Origin: Candidatus Odyssella sp. | Lineage (GTDB): Bacteria; Pseudomonadota; Alphaproteobacteria; Paracaedibacterales; CAITNM01 | NCBI GenBank assembly: GCA_020726185.1 | Contig: DYTB01000002.1 | Coordinates: 3,188 to 67,187 of the forward strand | Length of the DNA stretch: 64,000 nucleotides | Reading direction: 5' to 3' | In this document: piece after piece, positions 1 to 64,000 of the stretch | How positions within the stretch are numbered: position 1 is the first letter of the stretch | Layout: each line of letters begins with the position of its first letter | Program-made: the position numbers and the translations under genes | The notes under the pieces: model-generated | Told to the model about the DNA's origin: nothing | What the model saw: the letters and a program-made list of their open reading frames with translations, nothing else | The model's database searches: none

Positions 1-311
1 AATAGTGGCAAATCACCTTGCAGACCAATGATGACATCCACAGCTGGTTTTCCCATGGCAACGTAAGCTGCCCATACTCTGTCAGTGCCAGAGGGCAGGG
101 CAGGGTCGGTAATAATTGCACGACCACCAGCCTTTTCAACAACATTAGCTATTTCAGGCCCACAAGTTGCGACAACAACGTCACCAACAGCGCTTTGTTT
201 TGCTTGGTTTAAAACCCATTCAATCATTGGTTTTCCGCAAATATCTGCCAAGGCCTTTTGTGGTAAGCGGGTGGATTCTAAGCGGGCTGGGATTACAACC
301 AGGGTCTTCAT
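1..311 (-). CDS. kdsB: 3-deoxy-manno-octulosonate cytidylyltransferase (CMP-KDO synthetase), N-terminal part, truncated by window edge
   Basis: Reverse translation from ATG (311-309) gives MKTLVVIPARLESTRLPQKALADICGKPMIEWV...PSGTDRVWAA...LQGDLPL. This matches KdsB motifs (IPAR..S.R.P.K, SGTDR, QGD.P). It is absent from the ORF track because it runs off the window. Confidence 0.85.
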   Translation of the reverse strand, partial: MKTLVVIPARLESTRLPQKALADICGKPMIEWVLNQAKQSAVGDVVVATCGPEIANVVEKAGGRAIITDPALPSGTDRVWAAYVAMGKPAVDVIIGLQGDLPL

Positions 312-343
312 GAGGCCTCTTGTCAAAGGTGATACCATAGAAT

Positions 344-420
344 TGGCGCGTCCTAGAGGATTCGAACCTCTGACCTACGGCTTAGAAGGCCGCCGCTCTA
401 TCCAGCTGAGCTAAGGACGC
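344..420 (-). tRNA. tRNA-Arg (anticodon TCT)
   Basis: Reverse complement GCGTCCTTAGCTCAGCTGGATAGAGCGGCGGCCTTCTAAGCCGTAGGTCAGAGGTTCGAATCCTCTAGGACGCGCCA folds as a 77-nt cloverleaf. It has a 7-bp acceptor stem, anticodon loop CTTCTAA, a GTTCGAATC T-loop and an encoded CCA. Confidence 0.95.
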
Positions 421-462
421 ACTGTGTTAAGGTACTTAAAATTGACAGGAATTTCAAGTGAA

Positions 463-1203
463 TCACGCTGAAAATCCAAATAACTCTTTGAATCCATCAA
501 TAATAAGATCGCGTGAATTGCGATCTAGTTCTCTACCATCATGCTTAGCAAAAGGAAATAAAATCTTTTTACCTGTGTTTGAAACTAAAACAGCAAGTTT
601 GTGACTGCTACTACCTTCTCTGTATTCTGCTGGAATTCCTTGCTTTTTTACAAGATTTTGAAGAAAATTAGCAACCTCATTTGAGAGTACTGCAGTATTT
701 ACTGTGTCACAGATATTATAAATGAACTCAATATTATTTTTATTAAGCCAATGATTTGGCTGTAAATCAGAAACTTTGCTTAACAGCTGATACATAGGTG
801 AAAGAGGGATAACAACTGGCTCGAAAGCCTTTTTATGTTCTTCGCCATGATCTTCAACAGTTTCAATTTTTAGAGGTAATATTAGCGCTGAAGATTGCAT
901 CATAGCATCTTCCAAATTAGCTTCTTCTTGAATCGTTGTGTCAGCTGCTGGTTTAAGTAAATCAGACTCAGATTCGGACTCACTATCGCTGCCATCTTCA
1001 CTGCCATTCGCTATAATAATACTGCTAAATTCTATTTTCCTTTTTGGTTTATTTTTCTTTGCCTTACTTAATTTATTTTTTTTAGGTGTTTTCTTTTTTG
1101 TGGTTTGAGAAGCAGACGTGGTATTGCTAGCAACGGTCGATAGTGCAACATCATCGATCCACCCTTCTTTTATACAGCATTCAATAAAGTCGCATAGGTC
1201 CAA
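463..1203 (-). CDS. hypothetical protein with a lysine-rich NLS-like block and an acidic Ser/Glu stretch
   Basis: 246-codon ORF with a TTG start in the track. It contains TKKKTPKKNKLSKAKKNKPKRK followed by GSEDGSDSESESESD. No family recognised. An upstream ATG (1249-1247) is out of frame by one nt across a poly-A7 run. Confidence 0.5.
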   Translation of the reverse strand: MDLCDFIECCIKEGWIDDVALSTVASNTTSASQTTKKKTPKKNKLSKAKKNKPKRKIEFSSIIIANGSEDGSDSESESESDLLKPAADTTIQEEANLEDAMMQSSALILPLKIETVEDHGEEHKKAFEPVVIPLSPMYQLLSKVSDLQPNHWLNKNNIEFIYNICDTVNTAVLSNEVANFLQNLVKKQGIPAEYREGSSSHKLAVLVSNTGKKILFPFAKHDGRELDRNSRDLIIDGFKELFGFSA

Positions 1204-1351
1204 AGGATTTATTATTGCATATTGAGGTTTTTTTAAGCTTTTCGCTCATCCATGGTGTTATGCCAGGGAAAAATATGTGGTCTTGAGTGTGTTTTTTTTC
1301 GATTTCTCTTTCCTCTCTGCTGAGTTTTAATGTATTTTTTGCGAATTTTGG

Positions 1352-1954
1352 CTAAATAAAGGTATTAAAAACCGCTTCAAGATATTTCATGCCGCTCACT
1401 TCCTTATGAAGGGGAAGATCAAGCGTATTTTTAAATAATTTTTGTACTGATAGTGGCAGTTTTTTAGCCGTGCTTTCTGTGATATATGATGTTACCTCGT
1501 GCAATAGAGTGTTCGCGTCTAATACTAAGCGAGTGTCTGTTGCTAATTGGTCGTTCGTCTCCAGTATGGAACGCTCTCCGGACTTTATCATTTTGCAAGA
1601 GCGCATTGCTCCGCTTTTCAAACGAAAGCACAAGTCAATAAATGCATAAGTTTGGTTGGCTTCATCTTCTATGTTTTCTAGTTTTATTATGGTATCCTGA
1701 AGGCCCTTTTCGTTAGTATATTCTGCTAGATTTTTAGCAGACAGCATTCGTTCATGCACTAATTTTACAAGACGAATAGCCTCACACCGGCAATCATCCA
1801 TTTCCCTAAAAAGAACATGTGGAGTTTGTGTCCAGGCATACGCTTCCTTAATTTCAGGAACTGTAATACCTAGTTTATCGGCGCAGTTTAACTCTGTTTT
1901 AATGACCAAGCAAATTAGGCATAGCTTTATGAAGGTAACAATAGATAATATCAT
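1352..1954 (-). CDS. hypothetical protein with N-terminal hydrophobic anchor
   Basis: 200-codon ORF. N-terminus MILSIVTFIKLCLICLVI is signal/anchor-like. No recognisable motif. Confidence 0.45.
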   Translation of the reverse strand: MILSIVTFIKLCLICLVIKTELNCADKLGITVPEIKEAYAWTQTPHVLFREMDDCRCEAIRLVKLVHERMLSAKNLAEYTNEKGLQDTIIKLENIEDEANQTYAFIDLCFRLKSGAMRSCKMIKSGERSILETNDQLATDTRLVLDANTLLHEVTSYITESTAKKLPLSVQKLFKNTLDLPLHKEVSGMKYLEAVFNTFI

Positions 1955-2018
1955 TATTAAGTATTTATATAGTTTGTGTAGAAAATATAGTTATTTTTTT
2001 TAAAAATACAAGCTAATT

Positions 2019-3359
2019 CTATAAATTATAGCTTTTAGCTAATAATTCAATCGGATGCATTGTTGAATAGGCACTTTGACTTGCATCTGATTGCAAATTC
2101 ATGCCTTGCAGAATGTGTTTTGCTGCCAAAGGGCATTCGGAAAGCACTAATGGGTTATCGTAAGTTAATGCCTGCTTAGCTGCTGGTTTTCCAACCTTTA
2201 AGGCTGTTTCAAAATGAGCTTTCGTCATACCCCAGGTGCCGCCATGGCCTGAACACCTCTCAATAATTTGAACGGTCAAGTTTGGAATAAGACGAAGCAT
2301 TTCAGCGGCTTTTGCACCAATGTTCTGAGCGCGGCTATGACAAGCAAGGTGAAGAGTTACAGCTTTGTTTTCTAGAGATTCCAAGCCTTGGGTTAAAGTA
2401 TGCTTTTTATGCAAATGAATAACATATTCGCTAATATCCATAACTTGCTTGCTTAAGCGTTGCACCTGTTCATTTTTAGGCAATAGCAAAGGCCATTCAG
2501 ATTTCAGCATTAAACTGCACGATGGAATAATTGAAATGATTGGAATATTTTTTTCAACGTAAGGGGCAAGGGCATTGCTAATTTTCAACGCTTGATCAGC
2601 GACTGATTGTAAATCACCCTTTTCTAATAAGGGCATACCGCAACAGCCTGGGTAGACAACCTCAACATCAACACCTTGGTGTGCCAATACTTTTCGGGCC
2701 GCAAGGCCAATGGCTGGATTATTATAGTTGCCAAAACAAGTTGCAAACAAAACAGCTTTTTGGCCATAAGCAGGGCCGTTAACATTAACAGGGCAGGGAG
2801 TTAGTTCAACCTGTTGGCATAGGGTTTTGTTGGCGTAAGTTGGTAAGTTTGCTTTTGCAGCAATACCTGTGACAACTTCTAAAGCTTTGCGTACGGGCTT
2901 GTTTGACGTTGAGGTTGCCCAGTTAACGACTGGCGCCATTTTTACTGATATTGGTCCCACTTGGTCAGCTTTACTTATTTGCTTATCAACAAAACTAATG
3001 CCCTGAGTTTTAGCTTGGGTTGCCCGGTAGCGTAGCATTAGGTGTGGAAAATCAACATCAAACTGGTGCGGGGGTACATAGGGGCATTTGTTCACAAAGC
3101 ACAAATCGCAAAGGGTGCAAGCATCTGCTACCTTTGAAAAGTCTTCGCTTTTGACTTCATCACATTCACCTAAAGGAGTTGCATCTATTAGGTCAAACAG
3201 AGTAGGGAAGCTATCGCATAAGTTAAAGCACCGGCGGCATCCGTGGCAAATATCAAAAACCCGACGCAGCTCTTTATCTAGCGCTGATTCATCGTAGAAG
3301 ACATCACTTTCCCAATCAATAATGTGACGGATTGGTGCTTGTAAACTGCCTTCAGCCAT
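2019..3359 (-). CDS. (Fe-S)-binding oxidoreductase, GlpC/HdrD-like (two ferredoxin-type Cys clusters plus CCG-type Cys-rich halves)
   Basis: CHGCRRCFNLC and CTLCDLCFVNKCP motifs at the N-terminus. PGCCGMP and CSGHGG Cys-rich motifs lie downstream. The 446-aa length fits the GlpC/heterodisulfide-reductase-related family. Confidence 0.7.
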   Translation of the reverse strand: MAEGSLQAPIRHIIDWESDVFYDESALDKELRRVFDICHGCRRCFNLCDSFPTLFDLIDATPLGECDEVKSEDFSKVADACTLCDLCFVNKCPYVPPHQFDVDFPHLMLRYRATQAKTQGISFVDKQISKADQVGPISVKMAPVVNWATSTSNKPVRKALEVVTGIAAKANLPTYANKTLCQQVELTPCPVNVNGPAYGQKAVLFATCFGNYNNPAIGLAARKVLAHQGVDVEVVYPGCCGMPLLEKGDLQSVADQALKISNALAPYVEKNIPIISIIPSCSLMLKSEWPLLLPKNEQVQRLSKQVMDISEYVIHLHKKHTLTQGLESLENKAVTLHLACHSRAQNIGAKAAEMLRLIPNLTVQIIERCSGHGGTWGMTKAHFETALKVGKPAAKQALTYDNPLVLSECPLAAKHILQGMNLQSDASQSAYSTMHPIELLAKSYNL

Positions 3360-3365
3360 GAAAGA

Positions 3366-3899
3366 TTAAGCTACGCCTTGTTGTTTAGCCTTTGCAACCG
3401 ATACCATAGCTGGTCTTAGAAGGCGGTCTTGAATTTTGTAACCATCTTGCATGACTTGCACAACAGTACCTGGAGTGTGTTCATCAGTTTCAAGTTCAAA
3501 TACCGCTTGATGAAAATGAGGATCAAATTGTTGACCTGTAGCATCAATACGTTGAACGCCATGTCGCCCTAGAATACCTTCAAGATCTTTTAAAATAAGA
3601 TCAATCCCTGAAAATAAAGCCTCAGCATGGTCCGCAGCATTTTCTGCTTTATTTTCTAAAGCACGGCGAAGGTTATCAGCTACACCAATCATATCGCGCG
3701 CCATATTGGAAACGCCAAATTTCAAAGCATCTTCTTTGTTTTTTTGGCCACGTTTACGGGTGTTTTCATTTTCTGCTAGTGCACGAAGCAGCTGGTCTTT
3801 TAATTCCAGAATTGCGCTTTCCCTTTCTTTAAGCACTTCAGTTTCCGTAGTGACTGATTCTATTGTTTCTTCTTGGGTTTGCACGTCCTGTGTATCCAT
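3366..3899 (-). CDS. grpE: nucleotide exchange factor GrpE
   Basis: 177 aa. Coiled-coil N-terminus LKDQLLRALAENENTRKR and C-terminal FDPHFHQAV...VVQVMQDGYKIQDRLLRPAMVSVAK are typical GrpE. It lies directly downstream of hrcA. Confidence 0.95.
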   Translation of the reverse strand: MDTQDVQTQEETIESVTTETEVLKERESAILELKDQLLRALAENENTRKRGQKNKEDALKFGVSNMARDMIGVADNLRRALENKAENAADHAEALFSGIDLILKDLEGILGRHGVQRIDATGQQFDPHFHQAVFELETDEHTPGTVVQVMQDGYKIQDRLLRPAMVSVAKAKQQGVA

Positions 3900-3907
3900 A
3901 TTTCACC

Positions 3908-4945
3908 TTAACTTAATAATCGACTAACTAATTTTGCTGTGTAGTCTACCAGGGGAATGATTTTTCCGTAATTCATTCTGGCTGGTCCAACCACACCAAT
4001 AGCACCAACGACCTGGCGTTGAGCATTTGTATAGGGCGATACTACCATGGAGCAGCCTGACAGAGAAAACAAATTATTCTCAGCGCCTATAAAAATTTGC
4101 ACGCCTTCTGCATCAATTGATGCATTTAGCAGTTTGTGCAAGCTTTCTTGGGTATCCATTACATCAAAAAGTCCACGAATTTTTTCTAGATCGTTCATTT
4201 CCTGAACATTTTGCAGCAAGTTATTTTGGCTTTTGATGATAAGAGAGCCATTATCTTTATCGCCGCTCCATACACCAATTCCTGCTTCAATTACTCGTTG
4301 CGTCAACTGATCTAGTTCATGTTTATTTTGACTCATTTGAGAATGAATACGCTGAAAAATTTCTTGTAAGGTTGCGCCGTAGAAATGAGCATTAATGTAA
4401 TTAGACGCTTGATTTAACATAGATGGAGTAATGCCGTCTGGCAGTTCAATAAGGCGGTTTTCAACCATTCCATCTTGGCTAATCAACACAACTAATGAAC
4501 GTTGATTACCTAAATGTACAAATTCAATATGTCGAAGGGCTGCTTGCGACTTTGGCGCCATAACAAGCCCTGCGCATTTTGATAGGCCAGACAGCATGCC
4601 CGTTGCTTGTTGTAAAATGTCTTCAACACTTTTACCGGCTGATTTGCAGTGGTCTTCAATTTTTAAACGGTCTGGTTCTGATATTGCACCAACTTCTAAA
4701 ACACCATGAACAAAAAGCTTTAAGCCTTCGGCGGTAGGAAGACGGCCTGCTGATGTGTGCGGAGCGTATAATAGACCGGCTTCTTCTAAATCTGCCATTA
4801 CATTGCGAATGGTAGCAGGAGATAATGAGGTCTTTATGCGACGTGATAAAGTTCTAGAACCAACAGGCTCACCCGTTTCTACATATGTATCAACAAGTTC
4901 GCGAAAAATTTCTAAAGATCGTAGGCTTAAATCAGCTACAGACAT
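3908..4945 (-). CDS. hrcA: heat-inducible transcriptional repressor HrcA
   Basis: 345 aa. N-terminal winged-helix LSLRSLEIFRELVDTYVETGEPVGSRTLS and the hrcA-grpE arrangement. Confidence 0.95.
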   Translation of the reverse strand: MSVADLSLRSLEIFRELVDTYVETGEPVGSRTLSRRIKTSLSPATIRNVMADLEEAGLLYAPHTSAGRLPTAEGLKLFVHGVLEVGAISEPDRLKIEDHCKSAGKSVEDILQQATGMLSGLSKCAGLVMAPKSQAALRHIEFVHLGNQRSLVVLISQDGMVENRLIELPDGITPSMLNQASNYINAHFYGATLQEIFQRIHSQMSQNKHELDQLTQRVIEAGIGVWSGDKDNGSLIIKSQNNLLQNVQEMNDLEKIRGLFDVMDTQESLHKLLNASIDAEGVQIFIGAENNLFSLSGCSMVVSPYTNAQRQVVGAIGVVGPARMNYGKIIPLVDYTAKLVSRLLS

Positions 4946-5011
4946 AATTTGTTAATCATTTACCATATAAAATAGAAGGTAACACAAAGAACTGTAAAAA
5001 ACCAATTTTGT

Positions 5012-5488
5012 ATGAATACTTTAAATCGTTACCTTATCGGCGTATTAGTTTCTTTGAGTACCTGTTTTGGCACGTTAAATGCCGAAGCAAAAATAAGCGA
5101 TAGCAAGAAAAAGTCATCTGGTAGTAGTTATTTAGAAAAAATCCAACGTAGATATATTTCTCGCTTACCTTATTTAATGATCCCAGTTATGGTGGTGCCG
5201 GTTATCAAAAAGGGTGATTTAGCTGGACATCTTACAATTATGGTTGAGCTAAAAAGTACAGGAATAGATAATTATCGTGAGCTTCAAGTGGAAACCATTA
5301 AACTAAGAGATGAAATATTCTGCGATTTATATTCTGCAATGTCTCGGTTATGGTTAGGGCCAGAAGCACCTGCTGCCAGCATTTTAGAAAATCGTATAAA
5401 AAAAAGAGTAAATGGTTTCTACAAAAGAGAAATGGTTGAAAATGTAAGGCTGCATATTATGCAATTGTCATTGATTCGCAACGCTTAA
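5012..5488 (+). CDS. hypothetical periplasmic protein, weakly FliL-like
   Basis: Signal peptide MNTLNRYLIGVLVSLSTCFGTLNA. The pattern LPYLMIPVMVVPV...GHLTIMVELKS...IKLRDEIFCDL...VENVRLHIMQ resembles the FliL fold. Assignment is tentative. Confidence 0.4.
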   Translation: MNTLNRYLIGVLVSLSTCFGTLNAEAKISDSKKKSSGSSYLEKIQRRYISRLPYLMIPVMVVPVIKKGDLAGHLTIMVELKSTGIDNYRELQVETIKLRDEIFCDLYSAMSRLWLGPEAPAASILENRIKKRVNGFYKREMVENVRLHIMQLSLIRNA

Positions 5489-5505
5489 AATCTTACACTT
5501 ACCTC

Positions 5506-5892
5506 ATGAAAAGAATTTTTTGGCTTATAGTCTTCCCTTTATTGGCAGCATGCCAGGTTAACCATAAAAATGATGCATACATGGAAAATAGATTTTTTAA
5601 AGTTCTAACACCTACTCAATGGCAAAATTTTCAAAGTGAAAGAGTTTTCTTAGGTTCTGAGCTTGATCAACAAGATGGCTTTATTCATTTAAGTCTTCAA
5701 AGCCAATGGAATCGCATTTGGCAAAAATTCTTTAATGCTGATGAGTGTTATCTGATAGAAATTGATGGTTCTAGCTTGAACCCAGAAATATTAAAAATAG
5801 AAGCTAATCGACCTGGTGGTGAGGAATACCCCCATTATTACGGAAACATATTGTTAAGTTCTGTCATTGCACATCAACACCTTACGAAGTAA
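5506..5892 (+). CDS. DUF952 family protein
   Basis: DGFIHLS...YLIEID...LKIE...GGEEYPHYYGNI matches the DUF952 signature. The track ORF begins with a lipobox-like LLAAC. An alternative ATG at 5581 (MENRFFKVL) would give the usual ~103-aa cytoplasmic form. Confidence 0.6.
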   Translation: MKRIFWLIVFPLLAACQVNHKNDAYMENRFFKVLTPTQWQNFQSERVFLGSELDQQDGFIHLSLQSQWNRIWQKFFNADECYLIEIDGSSLNPEILKIEANRPGGEEYPHYYGNILLSSVIAHQHLTK

Positions 5893-5944
5893 TTCAATCA
5901 AATCCTTGAAATATTTACAGAAGCTACTATATTTAAAGTGATGC

Positions 5945-6292
5945 TTGCATCTATAGCGATAAACGGTTTATGGAATAGGCGTAGTGGACCCGGGGGCGGT
6001 ACCCGGCGCCTCCACCGTTTTTATGGGGGCGACATAGGATCGACACGCGTGGTAAAGATAGGTCTTTCGCTCGGCATGGTACCGTCGTTATCGGACTAAA
6101 CATTACAAGTGGCAGATTGAATCGCACTCGTAGAGTAGTAGCTAACCGTAATATGAACGTTGCAAATCGCAATCGTCGTCGTATTGCAGTTGCTAAAGCT
6201 GCCTAAACAAACTCTGTTTGTTGAAGCGGTAACTACTTAGGGGCTTGGGGGGTAGCCTTGCAACAGAATATCCCCCACTATTTAGTAGTGGA
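5945..6292 (+). ncRNA. ssrA: two-piece (circularly permuted) tmRNA: acceptor piece ~5945-6016, 8-nt linker, coding piece 6025-~6292
   Basis: GGAC + T-arm (CCGGG / GGCGGTA / CCCGG, 5990-6006) + CGCCTCC-A-CC (6007-6016) is followed by GGGGGCGACATAGGATCGAC (6025-). The 5-prime strand GGGGGCG pairs with CGCCTCC and includes the G3:U alanine identity pair. The tag frame ends ...GCA AAT CGC AAT CGT CGT CGT ATT GCA GTT GCT AAA GCT GCC TAA (6162-6206), i.e. ANRNRRRIAVAKAA*. The outer boundaries are approximate. Confidence 0.8.
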
Positions 6293-6310
6293 CTTAAGGA
6301 GAATACGACC

Positions 6311-6793
6311 GTGGCACAAGACCCATTAGATTACGAAGCAATGGTACAAATAGCTTTGCGAGAAGTTGTTTATAAAACCATGTCTTACACGGTTAAGCAC
6401 GGCTTACCTGGCGATCATCATTACTATATAACTTTTGCGACTGATCACCCAGGTGTTGAGGTTCCTGACTATTTACGTGATCAATACGGTGATGAAGTTA
6501 CCATTGTGTTGCAGTATGAATTTTGGGACTTAGCAGCAGATGAAAATGGCTTTTCTGTTACGTTATGCTTTGATGATAACCATGAAAAGCTTTATGTGCC
6601 TTACGCTGCACTTTTAAGCTTTGTGGATCCTTCGGTTAAATTTGGCCTGCAATTTAGTCCAATTTTTGAAGATGCCCCTGAAGAAGTTGTTGGCAAAACA
6701 ATTAAGGGTGACAAAGCACCTAAAGATAAAATCGCTGAGATTCCTAAAGATGGCTCAAATGTTGTAACTTTAGATACATTCAGGAAGAAATAA
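6311..6793 (+). CDS. sspB: ClpXP adaptor SspB (alpha-proteobacterial type)
   Basis: LDYEAMVQIALREVV...LPGDHHYYITF...EVTIVLQYEFWDL...FSVTLCF...VPYAALLSFVDPSVKFGLQF matches SspB. I place the start at GTG 6311, preceded by AAGGAG (6296-6301). The track ORF starts upstream at 6245, inside the tmRNA. Confidence 0.85.
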   Translation: MAQDPLDYEAMVQIALREVVYKTMSYTVKHGLPGDHHYYITFATDHPGVEVPDYLRDQYGDEVTIVLQYEFWDLAADENGFSVTLCFDDNHEKLYVPYAALLSFVDPSVKFGLQFSPIFEDAPEEVVGKTIKGDKAPKDKIAEIPKDGSNVVTLDTFRKK

Positions 6794-7850
6794 CTCTCCG
6801 GCAATTGTGGGTTGCTGTACGCCTGTAGTGGTTTCAAAGCTTGAGGGCAGATTTTCAAAAAATCGTGCTGCAAGATACCCCATTAATTGAGCTTCAATAG
6901 CATCTGGATTCAAACCAATTTCAGATGCTTTTTTCACATTTGCAAACTTTTTTGCAACCAGCTCATTAGCACCGGGTTATGGCAACCACCACCGCATACA
7001 ATCAATTGATTTGGTTGTTCTGGGAGCAAACTTATGCCTTTCATAATAGCATCGACAGTGAATTGAGTTAGCGTTGCTGCGCCGTCTTCAAGCGATAATG
7101 CGCCGCAGTCGTTTAGTACCTGATGAAATTCCATACGGTCTAAGGATTTAGGGTAGGGCAGGTCGAAAAATGGATGCTGCAACCATTTATTTAGAAGGTC
7201 ATTATTAACAATGCCTTGCGCTGCATATTGACCATCCGTATCTTGAGGCGTTCCTGTGTGCTTTATAACCCAATCTCAATCAATGCATTTCCAGGCCCTG
7301 TATCGCCAGCGATAAGAGTTTCATCAGCATTAATAAATGTTATGTTTGAAACACCACCAATGTTTAAAAATGCCGTTGGCTTTTCTAGCTTAGACGCTAA
7401 TGCCAAATGATATATCGGCACAAGCGGTGCACCTTGGCCGCCATTTTTAATATCATTTTGACGGACTTGTCCTATAACCTTTATGCCGGTTGAGTTTGCA
7501 AGGTGCTGACAATCACCTAATTGCACCGTTAATTGGTTAGCCGGGTCATGCTAAACTGCTTGCCCATGAAAACCAATAGCATCAACAGTTAGTTGATTAT
7601 TAATCATGAATTCTTCTACGTATTTTACGTGAAAATCAGCAATAGTTTTAGATAGCTCACTATCCATAAAATGAACAGGTGCCCTAAGGTTTATTCGGTC
7701 ACGCAAAAGATTGCTGTATTCAGTAGGAAACGGAATAGTTTCTGACAGGCCAAAAGATAGTATATCTGCGCCATTGGTTTCTATATATGCCAAGTCTAGC
7801 CCATCACACGATGTGCCAGTCATACAACCAATGACGCGATATATTGTCAT
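6770..7850 (-). pseudogene. anmK: anhydro-N-acetylmuramic acid kinase, disrupted by one in-frame TAG and two frameshifts
   Basis: Fragments 7551-7850 (GCMTGTSCDGLD...GFHGQAV), 7263-7526 (GGQGAPLVP...LNIGGVSN...DTGPGN), 6934-7182 (PYPKSLDRMEF...VCGGGCHNPVLM) and a C-terminal tail (EAQLMGYLAARF...TTGV) are colinear with AnmK. There is a TAG at 7553-7551 in frame, a frameshift near 7272-7282 and another near 6936-6945. Confidence 0.85.
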
Positions 7851-7859
7851 TTATTTTTC

Positions 7860-8585
7860 TTATTTTTTAGCTGCTTTTGAACCACCAAAACCAAAGCAAC
7901 CACAACCAGCTGGCACACGGTCTTCAACAATTTCACCAAAGGCTGCTGCTGCTTTCATTGTTCCGGTGTAAGTTTTGTTAAGAAGCTGTGCAAACATTGG
8001 AGTAAACACTGTTGCTAGTAATGTAATGTCTGCTTGATCTTCGGCAGATGCTCCTAATCTAGTGAGAAGCTTAGGAAGATCTGTTGCAATAGTTTTTTGT
8101 ACAAAAGCTGTACATGATGGCAAGCTTCCTAAAATACTCAAGTCATGGCTGGCAACTTCAATACTTCCTATAACGTACCCAATATTTTGGTAAACAGCAT
8201 TTTCATCTGCAAAATATGGAGCCAATTTTCCAAAAGCTGCCGGGGTTTTTCTAGATACAGCTGCAATTCCTTCACAGGTAAGGTAGGCTATGTCTGCAAG
8301 ATCTAAAGTTCCGGTAGTTTTTTCAACCATTAAATAAGTTGCAATTTTAGCAGAAGAACGAGCTGTTTGCGCAGGGTCAGAAAAATTTAAAACGCATTTT
8401 TGAAAGGTAAGCACAGCAGGTTTAGCATGTATTATATCGAGAATAACACCGCCTAGGTTTGCCACAGGCTTAGTCTCTTCTTCAGACGTAATGGCTACAC
8501 TCACAGCTGCATTATCAGTAGCACCAAACAATAGTGATGAACACACAAACACAAAAGCACTTGTTTTAGTAAAAAATTTACTCAT
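7860..8585 (-). CDS. hypothetical secreted protein
   Basis: 241 aa. Signal peptide MSKFFTKTSAFVFVCSSLLFGA. The C-terminus is PAGCGCFGFGGSKAAKK. No family recognised. Confidence 0.5.
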   Translation of the reverse strand: MSKFFTKTSAFVFVCSSLLFGATDNAAVSVAITSEEETKPVANLGGVILDIIHAKPAVLTFQKCVLNFSDPAQTARSSAKIATYLMVEKTTGTLDLADIAYLTCEGIAAVSRKTPAAFGKLAPYFADENAVYQNIGYVIGSIEVASHDLSILGSLPSCTAFVQKTIATDLPKLLTRLGASAEDQADITLLATVFTPMFAQLLNKTYTGTMKAAAAFGEIVEDRVPAGCGCFGFGGSKAAKK

Positions 8586-8710
8586 ATTACTCTCCAGACA
8601 ATAGGGGTTTAGTAGAAAGGATCAAATCTGATCTATATAAAGTCTACGAGGGTTTTCTAAATATTGTAAACACGTAACATATTGGATTGGTTAATTATTT
8701 TAGTAGACAT

Positions 8711-8736
8711 AAAAAAACCTGCCCGAAGGCAGGTCA
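8711..8736 (-). terminator. rho-independent terminator downstream of ftsZ
   Basis: On the minus strand GACCTGCC-TTCG-GGCAGGT is followed by a T7 run, 24 nt after the ftsZ stop. Confidence 0.6.
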
Positions 8737-8759
8737 GCAGAGATTTAATATATTAGCAA

Positions 8760-10229
8760 TTAGCCACCACGTCGCAAGAAAGCAGGAATATCAATAAGAT
8801 CATCCTTTTTCTGAGATGTTTGTTGAGCAAAATTTGTTTCAATCATAGGCCCCTGTTGTGAAGTTTTACGGCTAACGCCTGTAAAACGTTCAAAAAGACT
8901 AGGGCTTCTTTTTTTCTCTGTAGACTGATGCTCAATTGGTTGCATGTGGTCTGCAAAGCCTTTTGAAGTAATTTCTTCTGGAACATACTCTTCTGCAGTT
9001 GCACTGGGCATTTCGGAAGCTTCCTCAAAATTTTCAATGCTGGTTTCAGTTTGCTGGTAGTGATCTTGATCAGGCGCTAACTCATGAGCAGATTCTGCAT
9101 ACGTTGGTGTTGGGCTTTGAGTAGCGTTTTGGTTGAATCCAGAAAAAGCTGAAAACACATTGCCATTGGTCACTGGTCTTGTCACAGAAAAAGCATCATT
9201 TGTTGGCGCAGTCACAGTAGGGCGCGCTTGTTGATGTAAGTGCATAGAAGATGGCACTAATTCGCCAATACCAGTTGCCACAACAGATACGCGCATTCTG
9301 CCATTTAAACGCTCATCGAAAGTTGAACCAAAAATAATATTTGCTTCTGAGTCAACATCTTCACGAATGCGATTTGCGGCTTCGTCTACTTCATACAATG
9401 TCATGTCGTAGCCACCAGTAATGTTAATAAGAACGCCACGCGCGCCTTTCATAGAAACATCATCTAGAAGTGGGTTGGAAATTGCTGCTTCGGCTGCATC
9501 TAGTGCACGACGTTCGCCTTCGGCTTCGCCAGTTCCCATCATTGCTTTGCCCATTTCAGCCATTACAGCGCGAATATCTGCGAAGTCTAGGTTGATAAGA
9601 CCAGGCATAATCATTAGGTCTGTTACGCCACGCACGCCTGAATAAAGAACATCGTCAGCCATTTTGAATGCATCAGCAAAAGTTGTGCGTTCATTAGCAA
9701 GACGAAATAGGTTTTGGTTTGGAATAATGATTAGTGTATCAACATACTGCTGAAGCTCATCAATAGCGCCTTCAGCTGTGCGTGAACGGTGAGACCCTTC
9801 AAAATTAAATGGTCTTGTCACAACGCCAACTGTAAGCACGCCCATTTCACGAGCAGCACGCGCAATAACAGGAGCGGCACCACTACCAGTTCCACCACCC
9901 ATACCAGCAGTAATAAATAACATATTACTACCTTTAATAAGGTCTAGAATTTCTTCAATTGATTCTTCTGCTGATGCGCGGCCAACGTCTGGTTTTGAAC
10001 CTGCGCCAAGACCTTGAGTAACAGTTAATCCAAGTTGAATGCGTCGTTCTTTGGGAACAAGCGACTGAGTGAGAGCCTGAGCATCAGTATTTGCAATTAA
10101 AAATTCAACGCCTTCAAGCTTTGCGCGTATCATATTGTTAACGGCGTTTCCACCAGCTCCGCCGACACCAATAACGCTAATGCGTGGGCGTAATTCTAAT
10201 TCATCATGGATTAAGTTTGTTTTTGGCAT
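8760..10229 (-). CDS. ftsZ: cell division protein FtsZ
   Basis: [13 protein letters not shown], the [13 protein letters not shown] tubulin signature, a long disordered linker and the conserved C-terminal peptide [12 protein letters not shown]. Confidence 0.97.
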
Positions 10230-10494
10230 AACTAATCAACTTTATTTTTACCTTCTTTTATTGTACCGCGTCTTGCCAATTCTACAAGTGGGTTTTTCAC
10301 AGATTCGTAAGTTTTTTTGAAAAATATTATTCAAACGCAATATATCCATGTGTTTTTTTGGTAATAAAAATACAATTTTGATGTTTCTTTGAGGACCTAG
10401 GGGTAACTGTAAGTGATATTTTCTTCAAGTTCTTGTATTTTTTTTTTACTATTTAAGCTTTTTATAAAGAAACATTTTATTGGGAATACAATAC

Positions 10495-10704
10495 ATGACA
10501 CTAATTCGCCTATCTATTTTAGCAATAATACTTTTTGCAACAATGTTTGCGCCAATGAGCGCTGCTGCAGTGCCACCAGTTGCAGGGGGAGATGCAAAAG
10601 AAGCAGAAGGTGCAAATGCAGCAAATGACGAAGAAGAAGAAGATGATGATGACGAAGAAGATGAAGAAGATGATGATGGTGACGAAGAAGATGATGATGC
10701 ATAG
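10495..10704 (+). CDS. small secreted polyacidic protein
   Basis: From ATG 10495: MTLIRLSILAIILFATMFAPMSAAA (signal peptide), then NDEEEEDDDDEEDEEDDDGDEEDDDA. Low complexity. The antisense His/Leu ORF is an artefact of the GAA/GAT repeats. Confidence 0.5.
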   Translation: MTLIRLSILAIILFATMFAPMSAAAVPPVAGGDAKEAEGANAANDEEEEDDDDEEDEEDDDGDEEDDDA

Positions 10705-10783
10705 TTTTTCTTGAAATAAACACTTTTTTAATACTTATCGCTATATAATTAATTTGTGTAAATTAATCAAGTTAATTATATAG

Positions 10784-11014
10784 TGGTTCATTTTTCAGTA
10801 TTTTACTTTTGCTAAAAAAAATGAAACAGATACGCCTGACGATGGTTCAGAAGAACCAGAGGTTGATGAAGCTGATACCAGCGAAGATAATGCAGCAGAT
10901 GATGGCAGTAAACAAGAAGATAAAAATCTAACTGAATCAGAAAATAGCAAAACCTCAGAACCAGAAGAAAAAATAACAAATGAAGTTGCCAATATTACAA
11001 AAATGTTTGGTTAA
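10784..11014 (+). pseudogene. remnant of an acidic-protein paralog (open frame without a usable start codon)
   Basis: A 76-codon frame is open from just after TAG 10781-10783. It reads ...ETDTPDDGSEEPEVDEADTSEDNAADDGSKQED.... It shares the DEADTS block with the next gene. There is no ATG/GTG/TTG until its last codons, and an A8 run sits at 10814-10821. Confidence 0.3.
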
Positions 11015-11048
11015 ATATGATTATTAAAAGCAAAAAAGGTTGGTCGGT

Positions 11049-11435
11049 ATGAAAGTCATTTATTATACGTTGCTTGGCATTTTATTATGTGGCGGGAATA
11101 TTTATGCATCAGATGATGCTGACCCTGATGATTCAGCGGATGTGGAGTCAAGTGATGAAGCGGACACATCAGTGGATGATGCTACTGATCCTGTTGATGA
11201 TATAGCCCCACCAGATGATAATGCAGCGTCAGATGATGACAGTAACGGTAATCCAGATGCTGATGACGCACCTCAGGATGCTGATGACGCATCTTCAGAT
11301 GATGTTGCCAACGATGAATCGCAAAAAGCTGCTGACGCAAAAAAGAAGGCTGACGCAAAAAAGAATAAATCTGCAGGAAATAAAAGAAAATCTTCTTCTC
11401 AAGGAGGTTCATCTGCTAAAAGGGCCAAACATTAA
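11049..11435 (+). CDS. secreted polyacidic protein with a basic C-terminal tail
   Basis: MKVIYYTLLGILLCGGNIYA signal peptide, ~75 aa of D/S/A/P-rich sequence, then KKKADAKKNKSAGNKRKSSSQGGSSAKRAKH. The track start (11040) is an upstream TTG. Confidence 0.55.
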   Translation: MKVIYYTLLGILLCGGNIYASDDADPDDSADVESSDEADTSVDDATDPVDDIAPPDDNAASDDDSNGNPDADDAPQDADDASSDDVANDESQKAADAKKKADAKKNKSAGNKRKSSSQGGSSAKRAKH

Positions 11436-11455
11436 TAAAGAACTTCAAGAAAAAG

Positions 11456-11484
11456 AGCCGGGTTTTTACTCGGCTTTTTTATTT
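11456..11484 (+). terminator. possible terminator hairpin after the acidic-protein gene
   Basis: AGCCG (11456-11460) and CGGCT (11471-11475) form a stem, followed by a T-run. The stem is short and it overlaps the 3-prime end of the convergent symporter gene. Confidence 0.35.
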
Positions 11485-12659
11485 ACAATTAATGTTACGC
11501 AGGCATCAGACCAAATATTGATGGCACTTTCTAGCATATCAAGAAGGGCATAAAAGGGCAGTATAACCCCCATCATCGTGATAGGGACCCCCATAGCTGT
11601 AAGAAGAGCGCAGCTTAGGAAAAAGCACCCCATAGGAACACCAGCATTACCTATAGCTGCAATACTTGCCATTGCAATCCACAGAATACGTTCTAAGAAA
11701 GTGAAGTGGACTCCGTAGTTTTCTGCAACAAACAAAACCGTAATCAATATAAATGCCGCGCAAGCGTTCATGTTTATACTGGTACACAAGGGAAAGCTAA
11801 ATTGGCTAACCTTGTTGCTTACCCCACAACGGTGACTGCACTGCATAGCAAGCGGCATGGCCGCTGCCGATGATTTTGAAAAAAAGGCTAAAGAAAGGGC
11901 AGGGAGCATTGTTTTGAATGCCTGCAGTGGGGGAATGCCATTTTTCTTAAGCATTAACGGCAAGGTAACGCTAGCTTGAATAAGGTTTGCTGCAATAATA
12001 ATGCCTAGATACGAAGCAAGTTCGCCTATTTTTAACCCCTTTTGTACTTCTTGGGTAAATTCCACAATGAATGCCCATACAGCAAATGGCATTAAAGCAG
12101 TGATCCACCTGATGATAACCATGATAGCTGAAAATAAACTATCAAAAAGCTGATGCAAGTAATCACGTTTTTCTGATGGCAGCTGCACCACAGCAAAGCT
12201 TAAAAAGACTGTAATGAACATAACGCCCATGACGTTGTGTTCCAAAAAAGGTTGCAATATATTACTTGGAAAAATATTAAGCAAGGCATTTAGGTACGAT
12301 GCATCTTTTATGCCTGCCATATCTGGTATGGTAGTTACTTGAATAGCAGCTTCTGGCTCAACGATAATATACAAAGTCCAAGCTGTAATTGCCGATAATA
12401 AGGTTGTTATGACAGTGTATCGAATGACATGTTGACCAAGATTTTTTATTTCAGACCATTTTCCCATACCCGTTAAGGTTGCAAGTAAAGAAAAACTAAT
12501 GATTGGCAAGCTAACTAATTTTAGTAAACGCATAAAAACATCGCTTAAAATACGAGCGAACTCTAAAACCTGTGGTTGTTGAGAAATTCCCGCGAGCACA
12601 CCAAGAGCGACCATTACCATCAAAAATTTGAAAGATCTTATAATTTTTATCATTAGCAC
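11466..12659 (-). CDS. dicarboxylate/amino acid:cation symporter (DAACS family, GltP/DctA-like)
   Basis: 397 aa, polytopic. It has the SSAAAMPL motif and the AIGNAGVP...ALLDMLESAIN pattern typical of the sodium:dicarboxylate symporter family. Confidence 0.85.
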   Translation of the reverse strand: MLMIKIIRSFKFLMVMVALGVLAGISQQPQVLEFARILSDVFMRLLKLVSLPIISFSLLATLTGMGKWSEIKNLGQHVIRYTVITTLLSAITAWTLYIIVEPEAAIQVTTIPDMAGIKDASYLNALLNIFPSNILQPFLEHNVMGVMFITVFLSFAVVQLPSEKRDYLHQLFDSLFSAIMVIIRWITALMPFAVWAFIVEFTQEVQKGLKIGELASYLGIIIAANLIQASVTLPLMLKKNGIPPLQAFKTMLPALSLAFFSKSSAAAMPLAMQCSHRCGVSNKVSQFSFPLCTSINMNACAAFILITVLFVAENYGVHFTFLERILWIAMASIAAIGNAGVPMGCFFLSCALLTAMGVPITMMGVILPFYALLDMLESAINIWSDACVTLIVNKKAE

Positions 12660-12725
12660 TCGGGAAATATGTTTAGTGTAATTTAGCTAATTAGTGGTAC
12701 TTTGGCAAAGTACATATTTTCCAGC

Positions 12726-12754
12726 TGGACAAGGTTCTTATTTCGGGTTATAAA
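12726..12754 (+). promoter_or_regulatory. putative sigma70-type promoter for tRNA-Phe
   Basis: TGGACA (12726-12731), a 17-nt spacer and TATAAA (12749-12754), 12 nt upstream of the tRNA 5-prime end. Confidence 0.35.
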
Positions 12755-12766
12755 CGTCTTTATGTT

Positions 12767-12842
12767 GCCCAGATAGCTCAGTTGGTAGAGCAAGGGATTG
12801 AAGATCCCTGTGTCGCTGGTTCGATTCCGGCTCTGGGCACCA
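12767..12842 (+). tRNA. tRNA-Phe (anticodon GAA)
   Basis: GCCCAGATAGCTCAGTTGGTAGAGCAAGGGATTGAAGATCCCTGTGTCGCTGGTTCGATTCCGGCTCTGGGCACCA. A 76-nt cloverleaf with anticodon loop TTGAAGA and an encoded CCA. Confidence 0.95.
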
Positions 12843-12950
12843 TTTCTCGTATTATTTCACAAAAAAGTTTATTTTTTATTAATTTTTCTATTGAAATTTT
12901 CAAAAATCGTCCTACAACTATAGTAGGTAAATTATAAATGGAGATTTAGT

Positions 12951-13163
12951 ATGATGGTTTCTGGCGAAGTGGGAAATCTGCAAATGCAGCTTCAAAAGCT
13001 TAGAAAGCAGCAAACTGATCTCGATCATCAGTTAGATGGTGCAGTACGCAGTAATTCTGGTGTTCTTAATTTTGATTTTTTCAAAATCAAGAAGCAAAAG
13101 AATGAAGTTCGTGACCAGGTTATTAAAATTCACGGAATGTTAAGGCCAGATATTATTGCTTAA
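12951..13163 (+). CDS. small coiled-coil protein, DUF465/YdcH-like
   Basis: 70 aa. LQKLRKQQTDLDHQL...FKIKKQKNEVRDQVIKIHGMLRPDIIA resembles the small alpha-proteobacterial DUF465 proteins. Tentative. Confidence 0.45.
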   Translation: MMVSGEVGNLQMQLQKLRKQQTDLDHQLDGAVRSNSGVLNFDFFKIKKQKNEVRDQVIKIHGMLRPDIIA

Positions 13164-13597
13164 TCGCGATGATAGGGATGATTACACATAATTTGCTGTG
13201 CACGGTAAAGTTGTTCTACAAAAAGAGCGCGCACCAATAGGTGTGGCCAGGTTAGTTTTCCAAATGATATGCTGAAGCTTGCCAGGAGTTTAATTTCTTC
13301 TGGAATGCCGTCGGCACCACCAATAATGAAACTTAGCTGTTTGCCTGTTTGGCTGTAGATTTCTAGTTTTTGAGCAAAAGACCTGCTTGAAAGATTTTCG
13401 CCGCCTTCATCTAAAATAATAACAATATCTTTTTCGGATAATGATTTCAGATAAGCCGATGCAGGTATTCGCTTGTCTTGTCGGCTTTCTATTTCAATGA
13501 CTTTTAATTTGTAGTTTAAACGTTTGGTATATTGGTCAAACAAAGCTTTCTCAGGACCGCTTTTTAACAGTTCCACGGCAATAATTTGAACCTTCAT
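13160..13597 (-). CDS. rlmH: 23S rRNA (pseudouridine1915-N3)-methyltransferase RlmH
   Basis: MKVQIIAV...ILDEGGENLSSRSFA...SFIIGGADGIPEE...SFGKLTWPHLLVRALFVEQLYRA...HPYHR is the SPOUT RlmH signature. I chose the start at the ATG overlapping the rsfS stop (TAATG). Confidence 0.9.
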   Translation of the reverse strand: MKVQIIAVELLKSGPEKALFDQYTKRLNYKLKVIEIESRQDKRIPASAYLKSLSEKDIVIILDEGGENLSSRSFAQKLEIYSQTGKQLSFIIGGADGIPEEIKLLASFSISFGKLTWPHLLVRALFVEQLYRAQQIMCNHPYHRD

Positions 13598-13962
13598 TAA
13601 TGTACGGCAGAAGTGGGCGTTTCGGCTTGTTCCGACATAATGCTTCCCCACATTTTTTCTAGATTATAAAAGTCTCGTGCTTCTGGGCGGAATAGATGCA
13701 CAATAATATCACCAGCGTCCACAACCACCCAATCAGTAGGTGGTGTACCATCAACGATAGGTATAATGCCCTGACGCTTTAATTCAATGCCGATATGTTC
13801 CGCAATAGCATACAGCTGTCGAGATGATTGAGCTGAAGCAATAAGTAAATAATCAGCAAGAATAGATTTTTTTTGCAAATCAATTACGCTTACATGCTCT
13901 GCCTTCTTGTCATCAAGAAGTGCAATTAATTGTTCTTTCAGGCTTTCCGTTGATACTACCAT
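13597..13962 (-). CDS. rsfS: ribosome silencing factor RsfS (iojap)
   Basis: 121 aa. LDDKKAEHVSVIDL...ADYLLIASAQSSRQLYAIAEHI...DWVVVDAGDIIVHLFRPEARDFYNLEKMW is typical RsfS. Confidence 0.9.
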   Translation of the reverse strand: MVVSTESLKEQLIALLDDKKAEHVSVIDLQKKSILADYLLIASAQSSRQLYAIAEHIGIELKRQGIIPIVDGTPPTDWVVVDAGDIIVHLFRPEARDFYNLEKMWGSIMSEQAETPTSAVH

Positions 13963-13997
13963 GTGGCAAACTTAAAAATAATAATTCCCTATATTAC

Positions 13998-14387
13998 GTG
14001 GACAATCAGATTTTGCAACGTATTATTTTACTTTTATTATATTTATGTCCAATTAATGCAGCAAAATTCCCCGGATTTGTTTCTGTTGCGATAGTTGATA
14101 CCTATACTGGAAAAAGCGAAAGAATTTTGCTTGAGCTTGGAAAAGTGCTTAATGATGAGCGACACTTATTTGAGATTAAGGCGAAATCTATTGATGCTGA
14201 TGAAGAAAATCCTAATGTTGCTTGGGTTGATATAGAAATACATTATTTACGAGCAAAAAAGAATGTTCCTAGCTGTGTGCAACTTGGGAAGCTGTGCACC
14301 AATCAAATTTATAGGTTTGAAAATACACGATACATTATTGGCTTTGATATATTACCTCACTTAGATGATGAAGTGTATTCGCAATAA
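13998..14387 (+). CDS. hypothetical small secreted protein
   Basis: GTG 13998 gives (M)DNQILQRIILLLLYLCPINA, which is signal-like. The upstream part of the track ORF overlaps rsfS on the opposite strand. No family recognised. Confidence 0.35.
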   Translation: MDNQILQRIILLLLYLCPINAAKFPGFVSVAIVDTYTGKSERILLELGKVLNDERHLFEIKAKSIDADEENPNVAWVDIEIHYLRAKKNVPSCVQLGKLCTNQIYRFENTRYIIGFDILPHLDDEVYSQ

Positions 14388-14392
14388 GTGCT

Positions 14393-15040
14393 TTAAGCCA
14401 AGCTTTCGGTCTTTACTAATAGCCAAATAGGACCAGATTCTTTTAGATCTTTTTCAAAGGTCCAACGGTCAATCATACGATTTGTAATAAGGTTGGTGTT
14501 ATCAATGATTTCACCGGCCTTATTCGTTGTGGTAACAACCTGATCACTGGTAAAGCGAACTAAAATTTGAGCAATCGTTTTTGCTAAGATAATGTCTTCA
14601 ATTTCAACGTCTACGTCTTTTATGTCGATATTCATAGTTTCTTTTTGTTTTGTCCGCGTTTTAATTGCCGCTTGAAACCCCTTTAACACCTTTGGACCAA
14701 CCAGCTGTTCTAAGCGTTCAGTGTTTCCGTTGGCAAAAGCTTGCACAACTGCGCGAAAAGCGTTTACTGATCCTGCTTGAAAACGATCAAGTGAAAAGTC
14801 TTTAATAGATTTTTTAATAGTTTTTAGCTGACTGATAAAAGGCTCAGGAACAGAAATAGCAACTTCCGGTTCAGCATGTTGTCCTGTACTTTTTTGAGGC
14901 AAAATAATGACGTTATCATCAATAGTTTCTGGGCGTGACCATTGACGCTGTTTTTCGCTACCAGTGCGGGTGCCAAGAACGCCCCACAAACGGTATGCTA
15001 AATAAACTGACAACACTGCAAACAGAAGGATCTCTACCAT
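14393..15040 (-). CDS. Tim44-like domain protein
   Basis: N-terminal TM MVEILLFAVLSVYLAYRLWGVLG and a C-terminal FSLDRFQAGSVNAFRAVVQAFANGN...VRFTSDQV...RWTFEKD...PIWLLV pattern typical of alpha-proteobacterial Tim44 homologs. Confidence 0.8.
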   Translation of the reverse strand: MVEILLFAVLSVYLAYRLWGVLGTRTGSEKQRQWSRPETIDDNVIILPQKSTGQHAEPEVAISVPEPFISQLKTIKKSIKDFSLDRFQAGSVNAFRAVVQAFANGNTERLEQLVGPKVLKGFQAAIKTRTKQKETMNIDIKDVDVEIEDIILAKTIAQILVRFTSDQVVTTTNKAGEIIDNTNLITNRMIDRWTFEKDLKESGPIWLLVKTESLA

Positions 15041-15096
15041 ATTTTTTTCCTATGCTAAGCTACAGCATTATGCCTTAGCTTTATGAGCCTGTATAT

Positions 15097-15849
15097 ATGG
15101 AACACGACCACAACACTGACTATACTGATTTTGGCTTTAAAAGCGTTAAATCAAAGTTAAAAACTGGATTAGTTAGCGATTTATTTTCGCGTGTATCTAA
15201 TCAGTATGATGTGATGAATGATGTCATGAGCTTTGGATTACATCGATGTTGGAAGAAATCATTCATTGAAAAATTAGCTTTAAAGCCAAATATGAAAATT
15301 TTGGATGTTGCCGGAGGCACCGGAGACATTGCTATTCGCATTGCTAAAGATAAAGCTTATTTAGCGCCCCAGGTGACCGTTTGTGATCTTACCTATGATA
15401 TGGTGTGCCAAGGGAAAGATAAGGCCATTAATGCGGGAGTATTGGGCATTAGGTGGCATATTGGGAATGCGGAAAAACTTCCTTATGCTGATGCAAGCTT
15501 TGATAGGGTCACAATTGCTTTTGGTCTTCGCAATGTTACCAATAAAGATGCAGCACTGAATGAAATGGCTAGAGTTTTAAAACCAGGAGGTACATTAAGC
15601 TGCCTAGAGTTTTCACCGCCCGAGGGGGTCCTGAAACCATTTTATGATCTATATTCATTCAAAGTTATCCCGTGGGTTGGAGAACGTATTGCCAAAGACA
15701 GGGAGGCTTATCAGTATTTAGTAGAAAGCATTCGTCAGTTTCCAAAACCAAGTATTCTGCGTGAAATGATATTGAACCATGGCTTTTCAACATGCGCTTA
15801 CGAAAAATGGACTGGCGGTATAGTGGCTTTGCACCAATCTACGCGCTAG
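15097..15849 (+). CDS. ubiE: ubiquinone/menaquinone biosynthesis C-methyltransferase UbiE
   Basis: YDVMNDVMSFGLHRCWK, LDVAGGTGDIA, ITIAFGLRNV, VLKPGG...CLEFS and YLVESIR.FP motifs. Confidence 0.9.
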   Translation: MEHDHNTDYTDFGFKSVKSKLKTGLVSDLFSRVSNQYDVMNDVMSFGLHRCWKKSFIEKLALKPNMKILDVAGGTGDIAIRIAKDKAYLAPQVTVCDLTYDMVCQGKDKAINAGVLGIRWHIGNAEKLPYADASFDRVTIAFGLRNVTNKDAALNEMARVLKPGGTLSCLEFSPPEGVLKPFYDLYSFKVIPWVGERIAKDREAYQYLVESIRQFPKPSILREMILNHGFSTCAYEKWTGGIVALHQSTR

Positions 15850-16918
15850 GTAGATGCGATAACGCTTGACTAAAACCTTTCATTTTATCAAGTTCTACAT
15901 CAAGCGCTGAGTTTGCGTTTGTCGCTGCCGGAGAGCCAGAAACTGGAGCAGAAGAAGAGGGAACAGCAGCACTTGCAGCAACCCGATGATCTGGTTCAGC
16001 AGCTTGCGCTTTTAGCACCTCGGTTTGTGCTGAAGTTAATTTATTTGGCCTGATAATAACCGGCGCACTACTATCTGAGTAAATAACTTTAATTCCTTCT
16101 TTTTCTTCAGTAACAGAAGTCCCAACCAAAGAGTGTTGCGGATCTGCTGCCATACCTGCATACAATTTCACTACACCATCATCGTTAGCTGCTGATGCTG
16201 GAATTGCAGCCAAAGCATTCTGAGCAACAATAGCAAGTTCATCGGCTTTGTTTTGTTTTGCTACAGATTCTTGCGTAGCTTCTGCTACACGCTGTGCAGC
16301 TTCATTGGCTTTTTGTGTGGAATCAACGAGAGATTCGTTTGCAATTTTTTGAGCTTCTGCTGCTGCTTTTGCTGTCTCTATGGCGCTTTGAGCTACTTTT
16401 TGCTCTGCAGCAATAATTTTTGGATCTGTTGGTTGAGCGCTGATAGGGGTCACACCATTTGCAGCCGCAAGAGCTTTTTGACCAGGCTTCACACCACAAC
16501 TACATGCTACGGGTGGTGTTATATTGCCATACTGCACACTAGTTTGAGCACTTTGTTGTGGAAAGGTAGCAACGCTACCATTAGAATTCACAAAACCACT
16601 ACTAATATGCTGCTGAGGGCTAGCACCAGGAACAAATCCAGGTTGCATTGCTTGCTGAGGCACCATCGCTTGACCAATGGGCTGCATTGGTGCGCGTTGC
16701 ATATAAGGATTCACGCCTTGCTGTGGCCATGTCATTGGATAAGCTGGCGGAGCGTAATAAGGATAAAGTGGCGGAGCGTAAGGATATGGAGGTGGCGCTA
16801 GTTTTTGTGCATCGTAGTTTTGCCCATTTGATCCTGGTTTTGCGCAGCTAATTGGCGCTTGTGCTGCACTTAATGTGCTTAGAATCACGCTCCATAAAAT
16901 CATCAATGTAATTTTCAT
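15839..16918 (-). CDS. secreted Pro/Gln/Ala-rich protein with tandem PPxY motifs
   Basis: From ATG 16918: MKITLMILWSVILSTLSAAQA signal peptide, then APPPYPYAPPLYPYYAPPAYP, a Q/P/M-rich segment and a long Ala/Gln-rich helical region. The antisense ORFs 16253-16801 and 16648-16851 are composition artefacts. Confidence 0.55.
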   Translation of the reverse strand: MKITLMILWSVILSTLSAAQAPISCAKPGSNGQNYDAQKLAPPPYPYAPPLYPYYAPPAYPMTWPQQGVNPYMQRAPMQPIGQAMVPQQAMQPGFVPGASPQQHISSGFVNSNGSVATFPQQSAQTSVQYGNITPPVACSCGVKPGQKALAAANGVTPISAQPTDPKIIAAEQKVAQSAIETAKAAAEAQKIANESLVDSTQKANEAAQRVAEATQESVAKQNKADELAIVAQNALAAIPASAANDDGVVKLYAGMAADPQHSLVGTSVTEEKEGIKVIYSDSSAPVIIRPNKLTSAQTEVLKAQAAEPDHRVAASAAVPSSSAPVSGSPAATNANSALDVELDKMKGFSQALSHLPSA

Positions 16919-17044
16919 AATCTTTGACACTTCTTTGCTTAAATACCATTGTGGCACCATAGTGTAAAAAAAAGGTTAATAGGAATTCATGACAGTTAAG
17001 TTGTAATTCGCTATGATGCGATAAAATATAAATGTCATATAAAA

Positions 17045-19651
17045 ATGCTCGATAAATTTACTCCTCAATTAATTGAAGATCAGCTTTACTCTGAATCAGA
17101 ATCATTTTTCAAAGCTGATTTGAATAATTCAGCAGCGCCTTATACGGTTATGATGCCACCACCAAATGTGACTGGTTCGTTGCATTTAGGTCATGCTTTA
17201 ACTTATACATTGCAAGATATTTTGATTCGCTTTAAACGCGCCATGGGGTTTGATGCGCTTTGGCAGCCAGGAACAGACCATGCTGGCATTGCAACGCAAA
17301 TGGTGGTTGAGCGTCAGTTGCTTGAGCAAGGAATTACACGTCACGACCTAGGTCGTGATGCTTTTTTAGAAAAAGTCTGGCAATGGAAAGAATATTCAGG
17401 CAACACTATTGTGACGCAACAGCGACGTTTGCGTATTTCAGCTGATTGGGACCGCTCAAGATTTACAATGGATGAAAGGCTTTCAAAGGCTGTTGTTGAA
17501 GTTTTTGTAAAACTTCATAAAGAAAAACTTATTTATCGCGATAAACGTTTGGTGAATTGGGATACAAAACTGTTAACAGCGGTTTCTGATTTAGAAGTTG
17601 TGACAAAAGAAGAAAAAAAACCATTTTGGTATATTAAGTATCCGTTGGCTGATAACCCACAAGAAAACATTGTTATTGCGACCACACGACCAGAAACAAT
17701 GTTTGGCGATACTGCCGTTGCAGTTAACCCAGAAGATGAGCGTTATAAAAAATTAATTGGTCGTAAGGTGCTTCAGCCTTTAACTGGCCGCACATTCCCG
17801 ATTATTGCTGATGATTATTGCGATATGGAAAAAGGGACGGGTGCTGTAAAAATTACGCCTGCACATGATTTTAACGACTTTGAAATAGGGAAGCGACACA
17901 ACCTAGAAAAAATTAATGTGCTTGATGAGCGCGCTCATCTAAATGAGGCCACGCCTAAAGCTTACCGAGGCATGTACTGTATTAAAGCAAGATCTGCGGT
18001 TGTTGCTGATTTGGAATCCCAAGGATTTATTGAAAAGACTGAAGAGATTACCGGGCCCACACCATATGGAGAGCGTTCTGGGGTTGAGCTTCAGCCTTAT
18101 TTAACTGATCAATGGTTTGTTGATGCTGCAGTCTTGGCGAAACCAGCACTTGATGCTGTTAAAACAGGTAAGATCAAGTTTGTGCCCCAACATTGGGAAA
18201 ATACCTATTTTGAATGGCTAAACAATATTCAGCCTTGGTGTATTTCGCGTCAAATTTGGTGGGGACATCAGATTCCTGCGTGGTTTGGACCTGATGGAGA
18301 AATTTTTGTTGAGAAAACAGAAGAAGAAGCATACGCAGTAGCACGCAAGCAATTAGGCGAAAATGTGACACTTAGGCGTGAGACAGACGTGCTTGATACG
18401 TGGTTTTCAAGTGCTCTATGGCCATTTACAACCCTTGGGTGGCCCGACAAAACGCCAGAACTTAGCCGCTATTATCCAACCAATACTTTGGTAACAGGGT
18501 TTGACATTATCTTTTTCTGGGTCGCCCGCATGATTATGATGGGCATACATTTCATGGGCGATGTGCCGTTTAAGACGGTGTATATACATGCGTTAGTGCG
18601 CGATGAAAAAGGTCAAAAAATGTCAAAGAGCAAGGGAAACGTAATCGACCCTTTGATCTTGATGGATAAATACGGTTCTGATGTGGTGCGTTATACACTA
18701 GCAGCCCTTGCAGCGCCTGGGCGCGACATTAAGCTTGGAGAAAGCCGAATCGAAGGATACCGCAACTTTTGTACTAAAATTTGGAACGTCGCACGCTTTT
18801 TAGAAATGAATGATTGTCAATTTGAGAAAGAGTTCACCCCTTCATCAAACACACACCCGATTGACCAATGGATGGCGAATCATCTTGCTGACCTAAAGGA
18901 CGCAACAATAAATCATCTGAATGAACATCGGTTTGACCTTGCGGCACAAGGTCTTTACCAAAGTTTTTGGTACGTATTTTGCGATCAGTACCTAGAAGCA
19001 CTAAAAGTGCTGACACAAGGTAACCAAGCTGACACTACAAAAAAAATGGCAATGCAGGCTCTGTTTGATTACTTAAGCTTGTTGCACCCAATTATGCCGA
19101 GCATCACAAGCTATTTAGCAAAATATTTCAAAATGCATGAGTGTTTAACAGATTACAAATATGATGAAAAGAAAGTTCATTTTTCTTCTAATCACACAAA
19201 TACTCTATGGTGCTTAATTGATGAAGTGCGTTCTTTGAAGGGATTATTAAATATTTCCGGTGGTGCCATGCTTACGGCATATATAAAAGTTGAGCCAGAG
19301 CTTGAAAATAAATTTGATCCTTATTTAGGTGTATTAAGTTCAATGGCGCGTTTTTCTTCAATTGAATCATGGGATTCAGATACGCCGCCTAGAAACAGTT
19401 TACCTTGTGTTGTGCAGGGAGCAACTCTTTATGTAGCCTTTGATACGGCACTTGATACTATAAGTGCTAAAAGTATTTTGTCTCAAAAAAAAGAGACACT
19501 TGAAAAAGAAGCACTGCATTTAGAAAAAAAATTACAAAATGAAGCTTATAAAAATGCTAAGCCTGAGCAATGGCAAGAAGATAGTGATTTGTTGAAATTT
19601 AAGCATGTAGAAAGCGAAAAGCTAACACATTTTATAGGTTTATTAGAATAA
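17045..19651 (+). CDS. valS: valine--tRNA ligase
   Basis: 868 aa. PPPNVTGSLHLGH (HIGH), KMSKSKGN (KMSKS), and the editing domain and C-terminal coiled coil expected for ValS. Confidence 0.97.
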   Translation: MLDKFTPQLIEDQLYSESESFFKADLNNSAAPYTVMMPPPNVTGSLHLGHALTYTLQDILIRFKRAMGFDALWQPGTDHAGIATQMVVERQLLEQGITRHDLGRDAFLEKVWQWKEYSGNTIVTQQRRLRISADWDRSRFTMDERLSKAVVEVFVKLHKEKLIYRDKRLVNWDTKLLTAVSDLEVVTKEEKKPFWYIKYPLADNPQENIVIATTRPETMFGDTAVAVNPEDERYKKLIGRKVLQPLTGRTFPIIADDYCDMEKGTGAVKITPAHDFNDFEIGKRHNLEKINVLDERAHLNEATPKAYRGMYCIKARSAVVADLESQGFIEKTEEITGPTPYGERSGVELQPYLTDQWFVDAAVLAKPALDAVKTGKIKFVPQHWENTYFEWLNNIQPWCISRQIWWGHQIPAWFGPDGEIFVEKTEEEAYAVARKQLGENVTLRRETDVLDTWFSSALWPFTTLGWPDKTPELSRYYPTNTLVTGFDIIFFWVARMIMMGIHFMGDVPFKTVYIHALVRDEKGQKMSKSKGNVIDPLILMDKYGSDVVRYTLAALAAPGRDIKLGESRIEGYRNFCTKIWNVARFLEMNDCQFEKEFTPSSNTHPIDQWMANHLADLKDATINHLNEHRFDLAAQGLYQSFWYVFCDQYLEALKVLTQGNQADTTKKMAMQALFDYLSLLHPIMPSITSYLAKYFKMHECLTDYKYDEKKVHFSSNHTNTLWCLIDEVRSLKGLLNISGGAMLTAYIKVEPELENKFDPYLGVLSSMARFSSIESWDSDTPPRNSLPCVVQGATLYVAFDTALDTISAKSILSQKKETLEKEALHLEKKLQNEAYKNAKPEQWQEDSDLLKFKHVESEKLTHFIGLLE

Positions 19652-19697
19652 TAACCCCAAAGGGTAGGGCATTCTTTAAAATAATACTGAAAATTGC

Positions 19698-19726
19698 TTG
19701 ACAAAAAAACGGCGATTGATTAGTTT
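19698..19726 (+). promoter_or_regulatory. putative sigma70-type promoter for tRNA-Asp
   Basis: TTGACA (19698-19703), a 17-nt spacer and TAGTTT (19721-19726), 27 nt upstream of the tRNA. Confidence 0.35.
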
Positions 19727-19753
19727 CAGATCATTGCCTAGGGTAATAAACCC

Positions 19754-19830
<77 letters not shown>

Positions 19831-19845
19831 TTAATATAATTTGGT

Positions 19846-20364
19846 TTGTCTGTGAATTATTTTTCCCACGTTATTGATTTAGAACAAGCGCATCTTCGTG
19901 GAAGAGCCATGTCCTTTAGTGCATCAAAAGAGCAGTGTGAACAAATTATGGAAGTCTTTGACTTGCTTGGTTTGAAGTCATTTACTGTTCAGACTCAGAT
20001 TAAGCAGCTAATTAACAAAACGTACGAAGTACACGGGAGTTTGAACGCGATCATTGTGCAGTCAAGCGTTGTTAGCTGCGAGCCAGTAACGACTAGTATT
20101 AGCGAACAATTTACCGTAATGCTGATGCCCTCTCAAAAGCGCTTAGATGAATATGAGGAATCACATCCTGATGATGATTGTGATGTATTTGTTGATGGCG
20201 AATATGACATTGGAAATTTGGCATTAGAATATCTTTCCTTAACTTTGCCGGAAAACCCAAAGCTTGCAGGGGAAACTGGAGACCACATAGAATTTGATGA
20301 GAACGAGAAAGAAGCAAAAGTTTCTCCGTTTTCTGTGCTTAGCGATAAGCTAAAAGATAAATAA
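19846..20364 (+). CDS. yceD: YceD/DUF177 family protein (large-subunit rRNA accumulation protein)
   Basis: The C-terminal DGEYDIGNLALEYLSLTLPENP...SPFSVL pattern is typical of DUF177. The start is uncertain (TTG at 19846 in the track). Confidence 0.7.
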   Translation: MSVNYFSHVIDLEQAHLRGRAMSFSASKEQCEQIMEVFDLLGLKSFTVQTQIKQLINKTYEVHGSLNAIIVQSSVVSCEPVTTSISEQFTVMLMPSQKRLDEYEESHPDDDCDVFVDGEYDIGNLALEYLSLTLPENPKLAGETGDHIEFDENEKEAKVSPFSVLSDKLKDK

Positions 20365-20386
20365 CACCTTTGAAGGTTAGTTCGAC

Positions 20387-21061
20387 ATGCGTGAAGTTGC
20401 CCTAGATACTGAGACTACAGGCCTTAGCCATAAGGACGGACACCGCATTACAGAAATAGGATGCGTTGAGCTTGTTCACCGTATACCAACTGGTCGCACT
20501 TTTCATTGTTATGTTAATCCTGAGCGAGACGTTTCTCCTGGCGCATCCGCTGTTTCAGGTCTCACTTACGATTTTTTAAAAGATTTCCCGACCTTTTCTT
20601 CAATTGCTCAGGAATTTCATGAGTTCATTCAAGAAGCGACTTTGGTAATTCATAACGCGTCATTTGATATTGGTTTTATTAATGCGGAGTTTTCTCGTGT
20701 GAATTTGCCTTTCCTTGATGTTAAAGAGGCAATCGATACAGTTGTATTATCACGAAAAAAATTTCCGGGCCAAGCTGCCAACCTTGATGCTTTGTGTAAG
20801 CGGTTCAATATAGACCTTTCAAAAAGAACAAAACATGGCGCATTAATTGACGCCCAGCTTTTGTCGGAAGTTTATATTGAACTTATGGGTGGCAGGCAAA
20901 CAGAACTATTCAAGCCAGAAACTGCTGATAAGCCGGCTACGATTACATCAAACAACGTTTATCGCGAACCAAGACTATTTGCGGTTAATGAAAATGAACT
21001 CCATGAACACGAAGAATTTTTAAAGTTACTTAAAGATCCTTTGTGGAAAAAAATATCCTAA
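20387..21061 (+). CDS. dnaQ: DNA polymerase III subunit epsilon (3-prime-5-prime exonuclease)
   Basis: Exo motifs VALDTETTGL, VIHNASFDIGFIN and HGALIDAQLLSEVY. Confidence 0.9.
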   Translation: MREVALDTETTGLSHKDGHRITEIGCVELVHRIPTGRTFHCYVNPERDVSPGASAVSGLTYDFLKDFPTFSSIAQEFHEFIQEATLVIHNASFDIGFINAEFSRVNLPFLDVKEAIDTVVLSRKKFPGQAANLDALCKRFNIDLSKRTKHGALIDAQLLSEVYIELMGGRQTELFKPETADKPATITSNNVYREPRLFAVNENELHEHEEFLKLLKDPLWKKIS

Positions 21062-21483
21062 TGGCATTAGAAACTATTAATGTAGATCCACGCATAGAAG
21101 CAGATTCAGCATATGTCACAAATTTGAGTTTGTGCCAAGTTCGCCTATGCAACAATGCTGCATTTCCATGGTTAATGCTTGTTCCCAATACAAATGTTAT
21201 TGAGCTGGTAGATTTAAGCGAAGCCGAGCAACAACTGTTGATGAAGGAAATTTGCTTAGCTAGCACTGTGATGCGTCAATTGTACAATCCTAAAAAATTG
21301 AATGTAGCCAGTATTGGCAATGCTGTGCCGCAAATACACGTGCATGTGGTGGCAAGGTTTGAAAATGATGGAGCATGGCCACGTCCGGTTTGGTATTGCG
21401 GCGTAGAAAGCGCTTATTCCGCGGAAGAGCGTGAAAAACAGATTCTTCGCATTCAAAACGCATTTAAATTAGCAGCAATTTGA
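21061..21483 (+). CDS. HIT family hydrolase
   Basis: Histidine-triad VPQIHVHVVARF with the upstream NNAAFPWLMLVP pattern. I chose the start at the ATG overlapping the dnaQ stop (TAATG). The track ORF begins at 21043. Confidence 0.8.
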   Translation: MALETINVDPRIEADSAYVTNLSLCQVRLCNNAAFPWLMLVPNTNVIELVDLSEAEQQLLMKEICLASTVMRQLYNPKKLNVASIGNAVPQIHVHVVARFENDGAWPRPVWYCGVESAYSAEEREKQILRIQNAFKLAAI

Positions 21484-21510
21484 GGGCAGGCCCCCTTTTG
21501 TTCGTGTTTC

Positions 21511-22278
21511 CTAGTGAGTATTTTGTTTTCCATAAAGCCAAGAAAGATAAGGCGTAGTTACCCTGCCTATGTATTGCATAGCATTACTAAGACTATAATC
21601 TGTTCCCTTTGACACCGGTGATACTGGCGCTTTTACTGCATCCCAATCATCAAAAGTGTCGCTGTCATCATCTTCTGTATCTTTGTCGTTATCAGACACA
21701 GGCGCACCTACTGTTTGTTTATGTTGCGCTAAAGGATCTTCAACCGTAATTATAGAGTCGTTAGCTCTGACAGGTGCCATCTCAACTAAAGCAGATACAA
21801 CTGGGATTGGAAGAGGCTTAATGGCTGATTCAACGTCTATAAAGGTTTCATCAAGAATTTGAGCGGCTACCGAACCAGGCTGTTGTTCGTCTGTTTTTTT
21901 AAGAGACGTCTGATGATATGTCTCAAGATTATCTTTAGCTAATTTATCAATCCATTGCATATTTTTCACCGATTGCTCAATACTTTTGAAAAGCACCCCG
22001 CCAGCAAAACACGCAAGCGACCCAATGATAATGGGCTTGGCATATTTTTCTGCGGCATAATTTAGAAATACGCTTGCTGCTACTCCTCCTGCACCTAAAT
22101 ACAGCAAGGAATTACCTGCTACGTGACTAAATTCTTGCAAACTACTATAAAAATACCCGGGACGTGTTACTTTGCTATCACCATTATTTTGATCAATTTC
22201 TAAGGGGTCCCTGCTGTCTACAGCGCTTAAAGGTAGAGAAAATAATAGAACCGCTAAAATTGTAAAAATTTCTTTCAT
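21511..22278 (-). CDS. hypothetical membrane protein with an acidic Trp-containing C-terminal tail
   Basis: Signal peptide MKEIFTILAVLLFSLPLSA, two Gly/Ala-rich hydrophobic segments, then DNDKDTEDDDSDTFDDWD. No family recognised. Confidence 0.5.
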   Translation of the reverse strand: MKEIFTILAVLLFSLPLSAVDSRDPLEIDQNNGDSKVTRPGYFYSSLQEFSHVAGNSLLYLGAGGVAASVFLNYAAEKYAKPIIIGSLACFAGGVLFKSIEQSVKNMQWIDKLAKDNLETYHQTSLKKTDEQQPGSVAAQILDETFIDVESAIKPLPIPVVSALVEMAPVRANDSIITVEDPLAQHKQTVGAPVSDNDKDTEDDDSDTFDDWDAVKAPVSPVSKGTDYSLSNAMQYIGRVTTPYLSWLYGKQNTH

Positions 22279-22424
22279 AAAATACCAAAAATAAAAGTTC
22301 TATATAATTATGCTATCCATCAATTAAAATGTCATTAAGGTCTGTAGTGCAAAAAAAGCTTTGAACTTGATTCTGGGCATCTTTCATGACAATATGTAGC
22401 TTATAAAAAAATAGAAGATCTTAA

Positions 22425-23393
22425 ATGATATTAGTCACCGGATGTGCTGGTTTTATTGGCTTTCATGCTTCTCTTACGCTTTTAAAACAAGGTAAGGAAG
22501 TTGTTGGTATTGATAATCTTAATGAATATTATGACCCCATTTTAAAAAACGCTCGGCTAAAGCAACTTCAGGCTTTTGATCATTTTATTTTTTATAAATT
22601 AGATATTATCAATAAAGAATCAGTTGTTAACTTGGCTGAAAAACACCCAAAAATTGAATATATTATTCATTTAGCAGCGCAAGCTGGAGTTAGATATTCC
22701 ATAGAAAATCCCCATGCCTACGTTGATTCTAACGTAACAGGGCACCTGAATATTTTGGAGTTAAGCAAGGCATTGCCTGGGTTAAAGCACCTAGTGTATG
22801 CAAGCACTTCGTCTGTTTATGGGGCAAATACAAAAATGCCCTTTAGCGTGGATGACCGCACTGACAGTCCTATTTCCTTATATGCTGCGACCAAAAAATG
22901 TTGCGAATTAATGACGCACGCTTATGCGCACCTTTTTAAAATTCCTTCAACCGGATTACGCTTTTTTACTGTTTATGGCCCATGGGGCAGGCCAGATATG
23001 GCAGCCTTTATTTTTGCAAACGCTATTTTAAACGACCAGCCAATTCCTGTTTATAATAATGGCGAAATGCGACGAAATTTTACCTATATTGATGACATTG
23101 TGAATGGTATTTTGGGCAGTTTAAGCCACCCTCCAAAAGGTGATGTCCCTTACAGTTTATACAATATTGGTAACGACCAATCTGCAGAGTTAATGCATTT
23201 TATAGATGTGCTAGAAAAACATTTAGGCAAAAAAGGTGTACGTAATTTAATGCCTATGCAGCCTGGCGATGTTAAAGAAACAATAGCCGATATTGAAGCC
23301 ACACGTCGTGATTTTGGGTTCGAACCCAAAACGAACATTGAAGTCGGTCTGAAAAATTTTGTTGAATGGTATAAGGAATACTATGGAATCTAA
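22425..23393 (+). CDS. NAD-dependent nucleotide-sugar epimerase (UDP-glucuronate 4-epimerase-like, SDR family)
   Basis: GCAGFIGFH Rossmann motif, the YAATKKCCE catalytic YxxxK and a 322-aa length. Confidence 0.85.
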   Translation: MILVTGCAGFIGFHASLTLLKQGKEVVGIDNLNEYYDPILKNARLKQLQAFDHFIFYKLDIINKESVVNLAEKHPKIEYIIHLAAQAGVRYSIENPHAYVDSNVTGHLNILELSKALPGLKHLVYASTSSVYGANTKMPFSVDDRTDSPISLYAATKKCCELMTHAYAHLFKIPSTGLRFFTVYGPWGRPDMAAFIFANAILNDQPIPVYNNGEMRRNFTYIDDIVNGILGSLSHPPKGDVPYSLYNIGNDQSAELMHFIDVLEKHLGKKGVRNLMPMQPGDVKETIADIEATRRDFGFEPKTNIEVGLKNFVEWYKEYYGI

Positions 23394-24642
23394 AATTGCA
23401 GTTATTGGGCTTGGCTATGTAGGCTTACCATTAGCCGTTGCTTTGGCAAAAAGCTATAAGGTTGTTGGATATGACGTTTCAGAGCACCGTATTCGTGAAA
23501 TTAAAGAAGGTTATGACCGCACCAATGAAATTGAAAGCGATGTTTTAAAGAAAAGCAGCCTGCAAGTTTCAACAGATGCTAATTCTATGCTTGGCTGCGA
23601 TGTGTTCATTGTAACAGTACCAACACCGGTTGATGACTCAAATACGCCAGACCTTGAACCGTTGCACAAAGCATCAACAGCGCTTGGAGAAATCATCTCT
23701 AAAGGCTCTATAATCGTTTATGAAAGCACAGTTTACCCAGGTGTTACCGAAGATTTCTGTGGATCAATTTTGGAAAAAATATCTGGCCTTAAAGCTGGTG
23801 TAGATTTTTATTTAGGCTATTCACCAGAGCGCATTAACCCAGGTGATAAGGTTCATACCGTTGAAAAAATCACTAAAGTTGTTGCCGCCCAAACCCCTGA
23901 GATTGCCAAAAAAATTGCACAAATCTATGGAAAAATGAATAACAACAATATTTTCATAGCTAAAACCATTAAGGCTGCAGAAGCCGCTAAGGTTATTGAA
24001 AATACGCAACGTGATATCAACATTGCCTTCATGAATGAAATTTCCCTAATTTTTTCAAAAATGAATATTTCTATCTACGATGTTTTAGATGCGGCATCTA
24101 CCAAGTGGAATTTTTTGAAGTTTTTGCCAGGTCTTGTAGGTGGGCATTGCATTGGAGTTGACCCTTATTACGTAGCGCAAGCATCAAAGTCACTTGGGCA
24201 TGACCCACAAATGATTTTAGCGGGTCGTTCGATTAATGAATCAATGGCAAATGAATTGGCCGACATCATGACCCAGAGGGCGGGGCGCCCGTTACGGTTG
24301 TTAGTGTTAGGGTTAACGTTTAAGGAAAACGTACCAGATTTACGTAACACAAAAGTGGTTGATTTAGTTGAAGCACTAAAAATGCGCGGACACCAAGTAG
24401 ATGTGCACGATGCCTGCGCAGACCCTAAGGAAGCAAGCCAGTTTTTCAACTACAATCTTGTGCCTGTTTTAACCGTAGATAACCATTATGATGGTGTTGT
24501 TGGTGCTGTACCCCATGATTTATATTGTCAGTTCACCAGCGCTGATTTTGCGCGATTTTTAGCCCCCCAGGGCTGGGTGTTTGACCTGAAAGCGATTTGG
24601 CGCCACTCTCCACCAGCTGGATTTAATTACTGGACGTTGTAG
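23383..24642 (+). CDS. nucleotide-sugar dehydrogenase (UDP-glucose/GDP-mannose dehydrogenase family, TviB/WbpO-like)
   Basis: KIAVIGLGYVGLPLAV, PGLVGGHCIGVDPYY (catalytic Cys) and the family C-terminal domain. I chose the start at ATG 23383 (MESKIAV), which overlaps the epimerase stop. Confidence 0.85.
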   Translation: MESKIAVIGLGYVGLPLAVALAKSYKVVGYDVSEHRIREIKEGYDRTNEIESDVLKKSSLQVSTDANSMLGCDVFIVTVPTPVDDSNTPDLEPLHKASTALGEIISKGSIIVYESTVYPGVTEDFCGSILEKISGLKAGVDFYLGYSPERINPGDKVHTVEKITKVVAAQTPEIAKKIAQIYGKMNNNNIFIAKTIKAAEAAKVIENTQRDINIAFMNEISLIFSKMNISIYDVLDAASTKWNFLKFLPGLVGGHCIGVDPYYVAQASKSLGHDPQMILAGRSINESMANELADIMTQRAGRPLRLLVLGLTFKENVPDLRNTKVVDLVEALKMRGHQVDVHDACADPKEASQFFNYNLVPVLTVDNHYDGVVGAVPHDLYCQFTSADFARFLAPQGWVFDLKAIWRHSPPAGFNYWTL

Positions 24643-24717
24643 GCAGAAAGCTTTTAGAAAAGTTAAGGAATTTTTTATAGATCTAAAAATAATAACGCGT
24701 AAAGTGGAGTTGTTCCT

Positions 24718-25182
24718 ATGATCAAAATCAATCTTCTGAAAAATCATCCCTACGCCATACCGGCACTTGCAACTATTTGGCATGAAGTTTTAGGTAAAAT
24801 TTGGATGCCAGAGATTGGAATAGAAGAAATTGAATCTTTATATTATGAAGAGCTTCAACATGATACGCCCCTTACTTACATTGCTCTACATGATCAAATT
24901 CCTGTAGGTTCATGCACATTGGAATTAAATGGTGGTATTCAACCAAATTTAGGACCTTGGCTCGGCGATTTGGTGGTTGACCCCAAATATCAAAAACAGG
25001 GGATCGGCAAAATGCTGGTTGATGTGGCATTCCAGAAAGCAAAAGCTCTAGGTTTTGAAAAACTTTATTTGTTTGCTTTTGATCCTGCTGTACCCAAGTA
25101 TTACGAACGACTTGGATGGAAGAAAATAGGCATGGACGAATTTAAATCCCACCCTGTAACAGTTATGGAGCTGGAATTATGA
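24718..25182 (+). CDS. GNAT family N-acetyltransferase
   Basis: VDPKYQKQGIGKMLV...YERLGWKKIG matches the acetyl-CoA binding motif Q/RxxGxG/A. Confidence 0.75.
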   Translation: MIKINLLKNHPYAIPALATIWHEVLGKIWMPEIGIEEIESLYYEELQHDTPLTYIALHDQIPVGSCTLELNGGIQPNLGPWLGDLVVDPKYQKQGIGKMLVDVAFQKAKALGFEKLYLFAFDPAVPKYYERLGWKKIGMDEFKSHPVTVMELEL

Positions 25183-25200
25183 ATGAATTTATTCAAATAA

Positions 25201-25893
25201 TCATCCCAAATAAGACACCAAAGCGGCAGACAATTCTGGGTTTGCCCAATCGGTTGCGCCTAAAAACCTTCCCAGCAACTGGCCATTGGCTGATATAAGG
25301 ATGGTTGCGGGTATGCCGCTAACGTCAAATAGCGATGCAAGCTTATTATGAAAATCGGTGCAGACATTAAGACCTTTTATATTGTGTGCGTTATAAAAAT
25401 TCCAGATTTTGGTTGCTGCATCAGCGTTACTTTCTTTTAGCTCAGAAGTCGTATAGACGTCTATTATATCTTGTGCATTCACGAATTCGGCAAAAAATGG
25501 AAGCTCTTGCTTACATGGGCCACACCAAGTCGCCCAAAAGTGTAATAAGACTGGCTTTCTAGATTCCTTTATATTAATACCCTGAAAATGCCCATCGCTG
25601 GACTTTTGCACGCTAATCATCAGGGCAGGGACGTGTATTGTAGACAGCTGTGGAAGAAACCCATGTTCAAGCATGATTTCCATTGCTTTGTCAGCGGGCA
25701 TTTTCTTGGTAATGCCTTTACTTTTTTTGTCCTCGGTTGCTTTTACAACCTCAGCTTTGTCTTTAGTTTCTCTTGAGTAAATTGGGGATTCGTTATTCAA
25801 CCAAGCCCAAAATAGTAACGGCGCAACTACGAACATATATGTGCATTTAAAAACTATATGTGTAATTAGAGCAAAGGCTTTAGCGCAGCTCAA
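25201..25893 (-). CDS. TlpA-like thiol:disulfide oxidoreductase (thioredoxin fold)
   Basis: LLHFWATWCGPCKQELP CxxC motif and a membrane anchor MFVVAPLLFWAW. The true start is probably ATG 25836, not the TTG at 25893. Confidence 0.75.
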   Translation of the reverse strand: MSCAKAFALITHIVFKCTYMFVVAPLLFWAWLNNESPIYSRETKDKAEVVKATEDKKSKGITKKMPADKAMEIMLEHGFLPQLSTIHVPALMISVQKSSDGHFQGINIKESRKPVLLHFWATWCGPCKQELPFFAEFVNAQDIIDVYTTSELKESNADAATKIWNFYNAHNIKGLNVCTDFHNKLASLFDVSGIPATILISANGQLLGRFLGATDWANPELSAALVSYLG

Positions 25894-25902
25894 GCAGAAT
25901 AT

Positions 25903-25924
25903 TTATCCACAGAAGTTGTCCACA
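25903..25924 (+). promoter_or_regulatory. pair of DnaA-box-like 9-mers
   Basis: TTATCCACA (25903-25911, perfect consensus) and TTGTCCACA (25916-25924, one mismatch). They are direct repeats 13 bp apart in the intergenic region upstream of the tlpA-like gene. Confidence 0.3.
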
Positions 25925-26034
25925 GATACATAGCCCCTCTGGAAACTGGGCTGTATAATTATTTTCCATAATCTAGATTTTATGCAATCTTAATGTTTAA
26001 TAGTTCTGATGCGCAAAACTATCCTTGGGTGTAT

Positions 26035-26556
26035 TTAGTTAAATGCATACCCTTCTGGCGCTGCAGCTTCCGCAGTATCCGCAGTAGCTGGTGCAGCGTC
26101 TGCTGGTTGCTCTGCTTCGTCAGGATGAGGAGCTTCTGCATCTGGGTGCGCTGCTTCAGCATCAGCGTTTTGAACATCGCCATCATCATGCACAGCTGTC
26201 GCCACATCTGCCTGGGCAGCGTTGGCAACTCCGGAAGCTGCAATATTTGCATTCATTCCATTTGGCGCCTGCCCTGCTTGAGGAGTAGACACAGCTGCTG
26301 GAGCTCCCATAATAGCGCCCTGCATAGAAGCTATTGCAGATGGGTTATTCATTATTTGGCTGGGCAGTGCCCCATTTCCAACAAGTGAACATGTTTTATC
26401 ATTACAATAATTTATTGCTGCTGACTTTTTATCGAGAATGAAAATGCCACCTTTGGCATCTGGAACAATATCAAAGCGATGATGTTCACCGAATTGATAA
26501 AGGCTAAACCCCACGGCACTTAATATACCTAAAACTAATAACAACATTGGCCCCAT
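26035..26556 (-). CDS. hypothetical membrane-anchored protein with an Ala/Pro/Asp-rich tail
   Basis: N-terminal anchor MGPMLLLVLGILSAVGFSLY and a C-terminal low-complexity ADAEAAHPDAEAPHPDEAEQPADAAPATADTAEAAAP. Overlapping plus-strand ORFs are artefacts. Confidence 0.45.
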   Translation of the reverse strand: MGPMLLLVLGILSAVGFSLYQFGEHHRFDIVPDAKGGIFILDKKSAAINYCNDKTCSLVGNGALPSQIMNNPSAIASMQGAIMGAPAAVSTPQAGQAPNGMNANIAASGVANAAQADVATAVHDDGDVQNADAEAAHPDAEAPHPDEAEQPADAAPATADTAEAAAPEGYAFN

Positions 26557-26675
26557 AACTTCTCCACGACAAAACTTTTTGCTATACTTAACTACAAGTT
26601 ATCAGTTAATTATTAATAAATTATCAATTTTATTCCTTTAAAGATTAAGATACGCTTATTTAGAAAGTTCTCGTT

Positions 26676-28277
26676 ATGTTCAAATATTTTCTTATTGTTC
26701 AAATTATTTGTAGTTTTGCACTCTCTGCTGCAACGATCACAGAGCAACGTATCAACAAAATTTTGCCTCAGTTTGTACAGTATATAGAGAAAAATATGCC
26801 AACATGGGCCATTCCAGGAATGGCAATAGTGATTGTTACCCCAGATAAAGTTTTGTTGAGCAAGGGGTTTGGTACAAGAGAAGTAGGAAAAAATAAGCCC
26901 GTTAACGAGCACACACTTTTTCAAGTAGCGTCGCTTACCAAAAATTTTACAGCTTCTCTCGCTGGAATACTTGAAGCAAAAAAATTCTTTTCACTGCAAG
27001 ACTCAGTTAGGAAATATATACCTGACTTTAAACTGGCCAATAAGGAAGCTTCCGAACACGCAACCCTACAAGATTTAATCAGTCATCGCATGGGAATTGG
27101 AAGCTTTGCAGGTGATAGTTTAATGAAAGTCGGGCTTTCAACAAAAGAAATTATAGAAAAAATTCACCAAATTCCATTTGATAGTCGATTTAGAGAAGAC
27201 TACACGTACAGTAATCAAATGTTTGGCTTCATGGGGTTGGTCATGGAAGAGGTTACACACAAGAGCTATGAAGAGCTTTTAAGAGAATATATCTATCAAC
27301 CATTAGGCATGACAAGAAGCTCTGCCGGACACACACTTATTAAACAAGAGAATTCACTGTGGAACTCAGTGAAAAGAATTTTTGGATTTGATGAAAATAT
27401 AGCTCTTTGCCATGATAAAGATTTAGAAGGTAATGCGGTTTGCATAGGGCTCGATCCTTTAGTATATGTATTTCCATCCACTTCAGGCATTAACACAAGC
27501 GCAAATGACTTTGGAATTTGGCTTCAATGTCAGTTAAATGATGGAAAGCATAATGGCGTTCAAATTATTCCAGAGGAACACATAAATGCCATGCGCAAAT
27601 CTGTGGTTAAGCACACAAAAATTAAACCGAAAGATATGCAATTCCCCCCAGAATTAATGAAAGATGTGGGATATGGAATGGGCTGGTTTATGTACGACTA
27701 TGGGGTTGGAGAAAATACTGCGCATGTATTTGAACATATGGGGGGATATACAGGACAACGAAGCTTTATGTTTATGTGTCCTTCTGCTGGCTTTGCTGTT
27801 GGCATTTTAACCAATCTAGGGCATTTCAATTTGAACTTATTTCCGGAAGCCTTACGTAATGTCTTTTTAAATTTCTTCTTGGAACTTGAAGAGCGAGACT
27901 GGAGTAAAGAATATTTAGAAAAAAAGGATCAGACTTTTAAAAAAATAATTGCACAAAGATCCAATAAGAAGCTTCAGAGCCCATCTCCCAAAAAAGCTGA
28001 TAAATTTTATGTGGGCACCTACACTAATGAGCTGTACGGAGAAATGAAAATTGAAGCAACAGAAAATGGGTTGCGGCTTAAAATAAAAGATAATTCATGC
28101 AAAATTGTGCACTGGAATGCCGATGAATTTACGCTTAATGGCTGGGAGTTTAACGGCAACATGTCGCGCACAGACCCACACTTTATTGAATTTGGATCAG
28201 ATGAAAAAGGGCAAACACTCGCTTATGTAAGCTTTTTGCATGAAGGAAGCAATCCTATCTTTAAAAAGATTAGCTAA
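26676..28277 (+). CDS. serine hydrolase, beta-lactamase/penicillin-binding-protein family (class C-like)
   Basis: Signal peptide, SxxK motif in FQVASLTKNFTA, a YSN motif and a 533-aa length with a C-terminal extension. Confidence 0.8.
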   Translation: MFKYFLIVQIICSFALSAATITEQRINKILPQFVQYIEKNMPTWAIPGMAIVIVTPDKVLLSKGFGTREVGKNKPVNEHTLFQVASLTKNFTASLAGILEAKKFFSLQDSVRKYIPDFKLANKEASEHATLQDLISHRMGIGSFAGDSLMKVGLSTKEIIEKIHQIPFDSRFREDYTYSNQMFGFMGLVMEEVTHKSYEELLREYIYQPLGMTRSSAGHTLIKQENSLWNSVKRIFGFDENIALCHDKDLEGNAVCIGLDPLVYVFPSTSGINTSANDFGIWLQCQLNDGKHNGVQIIPEEHINAMRKSVVKHTKIKPKDMQFPPELMKDVGYGMGWFMYDYGVGENTAHVFEHMGGYTGQRSFMFMCPSAGFAVGILTNLGHFNLNLFPEALRNVFLNFFLELEERDWSKEYLEKKDQTFKKIIAQRSNKKLQSPSPKKADKFYVGTYTNELYGEMKIEATENGLRLKIKDNSCKIVHWNADEFTLNGWEFNGNMSRTDPHFIEFGSDEKGQTLAYVSFLHEGSNPIFKKIS

Positions 28278-29877
28278 TCGGTGATAGCGCCCATTTTACA
28301 GATGTTTGTTGATTAGCATTTAAAGGAAATGTTACACACAATGCATTAAAACCCAGAACGTCTACCACATGTAACTGTGCATCAGCTTGGCATAAAAATT
28401 TTTTCAAATGTTCTGGTTTTTGTGATTTTTCTTCGCTAGTTTTTCTGCATAAGAAGGCGCTTTCGGTTTCTTGGACTATTCGCCACTCTAGCTCTGGAGC
28501 TGCTAAAAAACGTACACTCCCCTGCCCCAGTTGAGATAAAATAAAAAATTCTTCTCCTCGGATATCACCGTTTGGAGAAATATACAAATCTCGCTTAACC
28601 TGTAAAACAGCACCATATAAGTCATTCTTATTTGGACTGCAATTTATTTGGTATTCTCCTGAGAAAAACGCATGACCTTTTTCATGAATAATTTCATTTT
28701 TGAGAGTTTGCTTTTTTTTCTGTTCTAGGTGCATGAAATGATTTGAATCGTGCGCATGCACGCTTGCGTCACATCGAGTAAGCAACCGCTGCGCCCTTTC
28801 TGACCACTCAAAATCTAAAGCGCCGGTAGATTTTACATACCAATCATGAAGAGTTGTGTTGAGGGTTGTGGGTTGAGTATTGATTAAAATAAATCCTGGC
28901 TTAGTTGAGCAGCGAACATATCCCATGGCAACAGGTTCAGGCAGCACCACACGGCTATCAGCCAAGGATAGAGCCATATCTATTAGACCATCACCCAGCA
29001 CAGGACTACAAAAAGCTTCTAATCGTTGCGTTGCATTGCCAGTAAATGAACTTAATGCGCCATCTCCATGACGGAGGTGCCTAACAATTGGCGCCAGATG
29101 AATGATGTAATCATTTAAATAATCAACCTGCCCTGCGTAGAAATGACGAAGCAGCAAACGTAAATCGATTAGATCACGCAATAACAGAACAACAGTTCCG
29201 GGATGGCGCGATTGCTGATTAAAATTGTCATCAAGCTGTTCTTGTAAGCATTTATGTAAATTTTCGATCCATTTGCCTAGCTGATTTTGCTCTCCAGGAA
29301 GCGCACATCCAGCATAAATCAACCCTTTTAATGCACGAAAGCGACTAATAGGGTCTTTCAAACTGGGGTATCGTCGCTTTAAAAAACGATACTGCTGACC
29401 AATTGAGGAAATGAGTTTTTTACGAAACAATTGATTCGCGCTATGAGCAAAAAATTCATAAAACCCCAACCAATTACAAAGACGATATCCTAAAATATCA
29501 AGGTTCCAGCTTGGACTTCTCCAGGGTTTATTCGACCACTGACTATTGTTTTCTATCCAATGGGTAATGCACTGCCTTGTAAGACGCCGACTATTATTAT
29601 CGCCAAGAGTGTGTAGATCGCGTATGAAATCGAAGGTATGCAAGCATACAGTTGGAGGATCCATTTTTGGTTCGGCTAAATTTTTGAGAACTTCAGCTAT
29701 TGTTAGGGTTGCGCCACACACTTGGTAAAGGCCAGCGCTTAAACTCCTGACATTCCATGCAATAGAAGGCCAGCTGTCTTGATGAATATCTCTAAGCTGC
29801 CCATGCACAGATTTTCGCAACACAAAGCCATACAAGTGACTTCGAGTACACCAATCATGCAATATGTTCAACATCAA
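28270..29877 (-). CDS. heparinase II/III-like family protein
   Basis: HTFDFIRDLHTLG, RQCITHWIENN, WNLDILGYRLCNWL and LRHGDGALSSFTGN resemble the conserved blocks of alpha-proteobacterial heparinase II/III-like proteins. Assigned by motif recall only. Confidence 0.55.
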   Translation of the reverse strand: MMLNILHDWCTRSHLYGFVLRKSVHGQLRDIHQDSWPSIAWNVRSLSAGLYQVCGATLTIAEVLKNLAEPKMDPPTVCLHTFDFIRDLHTLGDNNSRRLTRQCITHWIENNSQWSNKPWRSPSWNLDILGYRLCNWLGFYEFFAHSANQLFRKKLISSIGQQYRFLKRRYPSLKDPISRFRALKGLIYAGCALPGEQNQLGKWIENLHKCLQEQLDDNFNQQSRHPGTVVLLLRDLIDLRLLLRHFYAGQVDYLNDYIIHLAPIVRHLRHGDGALSSFTGNATQRLEAFCSPVLGDGLIDMALSLADSRVVLPEPVAMGYVRCSTKPGFILINTQPTTLNTTLHDWYVKSTGALDFEWSERAQRLLTRCDASVHAHDSNHFMHLEQKKKQTLKNEIIHEKGHAFFSGEYQINCSPNKNDLYGAVLQVKRDLYISPNGDIRGEEFFILSQLGQGSVRFLAAPELEWRIVQETESAFLCRKTSEEKSQKPEHLKKFLCQADAQLHVVDVLGFNALCVTFPLNANQQTSVKWALSPIS

Positions 29878-30013
29878 GTCTGCATTTTTTTATTAACTAA
29901 TTAAGGGTAGCAAAAAGAAAATTTTATTGAAACAGGCGTGGCGGCTCAATGATAAAAAAATAAAAATTTTCCCGTCCCTTTATATCAAAGAACGGGAAAA
30001 AATTAGTTATGAA

Positions 30014-30499
30014 TTACGCAGCTTCTTCATAAACAGCCACAGGAATTCCTGGCTCTGCTTTAGCGTTACCCATTACAATTGTTGTCTGAACACGTTCAAC
30101 GTTGCTCAGATTTAGTAATGTTTTAGATAGAACATTTTGATAATGCTCAAAGTCTTGAGCAACAATCTTCAACAAGAAATCATCTTCACCACTTATGCGG
30201 TAGCATTCACGAACCAAATCGATGCCATGCATAGCTTTTTCAAATGAGCTGAGTTGTGCTTCACTGTTTTCTTTTAGCCCAACAGAAGCAAAAAGAGTGA
30301 TGTTGTAGCTAAGTGATTTTGGATTGAGGTTAGCTTGGTATCCTTGAATAACGCCACCATCTTCCAAATTTTTCAATCGGCGTAAGCATGGTGGAGCAGA
30401 TATTCCCACACGCTTTGCTAAATCCACATTAGTCATACGTCCTGACTTTTGTAGAATTTGTAAAATTTTTAAATCAATAGTATCAAGTTTCGTAATCAA
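30014..30499 (-). CDS. Lrp/AsnC family transcriptional regulator
   Basis: LDTIDLKILQILQKSGRMTNVDLAKRVGISAPPCLRRLKNLEDGGVIQGY HTH plus a C-terminal RAM domain. TTG start. Confidence 0.9.
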   Translation of the reverse strand: MITKLDTIDLKILQILQKSGRMTNVDLAKRVGISAPPCLRRLKNLEDGGVIQGYQANLNPKSLSYNITLFASVGLKENSEAQLSSFEKAMHGIDLVRECYRISGEDDFLLKIVAQDFEHYQNVLSKTLLNLSNVERVQTTIVMGNAKAEPGIPVAVYEEAA

Positions 30500-30602
30500 C
30501 GACTTCTCCTTTAATTGATAAATTTTTTTCTATTATAAGACAATTATTGTAAAAGTTAAGAAATTTTTAATTAAATTTCACGATGATGGTGGTAGAAGAA
30601 AA

Positions 30603-31124
30603 GTGGGAACACTGATGACAGATAAATCTGAAAACGCTGATCAGACCAGCTATACCTTGAAAAATGAGATAGAAGAACTTGTTGAAAGAGGTATTGGAAA
30701 GAAAAAAGTATCTTCAAAAGTGTTGCTTGTAAACACCATTCTGTTCATTATTTTGCTCTTTTGTGTTGGTAGTTGGTTTATTTATGATCATTTTTCAGAT
30801 CATAATACAACCCACCGTGAAATCAATTGCTACGTTTCCATTCCAGAAATTGTTGTTAATCTCCGCTCTGTAAACCCTAAGGGAAACATTCTGCGAGCAA
30901 CCTTTAATTTGCAAATTTATAATAAAGATGACGAAGAAAGAATAAGGAACTTCATACCCATTATTCTTGATCAGCTATTGTCTTATTTGCGCGACCAATC
31001 AATAAGCGACCTTGAAGGGCCTGGCCTTGAACGTATGCGAGAAGCAATACTTTTACGCATTAGCAATATTGTGCGACCGATTAAAATTCATCGGGTAATC
31101 CTTAAAGATTTTATTATTCAGTAG
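30603..31124 (+). CDS. fliL: flagellar basal-body-associated protein FliL
   Basis: A single TM, then YVSIPEIVVNLRS...LRATFNLQIYN...IPIILDQLLSYLR...IHRVILKDFIIQ, the FliL pattern. It lies directly upstream of fliM. Confidence 0.8.
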   Translation: MGTLMTDKSENADQTSYTLKNEIEELVERGIGKKKVSSKVLLVNTILFIILLFCVGSWFIYDHFSDHNTTHREINCYVSIPEIVVNLRSVNPKGNILRATFNLQIYNKDDEERIRNFIPIILDQLLSYLRDQSISDLEGPGLERMREAILLRISNIVRPIKIHRVILKDFIIQ

Positions 31125-31130
31125 GCACAC

Positions 31131-32129
31131 ATGGAATATACCACAGGAAGAACTCCTTTAAGCATGTCAAACACACTCTCTGATGTTTTAAATCATGAAG
31201 ACGTAGCCAAGCTTACAGAAAAAGAAAATCAACACAAAAAAATAGCAGCAATTCTTGAGGGTGGAAAAATCCATTCAGAGCGCTTGCCAATTTTAGACGT
31301 GGTGTTTGATCGTTTGGTTAGGCTTCTAACAACATCACTGCGTAATTTCACATCTGATAATGTTGATGTAAGCTGTGCACGTGTTACATCCGTTCGTTTT
31401 TCAGATTACCTTAATGCTATTCCCCTTCCCAGTTTGATTGGCGTATTTAAAGCTAAGCAATGGGACACTCCTGCATTGATCACTATTGATAGTCAGCTTG
31501 TCTATTCAATAGTTGATGTGCTTCTAGGAGGCAGAAAGAGCACACAAACTACCAGTCGAGCAGAAGGACGTCCTTATACAACCCTTGAAAGAAATTTAAT
31601 TGAAAGACTTATTGCAGTCATATTAACTGACCTAACCAAAGCCTTTTCGCCAATATGCGCTGTTGATTTTCAATATGAAAGATTAGAGACTAATCCTCGT
31701 TTTGCAGCAGTAGTACACGAAAAAAATGTCACAATGAAATTTGTCTTCAAATTGGAAATGGAAGACCGAAGTGGGCACTTTGACATTGTAATCCCCTACT
31801 CTAGCGTTGAACCCATACGCGATTTACTGATTCAAAATTTTATGGGTGAAAAATTTGGCTGTGATCAAATTTGGGAAGATCATTTGGCAGATCGAATACG
31901 TGAAGCTGAAGTAAGTCTTGAAGCAGCGTTACCCACAGAAGTATTTAGCCTAAAAGACGTGTTGAGCTGGAAAAAAGGCTCACAGATTGTACTTTCTTCT
32001 GATATGCAAAGCCCAATTCATTTGCGTAGTCAAAATCATCAGCTTCTATTGGGGAAGCTGGGACAAAAGAATGGGCATGTAGCCGTTAAAGTAGATGATA
32101 TTTTATTTGGTAAGAACGGAGAGATATAA
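31131..32129 (+). CDS. fliM: flagellar motor switch protein FliM
   Basis: 332 aa. LPILDVVFDRLVRLLTTSLRNF, the LVYSIVDVLLGG block and a C-terminal SpoA-like domain. Confidence 0.9.
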   Translation: MEYTTGRTPLSMSNTLSDVLNHEDVAKLTEKENQHKKIAAILEGGKIHSERLPILDVVFDRLVRLLTTSLRNFTSDNVDVSCARVTSVRFSDYLNAIPLPSLIGVFKAKQWDTPALITIDSQLVYSIVDVLLGGRKSTQTTSRAEGRPYTTLERNLIERLIAVILTDLTKAFSPICAVDFQYERLETNPRFAAVVHEKNVTMKFVFKLEMEDRSGHFDIVIPYSSVEPIRDLLIQNFMGEKFGCDQIWEDHLADRIREAEVSLEAALPTEVFSLKDVLSWKKGSQIVLSSDMQSPIHLRSQNHQLLLGKLGQKNGHVAVKVDDILFGKNGEI

Positions 32130-32638
32130 TGATGTGGTTAGATGTTGGTATTATTTTCTTGTTGATGATTGCGGTTGGATTTTGTTACCGACTTAGCGAT
32201 AGGTTGCAGTCTTTAAAAGGTTTCACTACTGTTTTGGCCCCTTCTATTGAGCGATTGACCCAAGTTTTAAATGGCGCAAACCAAGCGATTGGCTATTTAA
32301 AGCAAGCAACAGAAACAAGTCAAAAAGGAATAGAAACCTATATTCCAAACGCACAAGCAATAAGCGAAGATGTTGTTTTATTAATTGAACACGCTGATAG
32401 GATTAGTTACCGCCTTGATGACCTTATTGTCAAAGCTGGTGAAATTGAAAAAAACCTTCGTCAAACGGTTCTTGTAAGCATGCGCCAAACTGAAAAACAG
32501 GCAGAACTTAACCCTGAAATACAAATAAACAAAGCTACTGACCCTAGGGACTTATTCGTGCAACGTGTCATTTCGCGGTATCCAAAAGACGCAGGAGTGA
32601 CACATACTCCTGTGCAAGAACAAACTCAGAGTCAGTAA
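32129..32638 (+). CDS. hypothetical membrane protein of the flagellar cluster
   Basis: The start overlaps the fliM stop (ATAATGATG). It has one N-terminal TM and a coiled-coil remainder. Its position between fliM and the motE-like gene suggests a flagellar role. Confidence 0.45.
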   Translation: MMWLDVGIIFLLMIAVGFCYRLSDRLQSLKGFTTVLAPSIERLTQVLNGANQAIGYLKQATETSQKGIETYIPNAQAISEDVVLLIEHADRISYRLDDLIVKAGEIEKNLRQTVLVSMRQTEKQAELNPEIQINKATDPRDLFVQRVISRYPKDAGVTHTPVQEQTQSQ

Positions 32639-32641
32639 TAG

Positions 32642-33229
32642 ATGAGAATGGAGTTTATTAACATGTGGATTCCCGCTTTTGCGAGAATGACAAAGACAGC
32701 AGTTCTTGCCGCTGTGCTTTCAGCAGCCCCTAGCAATGAAAAGCCCGATGTGGAAGCTTCTAAACAAGAAACAACTAAGCCCCCAAAAGAAGCAAAAATA
32801 ACATTTGATCCTTTAAATGAAAGCGCGCCAGAAGAAATAGTTCTTTTTCAAGAGCTTGCAAAAAGGTCGAAGGAAATTAATGCAAGGGAAGAAGCTTTAA
32901 AGCAGCAAGCCTTGTTATTAAAAGCAGCTGAGTCTTCCATGAATGAAAAACTAAAGTATTTTGATTTGTTAAAACAAGACCTATTAAAAATGCTTGATAA
33001 GCTTAAAGAAAAAGATGAAAAGCAGCTTGAAGACTTGGTAAAAGTGTACAGTGTTATGAAACCTAAGCTAGCTGCCAATATTTTAAATTTAATGGATATG
33101 CCCATTTTAAAAGAGATTGTAAAACGAATGGGCAAGAAAAAGGCCGCCCTAATTTTGGCGGCCATGGATGCAAAAAAAGTGAAGGATCTTTGCCAAATGT
33201 TGGCGAAAGAAAGCCAAAATATCAGTTAG
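32642..33229 (+). CDS. MotE/FlbB-like flagellar protein (MgtE_N-like repeat)
   Basis: C-terminal MKPKLAANILNLMDMPILKEIVKRMGKKKAALILAAMDAKKV matches the MotE-family pattern. Coiled coil in the N-terminal half. Confidence 0.6.
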   Translation: MRMEFINMWIPAFARMTKTAVLAAVLSAAPSNEKPDVEASKQETTKPPKEAKITFDPLNESAPEEIVLFQELAKRSKEINAREEALKQQALLLKAAESSMNEKLKYFDLLKQDLLKMLDKLKEKDEKQLEDLVKVYSVMKPKLAANILNLMDMPILKEIVKRMGKKKAALILAAMDAKKVKDLCQMLAKESQNIS

Positions 33230-34509
33230 AGTTCTTCTGCCCCCTCAGCTATTCGCTGAACTGAAGAACTACTATCAAATGATGCGCCACCAGTCTCTAG
33301 CAAAGGACGATGTGGACCAGTGGGACACATAGCATTTTGAATAAGAGTGTTTAGTAGCGGAAATTCCCATCCCCACATAGCTATTCTGGGAGAATCTGCA
33401 GACAAATGTCGAACTCTTTCAGTGCCAAAATCAATTTGTGTATGGGTTACTCTAAAAGAAGGTAATGATTTTGAATCAAAAATATTCGATAATCCTCTGT
33501 GCAATTCGCGAAGGTCTTCTACATCAATGTCATCTCCTTGCCCAAAAAGCGCTGAAGTTTTTTTATTAGCATTACCACGCATGTAATTGAAAAATGTAGA
33601 GCATGTTGTTTTAAACAGTTGAGCAGCAAGCTCTTCTTTTGCATCAAAAATATCTTCCACTTTTTCTGAGATAGTGAATTGACCTGCTGTTTGATGTAAG
33701 GTGATCTCTATCATTTGGCAAAGAACATCGTTATCAAGAATCTCTGGTTGGTATGGTTGAATTCTTTGCCAAATTTTTCCTTTTGGGAAAAGAGCTGCTT
33801 TTACTTTTCTTATATATTTATTTGCAATTTGATCAAAATCTATTGTTAGAGCTTTAGGTTGCTGTACTAGAGAAGCTGGCACATAAAATTGCTTGCATAG
33901 TGACTGCATTTGCTGACCAAAAACGCCGGCTGCAGCATAATTTAGTGCAGTTAGAATATCACTTAAGTCGACAGTAACCGGCTGTGGCTCACCACTTCTT
34001 CTGACCAAAGCAGTAGAGTCACTTGTTGCTATTTTTCTATCTGCATAACGCTTAAACAATTGAAGAACCATAGCCAAATCTTCAGCTTGGTTGCCAGTTA
34101 ATTGTAACGCTACAATTTCTCTTCTAAGTGTAACGCGACCTGGCGTATCTTTTGCATTTGCTCGAGAGTTAAGTTTTTTAATCGGACTATCAAAACGCCC
34201 CCCCTCATTTAAAGCACTGCCTAGATTTTCTTTTGTAGCGATAACATCTACTTCAGATGAAGATGCTGATTGCTTTGATAGTTGTTCTTGAAGCTCTACT
34301 GCTTGTTTTTTGTATCTTTCAGCTGCTTTTCTTGATTGCGCATGGTTTAACTTGGAAATATCTTCTTCCATTGCATTTGCACTAAACGCGCTAACAACAA
34401 ACCCAACAATCAATATTTTTCCAGCTAACAATCCCAAACAAGACCCTATATCACTTGTTCTGGCCATTAAATTCTCTTTAGATAACATCTTCATTCGAAA
34501 CCTTAACAT
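33226..34509 (-). CDS. hypothetical membrane-anchored protein (ORFan)
   Basis: 427 aa. Anchor IGSCLGLLAGKILIVGFVVSAFSANA and a coiled coil. No motif recognised. Confidence 0.5.
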   Translation of the reverse strand: MLRFRMKMLSKENLMARTSDIGSCLGLLAGKILIVGFVVSAFSANAMEEDISKLNHAQSRKAAERYKKQAVELQEQLSKQSASSSEVDVIATKENLGSALNEGGRFDSPIKKLNSRANAKDTPGRVTLRREIVALQLTGNQAEDLAMVLQLFKRYADRKIATSDSTALVRRSGEPQPVTVDLSDILTALNYAAAGVFGQQMQSLCKQFYVPASLVQQPKALTIDFDQIANKYIRKVKAALFPKGKIWQRIQPYQPEILDNDVLCQMIEITLHQTAGQFTISEKVEDIFDAKEELAAQLFKTTCSTFFNYMRGNANKKTSALFGQGDDIDVEDLRELHRGLSNIFDSKSLPSFRVTHTQIDFGTERVRHLSADSPRIAMWGWEFPLLNTLIQNAMCPTGPHRPLLETGGASFDSSSSVQRIAEGAEEL

Positions 34510-34595
34510 TTTTCATACTCCATATTTTTGCACGGTTGATAAATACAAGAATTTGTGCAAAAAGTCAATGTAGTACCCTTAATTTTCTTTAACGC

Positions 34596-35267
34596 ATGCT
34601 CTCAATTTTGAATATTTCACACTCATACACGCAAGGTGATAATACTTTAAACATTTTAAATGGTTGTTCATTGAATGTTAATGGCGGAGAAGTTGTTGCG
34701 TTGGTTGGCAATAGTGGTGCAGGAAAGACCACCCTTTTGCAGTTGGTGGGTCTTTTAGAGCAACCACAGAGCGGGGATATACAAGTTCAAGGACAGTCCA
34801 CTCGCACGCTGAATGATGAAAGTCGTACCCTATTGAGGCGTCATACTTATGGATTTGTCTATCAGTTTCACCATTTGTTGCCCGAATTTAGTGCTATGGA
34901 AAACGTGATGTTACCACAACTTATTGCTGGCGTTAGCAAACAAGCGGCTAAAAACCGAGCTTGTGAGCTGCTGCAGACGCTAGGCTTAGGTCATAGGTTG
35001 GAACACCGCCCAAAGCAACTATCAGGTGGTGAGCAGCAGCGAGTGGCCATTGCGCGTGCCCTGGCAAACAACCCCAAAATACTACTTGCTGATGAACCAA
35101 CGGGGAATTTAGACCCATCAACTGCATCTGAAGTGTTTAGTATGCTAGTAAAGCTGGTCAAAGACCAAGGAATTGCCGCAATTATTGCGACCCATAATCA
35201 TGCTCTCGCACATTCTATGGACCGCTTCGTTGAGCTTAAAGAAGGCAAATTACATGAGTCACGCTAG
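34596..35267 (+). CDS. lolD: lipoprotein-releasing ABC transporter ATP-binding protein LolD
   Basis: Walker A GNSGAGKTTLL, the FVYQFHHLLPEFSAMENV LolD motif, the LSGGEQQRVAIARAL signature and Walker B LLADEPTGNLD. Confidence 0.85.
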   Translation: MLSILNISHSYTQGDNTLNILNGCSLNVNGGEVVALVGNSGAGKTTLLQLVGLLEQPQSGDIQVQGQSTRTLNDESRTLLRRHTYGFVYQFHHLLPEFSAMENVMLPQLIAGVSKQAAKNRACELLQTLGLGHRLEHRPKQLSGGEQQRVAIARALANNPKILLADEPTGNLDPSTASEVFSMLVKLVKDQGIAAIIATHNHALAHSMDRFVELKEGKLHESR

Positions 35268-35940
35268 TGTATCATTAAAATTAAAACAGATAGCTGAAAG
35301 CACGGCGGCACCGCTGGGTACGTTTTTCAAAACAGGGCCAGGTGATTACGCAGAGCATGATCAGTTTATTGGCATATCTGTGCCAAATCTCAGAAAGCTA
35401 GCTAAAGAATTTGAACATATTGGCTTAGATAACCTACACGTATTGCTGCATTCAAAAATTAATGAAGAACGCTTATTTGCATTAATAGTTTTAACCAACA
35501 GGTACGCAGCTGAACCAGATGCTGTCTATCAGTTTTACATGGATAATATTCAACAGGTAAACAATTGGAATTTGGTTGATGCCTCGGCACATTTAATTGT
35601 AGGCAAACATTTGCATAAAAAAGACAAAGACATTTTGCATGCCCTAGCAAATTCAAGGGTTATGTGGGAACGCAGAGTAGCAATTGTTGCAACGTGGCAT
35701 TTTATAAAAATGAATGAATTCGAATGGACGCTAAAATTGGCAAAGATATTGCTTACGGATTCTCACGATTTAATTCATAAAGCGGTTGGGTGGATGCTAC
35801 GAGAAATTGGTAAAAAAGACGTTGAACCATTAAAAGCATTTTTAAAACAACACGCTGCAACCATGCCCCGCACAATGTTACGCTATGCAATTGAAAAATT
35901 CCCTGAAGTCGAACGGCAACATTTTTTAAAGCGTACTTAA
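35254..35940 (+). CDS. DNA alkylation repair protein (AlkD-like HEAT-repeat glycosylase family)
   Basis: NNWNLVDASAH, WERRVAIVATWHF, HKAVGWMLREIGK and PRTMLRYAIEKF match the DNA alkylation repair family. I chose the start at ATG 35254, overlapping the lolD stop. Confidence 0.75.
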   Translation: MSHASVSLKLKQIAESTAAPLGTFFKTGPGDYAEHDQFIGISVPNLRKLAKEFEHIGLDNLHVLLHSKINEERLFALIVLTNRYAAEPDAVYQFYMDNIQQVNNWNLVDASAHLIVGKHLHKKDKDILHALANSRVMWERRVAIVATWHFIKMNEFEWTLKLAKILLTDSHDLIHKAVGWMLREIGKKDVEPLKAFLKQHAATMPRTMLRYAIEKFPEVERQHFLKRT

Positions 35941-36369
35941 CACTTTTCTCATGTGTAAGTGAGGAATGTTTACTTCCATAAAATACTCACCTTCGGGTAC
36001 ATATCCTTTTTTTGTATAAAAGGGCACGGCGTACTCACGCGCATGGCAATGAATAGATTGGTATCCTTTTTCGATTGCATAACTTTCGCAAAAATCAACC
36101 AGTTTTGAACCTATGCCTTGCCCTTGCATGCATGAGTGCACAGCTACTTGTCGCATTTTACAAGCAGACTGTTCTGGCACTAAACTAGCCGTGGCGATTA
36201 GCTTATTATCACTGAATCCAACTAGGTGTATGTGATGTGCTTCTTTTTCAAGTTCTTCCGGGGAAAATACTAGTCCTAGTGGGGTACGTAATACTTCTTG
36301 TCGCAATGCGACTGAAGCTTCATAATCTGATGTTCCGTAAGTAATAACTTTAAAAAAGATAGAGTTCAT
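35926..36369 (-). CDS. GNAT family N-acetyltransferase
   Basis: VAVHSCMQGQGIGSKLV...FYTKKGY motifs. The start abuts the marR stop. Confidence 0.8.
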   Translation of the reverse strand: MNSIFFKVITYGTSDYEASVALRQEVLRTPLGLVFSPEELEKEAHHIHLVGFSDNKLIATASLVPEQSACKMRQVAVHSCMQGQGIGSKLVDFCESYAIEKGYQSIHCHAREYAVPFYTKKGYVPEGEYFMEVNIPHLHMRKVLSTL

Positions 36370-36824
36370 TATTCCACCAATAATGCCAACGCTTGAGTAA
36401 GTTGTTTTTGGTCAGCTTTTTCCAAGCCTCCAAAAAATTGCGCATCAACTGCTTCAACAATTGGTACCAGTTGCTGAATCAGTGCCCTACCCTTATTTGT
36501 TAGATGTGTGACTTTGGTACGAGAATCCTTAGGGCTTTCAATTCTTGTAATGAATTCTTTGTCACCAAGCGTATTCAGCGCTTTAGAAACAGTCATTTTA
36601 TCAAGCTTTGACATTTTCACAAGCACCGCTTGGGTTGACTGTTTATGATGTTCTTCAATCCACAAAAGAATTGCCATAAGCACAAATTGCGCGTGAGCAA
36701 CGCCGTAGGGTTCAATAACTTTTTTAATTAATCGCTGCCAAACAACCGTTGCTTGCCACAAGCAAAAACCTGGGCTGTGCTGTGGCCTCTTCAAACTCGA
36801 AAGACGTTTTGGCCATTTGGGCAA
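36369..36824 (-). CDS. MarR family transcriptional regulator
   Basis: Winged-helix pattern AHAQFVLMAIL...KMSKLDKMTVSKALNTLGDKEFITRIESPKDSRTKVTHLTNKG. Confidence 0.85.
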   Translation of the reverse strand: MPKWPKRLSSLKRPQHSPGFCLWQATVVWQRLIKKVIEPYGVAHAQFVLMAILLWIEEHHKQSTQAVLVKMSKLDKMTVSKALNTLGDKEFITRIESPKDSRTKVTHLTNKGRALIQQLVPIVEAVDAQFFGGLEKADQKQLTQALALLVE

Positions 36825-36833
36825 GTGCCTGCG

Positions 36834-44139: not shown

Positions 44140-45498
44140 CTAAAACAATGTTTTCTGTTCTTTAACGGGCTGCACGCGAACTTTTCCATCAGCAAAGTGA
44201 ATGTTCGCTTCTTTCATTGTTTTTAGAGTCTGCGCAGATCTAACAACCCCCTTATCACCTTCAACTAAACAGAAGCCTTTTTCTAAGGTTCGTTGGTAAG
44301 AATTTTGACTCAGTAACATTGATTGCCACTTCAGGGCTTGTTCTTTTTCAAAAAAAGAGTTTGCAAAGGTCGTTGTTAATGGCTGAATAGCTTTTTCTAG
44401 TTGCTGTTCTGCCTGTTCAACATTCTTAAGGGCCGATGGAATTTTTATAGCGTTTAAAAGGTGCTGCTGACGTTCCAAAAACACCACGCTGGAGCGTACA
44501 TAGCGTTCAAACCATTCATCTAGCCGTTGGTTTTTTTCAAGTACAATTGACGGTAAATCAGGAATTCTGCGGCTTAGATTTTCCAGCATTAACTTGTAGC
44601 GTTCTTGGGTTTGCAATGTTATTCGCTGCAACCTAGTTTCTGATTCACTAATAAACAGCTTTAAACTTTGCTGGTCAGGCGTAGCAAATTCAGCAGCCGC
44701 TGTGGGCGTTGGTGCGCGCTTGTCAGATGCAAAATCAATTAAGGTTGTGTCGGTTTCGTGGCCAACTGCGGAAATAATAGGAATTTCACTAAATGCGGCA
44801 GCACGCACAACATTTTCTTCGTTAAATGCCCACAAATCTTCAAGGCTGCCACCACCACGGGCCACAATTAGCACATCTGGTCGTTGAGCTAGATTATTAA
44901 AGCCTTTGATTGCTGCGGTTATTTGATCAGATGACCCCGGTCCCTGCACCAACACTGGCCAAACCAAAACATGACAGGGAAAGCGATCACCAATTCTGTG
45001 TAAAATATCACGAATCACAGCACCCGTTGGCGAAGTGATTACACCAATGGTACTGGGGAATTTTGGTAGTTCACGCTTACGGTCAAACAAACCTTCTTTT
45101 TGCAATTTAATTTTTCGGTCTTGCAAAATTTTAAGTAGGGCCCCCTGCCCTGCAGCTTCGACGTGGCTAATAACCATTTGGTATTTTGAACGTCCGCCGT
45201 AGGTGGTCAGTTTACCAGTGGCTATAACCTCTAGCCCGTCTTGAAGAGGGGCTGTGGTTTTTGTTCCACGCCACATAACGGCATCGAGCACACAGTCAGC
45301 GTCACGCAGGGCAAAATATGCGTGACCAGAGCTGTGCAACTTAAACCCAGAGATTTCACCACGCACGCACACTTGCGCGAATTGCGATTCAACCGCTCGC
45401 TTTAAAAGCTGGGAAAGCTCAGAAACAGAAAAAACCGCTACATTTTCAGCTTGGGCGTACACATTAACCAAATAATTTGAAACTTTTATTATAGTCAT
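44140..45498 (-). CDS. xseA: exodeoxyribonuclease VII large subunit
   Basis: OB-fold N-terminus [22 protein letters not shown], then the [30 protein letters not shown] and [12 protein letters not shown] motifs. Confidence 0.92.
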
Positions 45499-45547
45499 AG
45501 CACAAATTCCTCTTTATGTTTCCATTAAAAACCTGCAAACTACCCCG

Positions 45548-46759
45548 ATGCCTTACGATAATTTTTTTGAGCAAGAACTAAATGTTTTAAAATCAGAGGG
45601 ACGCTACCGTGTCTTTGCTGATTTAGAGCGGCATGCCCATAATTCACCTGTTGCAACGTGGCATTCTGCCAATGGACCCAAGTCGGTAGTTGTTTGGTGC
45701 AGCAATGATTATTTAGGTATGAGCCATCACCCCAGCGTTATTGAAGCGGCGGTACAAGCAACTAAAACATATGGTGCTGGTTCTGGTGGCACGCGTAATA
45801 TTTCAGGCACGGCCCATTTACATGTAGAGCTTGAACGTACCATTGCGGACTTGCACGAAAAAGAAGCTGGATTAGTTTTTACATCTGGCTACGTAGCCAA
45901 TGAAGCTGCATTGTGCACCTTAGCTAAAGGCCTGCCTAATTGTGTGGCATTTTGCGATGAAAAAATTCATGCATCCATGATTCATGGCATAAGCCACAGT
46001 CGTGTACCCAAGCATGTATTTTCTCACAATAATTTAGATGAATTACGCAAACAGCTAGAGCAATATGACAAAAAGCAACCTAAGCTGATTGCTTTTGTTT
46101 CTGTATATTCCATGGAGGGAGATTTTGCCCCCATAGAAGTTATTTGCGATTTGGCTAAAGAATACAATGCCCTAACCTATTTAGATGAAGTACACGCAGT
46201 TGGCATATATGGCAAGGGCGGTGCGGGTTTGGCCAATGCGCTTAATCAACAACACCGCATTGATGTTATTCAAGGAAATTTTGCAAAAGCTTATGGCGTG
46301 ATTGGTGGCTACATTACTGGGTCAAAATCCCTAGTTGATTATGTGCGCAGTTTGGCTTCGGGTTTTATTTTTACAACATCTCTTCCGCCTATGGTGGCAA
46401 GCGCTGCAACAACATCTATTAAAGTATTGCAAGAAGCGGATGACCTGCGCGAGAAGCTTTGGGATAATGTTAACTTGTTAAAAAGCCTTTTGGCTAAAAC
46501 ACAAGTCAATTACCACAATACCCCAAGCCATATTGTGCCAGTGGTTATTGGTGACGCCAAAGCCTGCAAAGACTTTACCGATGCACTTTTACACGATTTT
46601 GGTATTTACGTACAACCAATCAATTACCCAACTGTCCCCAGAGGGGAAGAGCGCCTGCGCCTAACGGTAACACCGTTTCATACCAAAGAAATGATTCATG
46701 ATATGGTCAATGCCCTTAATTCATTGTGGGGCAAATTCTTTATGAAAATGGCTGGGTAG
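45548..46759 (+). CDS. hemA: 5-aminolevulinate synthase
   Basis: LKSEGRYRVFADLER, VWCSNDYLGM, SGTRNISGT and the PLP-lysine region TLSKAYGVIGGY-like NFAKAYGVIGGY. 403 aa. Alpha-proteobacterial ALAS. Confidence 0.92.
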   Translation: MPYDNFFEQELNVLKSEGRYRVFADLERHAHNSPVATWHSANGPKSVVVWCSNDYLGMSHHPSVIEAAVQATKTYGAGSGGTRNISGTAHLHVELERTIADLHEKEAGLVFTSGYVANEAALCTLAKGLPNCVAFCDEKIHASMIHGISHSRVPKHVFSHNNLDELRKQLEQYDKKQPKLIAFVSVYSMEGDFAPIEVICDLAKEYNALTYLDEVHAVGIYGKGGAGLANALNQQHRIDVIQGNFAKAYGVIGGYITGSKSLVDYVRSLASGFIFTTSLPPMVASAATTSIKVLQEADDLREKLWDNVNLLKSLLAKTQVNYHNTPSHIVPVVIGDAKACKDFTDALLHDFGIYVQPINYPTVPRGEERLRLTVTPFHTKEMIHDMVNALNSLWGKFFMKMAG

Positions 46760-46760
46760 A

Positions 46761-47204
46761 TTACTTCGCCAATTCAACAACTAAGCTGTTTCCAGAAACT
46801 TCCACAACCTTAACTTTTGAACCAGTTGGGAGATCAGGCCCTGTTACTGTCCAGTGGCCATCTCCAATTTTCACACGCGCTTGTCCGTTTGTGATTGGTT
46901 CTTGAAGGGTGATCGTTTTATTGATCATCGCTTTTTTCATGTTGTTGACTAAAAACTTAGGTTCTTTGTTTTGGAACTTATAGCCAAAAAAGCTAACTAC
47001 CAAACCAAGCACCAAGAAAATGACAATGGCAGGAGCGCCTGAAAAACCTAATAAGTATACAAGAACAGAGGTAAGCAAACCGCTAATACCAAACCACAAC
47101 ATAAATATGCCTGGAAACATTAGCTCAAACGCTAGAAAGGCCACGCCTAAGCTCATCCACTGCCAAGCAGCCATATTCATACAAAAATTAAACATCGCAT
47201 CCAT
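46761..47204 (-). CDS. NfeD family membrane protein
   Basis: N-terminal TM segments and a C-terminal OB-like GQARVKIGDGHWTVTGPDLPTGSKVKVVEV. It lies downstream of the SPFH gene. Confidence 0.8.
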   Translation of the reverse strand: MDAMFNFCMNMAAWQWMSLGVAFLAFELMFPGIFMLWFGISGLLTSVLVYLLGFSGAPAIVIFLVLGLVVSFFGYKFQNKEPKFLVNNMKKAMINKTITLQEPITNGQARVKIGDGHWTVTGPDLPTGSKVKVVEVSGNSLVVELAK

Positions 47205-47216
47205 AAATTATCTCCG

Positions 47217-48140
47217 TTAGGCTTTCTTTGATTTTGGGTTTGAATCGGTAGCGTCTAAAAGCTCACGAATTCCTTGAATTGAACTTAGCATATTCGTAGC
47301 TTCATAAGGTAGCATAATCACCTTCTGATTTGGTGAGCATGCAAGGTCTTTGAATGCTTGAACGTAGCGTTCAGCAATGAAATATTGTAATGGCATTGGT
47401 CCACTAGTCTTGATAGCATTTGACATTGCGATAGTAGCGTTTGCTTCTGCTTCTGCTAAACGTTCACGACCATCAGCTTCACGGCGCGCAGCCTCTAACT
47501 TACCTTCAGCTTGCAGAACAGCTGCTTGCTTTTCGCCTTCAGCTTTTAGAATTTCAGATTGACGCTGGCCTTCTGCTTCTAAAATTGAAGCACGTTTTTC
47601 GCGTTCTGCTTTCATTTGGCGCCCCATGGAATCAACCAAATCTTTAGGAGGCTTAATATCTTTAATTTCAATACGAGTCACTTTTGTGCCCCATGGGTGT
47701 GTAGCACCATCAATTACAGACAATAAACGCGCATTAATTTTTTCGCGACATGACAGCAATTCATCTAAGTCCATTGACCCCATAACAGTACGAATGTTGG
47801 TCATAGTTAAATTTAAAATTGCAACTTGAAGGTTAGTCACTTCGTATGCTGCTTTAGATGCGTCAAGAATTTGATAAAAGATTACCCCGTCAACATTCAC
47901 GACTGCGTTGTCTTTCGTAATAATGTCTTGCGATGGAACTTGTAAGACCGATTCCATCATATTTATTTTTGACCCAACTGCGTCAACGAAAGGAATAATT
48001 AGGTTCAGACCAGGTTTTAAGGTTTGAATGTAGCGACCAAAACGTTCAACTGTGTGTTCATACCCTTGTGGCACAACGCGTACTGATCGTATTAAATAAA
48101 TACCAACCAGCGCAGCAACGCCGTAAATTACGTATTCCAT
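47217..48140 (-). CDS. SPFH/band 7 (stomatin-like) protein
   Basis: [15 protein letters not shown]...LNLIIPFVD...[21 protein letters not shown] and an Ala/Glu-rich coiled coil. I chose the start at ATG 48140 (MEYVIYGV). The track ORF extends to 48194. Confidence 0.9.
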
Positions 48141-48168
48141 TGGAATTACCCTTACTTTTTTGCCAAGG

Positions 48169-48771
48169 TTACCATAACCATGATTTTTTGGCACCTGTTA
48201 CCTTTATAGTTGCAAGCGTTGCATTGTAGCGTCCTATACAGCCACCATCATATTCAATGTCTTCCTTTAGTTTTTTCATATAAAGGTAAACAGGTTCGGT
48301 TGTGGCTTTGTAATAGGGTTCTCCGCGGATTCTATCACCACTAAACATAGAGATAAGCTGACGCTTCGCTAAAAATATTCCACAATATTTTAGGCATCTT
48401 TCTATTGTAGCGTTGGAATCTCCCTCAACAGCGTCTTCTGAAGCAAAAAACTCTTCTTGAAATACGTCTATGTCAGTAAATGTTTTGATTTTTGCGCTTA
48501 AGGCAAGCCCCTCGTCGCGTTTAAGTTTGAAATTGGCGTAGCGGTCTAATATGGAATTCATACTTTTCATATGTTCAATAAGACGTTCACGACCTGCAAA
48601 TTGTGTGGTTTGTGATAATGAGTCCATTTCTTGTTGAGTATAGATTTTGCATACTGACCACTCCCTTAGGCAATATTCTATATCACCCAGATAAGATTCA
48701 ATTTCAGACAGTTCGCCACAGGCCCATATGCAAGGCCATAAGGAAAGAAGTACAAAAACCTTATCAATCAT
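48169..48771 (-). CDS. hypothetical secreted protein (ORFan)
   Basis: 200 aa. Signal [17 protein letters not shown]. No motif recognised. Confidence 0.45.
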
Positions 48772-48937
48772 TACCTATTTGAGTAACTATATTTAGTGTA
48801 AGGAGTAATTAATGAACAAATAGTAAATATTGTGAAAAATATTTCGCCTCTTCTACGTGCTGTCACTTTTGCGTAGATTAAAAAAACAAAAAGACTTAAC
48901 ATGCGAAGTTAAGAATCAACGTCCACATTAGTGTTTT

Positions 48938-50221
48938 ATGCGCAATCAAACTCCGCCAATAATTACTCAAGCAACCGGAAAGGCTTTGCGCCTAAAGGAC
49001 AATTGCTTTGCAGAAGTAATAAGCAGTAGTGGCGATACAGAACTGCCGTTTTGCCTTCCGGGGGAAGAAGTTGAGTTTGAGCGAGTGCAATACCCAAGGC
49101 GCACCAATACGTATTTCAAACAAGTACTTAAGCCATCTAGTGAACGACAACCCGCAGCATGCAAACATTTCACCGCTTGCGGGGGGTGCATACTACAGCA
49201 CGCTAGTGAAGGCTTTTATAAAGAATTCAAAACGGCGTTGCTGACTCAGGCATTTTTAGATAACGACTTGAACCCTTATGTTATTGAACCTATTAAAGTA
49301 GTACCACCGGCCCAACGGCGCAGGGCGAACCTTGAAGCTGTCAAAAAAGGTGATAAGCTTTTTATGGGCTTTCACCGCCTGCAAAGCCACCAGATTATTG
49401 ATATGGAAGAATGCCCGGTTTTAACGCAACCGTTGCAAGACGCCCTGCCCCTTTTGCGCACAGCCTTAGAAAACCTGCTTGAGCCCTTTCAAAAATCAAC
49501 AATTTTTATTTTAGAGCTAGAAGGCTTAGTAGATATTGCCATTGAAGTTCAAGGGATGAATCAGCTAACTGAAGATCAACGCACTCAGCTAAGCGCTATT
49601 GCTGAACAAGCTAAGTGGAATAGGCTGCAATTTAGGCATCGCAAGATGTATGACGTGCTATGGCAAGTAGCACCTATGACAACTAAATTTGGTCAATTAA
49701 CTGTACCGGTCGATCCTTGGGCGTTTTTACAAGCAAGCAGTCTGGCGCAGGGGTGGATGCAAAACATTGTGACGCAAACCCTTGATAAAGCAGGTCAGCA
49801 AACAAAGCTGTTAGATTTATTTTGTGGGCGAGGCACGTTCAGTGGCGTTTTGCTAGACTACGGACCGGTAGATGCGTTTGAAGGCGCGCCTAAAGCTATT
49901 GAAGTGCTTACAGAAGCAGCCAAAGATTTTCCATTATCTGCATACGTACAAGACTTGTTCGAAAATCCTTTAGATACAAAAACATTAAATGACTATAGTA
50001 TGGTGGTGATTGACCCTCCGCGTGCCGGTGCTGAAAAGCAAATACAGCAACTAGCCCTAAGCAAGGTACCGTTGATTATTTATATTTCATGTAATCCCCA
50101 TACGTTTGCCAGAGACGCAAAAGTTTTGGAAAATGGCGGATACACCTTGAAAGTTGTGCACCCAGTAGACCAATTTTTATGGGCTGCTCATTTAGAAGTA
50201 GTTGGAATTTTCAGAAAATAG
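48938..50221 (+). CDS. class I SAM-dependent RNA (uracil-5-)-methyltransferase, RlmD/RumA-like
   Basis: Fe-S cluster Cys motif CKHFTACGGCILQH, DLFCGRGTF (motif I), VIDPPRAGA and the catalytic YISCNP. Confidence 0.85.
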   Translation: MRNQTPPIITQATGKALRLKDNCFAEVISSSGDTELPFCLPGEEVEFERVQYPRRTNTYFKQVLKPSSERQPAACKHFTACGGCILQHASEGFYKEFKTALLTQAFLDNDLNPYVIEPIKVVPPAQRRRANLEAVKKGDKLFMGFHRLQSHQIIDMEECPVLTQPLQDALPLLRTALENLLEPFQKSTIFILELEGLVDIAIEVQGMNQLTEDQRTQLSAIAEQAKWNRLQFRHRKMYDVLWQVAPMTTKFGQLTVPVDPWAFLQASSLAQGWMQNIVTQTLDKAGQQTKLLDLFCGRGTFSGVLLDYGPVDAFEGAPKAIEVLTEAAKDFPLSAYVQDLFENPLDTKTLNDYSMVVIDPPRAGAEKQIQQLALSKVPLIIYISCNPHTFARDAKVLENGGYTLKVVHPVDQFLWAAHLEVVGIFRK

Positions 50222-50330
50222 AATAGCCATACTACATACTAAATGGCGAAAATGCATAAACTCCTTTCATTTTATTGCTGAGTAGTTCAAAATTTTTATA
50301 TGGACTACTGACCTATGAAAAGGAATACGT

Positions 50331-50762
50331 ATGAAATGCTTGCGTTTAGTCTGTTTAGTTTCTTTGATTATTCCCCCTATTTTTGCTACTGCAGGTGACG
50401 GCAGTTGGGAAAATTTATATTCTCTTGATGAAACACCAAAACCCACAAGTAGCAGTAGGCATGGAGATGATGATAGCGATGATTCAGATACAGAAGTTTC
50501 CGTAACGCATAGAAACGATAAAATTGCCGCCATTCAGCTTTCTTTGCTTGATACACGCGTTCGTCTTGAAGCCATTTTTAATGCATTAAATTGTGAACAG
50601 CCGAATATAGATGAGGCTATCGTTGCACTGAGCCATTATCAATGTTTGCTTATCGCCAAAGTTCCCACTATGTTGCAAGAGCTTCAGCGCATTAAAGAAC
50701 TGCAGGACGCATCAGCGCAATCCAATGGAGATAATGAAAAAGAAGATGAGCCTAAATTCTAA
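50331..50762 (+). CDS. hypothetical secreted protein (ORFan)
   Basis: Signal MKCLRLVCLVSLIIPPIFATA, an acidic HGDDDSDDSD stretch and a helical remainder. Confidence 0.45.
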   Translation: MKCLRLVCLVSLIIPPIFATAGDGSWENLYSLDETPKPTSSSRHGDDDSDDSDTEVSVTHRNDKIAAIQLSLLDTRVRLEAIFNALNCEQPNIDEAIVALSHYQCLLIAKVPTMLQELQRIKELQDASAQSNGDNEKEDEPKF

Positions 50763-51493
50763 CTCTTAGTCCACTTTGCAGCCATTAGCAGCGGGGTGTA
50801 CAAATCTTCTTTCATGCTGATAGTGACGCTTTTTTCTTCCGCAGCAGTTGGGGCACATGATGTGAATTTTATTTTAGGAGCATTACGTATAATTGCTAGG
50901 GGGGTTTGTTCATCCCCCTCTCCCATCATGAAAACAGCAGAGGTTGCCAATGCATCAAGAATATTGATTTGAGTTACATGTAGCAGGTTTCCATAAATAT
51001 CTGGCTTATTAACATAAGAATGCAGCGGTTCAAACCCACACCAACCCAAGGTAATTCCCGTAACGCCCCGACGCATTGGGGTTGTATGACTATCGGTAAT
51101 AATAACCCCTAAGTTTTTTATGGAAAATTTAGTAGTCAAATGTTGCCAAATTGTGTGGGCAACAGCCTGCACGTTTTGGGGGTACAAAATATACATCCTA
51201 TTGCTATTTGATTCATCAATGCCTGCAGAGGGAATAAGTATGTTGTCTTTAATGGTAAGGTAGAGGTCATACGGATTATGATTTGTTTGCAAAACGCTGT
51301 CAGCTTCACGGACTATAAGATCACGTTTGGAAATAGATGATTTTTCCACCACTCGCCCCTGACAAAGACTAACAATTTTTGAAGTAATGGCCAAAATATC
51401 GCCATTATTAAGATTAGTCACATATTGGTCTAGAACATTTTCCAAGGATTCATTTGTAGATACCTTATGAGTTTTGATTGCATTAATTTGCAT
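50759..51493 (-). CDS. CofE/F420-0:gamma-glutamyl ligase family protein (FolC2-like putative folylpolyglutamate ligase)
   Basis: GDILAITSKIVSLCQGRVV, ILIPSAGIDESN and GVIITDSHTTPMRRG match the CofE-family blocks. Its start overlaps the stop of folD. Confidence 0.7.
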   Translation of the reverse strand: MQINAIKTHKVSTNESLENVLDQYVTNLNNGDILAITSKIVSLCQGRVVEKSSISKRDLIVREADSVLQTNHNPYDLYLTIKDNILIPSAGIDESNSNRMYILYPQNVQAVAHTIWQHLTTKFSIKNLGVIITDSHTTPMRRGVTGITLGWCGFEPLHSYVNKPDIYGNLLHVTQINILDALATSAVFMMGEGDEQTPLAIIRNAPKIKFTSCAPTAAEEKSVTISMKEDLYTPLLMAAKWTKS

Positions 51494-52349
51494 GTCGAAG
51501 TGCTGCCAATACCGTATTACTCAAAAGTTTAGTAATAGTCATGGGGCCCACCCCAAAAGGAACAGGAGTCAACCAACCAGCCACGGCTGCAACTGATTCA
51601 TGCACATCACCCAATAGCTTATTCTCACATCTAGTCATGCCCACATCAATTACTACAGCACCTGGCTTTATGTAATCAGCTGTAATGAAATTAGGGTGGC
51701 CAATTGCGGCAACAACAATGTCAGCTTCACGAGCTATCTCTTTTGCATTAGTGGAAATGGAATGGACTATTGTAACTGTGGCGTTAGCCGCTTCAAGCAA
51801 AAGCGCCATGGGGCGCCCTACTAAAATGGATCGACCAAATACTACGGCTCTTTTACCCGCTGGTTCTATTGCCTGTGTAATAAGATCCATGCATCCAAGT
51901 GGGGTGCAAGGAATAAATGCGGGGCGTTTACTCATTAAGAGGCCAAGATTATGAGGCGTTAATCCATCAACATCTTTTTCTGGATTTAAAATATCTAACA
52001 ATGCGTTAGCATTTAAGCCATTCGGCAATGGTAACTGAATAAGAATACCATCAACTGATGAATCAGTATTCAGGTCTTCTATTATTTTTTGAAGTTCAGC
52101 TTGAGGTGTATTTGCTCCCAGCTTCAATACTCTAGATTCAATACCAACACTTTTACAGGCTTTTTGTTTTGCCCCAACATAAACAAGACTTGAAGGATGC
52201 TCCCCAACCAAAACAACGGTAAGACACGGAGCCCACCCTCTGTTTAATTTTATTTCTTTAGCAGATTGAGCTATAAGAACTTGCTGGGCATCTGCCAGGG
52301 TTGTTCCGCAAAGAATTTTAGCTGTTTGATGTGTATTGAACTTAGTCAC
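51483..52349 (-). CDS. folD: bifunctional methylenetetrahydrofolate dehydrogenase/methenyltetrahydrofolate cyclohydrolase
   Basis: PCLTVVLVGEHPSSLVYV..K, ILIQLPLP, DVDGL, PCTPLG, GRSILVGRP and TPVPFGVGPMT motifs. Confidence 0.95.
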   Translation of the reverse strand: MTKFNTHQTAKILCGTTLADAQQVLIAQSAKEIKLNRGWAPCLTVVLVGEHPSSLVYVGAKQKACKSVGIESRVLKLGANTPQAELQKIIEDLNTDSSVDGILIQLPLPNGLNANALLDILNPEKDVDGLTPHNLGLLMSKRPAFIPCTPLGCMDLITQAIEPAGKRAVVFGRSILVGRPMALLLEAANATVTIVHSISTNAKEIAREADIVVAAIGHPNFITADYIKPGAVVIDVGMTRCENKLLGDVHESVAAVAGWLTPVPFGVGPMTITKLLSNTVLAALRHAN

Positions 52350-52356
52350 CTATATT

Positions 52357-52986
52357 TTATGCTGCTGTTTTTTTAGATCTTACCAATTTGAAGCTTGATG
52401 TTTTTGTGCTAACAAGCTGTTGATGTGTGCTCACATCAATTTGTTTTAATGCATTCATCACTTTTGTAAAGTACATGTTTTGATACCTAGCAACTGGAGA
52501 ATGATAGAATTTCACAGCCTTTTCCCAAGAACCATGAATTTGTTTCAGAGAAGCCAGGTATTTAGCTGCATACGGTACATTGTTATTAGGATCAAGAAAT
52601 TCTTCAGCAGTTTTAAAGCGCTTTTGGTGATAAGCATAATTAATTTGCAAAATACCGATGTTAATATCAATAATTCCTTGATTTCTCAACTCTCTTATAT
52701 ACTGCTTAGCTGCGTCATGATTGGTAAACATGCGAGCCTTTCCATTACAGTTTACTGCAAATGGAGTGTGTTCTGATTCAACGGCTCCGATAGCTGCCAA
52801 CAACCCTGCTGGAATTCCGTGCACTTGTTCAAGCTGTTTAATAAGGTTTTTGCAGTCTTTTTTTGAAAAATTTAACCGCTTCGGGGTTTTGTTTTTTAAA
52901 CCGGGAGCAACCATTGCATTTGCTGGTTGTAAATTACTTAGCGTTACAAGTAAGGGAAGAAAAAAACGACCTAATTTATTCTGCAT
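52357..52986 (-). CDS. lytic transglycosylase (SLT domain) protein
   Basis: Signal peptide, then GIPAGLLAAIGAVESEHTPFAVNCNG...INIGILQINYAYH (catalytic Glu in VESE). I chose the start at ATG 52986 (MQNKLGRFF). Confidence 0.8.
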   Translation of the reverse strand: MQNKLGRFFLPLLVTLSNLQPANAMVAPGLKNKTPKRLNFSKKDCKNLIKQLEQVHGIPAGLLAAIGAVESEHTPFAVNCNGKARMFTNHDAAKQYIRELRNQGIIDINIGILQINYAYHQKRFKTAEEFLDPNNNVPYAAKYLASLKQIHGSWEKAVKFYHSPVARYQNMYFTKVMNALKQIDVSTHQQLVSTKTSSFKLVRSKKTAA

Positions 52987-53536
52987 ACTGACAGACCTCC
53001 TGAACTTCTGGAACATAATATTTTAGCATATTTTCAATGCCTGATTTTAATGTCTCGGTTGAACTAGGGCAGCCACTGCATGCCCCGCGAAGCTTTAAAT
53101 AAACAATCCCATCTTTAAATGATTCAAAAGTGATGTCACCACCATCCATAGCTACTGATGGACGTACGCGGGTGTCAATAATCTCTCGAATTTGCTTAAT
53201 AAGTGGGTCTGATTCATCCACAGCTTCTTCGGTATTTCCTGTGTAGATTGGAAGTCCATTAATGAAATGTTCCATTAAAAGCCCGAGAATGACTGGCTTT
53301 AAAACATACCAATCAAACGATTCTTGCTTGGTGATGGAAACGTAATCAGCACTAAAAAAAACTCCTTCAATGCCTTCAACCAACAACAACCTTTTAGCAA
53401 GCGGCGATGCCGATGCGTCTTGGTTCCTTTTGAATTCAAGGGATTTTACACCCAAATCCTCAGTCAATACCGGATTTTCCGGTATAAATTTTAAAGTCTG
53501 TGGATTTGGAGTTTCTTCAGTTTGAATAAACATCAA
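52976..53536 (-). CDS. NifU/Nfu-type iron-sulfur cluster scaffold protein
   Basis: The N-terminal Nfu_N pattern MFIQTEETPNPQTLKF and the C-terminal DGGDITF...YLKLRGACSGCPSS CxxC motif. Confidence 0.85.
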   Translation of the reverse strand: MMFIQTEETPNPQTLKFIPENPVLTEDLGVKSLEFKRNQDASASPLAKRLLLVEGIEGVFFSADYVSITKQESFDWYVLKPVILGLLMEHFINGLPIYTGNTEEAVDESDPLIKQIREIIDTRVRPSVAMDGGDITFESFKDGIVYLKLRGACSGCPSSTETLKSGIENMLKYYVPEVQEVCQYAE

Positions 53537-55428
53537 CCTCTTCCAAATATTGACCTTAACTTATTCACTACACGTGAAGTTAAAGAATCACTACCATTCT
53601 CTTGTAGCGCACTTCTACTGTCTTTGGCAAGAGTATTGTCTGAAATGCCCTCTTTTACTGGCTTTGCATCATCCTCATCGGCATCTTGAAGTTCATGGAT
53701 TTCTTCATTTTCATGATTCTCTTCTGCTTCATGAACGGGAGTTGTGTCGGTAGCATGCACGCGCTCTGTTTTTTCTGGAAGCGGAGGAATCACTTCTTTT
53801 GGTTGCTCAATTTTTTTTGCTTCTTCTTTTTTTTCCTCTGGTTTAGCTTCTTCCTTGACTGCTTCTACAGGCTTTGCAGGCGCTTCTTCTTCAATGCGCA
53901 ATGGCAAATAAGCTGGTTTACCATCTCGAGAAATTAATAACAAAATATTTTTGCGCTTTTCTTTTTTAGCTTGCTTCACAATTGACTCAAAATCAGAAGG
54001 TGATTCTAGAGCTTTGTGGTTTGCTTCTTCAATAATATCACCTTTCATTAGCAACCCTTGATCACCAGCGATGCTGTTATGGTCCACACGAAGAATTAAT
54101 ACTCCCTTAGTTTCCTTATTGAGTTCTTTCAAGTGCTCTTTAAGGTCAGCAGGGATCTTACTGATTTCAAGACCAGCTATATTGACAGTCGCAGAGCTGC
54201 CATCTGCGGCTAATTTTATTTTGTGATCATCTTTTTTAACATCTGGCATTTCCTCAACTTTAATTTTAAATTCAGTTGTTTTTCCTTTACGCCAAATTTT
54301 CAATGTGATGGACTTACCAATCTCTGTTTCTCCTACCATTCTTGAAAAAATATAAGATTCAGTAACTTTTTTGCCTTCAAATTCAAGGATAATATCCCCT
54401 CGTTTAAGCTTGCCTTCTGAAGGGCCACCTTCAATGACACTACCAACAATAACGCCTCGGTCTTTTAATCCTTGGCTTTCTGCTGCATCCTCATCCAGAG
54501 CTTGAATACGAATACCCAAATGACCCCGGCGTGTTTTACCGTACTTAACAAGCTGATCAACTGTTTGACGAGCAACATTGGCAGGAATAGCAAAACCAAT
54601 ACCAATGTTTCCGCCTGTGTTGGTAATAATGGCGTTGTTAATACCAATAACTTTGCCATTTACGTCAAATAGTGCTCCACCCGAACTGCCTACGTTGATT
54701 TGAGCGCTATGTTGAATAAATTCAAAGTCTTGTTGCATACCTGAGGGAACATAACGTCCCTTATGGGAAACAACACCAATTGTAACAGTTCCACCAAAGT
54801 TAAATGGATTTCCAATAGCAATAACCCAATCACCAGTTTTAACTTTATCAGATTCTGCCCAGTCAACGGTTGGAAGATTGCGTTTTTCAGCTGGAAGAGA
54901 TGACAAATCAAGCTTTATAACAGCGACATCATTTCTTTCATCAGAAGCAAGCAATGTTCCTGGTATTTCAGTTTTATCTTCCAGCACAACAGTTAGGGTT
55001 TTAGCTTCAGAAACGACGTGGTGGTTCGTAACTACATATGCAATTTTACCATCACAAAAAGTAATAAAGCCAGCGCCTACAGCTTGCATTTTACGTGGAC
55101 GATCCATTTGCCCCATGAATTCACGGAACAACTCTTCCAAAGGATTACCTGCCCCCATACGACCTTGAGGTGGCAGACCTGGCATTGCCATTACTCCACC
55201 TTCATTTGGACGCTGCTCTACAACTTGAGTTGCCTGAACGCTAACAACAGCAGGTAAAAGTTTATCAACTACACTTGAAAAACCTTTACTAACATCAAAA
55301 GTAGAAGCTGATGCTTCTACTTTTTCTACTAACAGTGATGAACAAAGTAAAAATAGTGGTATGGCTAAAAATCGCATAGTTCCCCTGGGCTCTGAAAATT
55401 TAGTTTTCATTTTAGTAAAATTTTTCAT
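53533..55428 (-). CDS. degP: Do/DegP/HtrA-family periplasmic serine protease with a long charged C-terminal extension
   Basis: Catalytic triad context TNHHVV, DVAVIKL and GSSGGALF, two PDZ-like regions, then ~125 extra residues rich in E/K/P/A. The start overlaps the hflC stop (ATGA). Confidence 0.9.
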   Translation of the reverse strand: MKNFTKMKTKFSEPRGTMRFLAIPLFLLCSSLLVEKVEASASTFDVSKGFSSVVDKLLPAVVSVQATQVVEQRPNEGGVMAMPGLPPQGRMGAGNPLEELFREFMGQMDRPRKMQAVGAGFITFCDGKIAYVVTNHHVVSEAKTLTVVLEDKTEIPGTLLASDERNDVAVIKLDLSSLPAEKRNLPTVDWAESDKVKTGDWVIAIGNPFNFGGTVTIGVVSHKGRYVPSGMQQDFEFIQHSAQINVGSSGGALFDVNGKVIGINNAIITNTGGNIGIGFAIPANVARQTVDQLVKYGKTRRGHLGIRIQALDEDAAESQGLKDRGVIVGSVIEGGPSEGKLKRGDIILEFEGKKVTESYIFSRMVGETEIGKSITLKIWRKGKTTEFKIKVEEMPDVKKDDHKIKLAADGSSATVNIAGLEISKIPADLKEHLKELNKETKGVLILRVDHNSIAGDQGLLMKGDIIEEANHKALESPSDFESIVKQAKKEKRKNILLLISRDGKPAYLPLRIEEEAPAKPVEAVKEEAKPEEKKEEAKKIEQPKEVIPPLPEKTERVHATDTTPVHEAEENHENEEIHELQDADEDDAKPVKEGISDNTLAKDSRSALQENGSDSLTSRVVNKLRSIFGRG

Positions 55429-56300
55429 TTCTTTGGCAAGCAGTTCGTTAAGTGTTTAGTATATTCATTATTTGTAGAAAGTAAAAACGTAGATCCTGGC
55501 TTAATACTTTGACGATACGATTCAAGAGTACGATAAAATTCATAAAACTCAGGATCAGCACCAAATGCGCTAGCTGCAATTTCTATTGCTTGCGCATCGC
55601 CACCACCGCGGATTTCTTCTGATTTTTTATTTGCTTCAGCTAAGATAATAGTTTTGTCTTTGTCAGCCTTGGCTCGAATTCCAATAGCTGCTTCTTCACC
55701 CTTTGCGCGACTTTCTTTAGCGAATCGCACAAGTTCTGAATTCATTCTAGCAAACACTGCATTTCTGTTCTCTGTAGGCAATTCAGCGCGAATAATACGC
55801 ACATCTATAATTTTGATTCCCAGAGGTTCAGCAATAGCACGAACTTCTTCTAGAATTTGATGCATGTTATCAGAACGTTCTTTTCGAAGCATTGTTCCAA
55901 GCTCAACCTTACCAAGCACGTTACGTACAGAGCTGCTAATAATTGCTTCTAAACGCAAGTGCAAACCCGATTCTGACGCTGGAGTTACTGACTGAAAGAA
56001 TTTCAAAGGGTCCGAAATTCTATAGCGCGTGTAGGTATTCACCCATAAACGCTTTTTATCTTGAGTCAACAATTCAATTGGAGGCAAATCATGATCTAGA
56101 ATTCGTGTTTCATAAAACATTACATCTTCGATAAATGGAATTTTGATCTTAAGACCAGGTTCTGTATGAATACGGCGATATTCGCCAAAACGCAAAACAA
56201 TTGCCTGAGTTGTTTGATTGACAATAAATAATGAATTAGCCAACACAACAAAAACAAAAAGCGGTGAATATCGAAGCCACATAGGGATATTTTTTAACAT
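55425..56300 (-). CDS. hflC: protease modulator HflC
   Basis: SPFH domain IVLRFGEYRR...PGLKIKIPFIEDV. It sits directly after hflK, and 291 aa fits HflC. Confidence 0.92.
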   Translation of the reverse strand: MLKNIPMWLRYSPLFVFVVLANSLFIVNQTTQAIVLRFGEYRRIHTEPGLKIKIPFIEDVMFYETRILDHDLPPIELLTQDKKRLWVNTYTRYRISDPLKFFQSVTPASESGLHLRLEAIISSSVRNVLGKVELGTMLRKERSDNMHQILEEVRAIAEPLGIKIIDVRIIRAELPTENRNAVFARMNSELVRFAKESRAKGEEAAIGIRAKADKDKTIILAEANKKSEEIRGGGDAQAIEIAASAFGADPEFYEFYRTLESYRQSIKPGSTFLLSTNNEYTKHLTNCLPKK

Positions 56301-57440
56301 TTACGCACCCTCCTTCTTATTCAACAAAGGAATTGGTGTTAACTGATTATAATTTTGCAACGATTTTGACAAATCATGATCTACCACAGTTACATTTGAT
56401 TCTTTCATTAATTGATCCATAAGTTCTCGGTGCATACGAATGCGCGTAATTGTTGGGTTTTTCTTATTTGATTTCAAAACCTGAGTAAATCTTGAAGTTT
56501 CACCTTCCGCACGTGCCACAACTTCCGCTGCATAAGCTTCTGCACCACGTAAAATACTTTCAGATTGACCGCGAGCTTTTGGCAAAATATCGTTACTATA
56601 GCTTTGCGCTTCGTTACTTAAACGATCAGCGTCAATACGCGAAGCTTGCATATCGTTGTACGCATCAACAACCTGTGCTGGCGGTGACACTTTTTGTAAA
56701 CGGAAGCTAGTGATCTGAACACCTGTATTGTAATTATCAAGAATTTTTTGCAGAAGATCCTGAATCTGGTTTCCAATAAGATCACGATCATCTGTTAATG
56801 CTTTTACAGCCGTTGTTTGACCAATAATTTCACGTAAAGCACTTTCAGTAGCAGCTTTAATTGTTGCTTCTGGATTGCGGACCATGAACAAATAATTGGT
56901 AATATCACTAATTTTCCACATGATTGTATAGTTTGTAAGCACCATGTTTTCATCGCCTGTTAAAATAAGGCTTTGATCGGCATCACCATCGTGAGCATTG
57001 CTATCAATTTGATTCACTACAGCTACTTTTTTAACAATTTCATGTTCAATTGGAGACGGCAAACGGTAACGCAAGCCAGGCTGTGCAGTTCTCACCATTT
57101 TTCCAAATCGCAAAACTACAGCGATGGCGCCTTCTTCAACTTTATAAAAACCAGAAGCTGCCCAAACTAAAAGCATTAATCCAAAAATCCCTGCGAACAC
57201 GGTCCATTGACTTTGAGGTGGCAATCCACCCCCTCCTCCGCCGCCAGTTCGCGTTTCCTTGAATCGTCGTTGAAACTCATGAATAACTTTTGAAAATTCA
57301 GGTGGTTGATTTCCAGAAGGCCCACGACCAAAAGGTCCTGAGTCTTCAGTTTTTTTTGGTTTTTTACTTGAGTTAGCGTTATCGCCTTTTACATCCCAAG
57401 GATTATCGTTGTTGTCGTCTACTGGGCTCATTGTTGCCAC
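56301..57440 (-). CDS. hflK: protease modulator HflK
   Basis: Gly-rich N-terminus (GGGGGGLPP), a TM, then VEEGAIAVVLRFGKMVRTAQPGLRYRLPSPIE and an SPFH domain. Confidence 0.92.
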   Translation of the reverse strand: MATMSPVDDNNDNPWDVKGDNANSSKKPKKTEDSGPFGRGPSGNQPPEFSKVIHEFQRRFKETRTGGGGGGGLPPQSQWTVFAGIFGLMLLVWAASGFYKVEEGAIAVVLRFGKMVRTAQPGLRYRLPSPIEHEIVKKVAVVNQIDSNAHDGDADQSLILTGDENMVLTNYTIMWKISDITNYLFMVRNPEATIKAATESALREIIGQTTAVKALTDDRDLIGNQIQDLLQKILDNYNTGVQITSFRLQKVSPPAQVVDAYNDMQASRIDADRLSNEAQSYSNDILPKARGQSESILRGAEAYAAEVVARAEGETSRFTQVLKSNKKNPTITRIRMHRELMDQLMKESNVTVVDHDLSKSLQNYNQLTPIPLLNKKEGA

Positions 57441-57574
57441 AGATCCTTATAGTGTGCTCATGCAATTCATGATAGGGAAGGATTAGCAAAAAGCAAAGAG
57501 GGTTTGCGCTTTTATTTTTACACCTAAAAAGCAAAGATGGGCTATACTCAGCCCAAAATAGATATAACAAAATT

Positions 57575-58387
57575 ATGCGCATTCTTTTTTTAGGTGATGT
57601 TTTTGGTCGCAGTGGCCGTGATGCTGTAGCAAAACACCTGCCAATGCTAAAACAAAAATATAAACCGGATTTTACTATTGTTAATGGGGAAAATGCCGCC
57701 CATGGGTTTGGTCTGCTGCCTGACATGGCTAAGGATTTTTTATCAATGGGAATTGATATTATCACCGGTGGTAACCATAGCTTTGATAAAAATGAAATTA
57801 TTGCATTGATGAGCCAAACCGATAAAATTTTACGCCCTCTAAACTACCCCAAAGCCGTTCCTGGTAAAGGGTTTGGCCTGTACACAAGCAATGGTAAAAC
57901 GTTGCTAGTGATAAACGCGATGGGTAGATTATTCATGGAACCGTTCCTAGAGTGCCCGTTTATGGTTGTGGAAGAGGTTTTGAAGCGCTATCCGTTAGGT
58001 GGGTCAATATCTGCTATTTTTGTGGATATGCACGGGGAAGCAACATCCGAAAAAATGGCGCTAGCTAAATATTTTGATGGGAAAATTACTGCTGTGGTTG
58101 GTACCCATACTCACATACCAACGGCAGATGCGCACATTATGAAAGGTGGCACCGCCTATTTAAGTGACGCTGGCATGTGCGGTGATTACGATTCTGTAAT
58201 AGGCCTGAAGCCCGAAACAGCCCTAGCTAGTTTTTTCAAAAAAATCCCCAAACCAAAAAACAAGGAACCAGCATCTGGCGAAGGAACCGTGTGTGGTGTG
58301 TTCATTGAAAGTGGCCCAAATGGTCATGCAACTGCCATTGAGCCAATTCGGGTTGGGCCAGTGCTGATGAATGAATGTAGAAACTAA
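57575..58387 (+). CDS. ymdB: YmdB-like metallophosphoesterase (2-prime,3-prime-cyclic-nucleotide phosphodiesterase family)
   Basis: MRILFLGDVFGRSGR, VNGENAAHGFG, ITGGNH, FVDMHGEATSEK and VVGTHTHIPTAD motifs. Confidence 0.85.
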   Translation: MRILFLGDVFGRSGRDAVAKHLPMLKQKYKPDFTIVNGENAAHGFGLLPDMAKDFLSMGIDIITGGNHSFDKNEIIALMSQTDKILRPLNYPKAVPGKGFGLYTSNGKTLLVINAMGRLFMEPFLECPFMVVEEVLKRYPLGGSISAIFVDMHGEATSEKMALAKYFDGKITAVVGTHTHIPTADAHIMKGGTAYLSDAGMCGDYDSVIGLKPETALASFFKKIPKPKNKEPASGEGTVCGVFIESGPNGHATAIEPIRVGPVLMNECRN

Positions 58388-59076
58388 AAGTGTACAAACA
58401 ATTCTTTGCTATGCTGCTTTAGCCATTTTTGAAGGTTTTTATAATCGGGGCAAAGCTGTTCAACATGGGCCCAGAATTTTTTGCTATGGTTCATTTCCTT
58501 TAAATGGGAAACTTCATGGGCACACAAATAAGCCAGCACTGGTTCTGGTGCTAGGACCACACGCCAACAATAGTTTAAGTTTCTAAAGGATGAGCAACTA
58601 CCAAAGCGGGTTTTCATATCTTTAATAACAATTTGGTTAATTTTAACACCTAGCACTGCTGCGTATTCATGGCTGTAGTGGGAGAATTTCTCAAGGGCCA
58701 AATCTTTAAGATATTTACTTAATGTCTGTCCAAATTTTGACTGAATTCCATGCACTTCAAGCACATTATCTTTCAGCACTACCATTGATTTGGGGCTTTG
58801 AATAAAATCTACGCGAACGACATTGCCCAAAACTGAAATGCTATCACCAGGGACAATTATGCGTGGTGTTTTTGGTTGGTGAGCGTCTACCTTGGCAAAC
58901 CAAGCATATGCACTATCTATAAAATTGGTGATTTTTGAAAAGGAAAGCAAGCTTGGCGCAGACACAACAAAAGCCTTTTGCTTTTTGGAAAAGCGCAAGG
59001 TTAGCTTTTTCAGAAAAAGCTTTCGCTGAATAAGAACGGTTTTTCCGCACGCAGTGGTGTAGGATTGTGGCTGCAA
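58384..59076 (-). CDS. YgjP-like metal-dependent hydrolase (DUF45, zincin HExxH)
   Basis: LCAHEVSHLKEMNHSKKFW contains HExxH in the DUF45 context. TTG start. Confidence 0.75.
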   Translation of the reverse strand: MQPQSYTTACGKTVLIQRKLFLKKLTLRFSKKQKAFVVSAPSLLSFSKITNFIDSAYAWFAKVDAHQPKTPRIIVPGDSISVLGNVVRVDFIQSPKSMVVLKDNVLEVHGIQSKFGQTLSKYLKDLALEKFSHYSHEYAAVLGVKINQIVIKDMKTRFGSCSSFRNLNYCWRVVLAPEPVLAYLCAHEVSHLKEMNHSKKFWAHVEQLCPDYKNLQKWLKQHSKELFVHF

Positions 59077-59079
59077 TTA

Positions 59080-59496
59080 TTACGCCATTTGCTTATAAGT
59101 AGCAAAGCCCCATTCGTAACCATCAAGGTCACGTAGTTGACAATAACGGTCTCCCCAAAAGGAAGCTTGAGGTTCAGCTAATGACGTTGCGCCATAGTTA
59201 AGGGCTTTCTGATAAAGCTCGTCAACATTCTGGCAATATACATAAATGCTACTGCCGGGTCTGATGCCTAATTGAGCTGGAGTTTTCACATCATCACCAT
59301 TTGCGCCCATTGCAAAAAGCATAAATGTAATTTCACCCAACTTTAGGGTTGCACCGCATACCACACCTTCGTGTTCATGTTTTTCTAAAACTTCAAACCC
59401 AAAAGCTTGGACATAAAAATCAATTGATTTTTGAACATCGCTAACAATAACGCATGGTGAGATTCGTGAATAATTTGGTTGCTTGTAAAATTCCAT
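59080..59496 (-). CDS. VOC (glyoxalase/bleomycin-resistance) family protein
   Basis: 138 aa. The patterns SIDFYVQAFGFEV and FWGDRYCQLRDLDGYEWGF are typical of the VOC family. Confidence 0.8.
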   Translation of the reverse strand: MEFYKQPNYSRISPCVIVSDVQKSIDFYVQAFGFEVLEKHEHEGVVCGATLKLGEITFMLFAMGANGDDVKTPAQLGIRPGSSIYVYCQNVDELYQKALNYGATSLAEPQASFWGDRYCQLRDLDGYEWGFATYKQMA

Positions 59497-59644
59497 GATC
59501 AGCCAGAGCTATGTTTATAAGTCATAGGTAGCGTATTCGGGGAAATTGCTCAAGAAATTATTTATTTGATGACCAAACAGATTAACAGTTTTTTAATAAT
59601 AAAAATGCATAATTAAAATATCATACTCTGACAGAACACATAAA

Positions 59645-60202
59645 ATGTATATATTTCAATTGATTGCCGTCTTATTCCTGGTTGGATGCTCGGCAGATAC
59701 AACAGTTAATAACAAAACTTTTGATGAGCTAATTCAACAATCCACAATTATAGTGCCTGTTAGCAATCCTGAACTTGAGAAAAAACATGAAGCATCAACA
59801 CTGCTAATTTCTTGTGTTGATTTTCGTTTGCGTGATGAAACAGATAAATTAATGGAAACGTATTTGTCACTTTTGGATGACTACGATGAGATTGCCCTAC
59901 CTGGTGCATCGCTAGCACTTGTGCAAATTAAGTATCCACACTGGAGCAAAACTGTTAGAGATCTAATTGGTCTTATAGAAAAATTGCATAACATTAAACG
60001 AGTAATTTTCCTAGATCACCGTGGATGTGGCGCTTATAAGCTTTTACAGGGCAAAGAACATGCCGCCACAAGGGAAAAAGAAACCCATTCCCACAAAGTT
60101 GTTTTTGATAAAGCAAGAGAGATTTTGAAAAAGGAATTTCCAAAATTAAAAGTTTATACCCTTTTAATGGGGTTAGATGGGGTTGTAGAAAACTTTCAAT
60201 AG
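59645..60202 (+). CDS. lipoprotein with beta-carbonic-anhydrase-like ligand motifs (tentative)
   Basis: Lipobox LFLVGCS. SCVDFRL (C-x-D-x-R) and LDHRGCGAY (H-x-x-C) are spaced like the beta-CA zinc ligands and Asp-Arg dyad. Assigned from motifs only. Confidence 0.4.
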   Translation: MYIFQLIAVLFLVGCSADTTVNNKTFDELIQQSTIIVPVSNPELEKKHEASTLLISCVDFRLRDETDKLMETYLSLLDDYDEIALPGASLALVQIKYPHWSKTVRDLIGLIEKLHNIKRVIFLDHRGCGAYKLLQGKEHAATREKETHSHKVVFDKAREILKKEFPKLKVYTLLMGLDGVVENFQ

Positions 60203-60279
60203 ATACTTGAAAATTATCCCCGTTCTTTAGGAACGGGGAAAGTTACTATAATATAACCATGCGCATCAAAAGCTTCTTA

Positions 60280-60570
60280 TTATTCATCAGAGGTTTTATC
60301 TTTGGTAGACAACCATTGGCTGTGCGAATCATCCCAAAACTTTTCAAGCTGATACAAATCAAGAAGAGCGATATAATCACCCATTATACGCTGAAAGTAG
60401 TAATGCTTAATGTATTTGCGTTCAATACCATCCCTACATTTATATTTTAGTGAATTTTCCTGTACCTGCATAAATTCTAAAAGTTTTTTTGCATTAGTAG
60501 CTAAAAAACACTCTTCTGGTAAGTTATTTTGCAAAATATAAAACATTTCTCCTATAGCCTGTACCTGCAT
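60280..60570 (-). CDS. C-terminal fragment of the duplicated/frameshifted gene 60576-61496
   Basis: It begins inside repeat copy 1 and repeats 23 residues of the upstream ORF (IGEMFYILQNNLPEECFLATNAK). It then continues KLLEFMQVQENSLKYKCRDG.... Confidence 0.4.
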   Translation of the reverse strand: MQVQAIGEMFYILQNNLPEECFLATNAKKLLEFMQVQENSLKYKCRDGIERKYIKHYYFQRIMGDYIALLDLYQLEKFWDDSHSQWLSTKDKTSDE

Positions 60571-60655
60571 AAATTCTAAAAGTTTTTTGCATTAGTAGCT
60601 AAAAAACACTCTTCTGGTAAGTTATTTTGCAAAATATAAAACATTTCTCCTATAG
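60459..60655. repeat. perfect tandem direct duplication, 99 bp + 98 bp, differing only by T7 versus T6
   Basis: Copy 1 is 60459-60557 and copy 2 is 60558-60655. Both read cctgtacctgcataaattctaaaagtttttt(t)gcattagtagctaaaaaacactcttctggtaagttattttgcaaaatataaaacatttctcctatag. T-run 60484-60490 is T7 and 60583-60588 is T6. Confidence 0.9.
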
Positions 60656-61496
60656 GCCGCGTGTACATACTTTCTTTGTCAGGATGAATCAATCGTATTC
60701 CTTTCCCAGCAAAAGAATGTAAGTAAATAGACAAAGGCTTACTTAAACGTATTGGTTTAGGATCGGCAAAAGATTGAACTGTTTTAAATATCCCCATATG
60801 TGTTGTTATAGGAAATTCTAAAACCGGAACATTTCGGCATAATAAAATAGATCTAAATGTTTCCATGTGATCAGTTATCGGAATTTCTAAAGTTGTATTA
60901 ACTGTGAAACATATTTGAATTTGTTCAAAATCGATAGCTTCACGGATTTTAGCGGCATGTAATTTTTGACGCGTTACAAAAGCAATCCAACATTCTGTTT
61001 TCTCACTTTGCTTTGCATAATCAAAGAAGTCTGCAAAAGTCCTTGCGGCACTTTCTAAATCACAGAATTTTCTGGATTTCTTCTGTAAATCTTCTTTTCT
61101 ATTTTTCAAATCATCCAACTGCAATTGATAATTTTCGTCAGTATAATTAGCTTTTTCTTTTTTCAGCTCTTTAAGATTGCCCATTAGCTCATATGATTGA
61201 TTTTTCTCACGAACTTCTTGAGATCTAGAAATCTGGTCCATGGAAAATGTTTTCCAACCCTCACAATTTTCAGATGTTACTCTTTCTAAGACAAACGATA
61301 AATCGTAAAGCATGCAGGTAATTCGGTTGTCTGAAACTTTAAATTGATTCGCTTCATCCCGTGTATTTGTTAGGGTTACGCATGCACCCGTCAGCTCTTT
61401 ATTGTCTTTTATTTCCAAATCAAAGCTTGCTACAGCCTCGCAACTCATGGATCCATAAAGCAATGTTGCTATAATTAATAATTTTAAGTCCTTCAT
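60576..61496 (-). CDS. hypothetical secreted protein, truncated inside a tandem duplication
   Basis: Signal MKDLKLLIIATLLYGSMSCEA. Internal repeat LEIPITDHMETF / LEFPITTHMGIF. It ends ...ATNAKNF* within repeat copy 2. Confidence 0.5.
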   Translation of the reverse strand: MKDLKLLIIATLLYGSMSCEAVASFDLEIKDNKELTGACVTLTNTRDEANQFKVSDNRITCMLYDLSFVLERVTSENCEGWKTFSMDQISRSQEVREKNQSYELMGNLKELKKEKANYTDENYQLQLDDLKNRKEDLQKKSRKFCDLESAARTFADFFDYAKQSEKTECWIAFVTRQKLHAAKIREAIDFEQIQICFTVNTTLEIPITDHMETFRSILLCRNVPVLEFPITTHMGIFKTVQSFADPKPIRLSKPLSIYLHSFAGKGIRLIHPDKESMYTRPIGEMFYILQNNLPEECFLATNAKNF

Positions 61497-61656
61497 TTTT
61501 ATTCCATTTTAAAAAATTACCTTTATTAATATGGTTATTAATTTTTGTAATACAAATTATTTTTTTTGGGCTGAGTAAGCAAAGAAAATGGAACATTTGC
61601 GTAGCACAAACATTTTCCAAATTACAAAGATTCTACAAAAGATATAGCAAAAAAAT

Positions 61657-62865
61657 TTATAAAATTAGCAAGCTTAGTGGGTTTTTAATGTAACCTTTTA
61701 AGGCTTTCAAAAATGCAGCGCCAACTGCGCCATCTAAGGCACGGTGGTCAAGCGATAGAGTCAATGTAACCATGTTAGCAGCAACAATGTTTCCGTTGCG
61801 CACAACGGCACGCTGTTCACCTGCACCTACCGCTAAAATACAAGCCTGAGGTGGGTTGATGATTGCATCGAAATGTTTAATGCCATACATGCCAAGGTTT
61901 GAAATGGTAAAGCTACCGCCTTGGTAAGCTTCTGGTGGCAACTTCCCTGCCCTAGCTTTTTCAGCCAGGTCTTTCACTTCAAGACTAATTTCGTTCAAAG
62001 ACTTTAGGTTTGCAGCTTTTACGATAGGAGTAACCAATCCGCCATCAATGGCAACTGCAACGCAAACATCTGCTTGGGTATAACGACGAACGTAATCACC
62101 ATGGAAAGTCACGTTTGCATTAGGTTCATCTATAAGGGCAAGTGCTGTTGCTTTAACAACGAAGTCATTCACTGATAGTTTGACTTTAGCGTTCGGCATT
62201 GCGTTTAGCTTTGTTCTAAAGCTGAGCAATTCGTCTAGCTCGCAATCAATAGTTAGGTAAAAATGTGGAATGGTTTGTTTGGCATCTGTTAGGCGTTTGC
62301 CAATGGTTTTGCGCATACCGTTAAGTTTAATGTCTTCAAATCCGCTGTCAGAATAGGTAACAGGCGTTAAAGGGCTCCTTGTGTTTTCCACATCGCTTTT
62401 GATAATGCGACCATGGGGGCCAGAACCATGAACTTGGTTCAAATTAATACCTTTTTGTGTAGCAATTCTTTTAGCCAATGGGCTTGCAAAAACACGCGCA
62501 CCTTGAGTTGGAGCAGTTGATGCAGCAACATTTGCTTTTATTTCAATTGGAGCATTTTCAGGTTTTGCCATAGGTTGAGGCTGCACAACAGCAACGGGAA
62601 TATTAATGGCAGATGCGTCTTCGCCGTCTTCTAATATAAGGGCAATAAGGGAATTCACCTTAACGGCATCGGTACCTGCTGGAATAACGATTTTTCCAAG
62701 GGTACCTTCATCTACTGCTTCAACTTCCATAGTTGCTTTGTCGGTTTCAATTTCGGCAATAACTTCGCCAGCTTTGATTTTGTCCCCTTCATTTTTCAAC
62801 CATTTAACCAGGTTACCTTCGGTCATGGTTGGGCTTAGGGCGGGCATCAAAACTTGGATTGGCAT
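61657..62865 (-). CDS. pdhC: pyruvate dehydrogenase complex E2 (dihydrolipoamide acetyltransferase)
   Basis: Lipoyl domain [18 protein letters not shown]...[12 protein letters not shown], an E3-binding domain and the catalytic [10 protein letters not shown]. Confidence 0.92.
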
Positions 62866-62866
62866 A

Positions 62867-64000: not shown

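What the first reader, a model, noticed from the sequence alone, without database searches (positions are those of the whole stretch)
60459..60655. Perfect 99/98-bp tandem duplication inside a secreted ORFan gene; a T7/T6 difference splits the gene
Two adjacent copies (60459-60557 and 60558-60655) are identical except for one T in a homopolymer (T7 at 60484-60490 versus T6 at 60583-60588). On the coding (minus) strand, the first-read copy has A6. That gives ...ATNAKNF-stop and ends ORF 60576-61496. The second copy has A7 and reads ...ATNAKKLLEFMQVQENSL..., continuing to 60280. A 99-bp unit is 33 codons, so the duplication itself was in frame. With A7 in both copies the gene would be one ~400-codon ORF with a 33-aa repeat (IGEMFYILQNNLPEECFLATNAKKLLEFMQVQA). 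The zero divergence implies a very recent event, an assembly artefact, or an unstable repeat. Together with the homopolymer it could act as an on/off (phase-variable) switch for a surface or secreted protein.
Basis: seen in the sequence. Interest (0 to 1): 0.6.

Follow-up and report, generated by a model that had tools for sequence, protein, structure and literature searches.

The report
Fresh duplication breaks an endosymbiont gene
A perfect 99-base tandem duplication plus a one-base loss really is present and cuts short a dispensable, probably exported protein gene in a protist-endosymbiont genome, but it looks like ordinary recent gene decay, because related strains have lost or broken the same gene in other ways.

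Summary
Bases 60459-60557 (99 nt, T7) and 60558-60655 (98 nt, T6) are identical apart from one T. They split a minus-strand gene into a 306-aa ORF and a 96-aa ORF.

It is not an assembly artefact. Two other assemblies are identical across it, and a fourth data set's contig stops where a k=31 graph would break on entering the repeat.

The gene is not an ORFan. Intact single-copy 376-aa orthologues sit at the same place (between pdhC and a carbonic-anhydrase-like gene) in Candidatus Finniella-like genomes. 96 remote homologue clusters define an uncharacterised family whose model weakly resembles GNAT acyltransferases.

The duplicated 33 residues lie in the confidently modelled conserved core. 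The truncation removes four strands and the last helix.

The A7 run is a recent creation (a relative has GAAAAA) and is one of 65 such runs in the window. No A-run or copy-number variant was found.

Relatives carry IS30-family insertions at two sites in this gene, or lack it entirely. Its dN/dS is 0.45-0.50, against 0.01-0.10 in neighbours.

Best reading: a very recent loss-of-function allele of an accessory gene. A reversible switch is mechanistically possible, because collapse of the repeat would usually restore the gene, but nothing found here supports it.

The parts
60558..60655 (-). Copy I of the duplicated unit (read first; 98 nt; A6 on the coding strand)
60459..60557 (-). Copy II of the duplicated unit (99 nt; A7). 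It reads on in the ancestral frame to the native stop codon.
60583..60588 (-). A6 run (T6 on the + strand): the one-base loss that shifts the frame. The coding context is GCA AAA AAC TTT TAG.
60484..60490 (-). A7 run in copy II. This is the state seen in the single-copy relatives L020 and L013. L003 has GAAAAA, so the A7 run is derived.
60576..61496 (-). Truncated ORF of 306 aa. It has a signal-peptide-like N-terminus, a coiled coil and most of the conserved core, but lacks the C-terminal 66 aa.
60280..60570 (-). 96-aa ORF holding the rest of the gene, now out of frame. Its ATG lies 5 nt after the upstream TAG. It matches the family profile at E=4.6e-13.
61428..61496 (-). Codons 1-23, MKDLKLLIIATLLYGSMSCEAVA: a Sec-type signal-peptide-like segment. 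This is read from the sequence; no predictor was run.
   Evidence: hydrophobic N-termini are common across the family
60217..60239 (-). Terminator-like hairpin shared by the converging target gene and carbonic-anhydrase-like gene. In strains without the gene it directly follows the pdhC stop codon.
60753..60890 (-). Older, diverged in-frame internal duplication of 23 codons (LEIPITDHMETF... / LEFPITTHMGIF...)
60813..60823 (-). TTTTAGAATTT: the site where relatives (L021-23, L030, L032-36) carry an IS30-family insertion with a 3-bp TTT target duplication
60255..61672 (-). The whole gene with its upstream region. This stretch is absent from strains that carry the carbonic-anhydrase variants P0222, P0228 and P0229.

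Best explanation
This is a very recent loss-of-function allele of an accessory gene in a Candidatus Finniella-like (Paracaedibacteraceae, Holosporales) endosymbiont of protists. The gene encodes a protein of about 372-376 aa with a signal-peptide-like N-terminus, from an uncharacterised family whose model weakly resembles GNAT-fold acyltransferases.

Shown:
- An exact 99-bp (33-codon) stretch of the conserved core was duplicated in tandem, with a blunt junction.
- The upstream copy has one A fewer in an A7 run that arose in this lineage through a G-to-A change.
- Translation therefore stops two codons later, giving a 306-aa product without the last 66 residues.

Inferred:
- The truncated product is probably inactive, because in the model of the orthologue the missing part is four beta-strands and the C-terminal helix.
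- The 33-residue insertion into the core may itself already have been damaging.
- The two lesions arose either in succession (duplication, then slippage under relaxed selection) or in one error-prone repair event.
- The allele persists because the gene is dispensable in this clade.
For: The feature is real:
- Two assemblies are identical across it, and a k=31 contig from a fourth data set breaks exactly at entry into the repeat.
- The window is 89% coding, and 40 of its 65 A/T runs of 7 or more lie inside intact long frames, so homopolymer errors are not rife.

The ancestral state was a single copy:
- Syntenic 376-aa orthologues P0001 and P0003, and the partial P0006, have one copy.
- A7 is derived.

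Where the damage falls:
- In the AF2 model (pLDDT 86, pTM 0.82) the duplicated residues 286-318 form a helix, a strand and a helix in blocks with pLDDT 94-98.
- They start right after the near-invariant P285 and include the invariant M289.
- The lost C-terminus is conserved in the family.

The gene is dispensable and decaying across the clade:
- IS30-family insertions occur at two different sites in relatives.
- The whole gene is absent in the three commonest carbonic-anhydrase-variant lineages.
- dN/dS is 0.45-0.50, against 0.01-0.10 for six neighbouring genes.

No sign of a switch or of recoding:
- The intact 372-aa and 405-aa alleles of this strain are not in the protein collection.
- There is no stimulatory RNA structure after the A_AAA_AAC site.
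Against: - Reads could not be examined, so a minority of revertants in the population cannot be excluded.
- Only four data sets hold this strain, and they may come from one site.
- The 306-aa product keeps every strongly conserved motif up to ...ILQNNLPEE, so residual function is possible.
- dN/dS below 1 and intact orthologues show that the gene is useful in some lineages.
- Loss of function is inferred from a predicted structure of an orthologue. It has not been measured.
Confidence: 0.72

Rival explanations
1. Reversible ON/OFF switch. The duplication with A6 is the OFF state. Collapse of the tandem repeat, or +1 slippage in the A6 run, restores an ON allele, giving population-level phase variation of an exported, host-facing protein.
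For: - Geometry: the A run lies at about positions 67-73 of the 99-nt unit. Any deletion crossover in the first two thirds or so of the unit would join copy I's 5' part to copy II's A7 and recreate the intact 372-aa gene exactly.
- Precedent: tandem duplications inside cap3A switch the pneumococcal capsule off, and their reversion switches it on (Waite et al. 2001, as described in PMC11163986).
- The gene evolves fast and is mosaic, as host-facing genes often are.
Against: - All four data sets of this strain show the same state.
- The intact alleles are absent from 15 billion proteins.
- A7 is an ordinary run length here and is not conserved among relatives.
- No other duplication alleles were seen. 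Relatives carry IS insertions or lack the gene.
Confidence: 0.1
2. The allele still functions, in one of two ways. Either the exported 306-aa fragment is enough by itself (possibly with the 96-aa ORF made by reinitiation 5 nt after the stop), or occasional -1 ribosomal or transcriptional slippage at A_AAA_AAC yields a full-length 405-aa protein.
For: - ORF1 keeps all the strongly conserved motifs.
- The TAG and the next ATG are 5 nt apart.
- A -1 shift at A_AAA_AAC would enter the downstream frame (sequence). This heptamer is a known slippery site (PMC5009743).
- The lineage already tolerates an older 23-codon internal duplication.
Against: - The 96-aa piece has no signal peptide, so it would stay in a different compartment from an exported ORF1 (inference).
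- In the model the missing C-terminus supplies four strands of the core.
- In E. coli A_AAA_AAC is much less shift-prone than A_AAA_AAG, and the transcriptional slippage described in the review involves runs of 9 A or T (PMC5009743).
- No downstream structure: MFE -6.5 kcal/mol, z=+2.0.
Confidence: 0.1
3. Assembly or sequencing artefact. The gene is really single-copy, or both copies really have A7.
For: - These are metagenome-assembled sequences.
- Exact repeats and homopolymers are classic sources of error.
Against: - Contigs of 92.7 kb (taken to be the window's source), 30.9 kb and 3.3 kb from separate assemblies agree base for base.
- A k=31 Logan contig ends exactly where a repeat that starts at 60459 would create a branch.
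- The novel junction and the A6 k-mers must be present in the reads. This is an argument from how de Bruijn assemblers work.
- The other genes in the window are intact.
Confidence: 0.03

Closest known systems
Gene inactivation by small tandem duplication and homopolymer frameshift in host-restricted bacteria (ordinary pseudogene formation)
   Same: An in-ORF lesion of zero age, a frameshift at an A run, an intracellular-symbiont lineage, and independent inactivations of the same gene in relatives by IS insertion or whole-gene absence.
   Different: The genome region is otherwise gene-dense and intact (89% coding). The gene remains intact in some sister lineages.
Duplication/reversion phase variation of pneumococcal capsule genes (cap3A; Waite et al. 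2001, cited in PMC11163986)
   Same: A perfect tandem duplication inside an ORF gives an OFF allele, and precise loss of one copy could restore the gene.
   Different: Here the duplication is in frame and the stop comes from a separate one-base loss. No ON/OFF mixture was seen, nor a set of different duplications. Reversion has not been shown.
Homopolymeric-tract contingency loci (slipped-strand phase variation)
   Same: A homopolymer inside an ORF whose length decides the reading frame.
   Different: The tract is only 6-7 A, one of 65 such runs in 64 kb. It is not conserved among relatives and shows no length variation among data sets.
Frameshifted genes rescued by slippage: poly(A) transcriptional slippage in Buchnera and Blochmannia, and -1 frameshifting at A-rich heptamers (review PMC5009743)
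   Same: An A-run frameshift in an endosymbiont gene, with the sequence A_AAA_AAC at the site.
   Different: The run is shorter than the runs of 9 A or T described for transcriptional slippage in that review. No stimulatory structure follows. The rescued product would still carry the 33-residue insertion.
GNAT-fold acyltransferases (LasI, FeeM, GCN5, AAC(6')-Ib)
   Same: The best Foldseek matches of the confident model are all of this fold.
   Different: No match reaches E<=0.001, and TM-scores normalised to the query are 0.16-0.26. There is no sequence match to Pfam, NCBIfam or PDB. A long coiled-coil insertion and a signal peptide are present. The Q/RxxGxG/A motif is not evident.

Membership tests
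Homopolymeric-tract (SSR) phase-variable contingency locus | A repeat tract within the ORF or promoter whose length sets expression | tested here: met
   A6 versus A7 decides the reading frame
Homopolymeric-tract (SSR) phase-variable contingency locus | The tract is unusually long for the genome, and therefore hypermutable | tested here: not met
   The window has 65 A/T runs of 7 or more and 20 of 8 or more in 64 kb, and 40 of the 65 lie inside intact frames
Homopolymeric-tract (SSR) phase-variable contingency locus | The tract is kept among relatives and varies in length within populations | tested here: not met
   L003 has A5 and L004 has no run; only L020 and L013 have A7. All data sets of this strain are identical. 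Reads were not examined.
Duplication/reversion phase variation (pneumococcal cap3A type) | A perfect tandem duplication inside the ORF that abolishes the product | tested here: met
   Here, however, the stop comes from the extra one-base loss.
Duplication/reversion phase variation (pneumococcal cap3A type) | Duplicated and reverted alleles coexist, and different duplications arise repeatedly | tested here: not met
   No single-copy allele of this strain is in the collection. Relatives show IS insertions or absence of the gene, and no other duplications. Minority variants in the reads are not testable here.
Duplication/reversion phase variation (pneumococcal cap3A type) | Measured reversion that restores function | not testable with these tools
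   The organism is uncultured and no reads are available
Recent pseudogene of an accessory gene | Intact orthologues at the same locus, with the lesion specific to this lineage | tested here: met
Recent pseudogene of an accessory gene | The gene is dispensable: independent losses or disruptions, and relaxed constraint | tested here: met
   IS30-family insertions at two sites. The gene is absent from three lineages. dN/dS is 0.45-0.50 against 0.10 or less in neighbours.
Recent pseudogene of an accessory gene | The product is non-functional | tested here: inconclusive
   In the model the truncation removes four strands and a helix, and the conserved C-terminus is lost. There is no functional assay.
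GNAT acyltransferase superfamily (the protein) | GNAT fold | tested here: inconclusive
   The top Foldseek hits are uniformly GNAT-fold proteins (LasI E=3.9e-3, prob 0.99), but none reaches E<=1e-3 and TM-scores are low
GNAT acyltransferase superfamily (the protein) | Sequence membership, or the acyl-CoA-binding motif A (Q/RxxGxG/A) | tested here: not met
   No Pfam, NCBIfam or PDB sequence hit. Only a non-conserved S-F-A-G-K-G occurs at LHSFAGKG, where the family consensus is LHSFAAK.
IS30 family (the element in relatives) | IS30-type transposase, terminal inverted repeats and a 2-3 bp target duplication | tested here: met
   The C-terminal 45 aa match regions annotated as IS30 family transposase; 924 plasmid records have matches, with E-values among those listed from 1e-3 to 0.7. 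The N-terminus weakly matches HTH_38. The ends match at 20 of 26 positions. The target duplication is 3 bp, TTT. Only the element's ends were seen.

The most novel reading that the evidence does not exclude
The tandem repeat is the OFF state of a duplication-and-collapse switch, like pneumococcal cap3A, that controls an exported, possibly GNAT-like acyltransferase effector in an uncultured protist endosymbiont. Because the frameshift sits in the upstream copy and late in the unit, most collapse events would regenerate the exact wild-type gene. The lesion would then be a built-in reversible knockout and not decay.
Probability: 0.08. Interest if true: 0.55.

Novelty: new member of a known kind. 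Interest (0 to 1): 0.25.

Why it matters
As a finding it is modest. It is a clean, well-dated snapshot of how an accessory gene dies in an intracellular symbiont: an in-frame internal duplication, then a slip in a homopolymer that had only just arisen. The same gene is hit by IS30-family elements or is missing in sister strains.

Two by-products may be more useful than the lesion itself:
- An uncharacterised family of about 100 clusters of signal-peptide-bearing proteins. It now has a confident model with weak GNAT-like resemblance, and one member is fused to ankyrin repeats, so it is a candidate host-interaction factor.
- A locus with presence, absence and disruption variants that could serve as a strain marker for lake Finniella-like populations.

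Tried and rejected
- **IS footprint.** I considered whether the 99-bp repeat is the target duplication of the IS30-family element that sits 6 bp from the junction in relatives. Rejected: both junctions of the other insertion show only a 3-bp (TTT) duplication.
- **Programmed -1 frameshifting.** No downstream structure follows A_AAA_AAC.
- **Slippage at microhomology.** The junction has none.
- **JGI metagenome-contig scans.** Two scans, for A-run or copy-number variants and for the partner IS junction, found nothing, not even the known JGI contig. That collection simply lacks these samples.
- **Protein searches.** The word-indexed search with the 96-aa ORF returned only itself. Pfam, NCBIfam and PDB sequence searches of the protein and its family gave nothing.
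- **Structure.** The first AF2 run with 5 sequences was useless (pLDDT 43). The viral fold library gave nothing significant.
- **Paralogues.** No paralogue of the gene is in the window or in the fetched loci.
- **Provenance.** A literature search for the sample identifiers found nothing.

Full report
**1. The observation**

The sequence is as described. Window 60459-60557 (99 nt) and 60558-60655 (98 nt) are adjacent direct copies that become identical when one T is removed from the T7 run at 60484-60490; the other copy has T6 at 60583-60588. TRF scores the pair 387. It is the only long-period tandem repeat in the 64-kb window; the others are short acidic or oligonucleotide repeats scoring 110 or less.

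The junction is blunt. The base before the unit differs from the unit's last base, and the base after it differs from its first, so the repeat register is unambiguous and there is no microhomology.

On the minus strand the first-read copy carries A6, and the frame runs GCA AAA AAC TTT TAG. This ends a 306-aa ORF (60576-61496). A 96-aa ORF (60280-70) starts 5 nt after that stop and continues through the A7 copy to the native stop. A terminator-like hairpin follows at 60217-60239. One copy with A7 gives 372 aa; two A7 copies give 405 aa.

**2. Is it real?**

- Two other assemblies contain the same 1361 bp without a mismatch, including the duplication and the A6/A7 difference. They are NCBI GCA_973787335.1 (30.9-kb contig, 8.4 kb identical to the window) and JGI 3300000235 (3.3-kb contig).
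- A fourth data set, Logan SRR1560850, gives a contig identical to window 57145-60488. It stops exactly 31 nt after 60458, the last unique base before the repeat. From memory, Logan contigs are built with k=31. That end point is what a de Bruijn contig does when the next k-mer lies wholly inside a repeat and has two predecessors. A branch caused by the T6/T7 difference would end one base later.
- The window is 89% coding, and 40 of its 65 A/T runs of 7 or more lie inside intact long frames, so the assembly is not prone to homopolymer errors.

I regard an artefact as very unlikely. Reads themselves could not be inspected.

**3. What the gene is**

It is not an ORFan. The word-indexed protein search found 376-aa proteins at 85% (P0001) and 77% (P0003) identity covering the whole reconstructed protein, plus the 306-aa fragment itself. 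Their contigs show the same neighbourhood: pdhA, pdhB and pdhC (E2), then this gene, a converging Pro_CA_2 carbonic-anhydrase-like gene, glyoxalase, YgjP and YmdB. The only species-representative genome holding it is titled 'uncultured Candidatus Finniella sp.'. That genus of Paracaedibacteraceae (Holosporales) lives in the cytoplasm of cercozoans and ciliates, and its relatives are often recovered from lakes (PMC11909080).

A profile search of 1.84 billion representative proteins found 96 proteins at E<=1e-3 and 14 at E<=1e-10. None has a Pfam, NCBIfam or PDB sequence match, apart from ankyrin repeats fused to one member. Their alignment shows these conserved blocks:
- L.FV.ER.T..N..FW
- WIAYAT
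- IEM..TV.T...P.TTHMGIFR
- LS..LHSFAAK
- K.YMIT.P...M..IL...LP
- a C-terminal ..IDL..LA

Most members begin with a hydrophobic, signal-peptide-like N-terminus. Here it is MKDLKLLIIATLLYGSMSCEAVA|S. That cleavage site is my reading of the sequence; no predictor was run.

With this 51-sequence alignment, AlphaFold2 models the orthologue P0001 with mean pLDDT 86 and pTM 0.82; with five sequences it had failed. Foldseek against the PDB gives no hit at E<=1e-3. The best hits are nevertheless uniformly GNAT-fold acyltransferases: LasI at 3.9e-3, then Mom, GCN5, AAC(6')-Ib, FeeM, RimJ and MccE. I take this as a weak lead, not as family membership.

**4. Where the lesion falls**

All relatives have one copy of the unit. 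The duplicated 33 residues correspond to P0001 286-318. They start just after the near-invariant P285 and contain the invariant M289. In the model they form helix 287-296, strand 302-304 and helix 307-313, in blocks with pLDDT 94-98.

The truncated product lacks strands 314-316, 320-324, 330-334 and 348-351 and the C-terminal helix 352-373. That region is conserved in the family: the 96-aa ORF alone matches the family profile at E=4.6e-13. Loss of function is therefore likely, though inferred. The 33-residue insertion may itself have been harmful.

The A7 run is young. L003 reads GCAGAAAAACTT and L004 reads GAGAAAGATCTT; only the closest alleles (L020, L013) have GCAAAAAAACTT. The unit is otherwise identical between the window, L020 and L013.

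**5. The population picture**

I used the neighbouring carbonic-anhydrase-like gene as a handle on related strains.

- **Gene absent.** Strains with CA variants P0222 (listed in 91 blocks of the collection), P0228 (62 blocks) and P0229 lack the gene altogether. The pdhC stop codon is followed within a few bases by the terminator hairpin, and window ~60255-61672 has no counterpart.
- **Insertion at site 1.** Strains with P0004-type alleles carry an insertion right after TTTTAGAATTT (window 60813-60823). Both junctions were recovered (L021-23, and L030 with L032-36). They show inverted ends, GCCACATTCAAGTTTGAAGTGCAACG and GCCAGGTTCTAAAATGAAGTGCAACG (20 of 26 positions identical), and a 3-bp TTT target duplication.
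- **Identity of the element.** One end encodes MRKYHQLTAWERTKIAMLRQS, a weak HTH_38 match. The other encodes ...LNYNTTPRKSLGWMTPQEVFYKNLGNVALQT*. That peptide has tblastn matches in 924 plasmid records, and the listed ones lie under features annotated as IS30 family transposase.
- **Insertion at site 2.** P0007-type alleles, on at least 14 short contigs from many samples, carry the same element after ...GAATTTATGCAGG.
- **Intact.** Full-length genes persist in the L003 and L004-L011 lineages, and a further intact allele is partly seen in L020.

dN/dS for the gene is 0.45-0.50, against 0.01-0.10 for six flanking genes at similar dS. dS along the gene is mosaic: the window resembles L004 in the first ~60 codons and L003 in the C-terminal half. 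This points to recombination between alleles.

**6. Interpretation**

The simplest account is a recent inactivating allele of a dispensable, fast-evolving accessory gene: an in-frame duplication, with a one-base slip in a newly made A7 run that either followed it or arose in the same error-prone repair event. The zero divergence between the copies, and the 100% identity of all contigs of this strain, fit a very recent origin.

The phase-variation idea is not excluded, but nothing found here supports it.
- The run is of ordinary length for this genome and is not conserved.
- Every data set shows the same state.
- The exact intact 372-aa and 405-aa proteins are absent from a 15-billion-protein collection.
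- The clade's other alleles are IS insertions and whole-gene absence.

Mechanistically, though, collapse of the repeat anywhere upstream of the A run (about two thirds of the unit) would recreate the wild-type gene. This is the logic of pneumococcal cap3A duplication switching (PMC11163986).

Leaky rescue by -1 slippage at A_AAA_AAC is conceivable but should be weak. The heptamer is much less shift-prone than A_AAA_AAG in E. coli, and the transcriptional slippage described in the review involves runs of 9 A or T (PMC5009743). No structure follows the site.

**7. What remains unexplained**

- How the blunt duplication arose.
- Whether the site-2 IS30-family insertion lying 6 bp from the duplication junction is a coincidence. 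My rough estimate of the chance is about 5%.
- Whether absence of the gene in other strains reflects loss or never having gained it.

**8. Verdict**

The feature is real and was accurately described. The switch interpretation is largely unsupported. The finding is an ordinary, if unusually clean, case of nascent pseudogene formation. Interest is low to moderate. The uncharacterised protein family is the more promising lead.

Noticed in passing
window 60280-61496 (-); proteins P0008-P0100; alignment A4: The gene belongs to an uncharacterised family: 96 representative clusters at E<=1e-3, with no Pfam, NCBIfam or PDB sequence match. It has strongly conserved motifs (TTHMGIFR, LHSFAAK, K.YMIT.P...M), and most members have signal-like N-termini. 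One member (P0029) is fused to ankyrin repeats. The AF2 model is confident (pLDDT 86), and its best fold matches, all weak, are GNAT acyltransferases.
   Followed up: partly
L021-L023, L030, L032-L036 (equivalent to window 60813-60823); L013-L019 (equivalent to window ~60465/60564): Relatives carry an IS30-family element inside this gene at two sites. Site 1 has both junctions and a 3-bp TTT target duplication. Site 2 lies 6 bp from the boundary that forms the duplication junction in the window. The element is not present in the window.
   Followed up: partly
window ~60255-61672; L024-L028, L040, L043-L052: The whole gene and its upstream region are missing from strains with three other carbonic-anhydrase variants. 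There the pdhC stop is followed within a few bases by the shared terminator hairpin. Whether this reflects gain or loss is unresolved.
   Followed up: partly
L013-L019, first ~137 nt: The IS-disrupted P0007-type gene copy has an unrelated upstream sequence that replaces pdhC, starting exactly at the pdhC stop codon. All of these contigs break about 140 nt further out. This suggests the gene sits in another, repeat-flanked context in those genomes.
   Followed up: no
window 60753-60890 (-): There is an older, diverged in-frame duplication of 23 codons (LEIPITDHMETFRSILLCRNVPV / LEFPITTHMGIFKTVQSFADPKP; 37 of 69 nt identical). It duplicates the conserved THMGIF motif. It is present in all Finniella-type orthologues and absent from remote family members.
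   Followed up: partly
window 60280-61496 compared with L003 and L004: dN/dS is 0.45-0.50, against 0.01-0.10 in six neighbouring genes. Synonymous divergence along the gene is mosaic, which indicates recombination between alleles. The 3' end of pdhC is also mosaic (83-99% identity among gene-less strains).
   Followed up: partly
window 47544, 60472, 60571, 60813: TTTTAGAATTT occurs 4 times, against 0.23 expected by chance. Three of the four are in this gene (two because of the duplication). Both IS30-family insertion sites lie at or just after this word, whose complement resembles part of the element's own end (TTCTAAAA).
   Followed up: no
L003 6442-7875; L024 2338-3789: Between the YgjP and carbonic-anhydrase-like genes, some strains carry a 477-483-aa gene with no Pfam match where the window has a 138-aa glyoxalase-family gene (59080-59496). 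This is a second variable spot next to the locus.
   Followed up: no
window 10625-10699: A short GAT/GAA (acidic) codon repeat array. It was the only other notable tandem repeat in the window.
   Followed up: no
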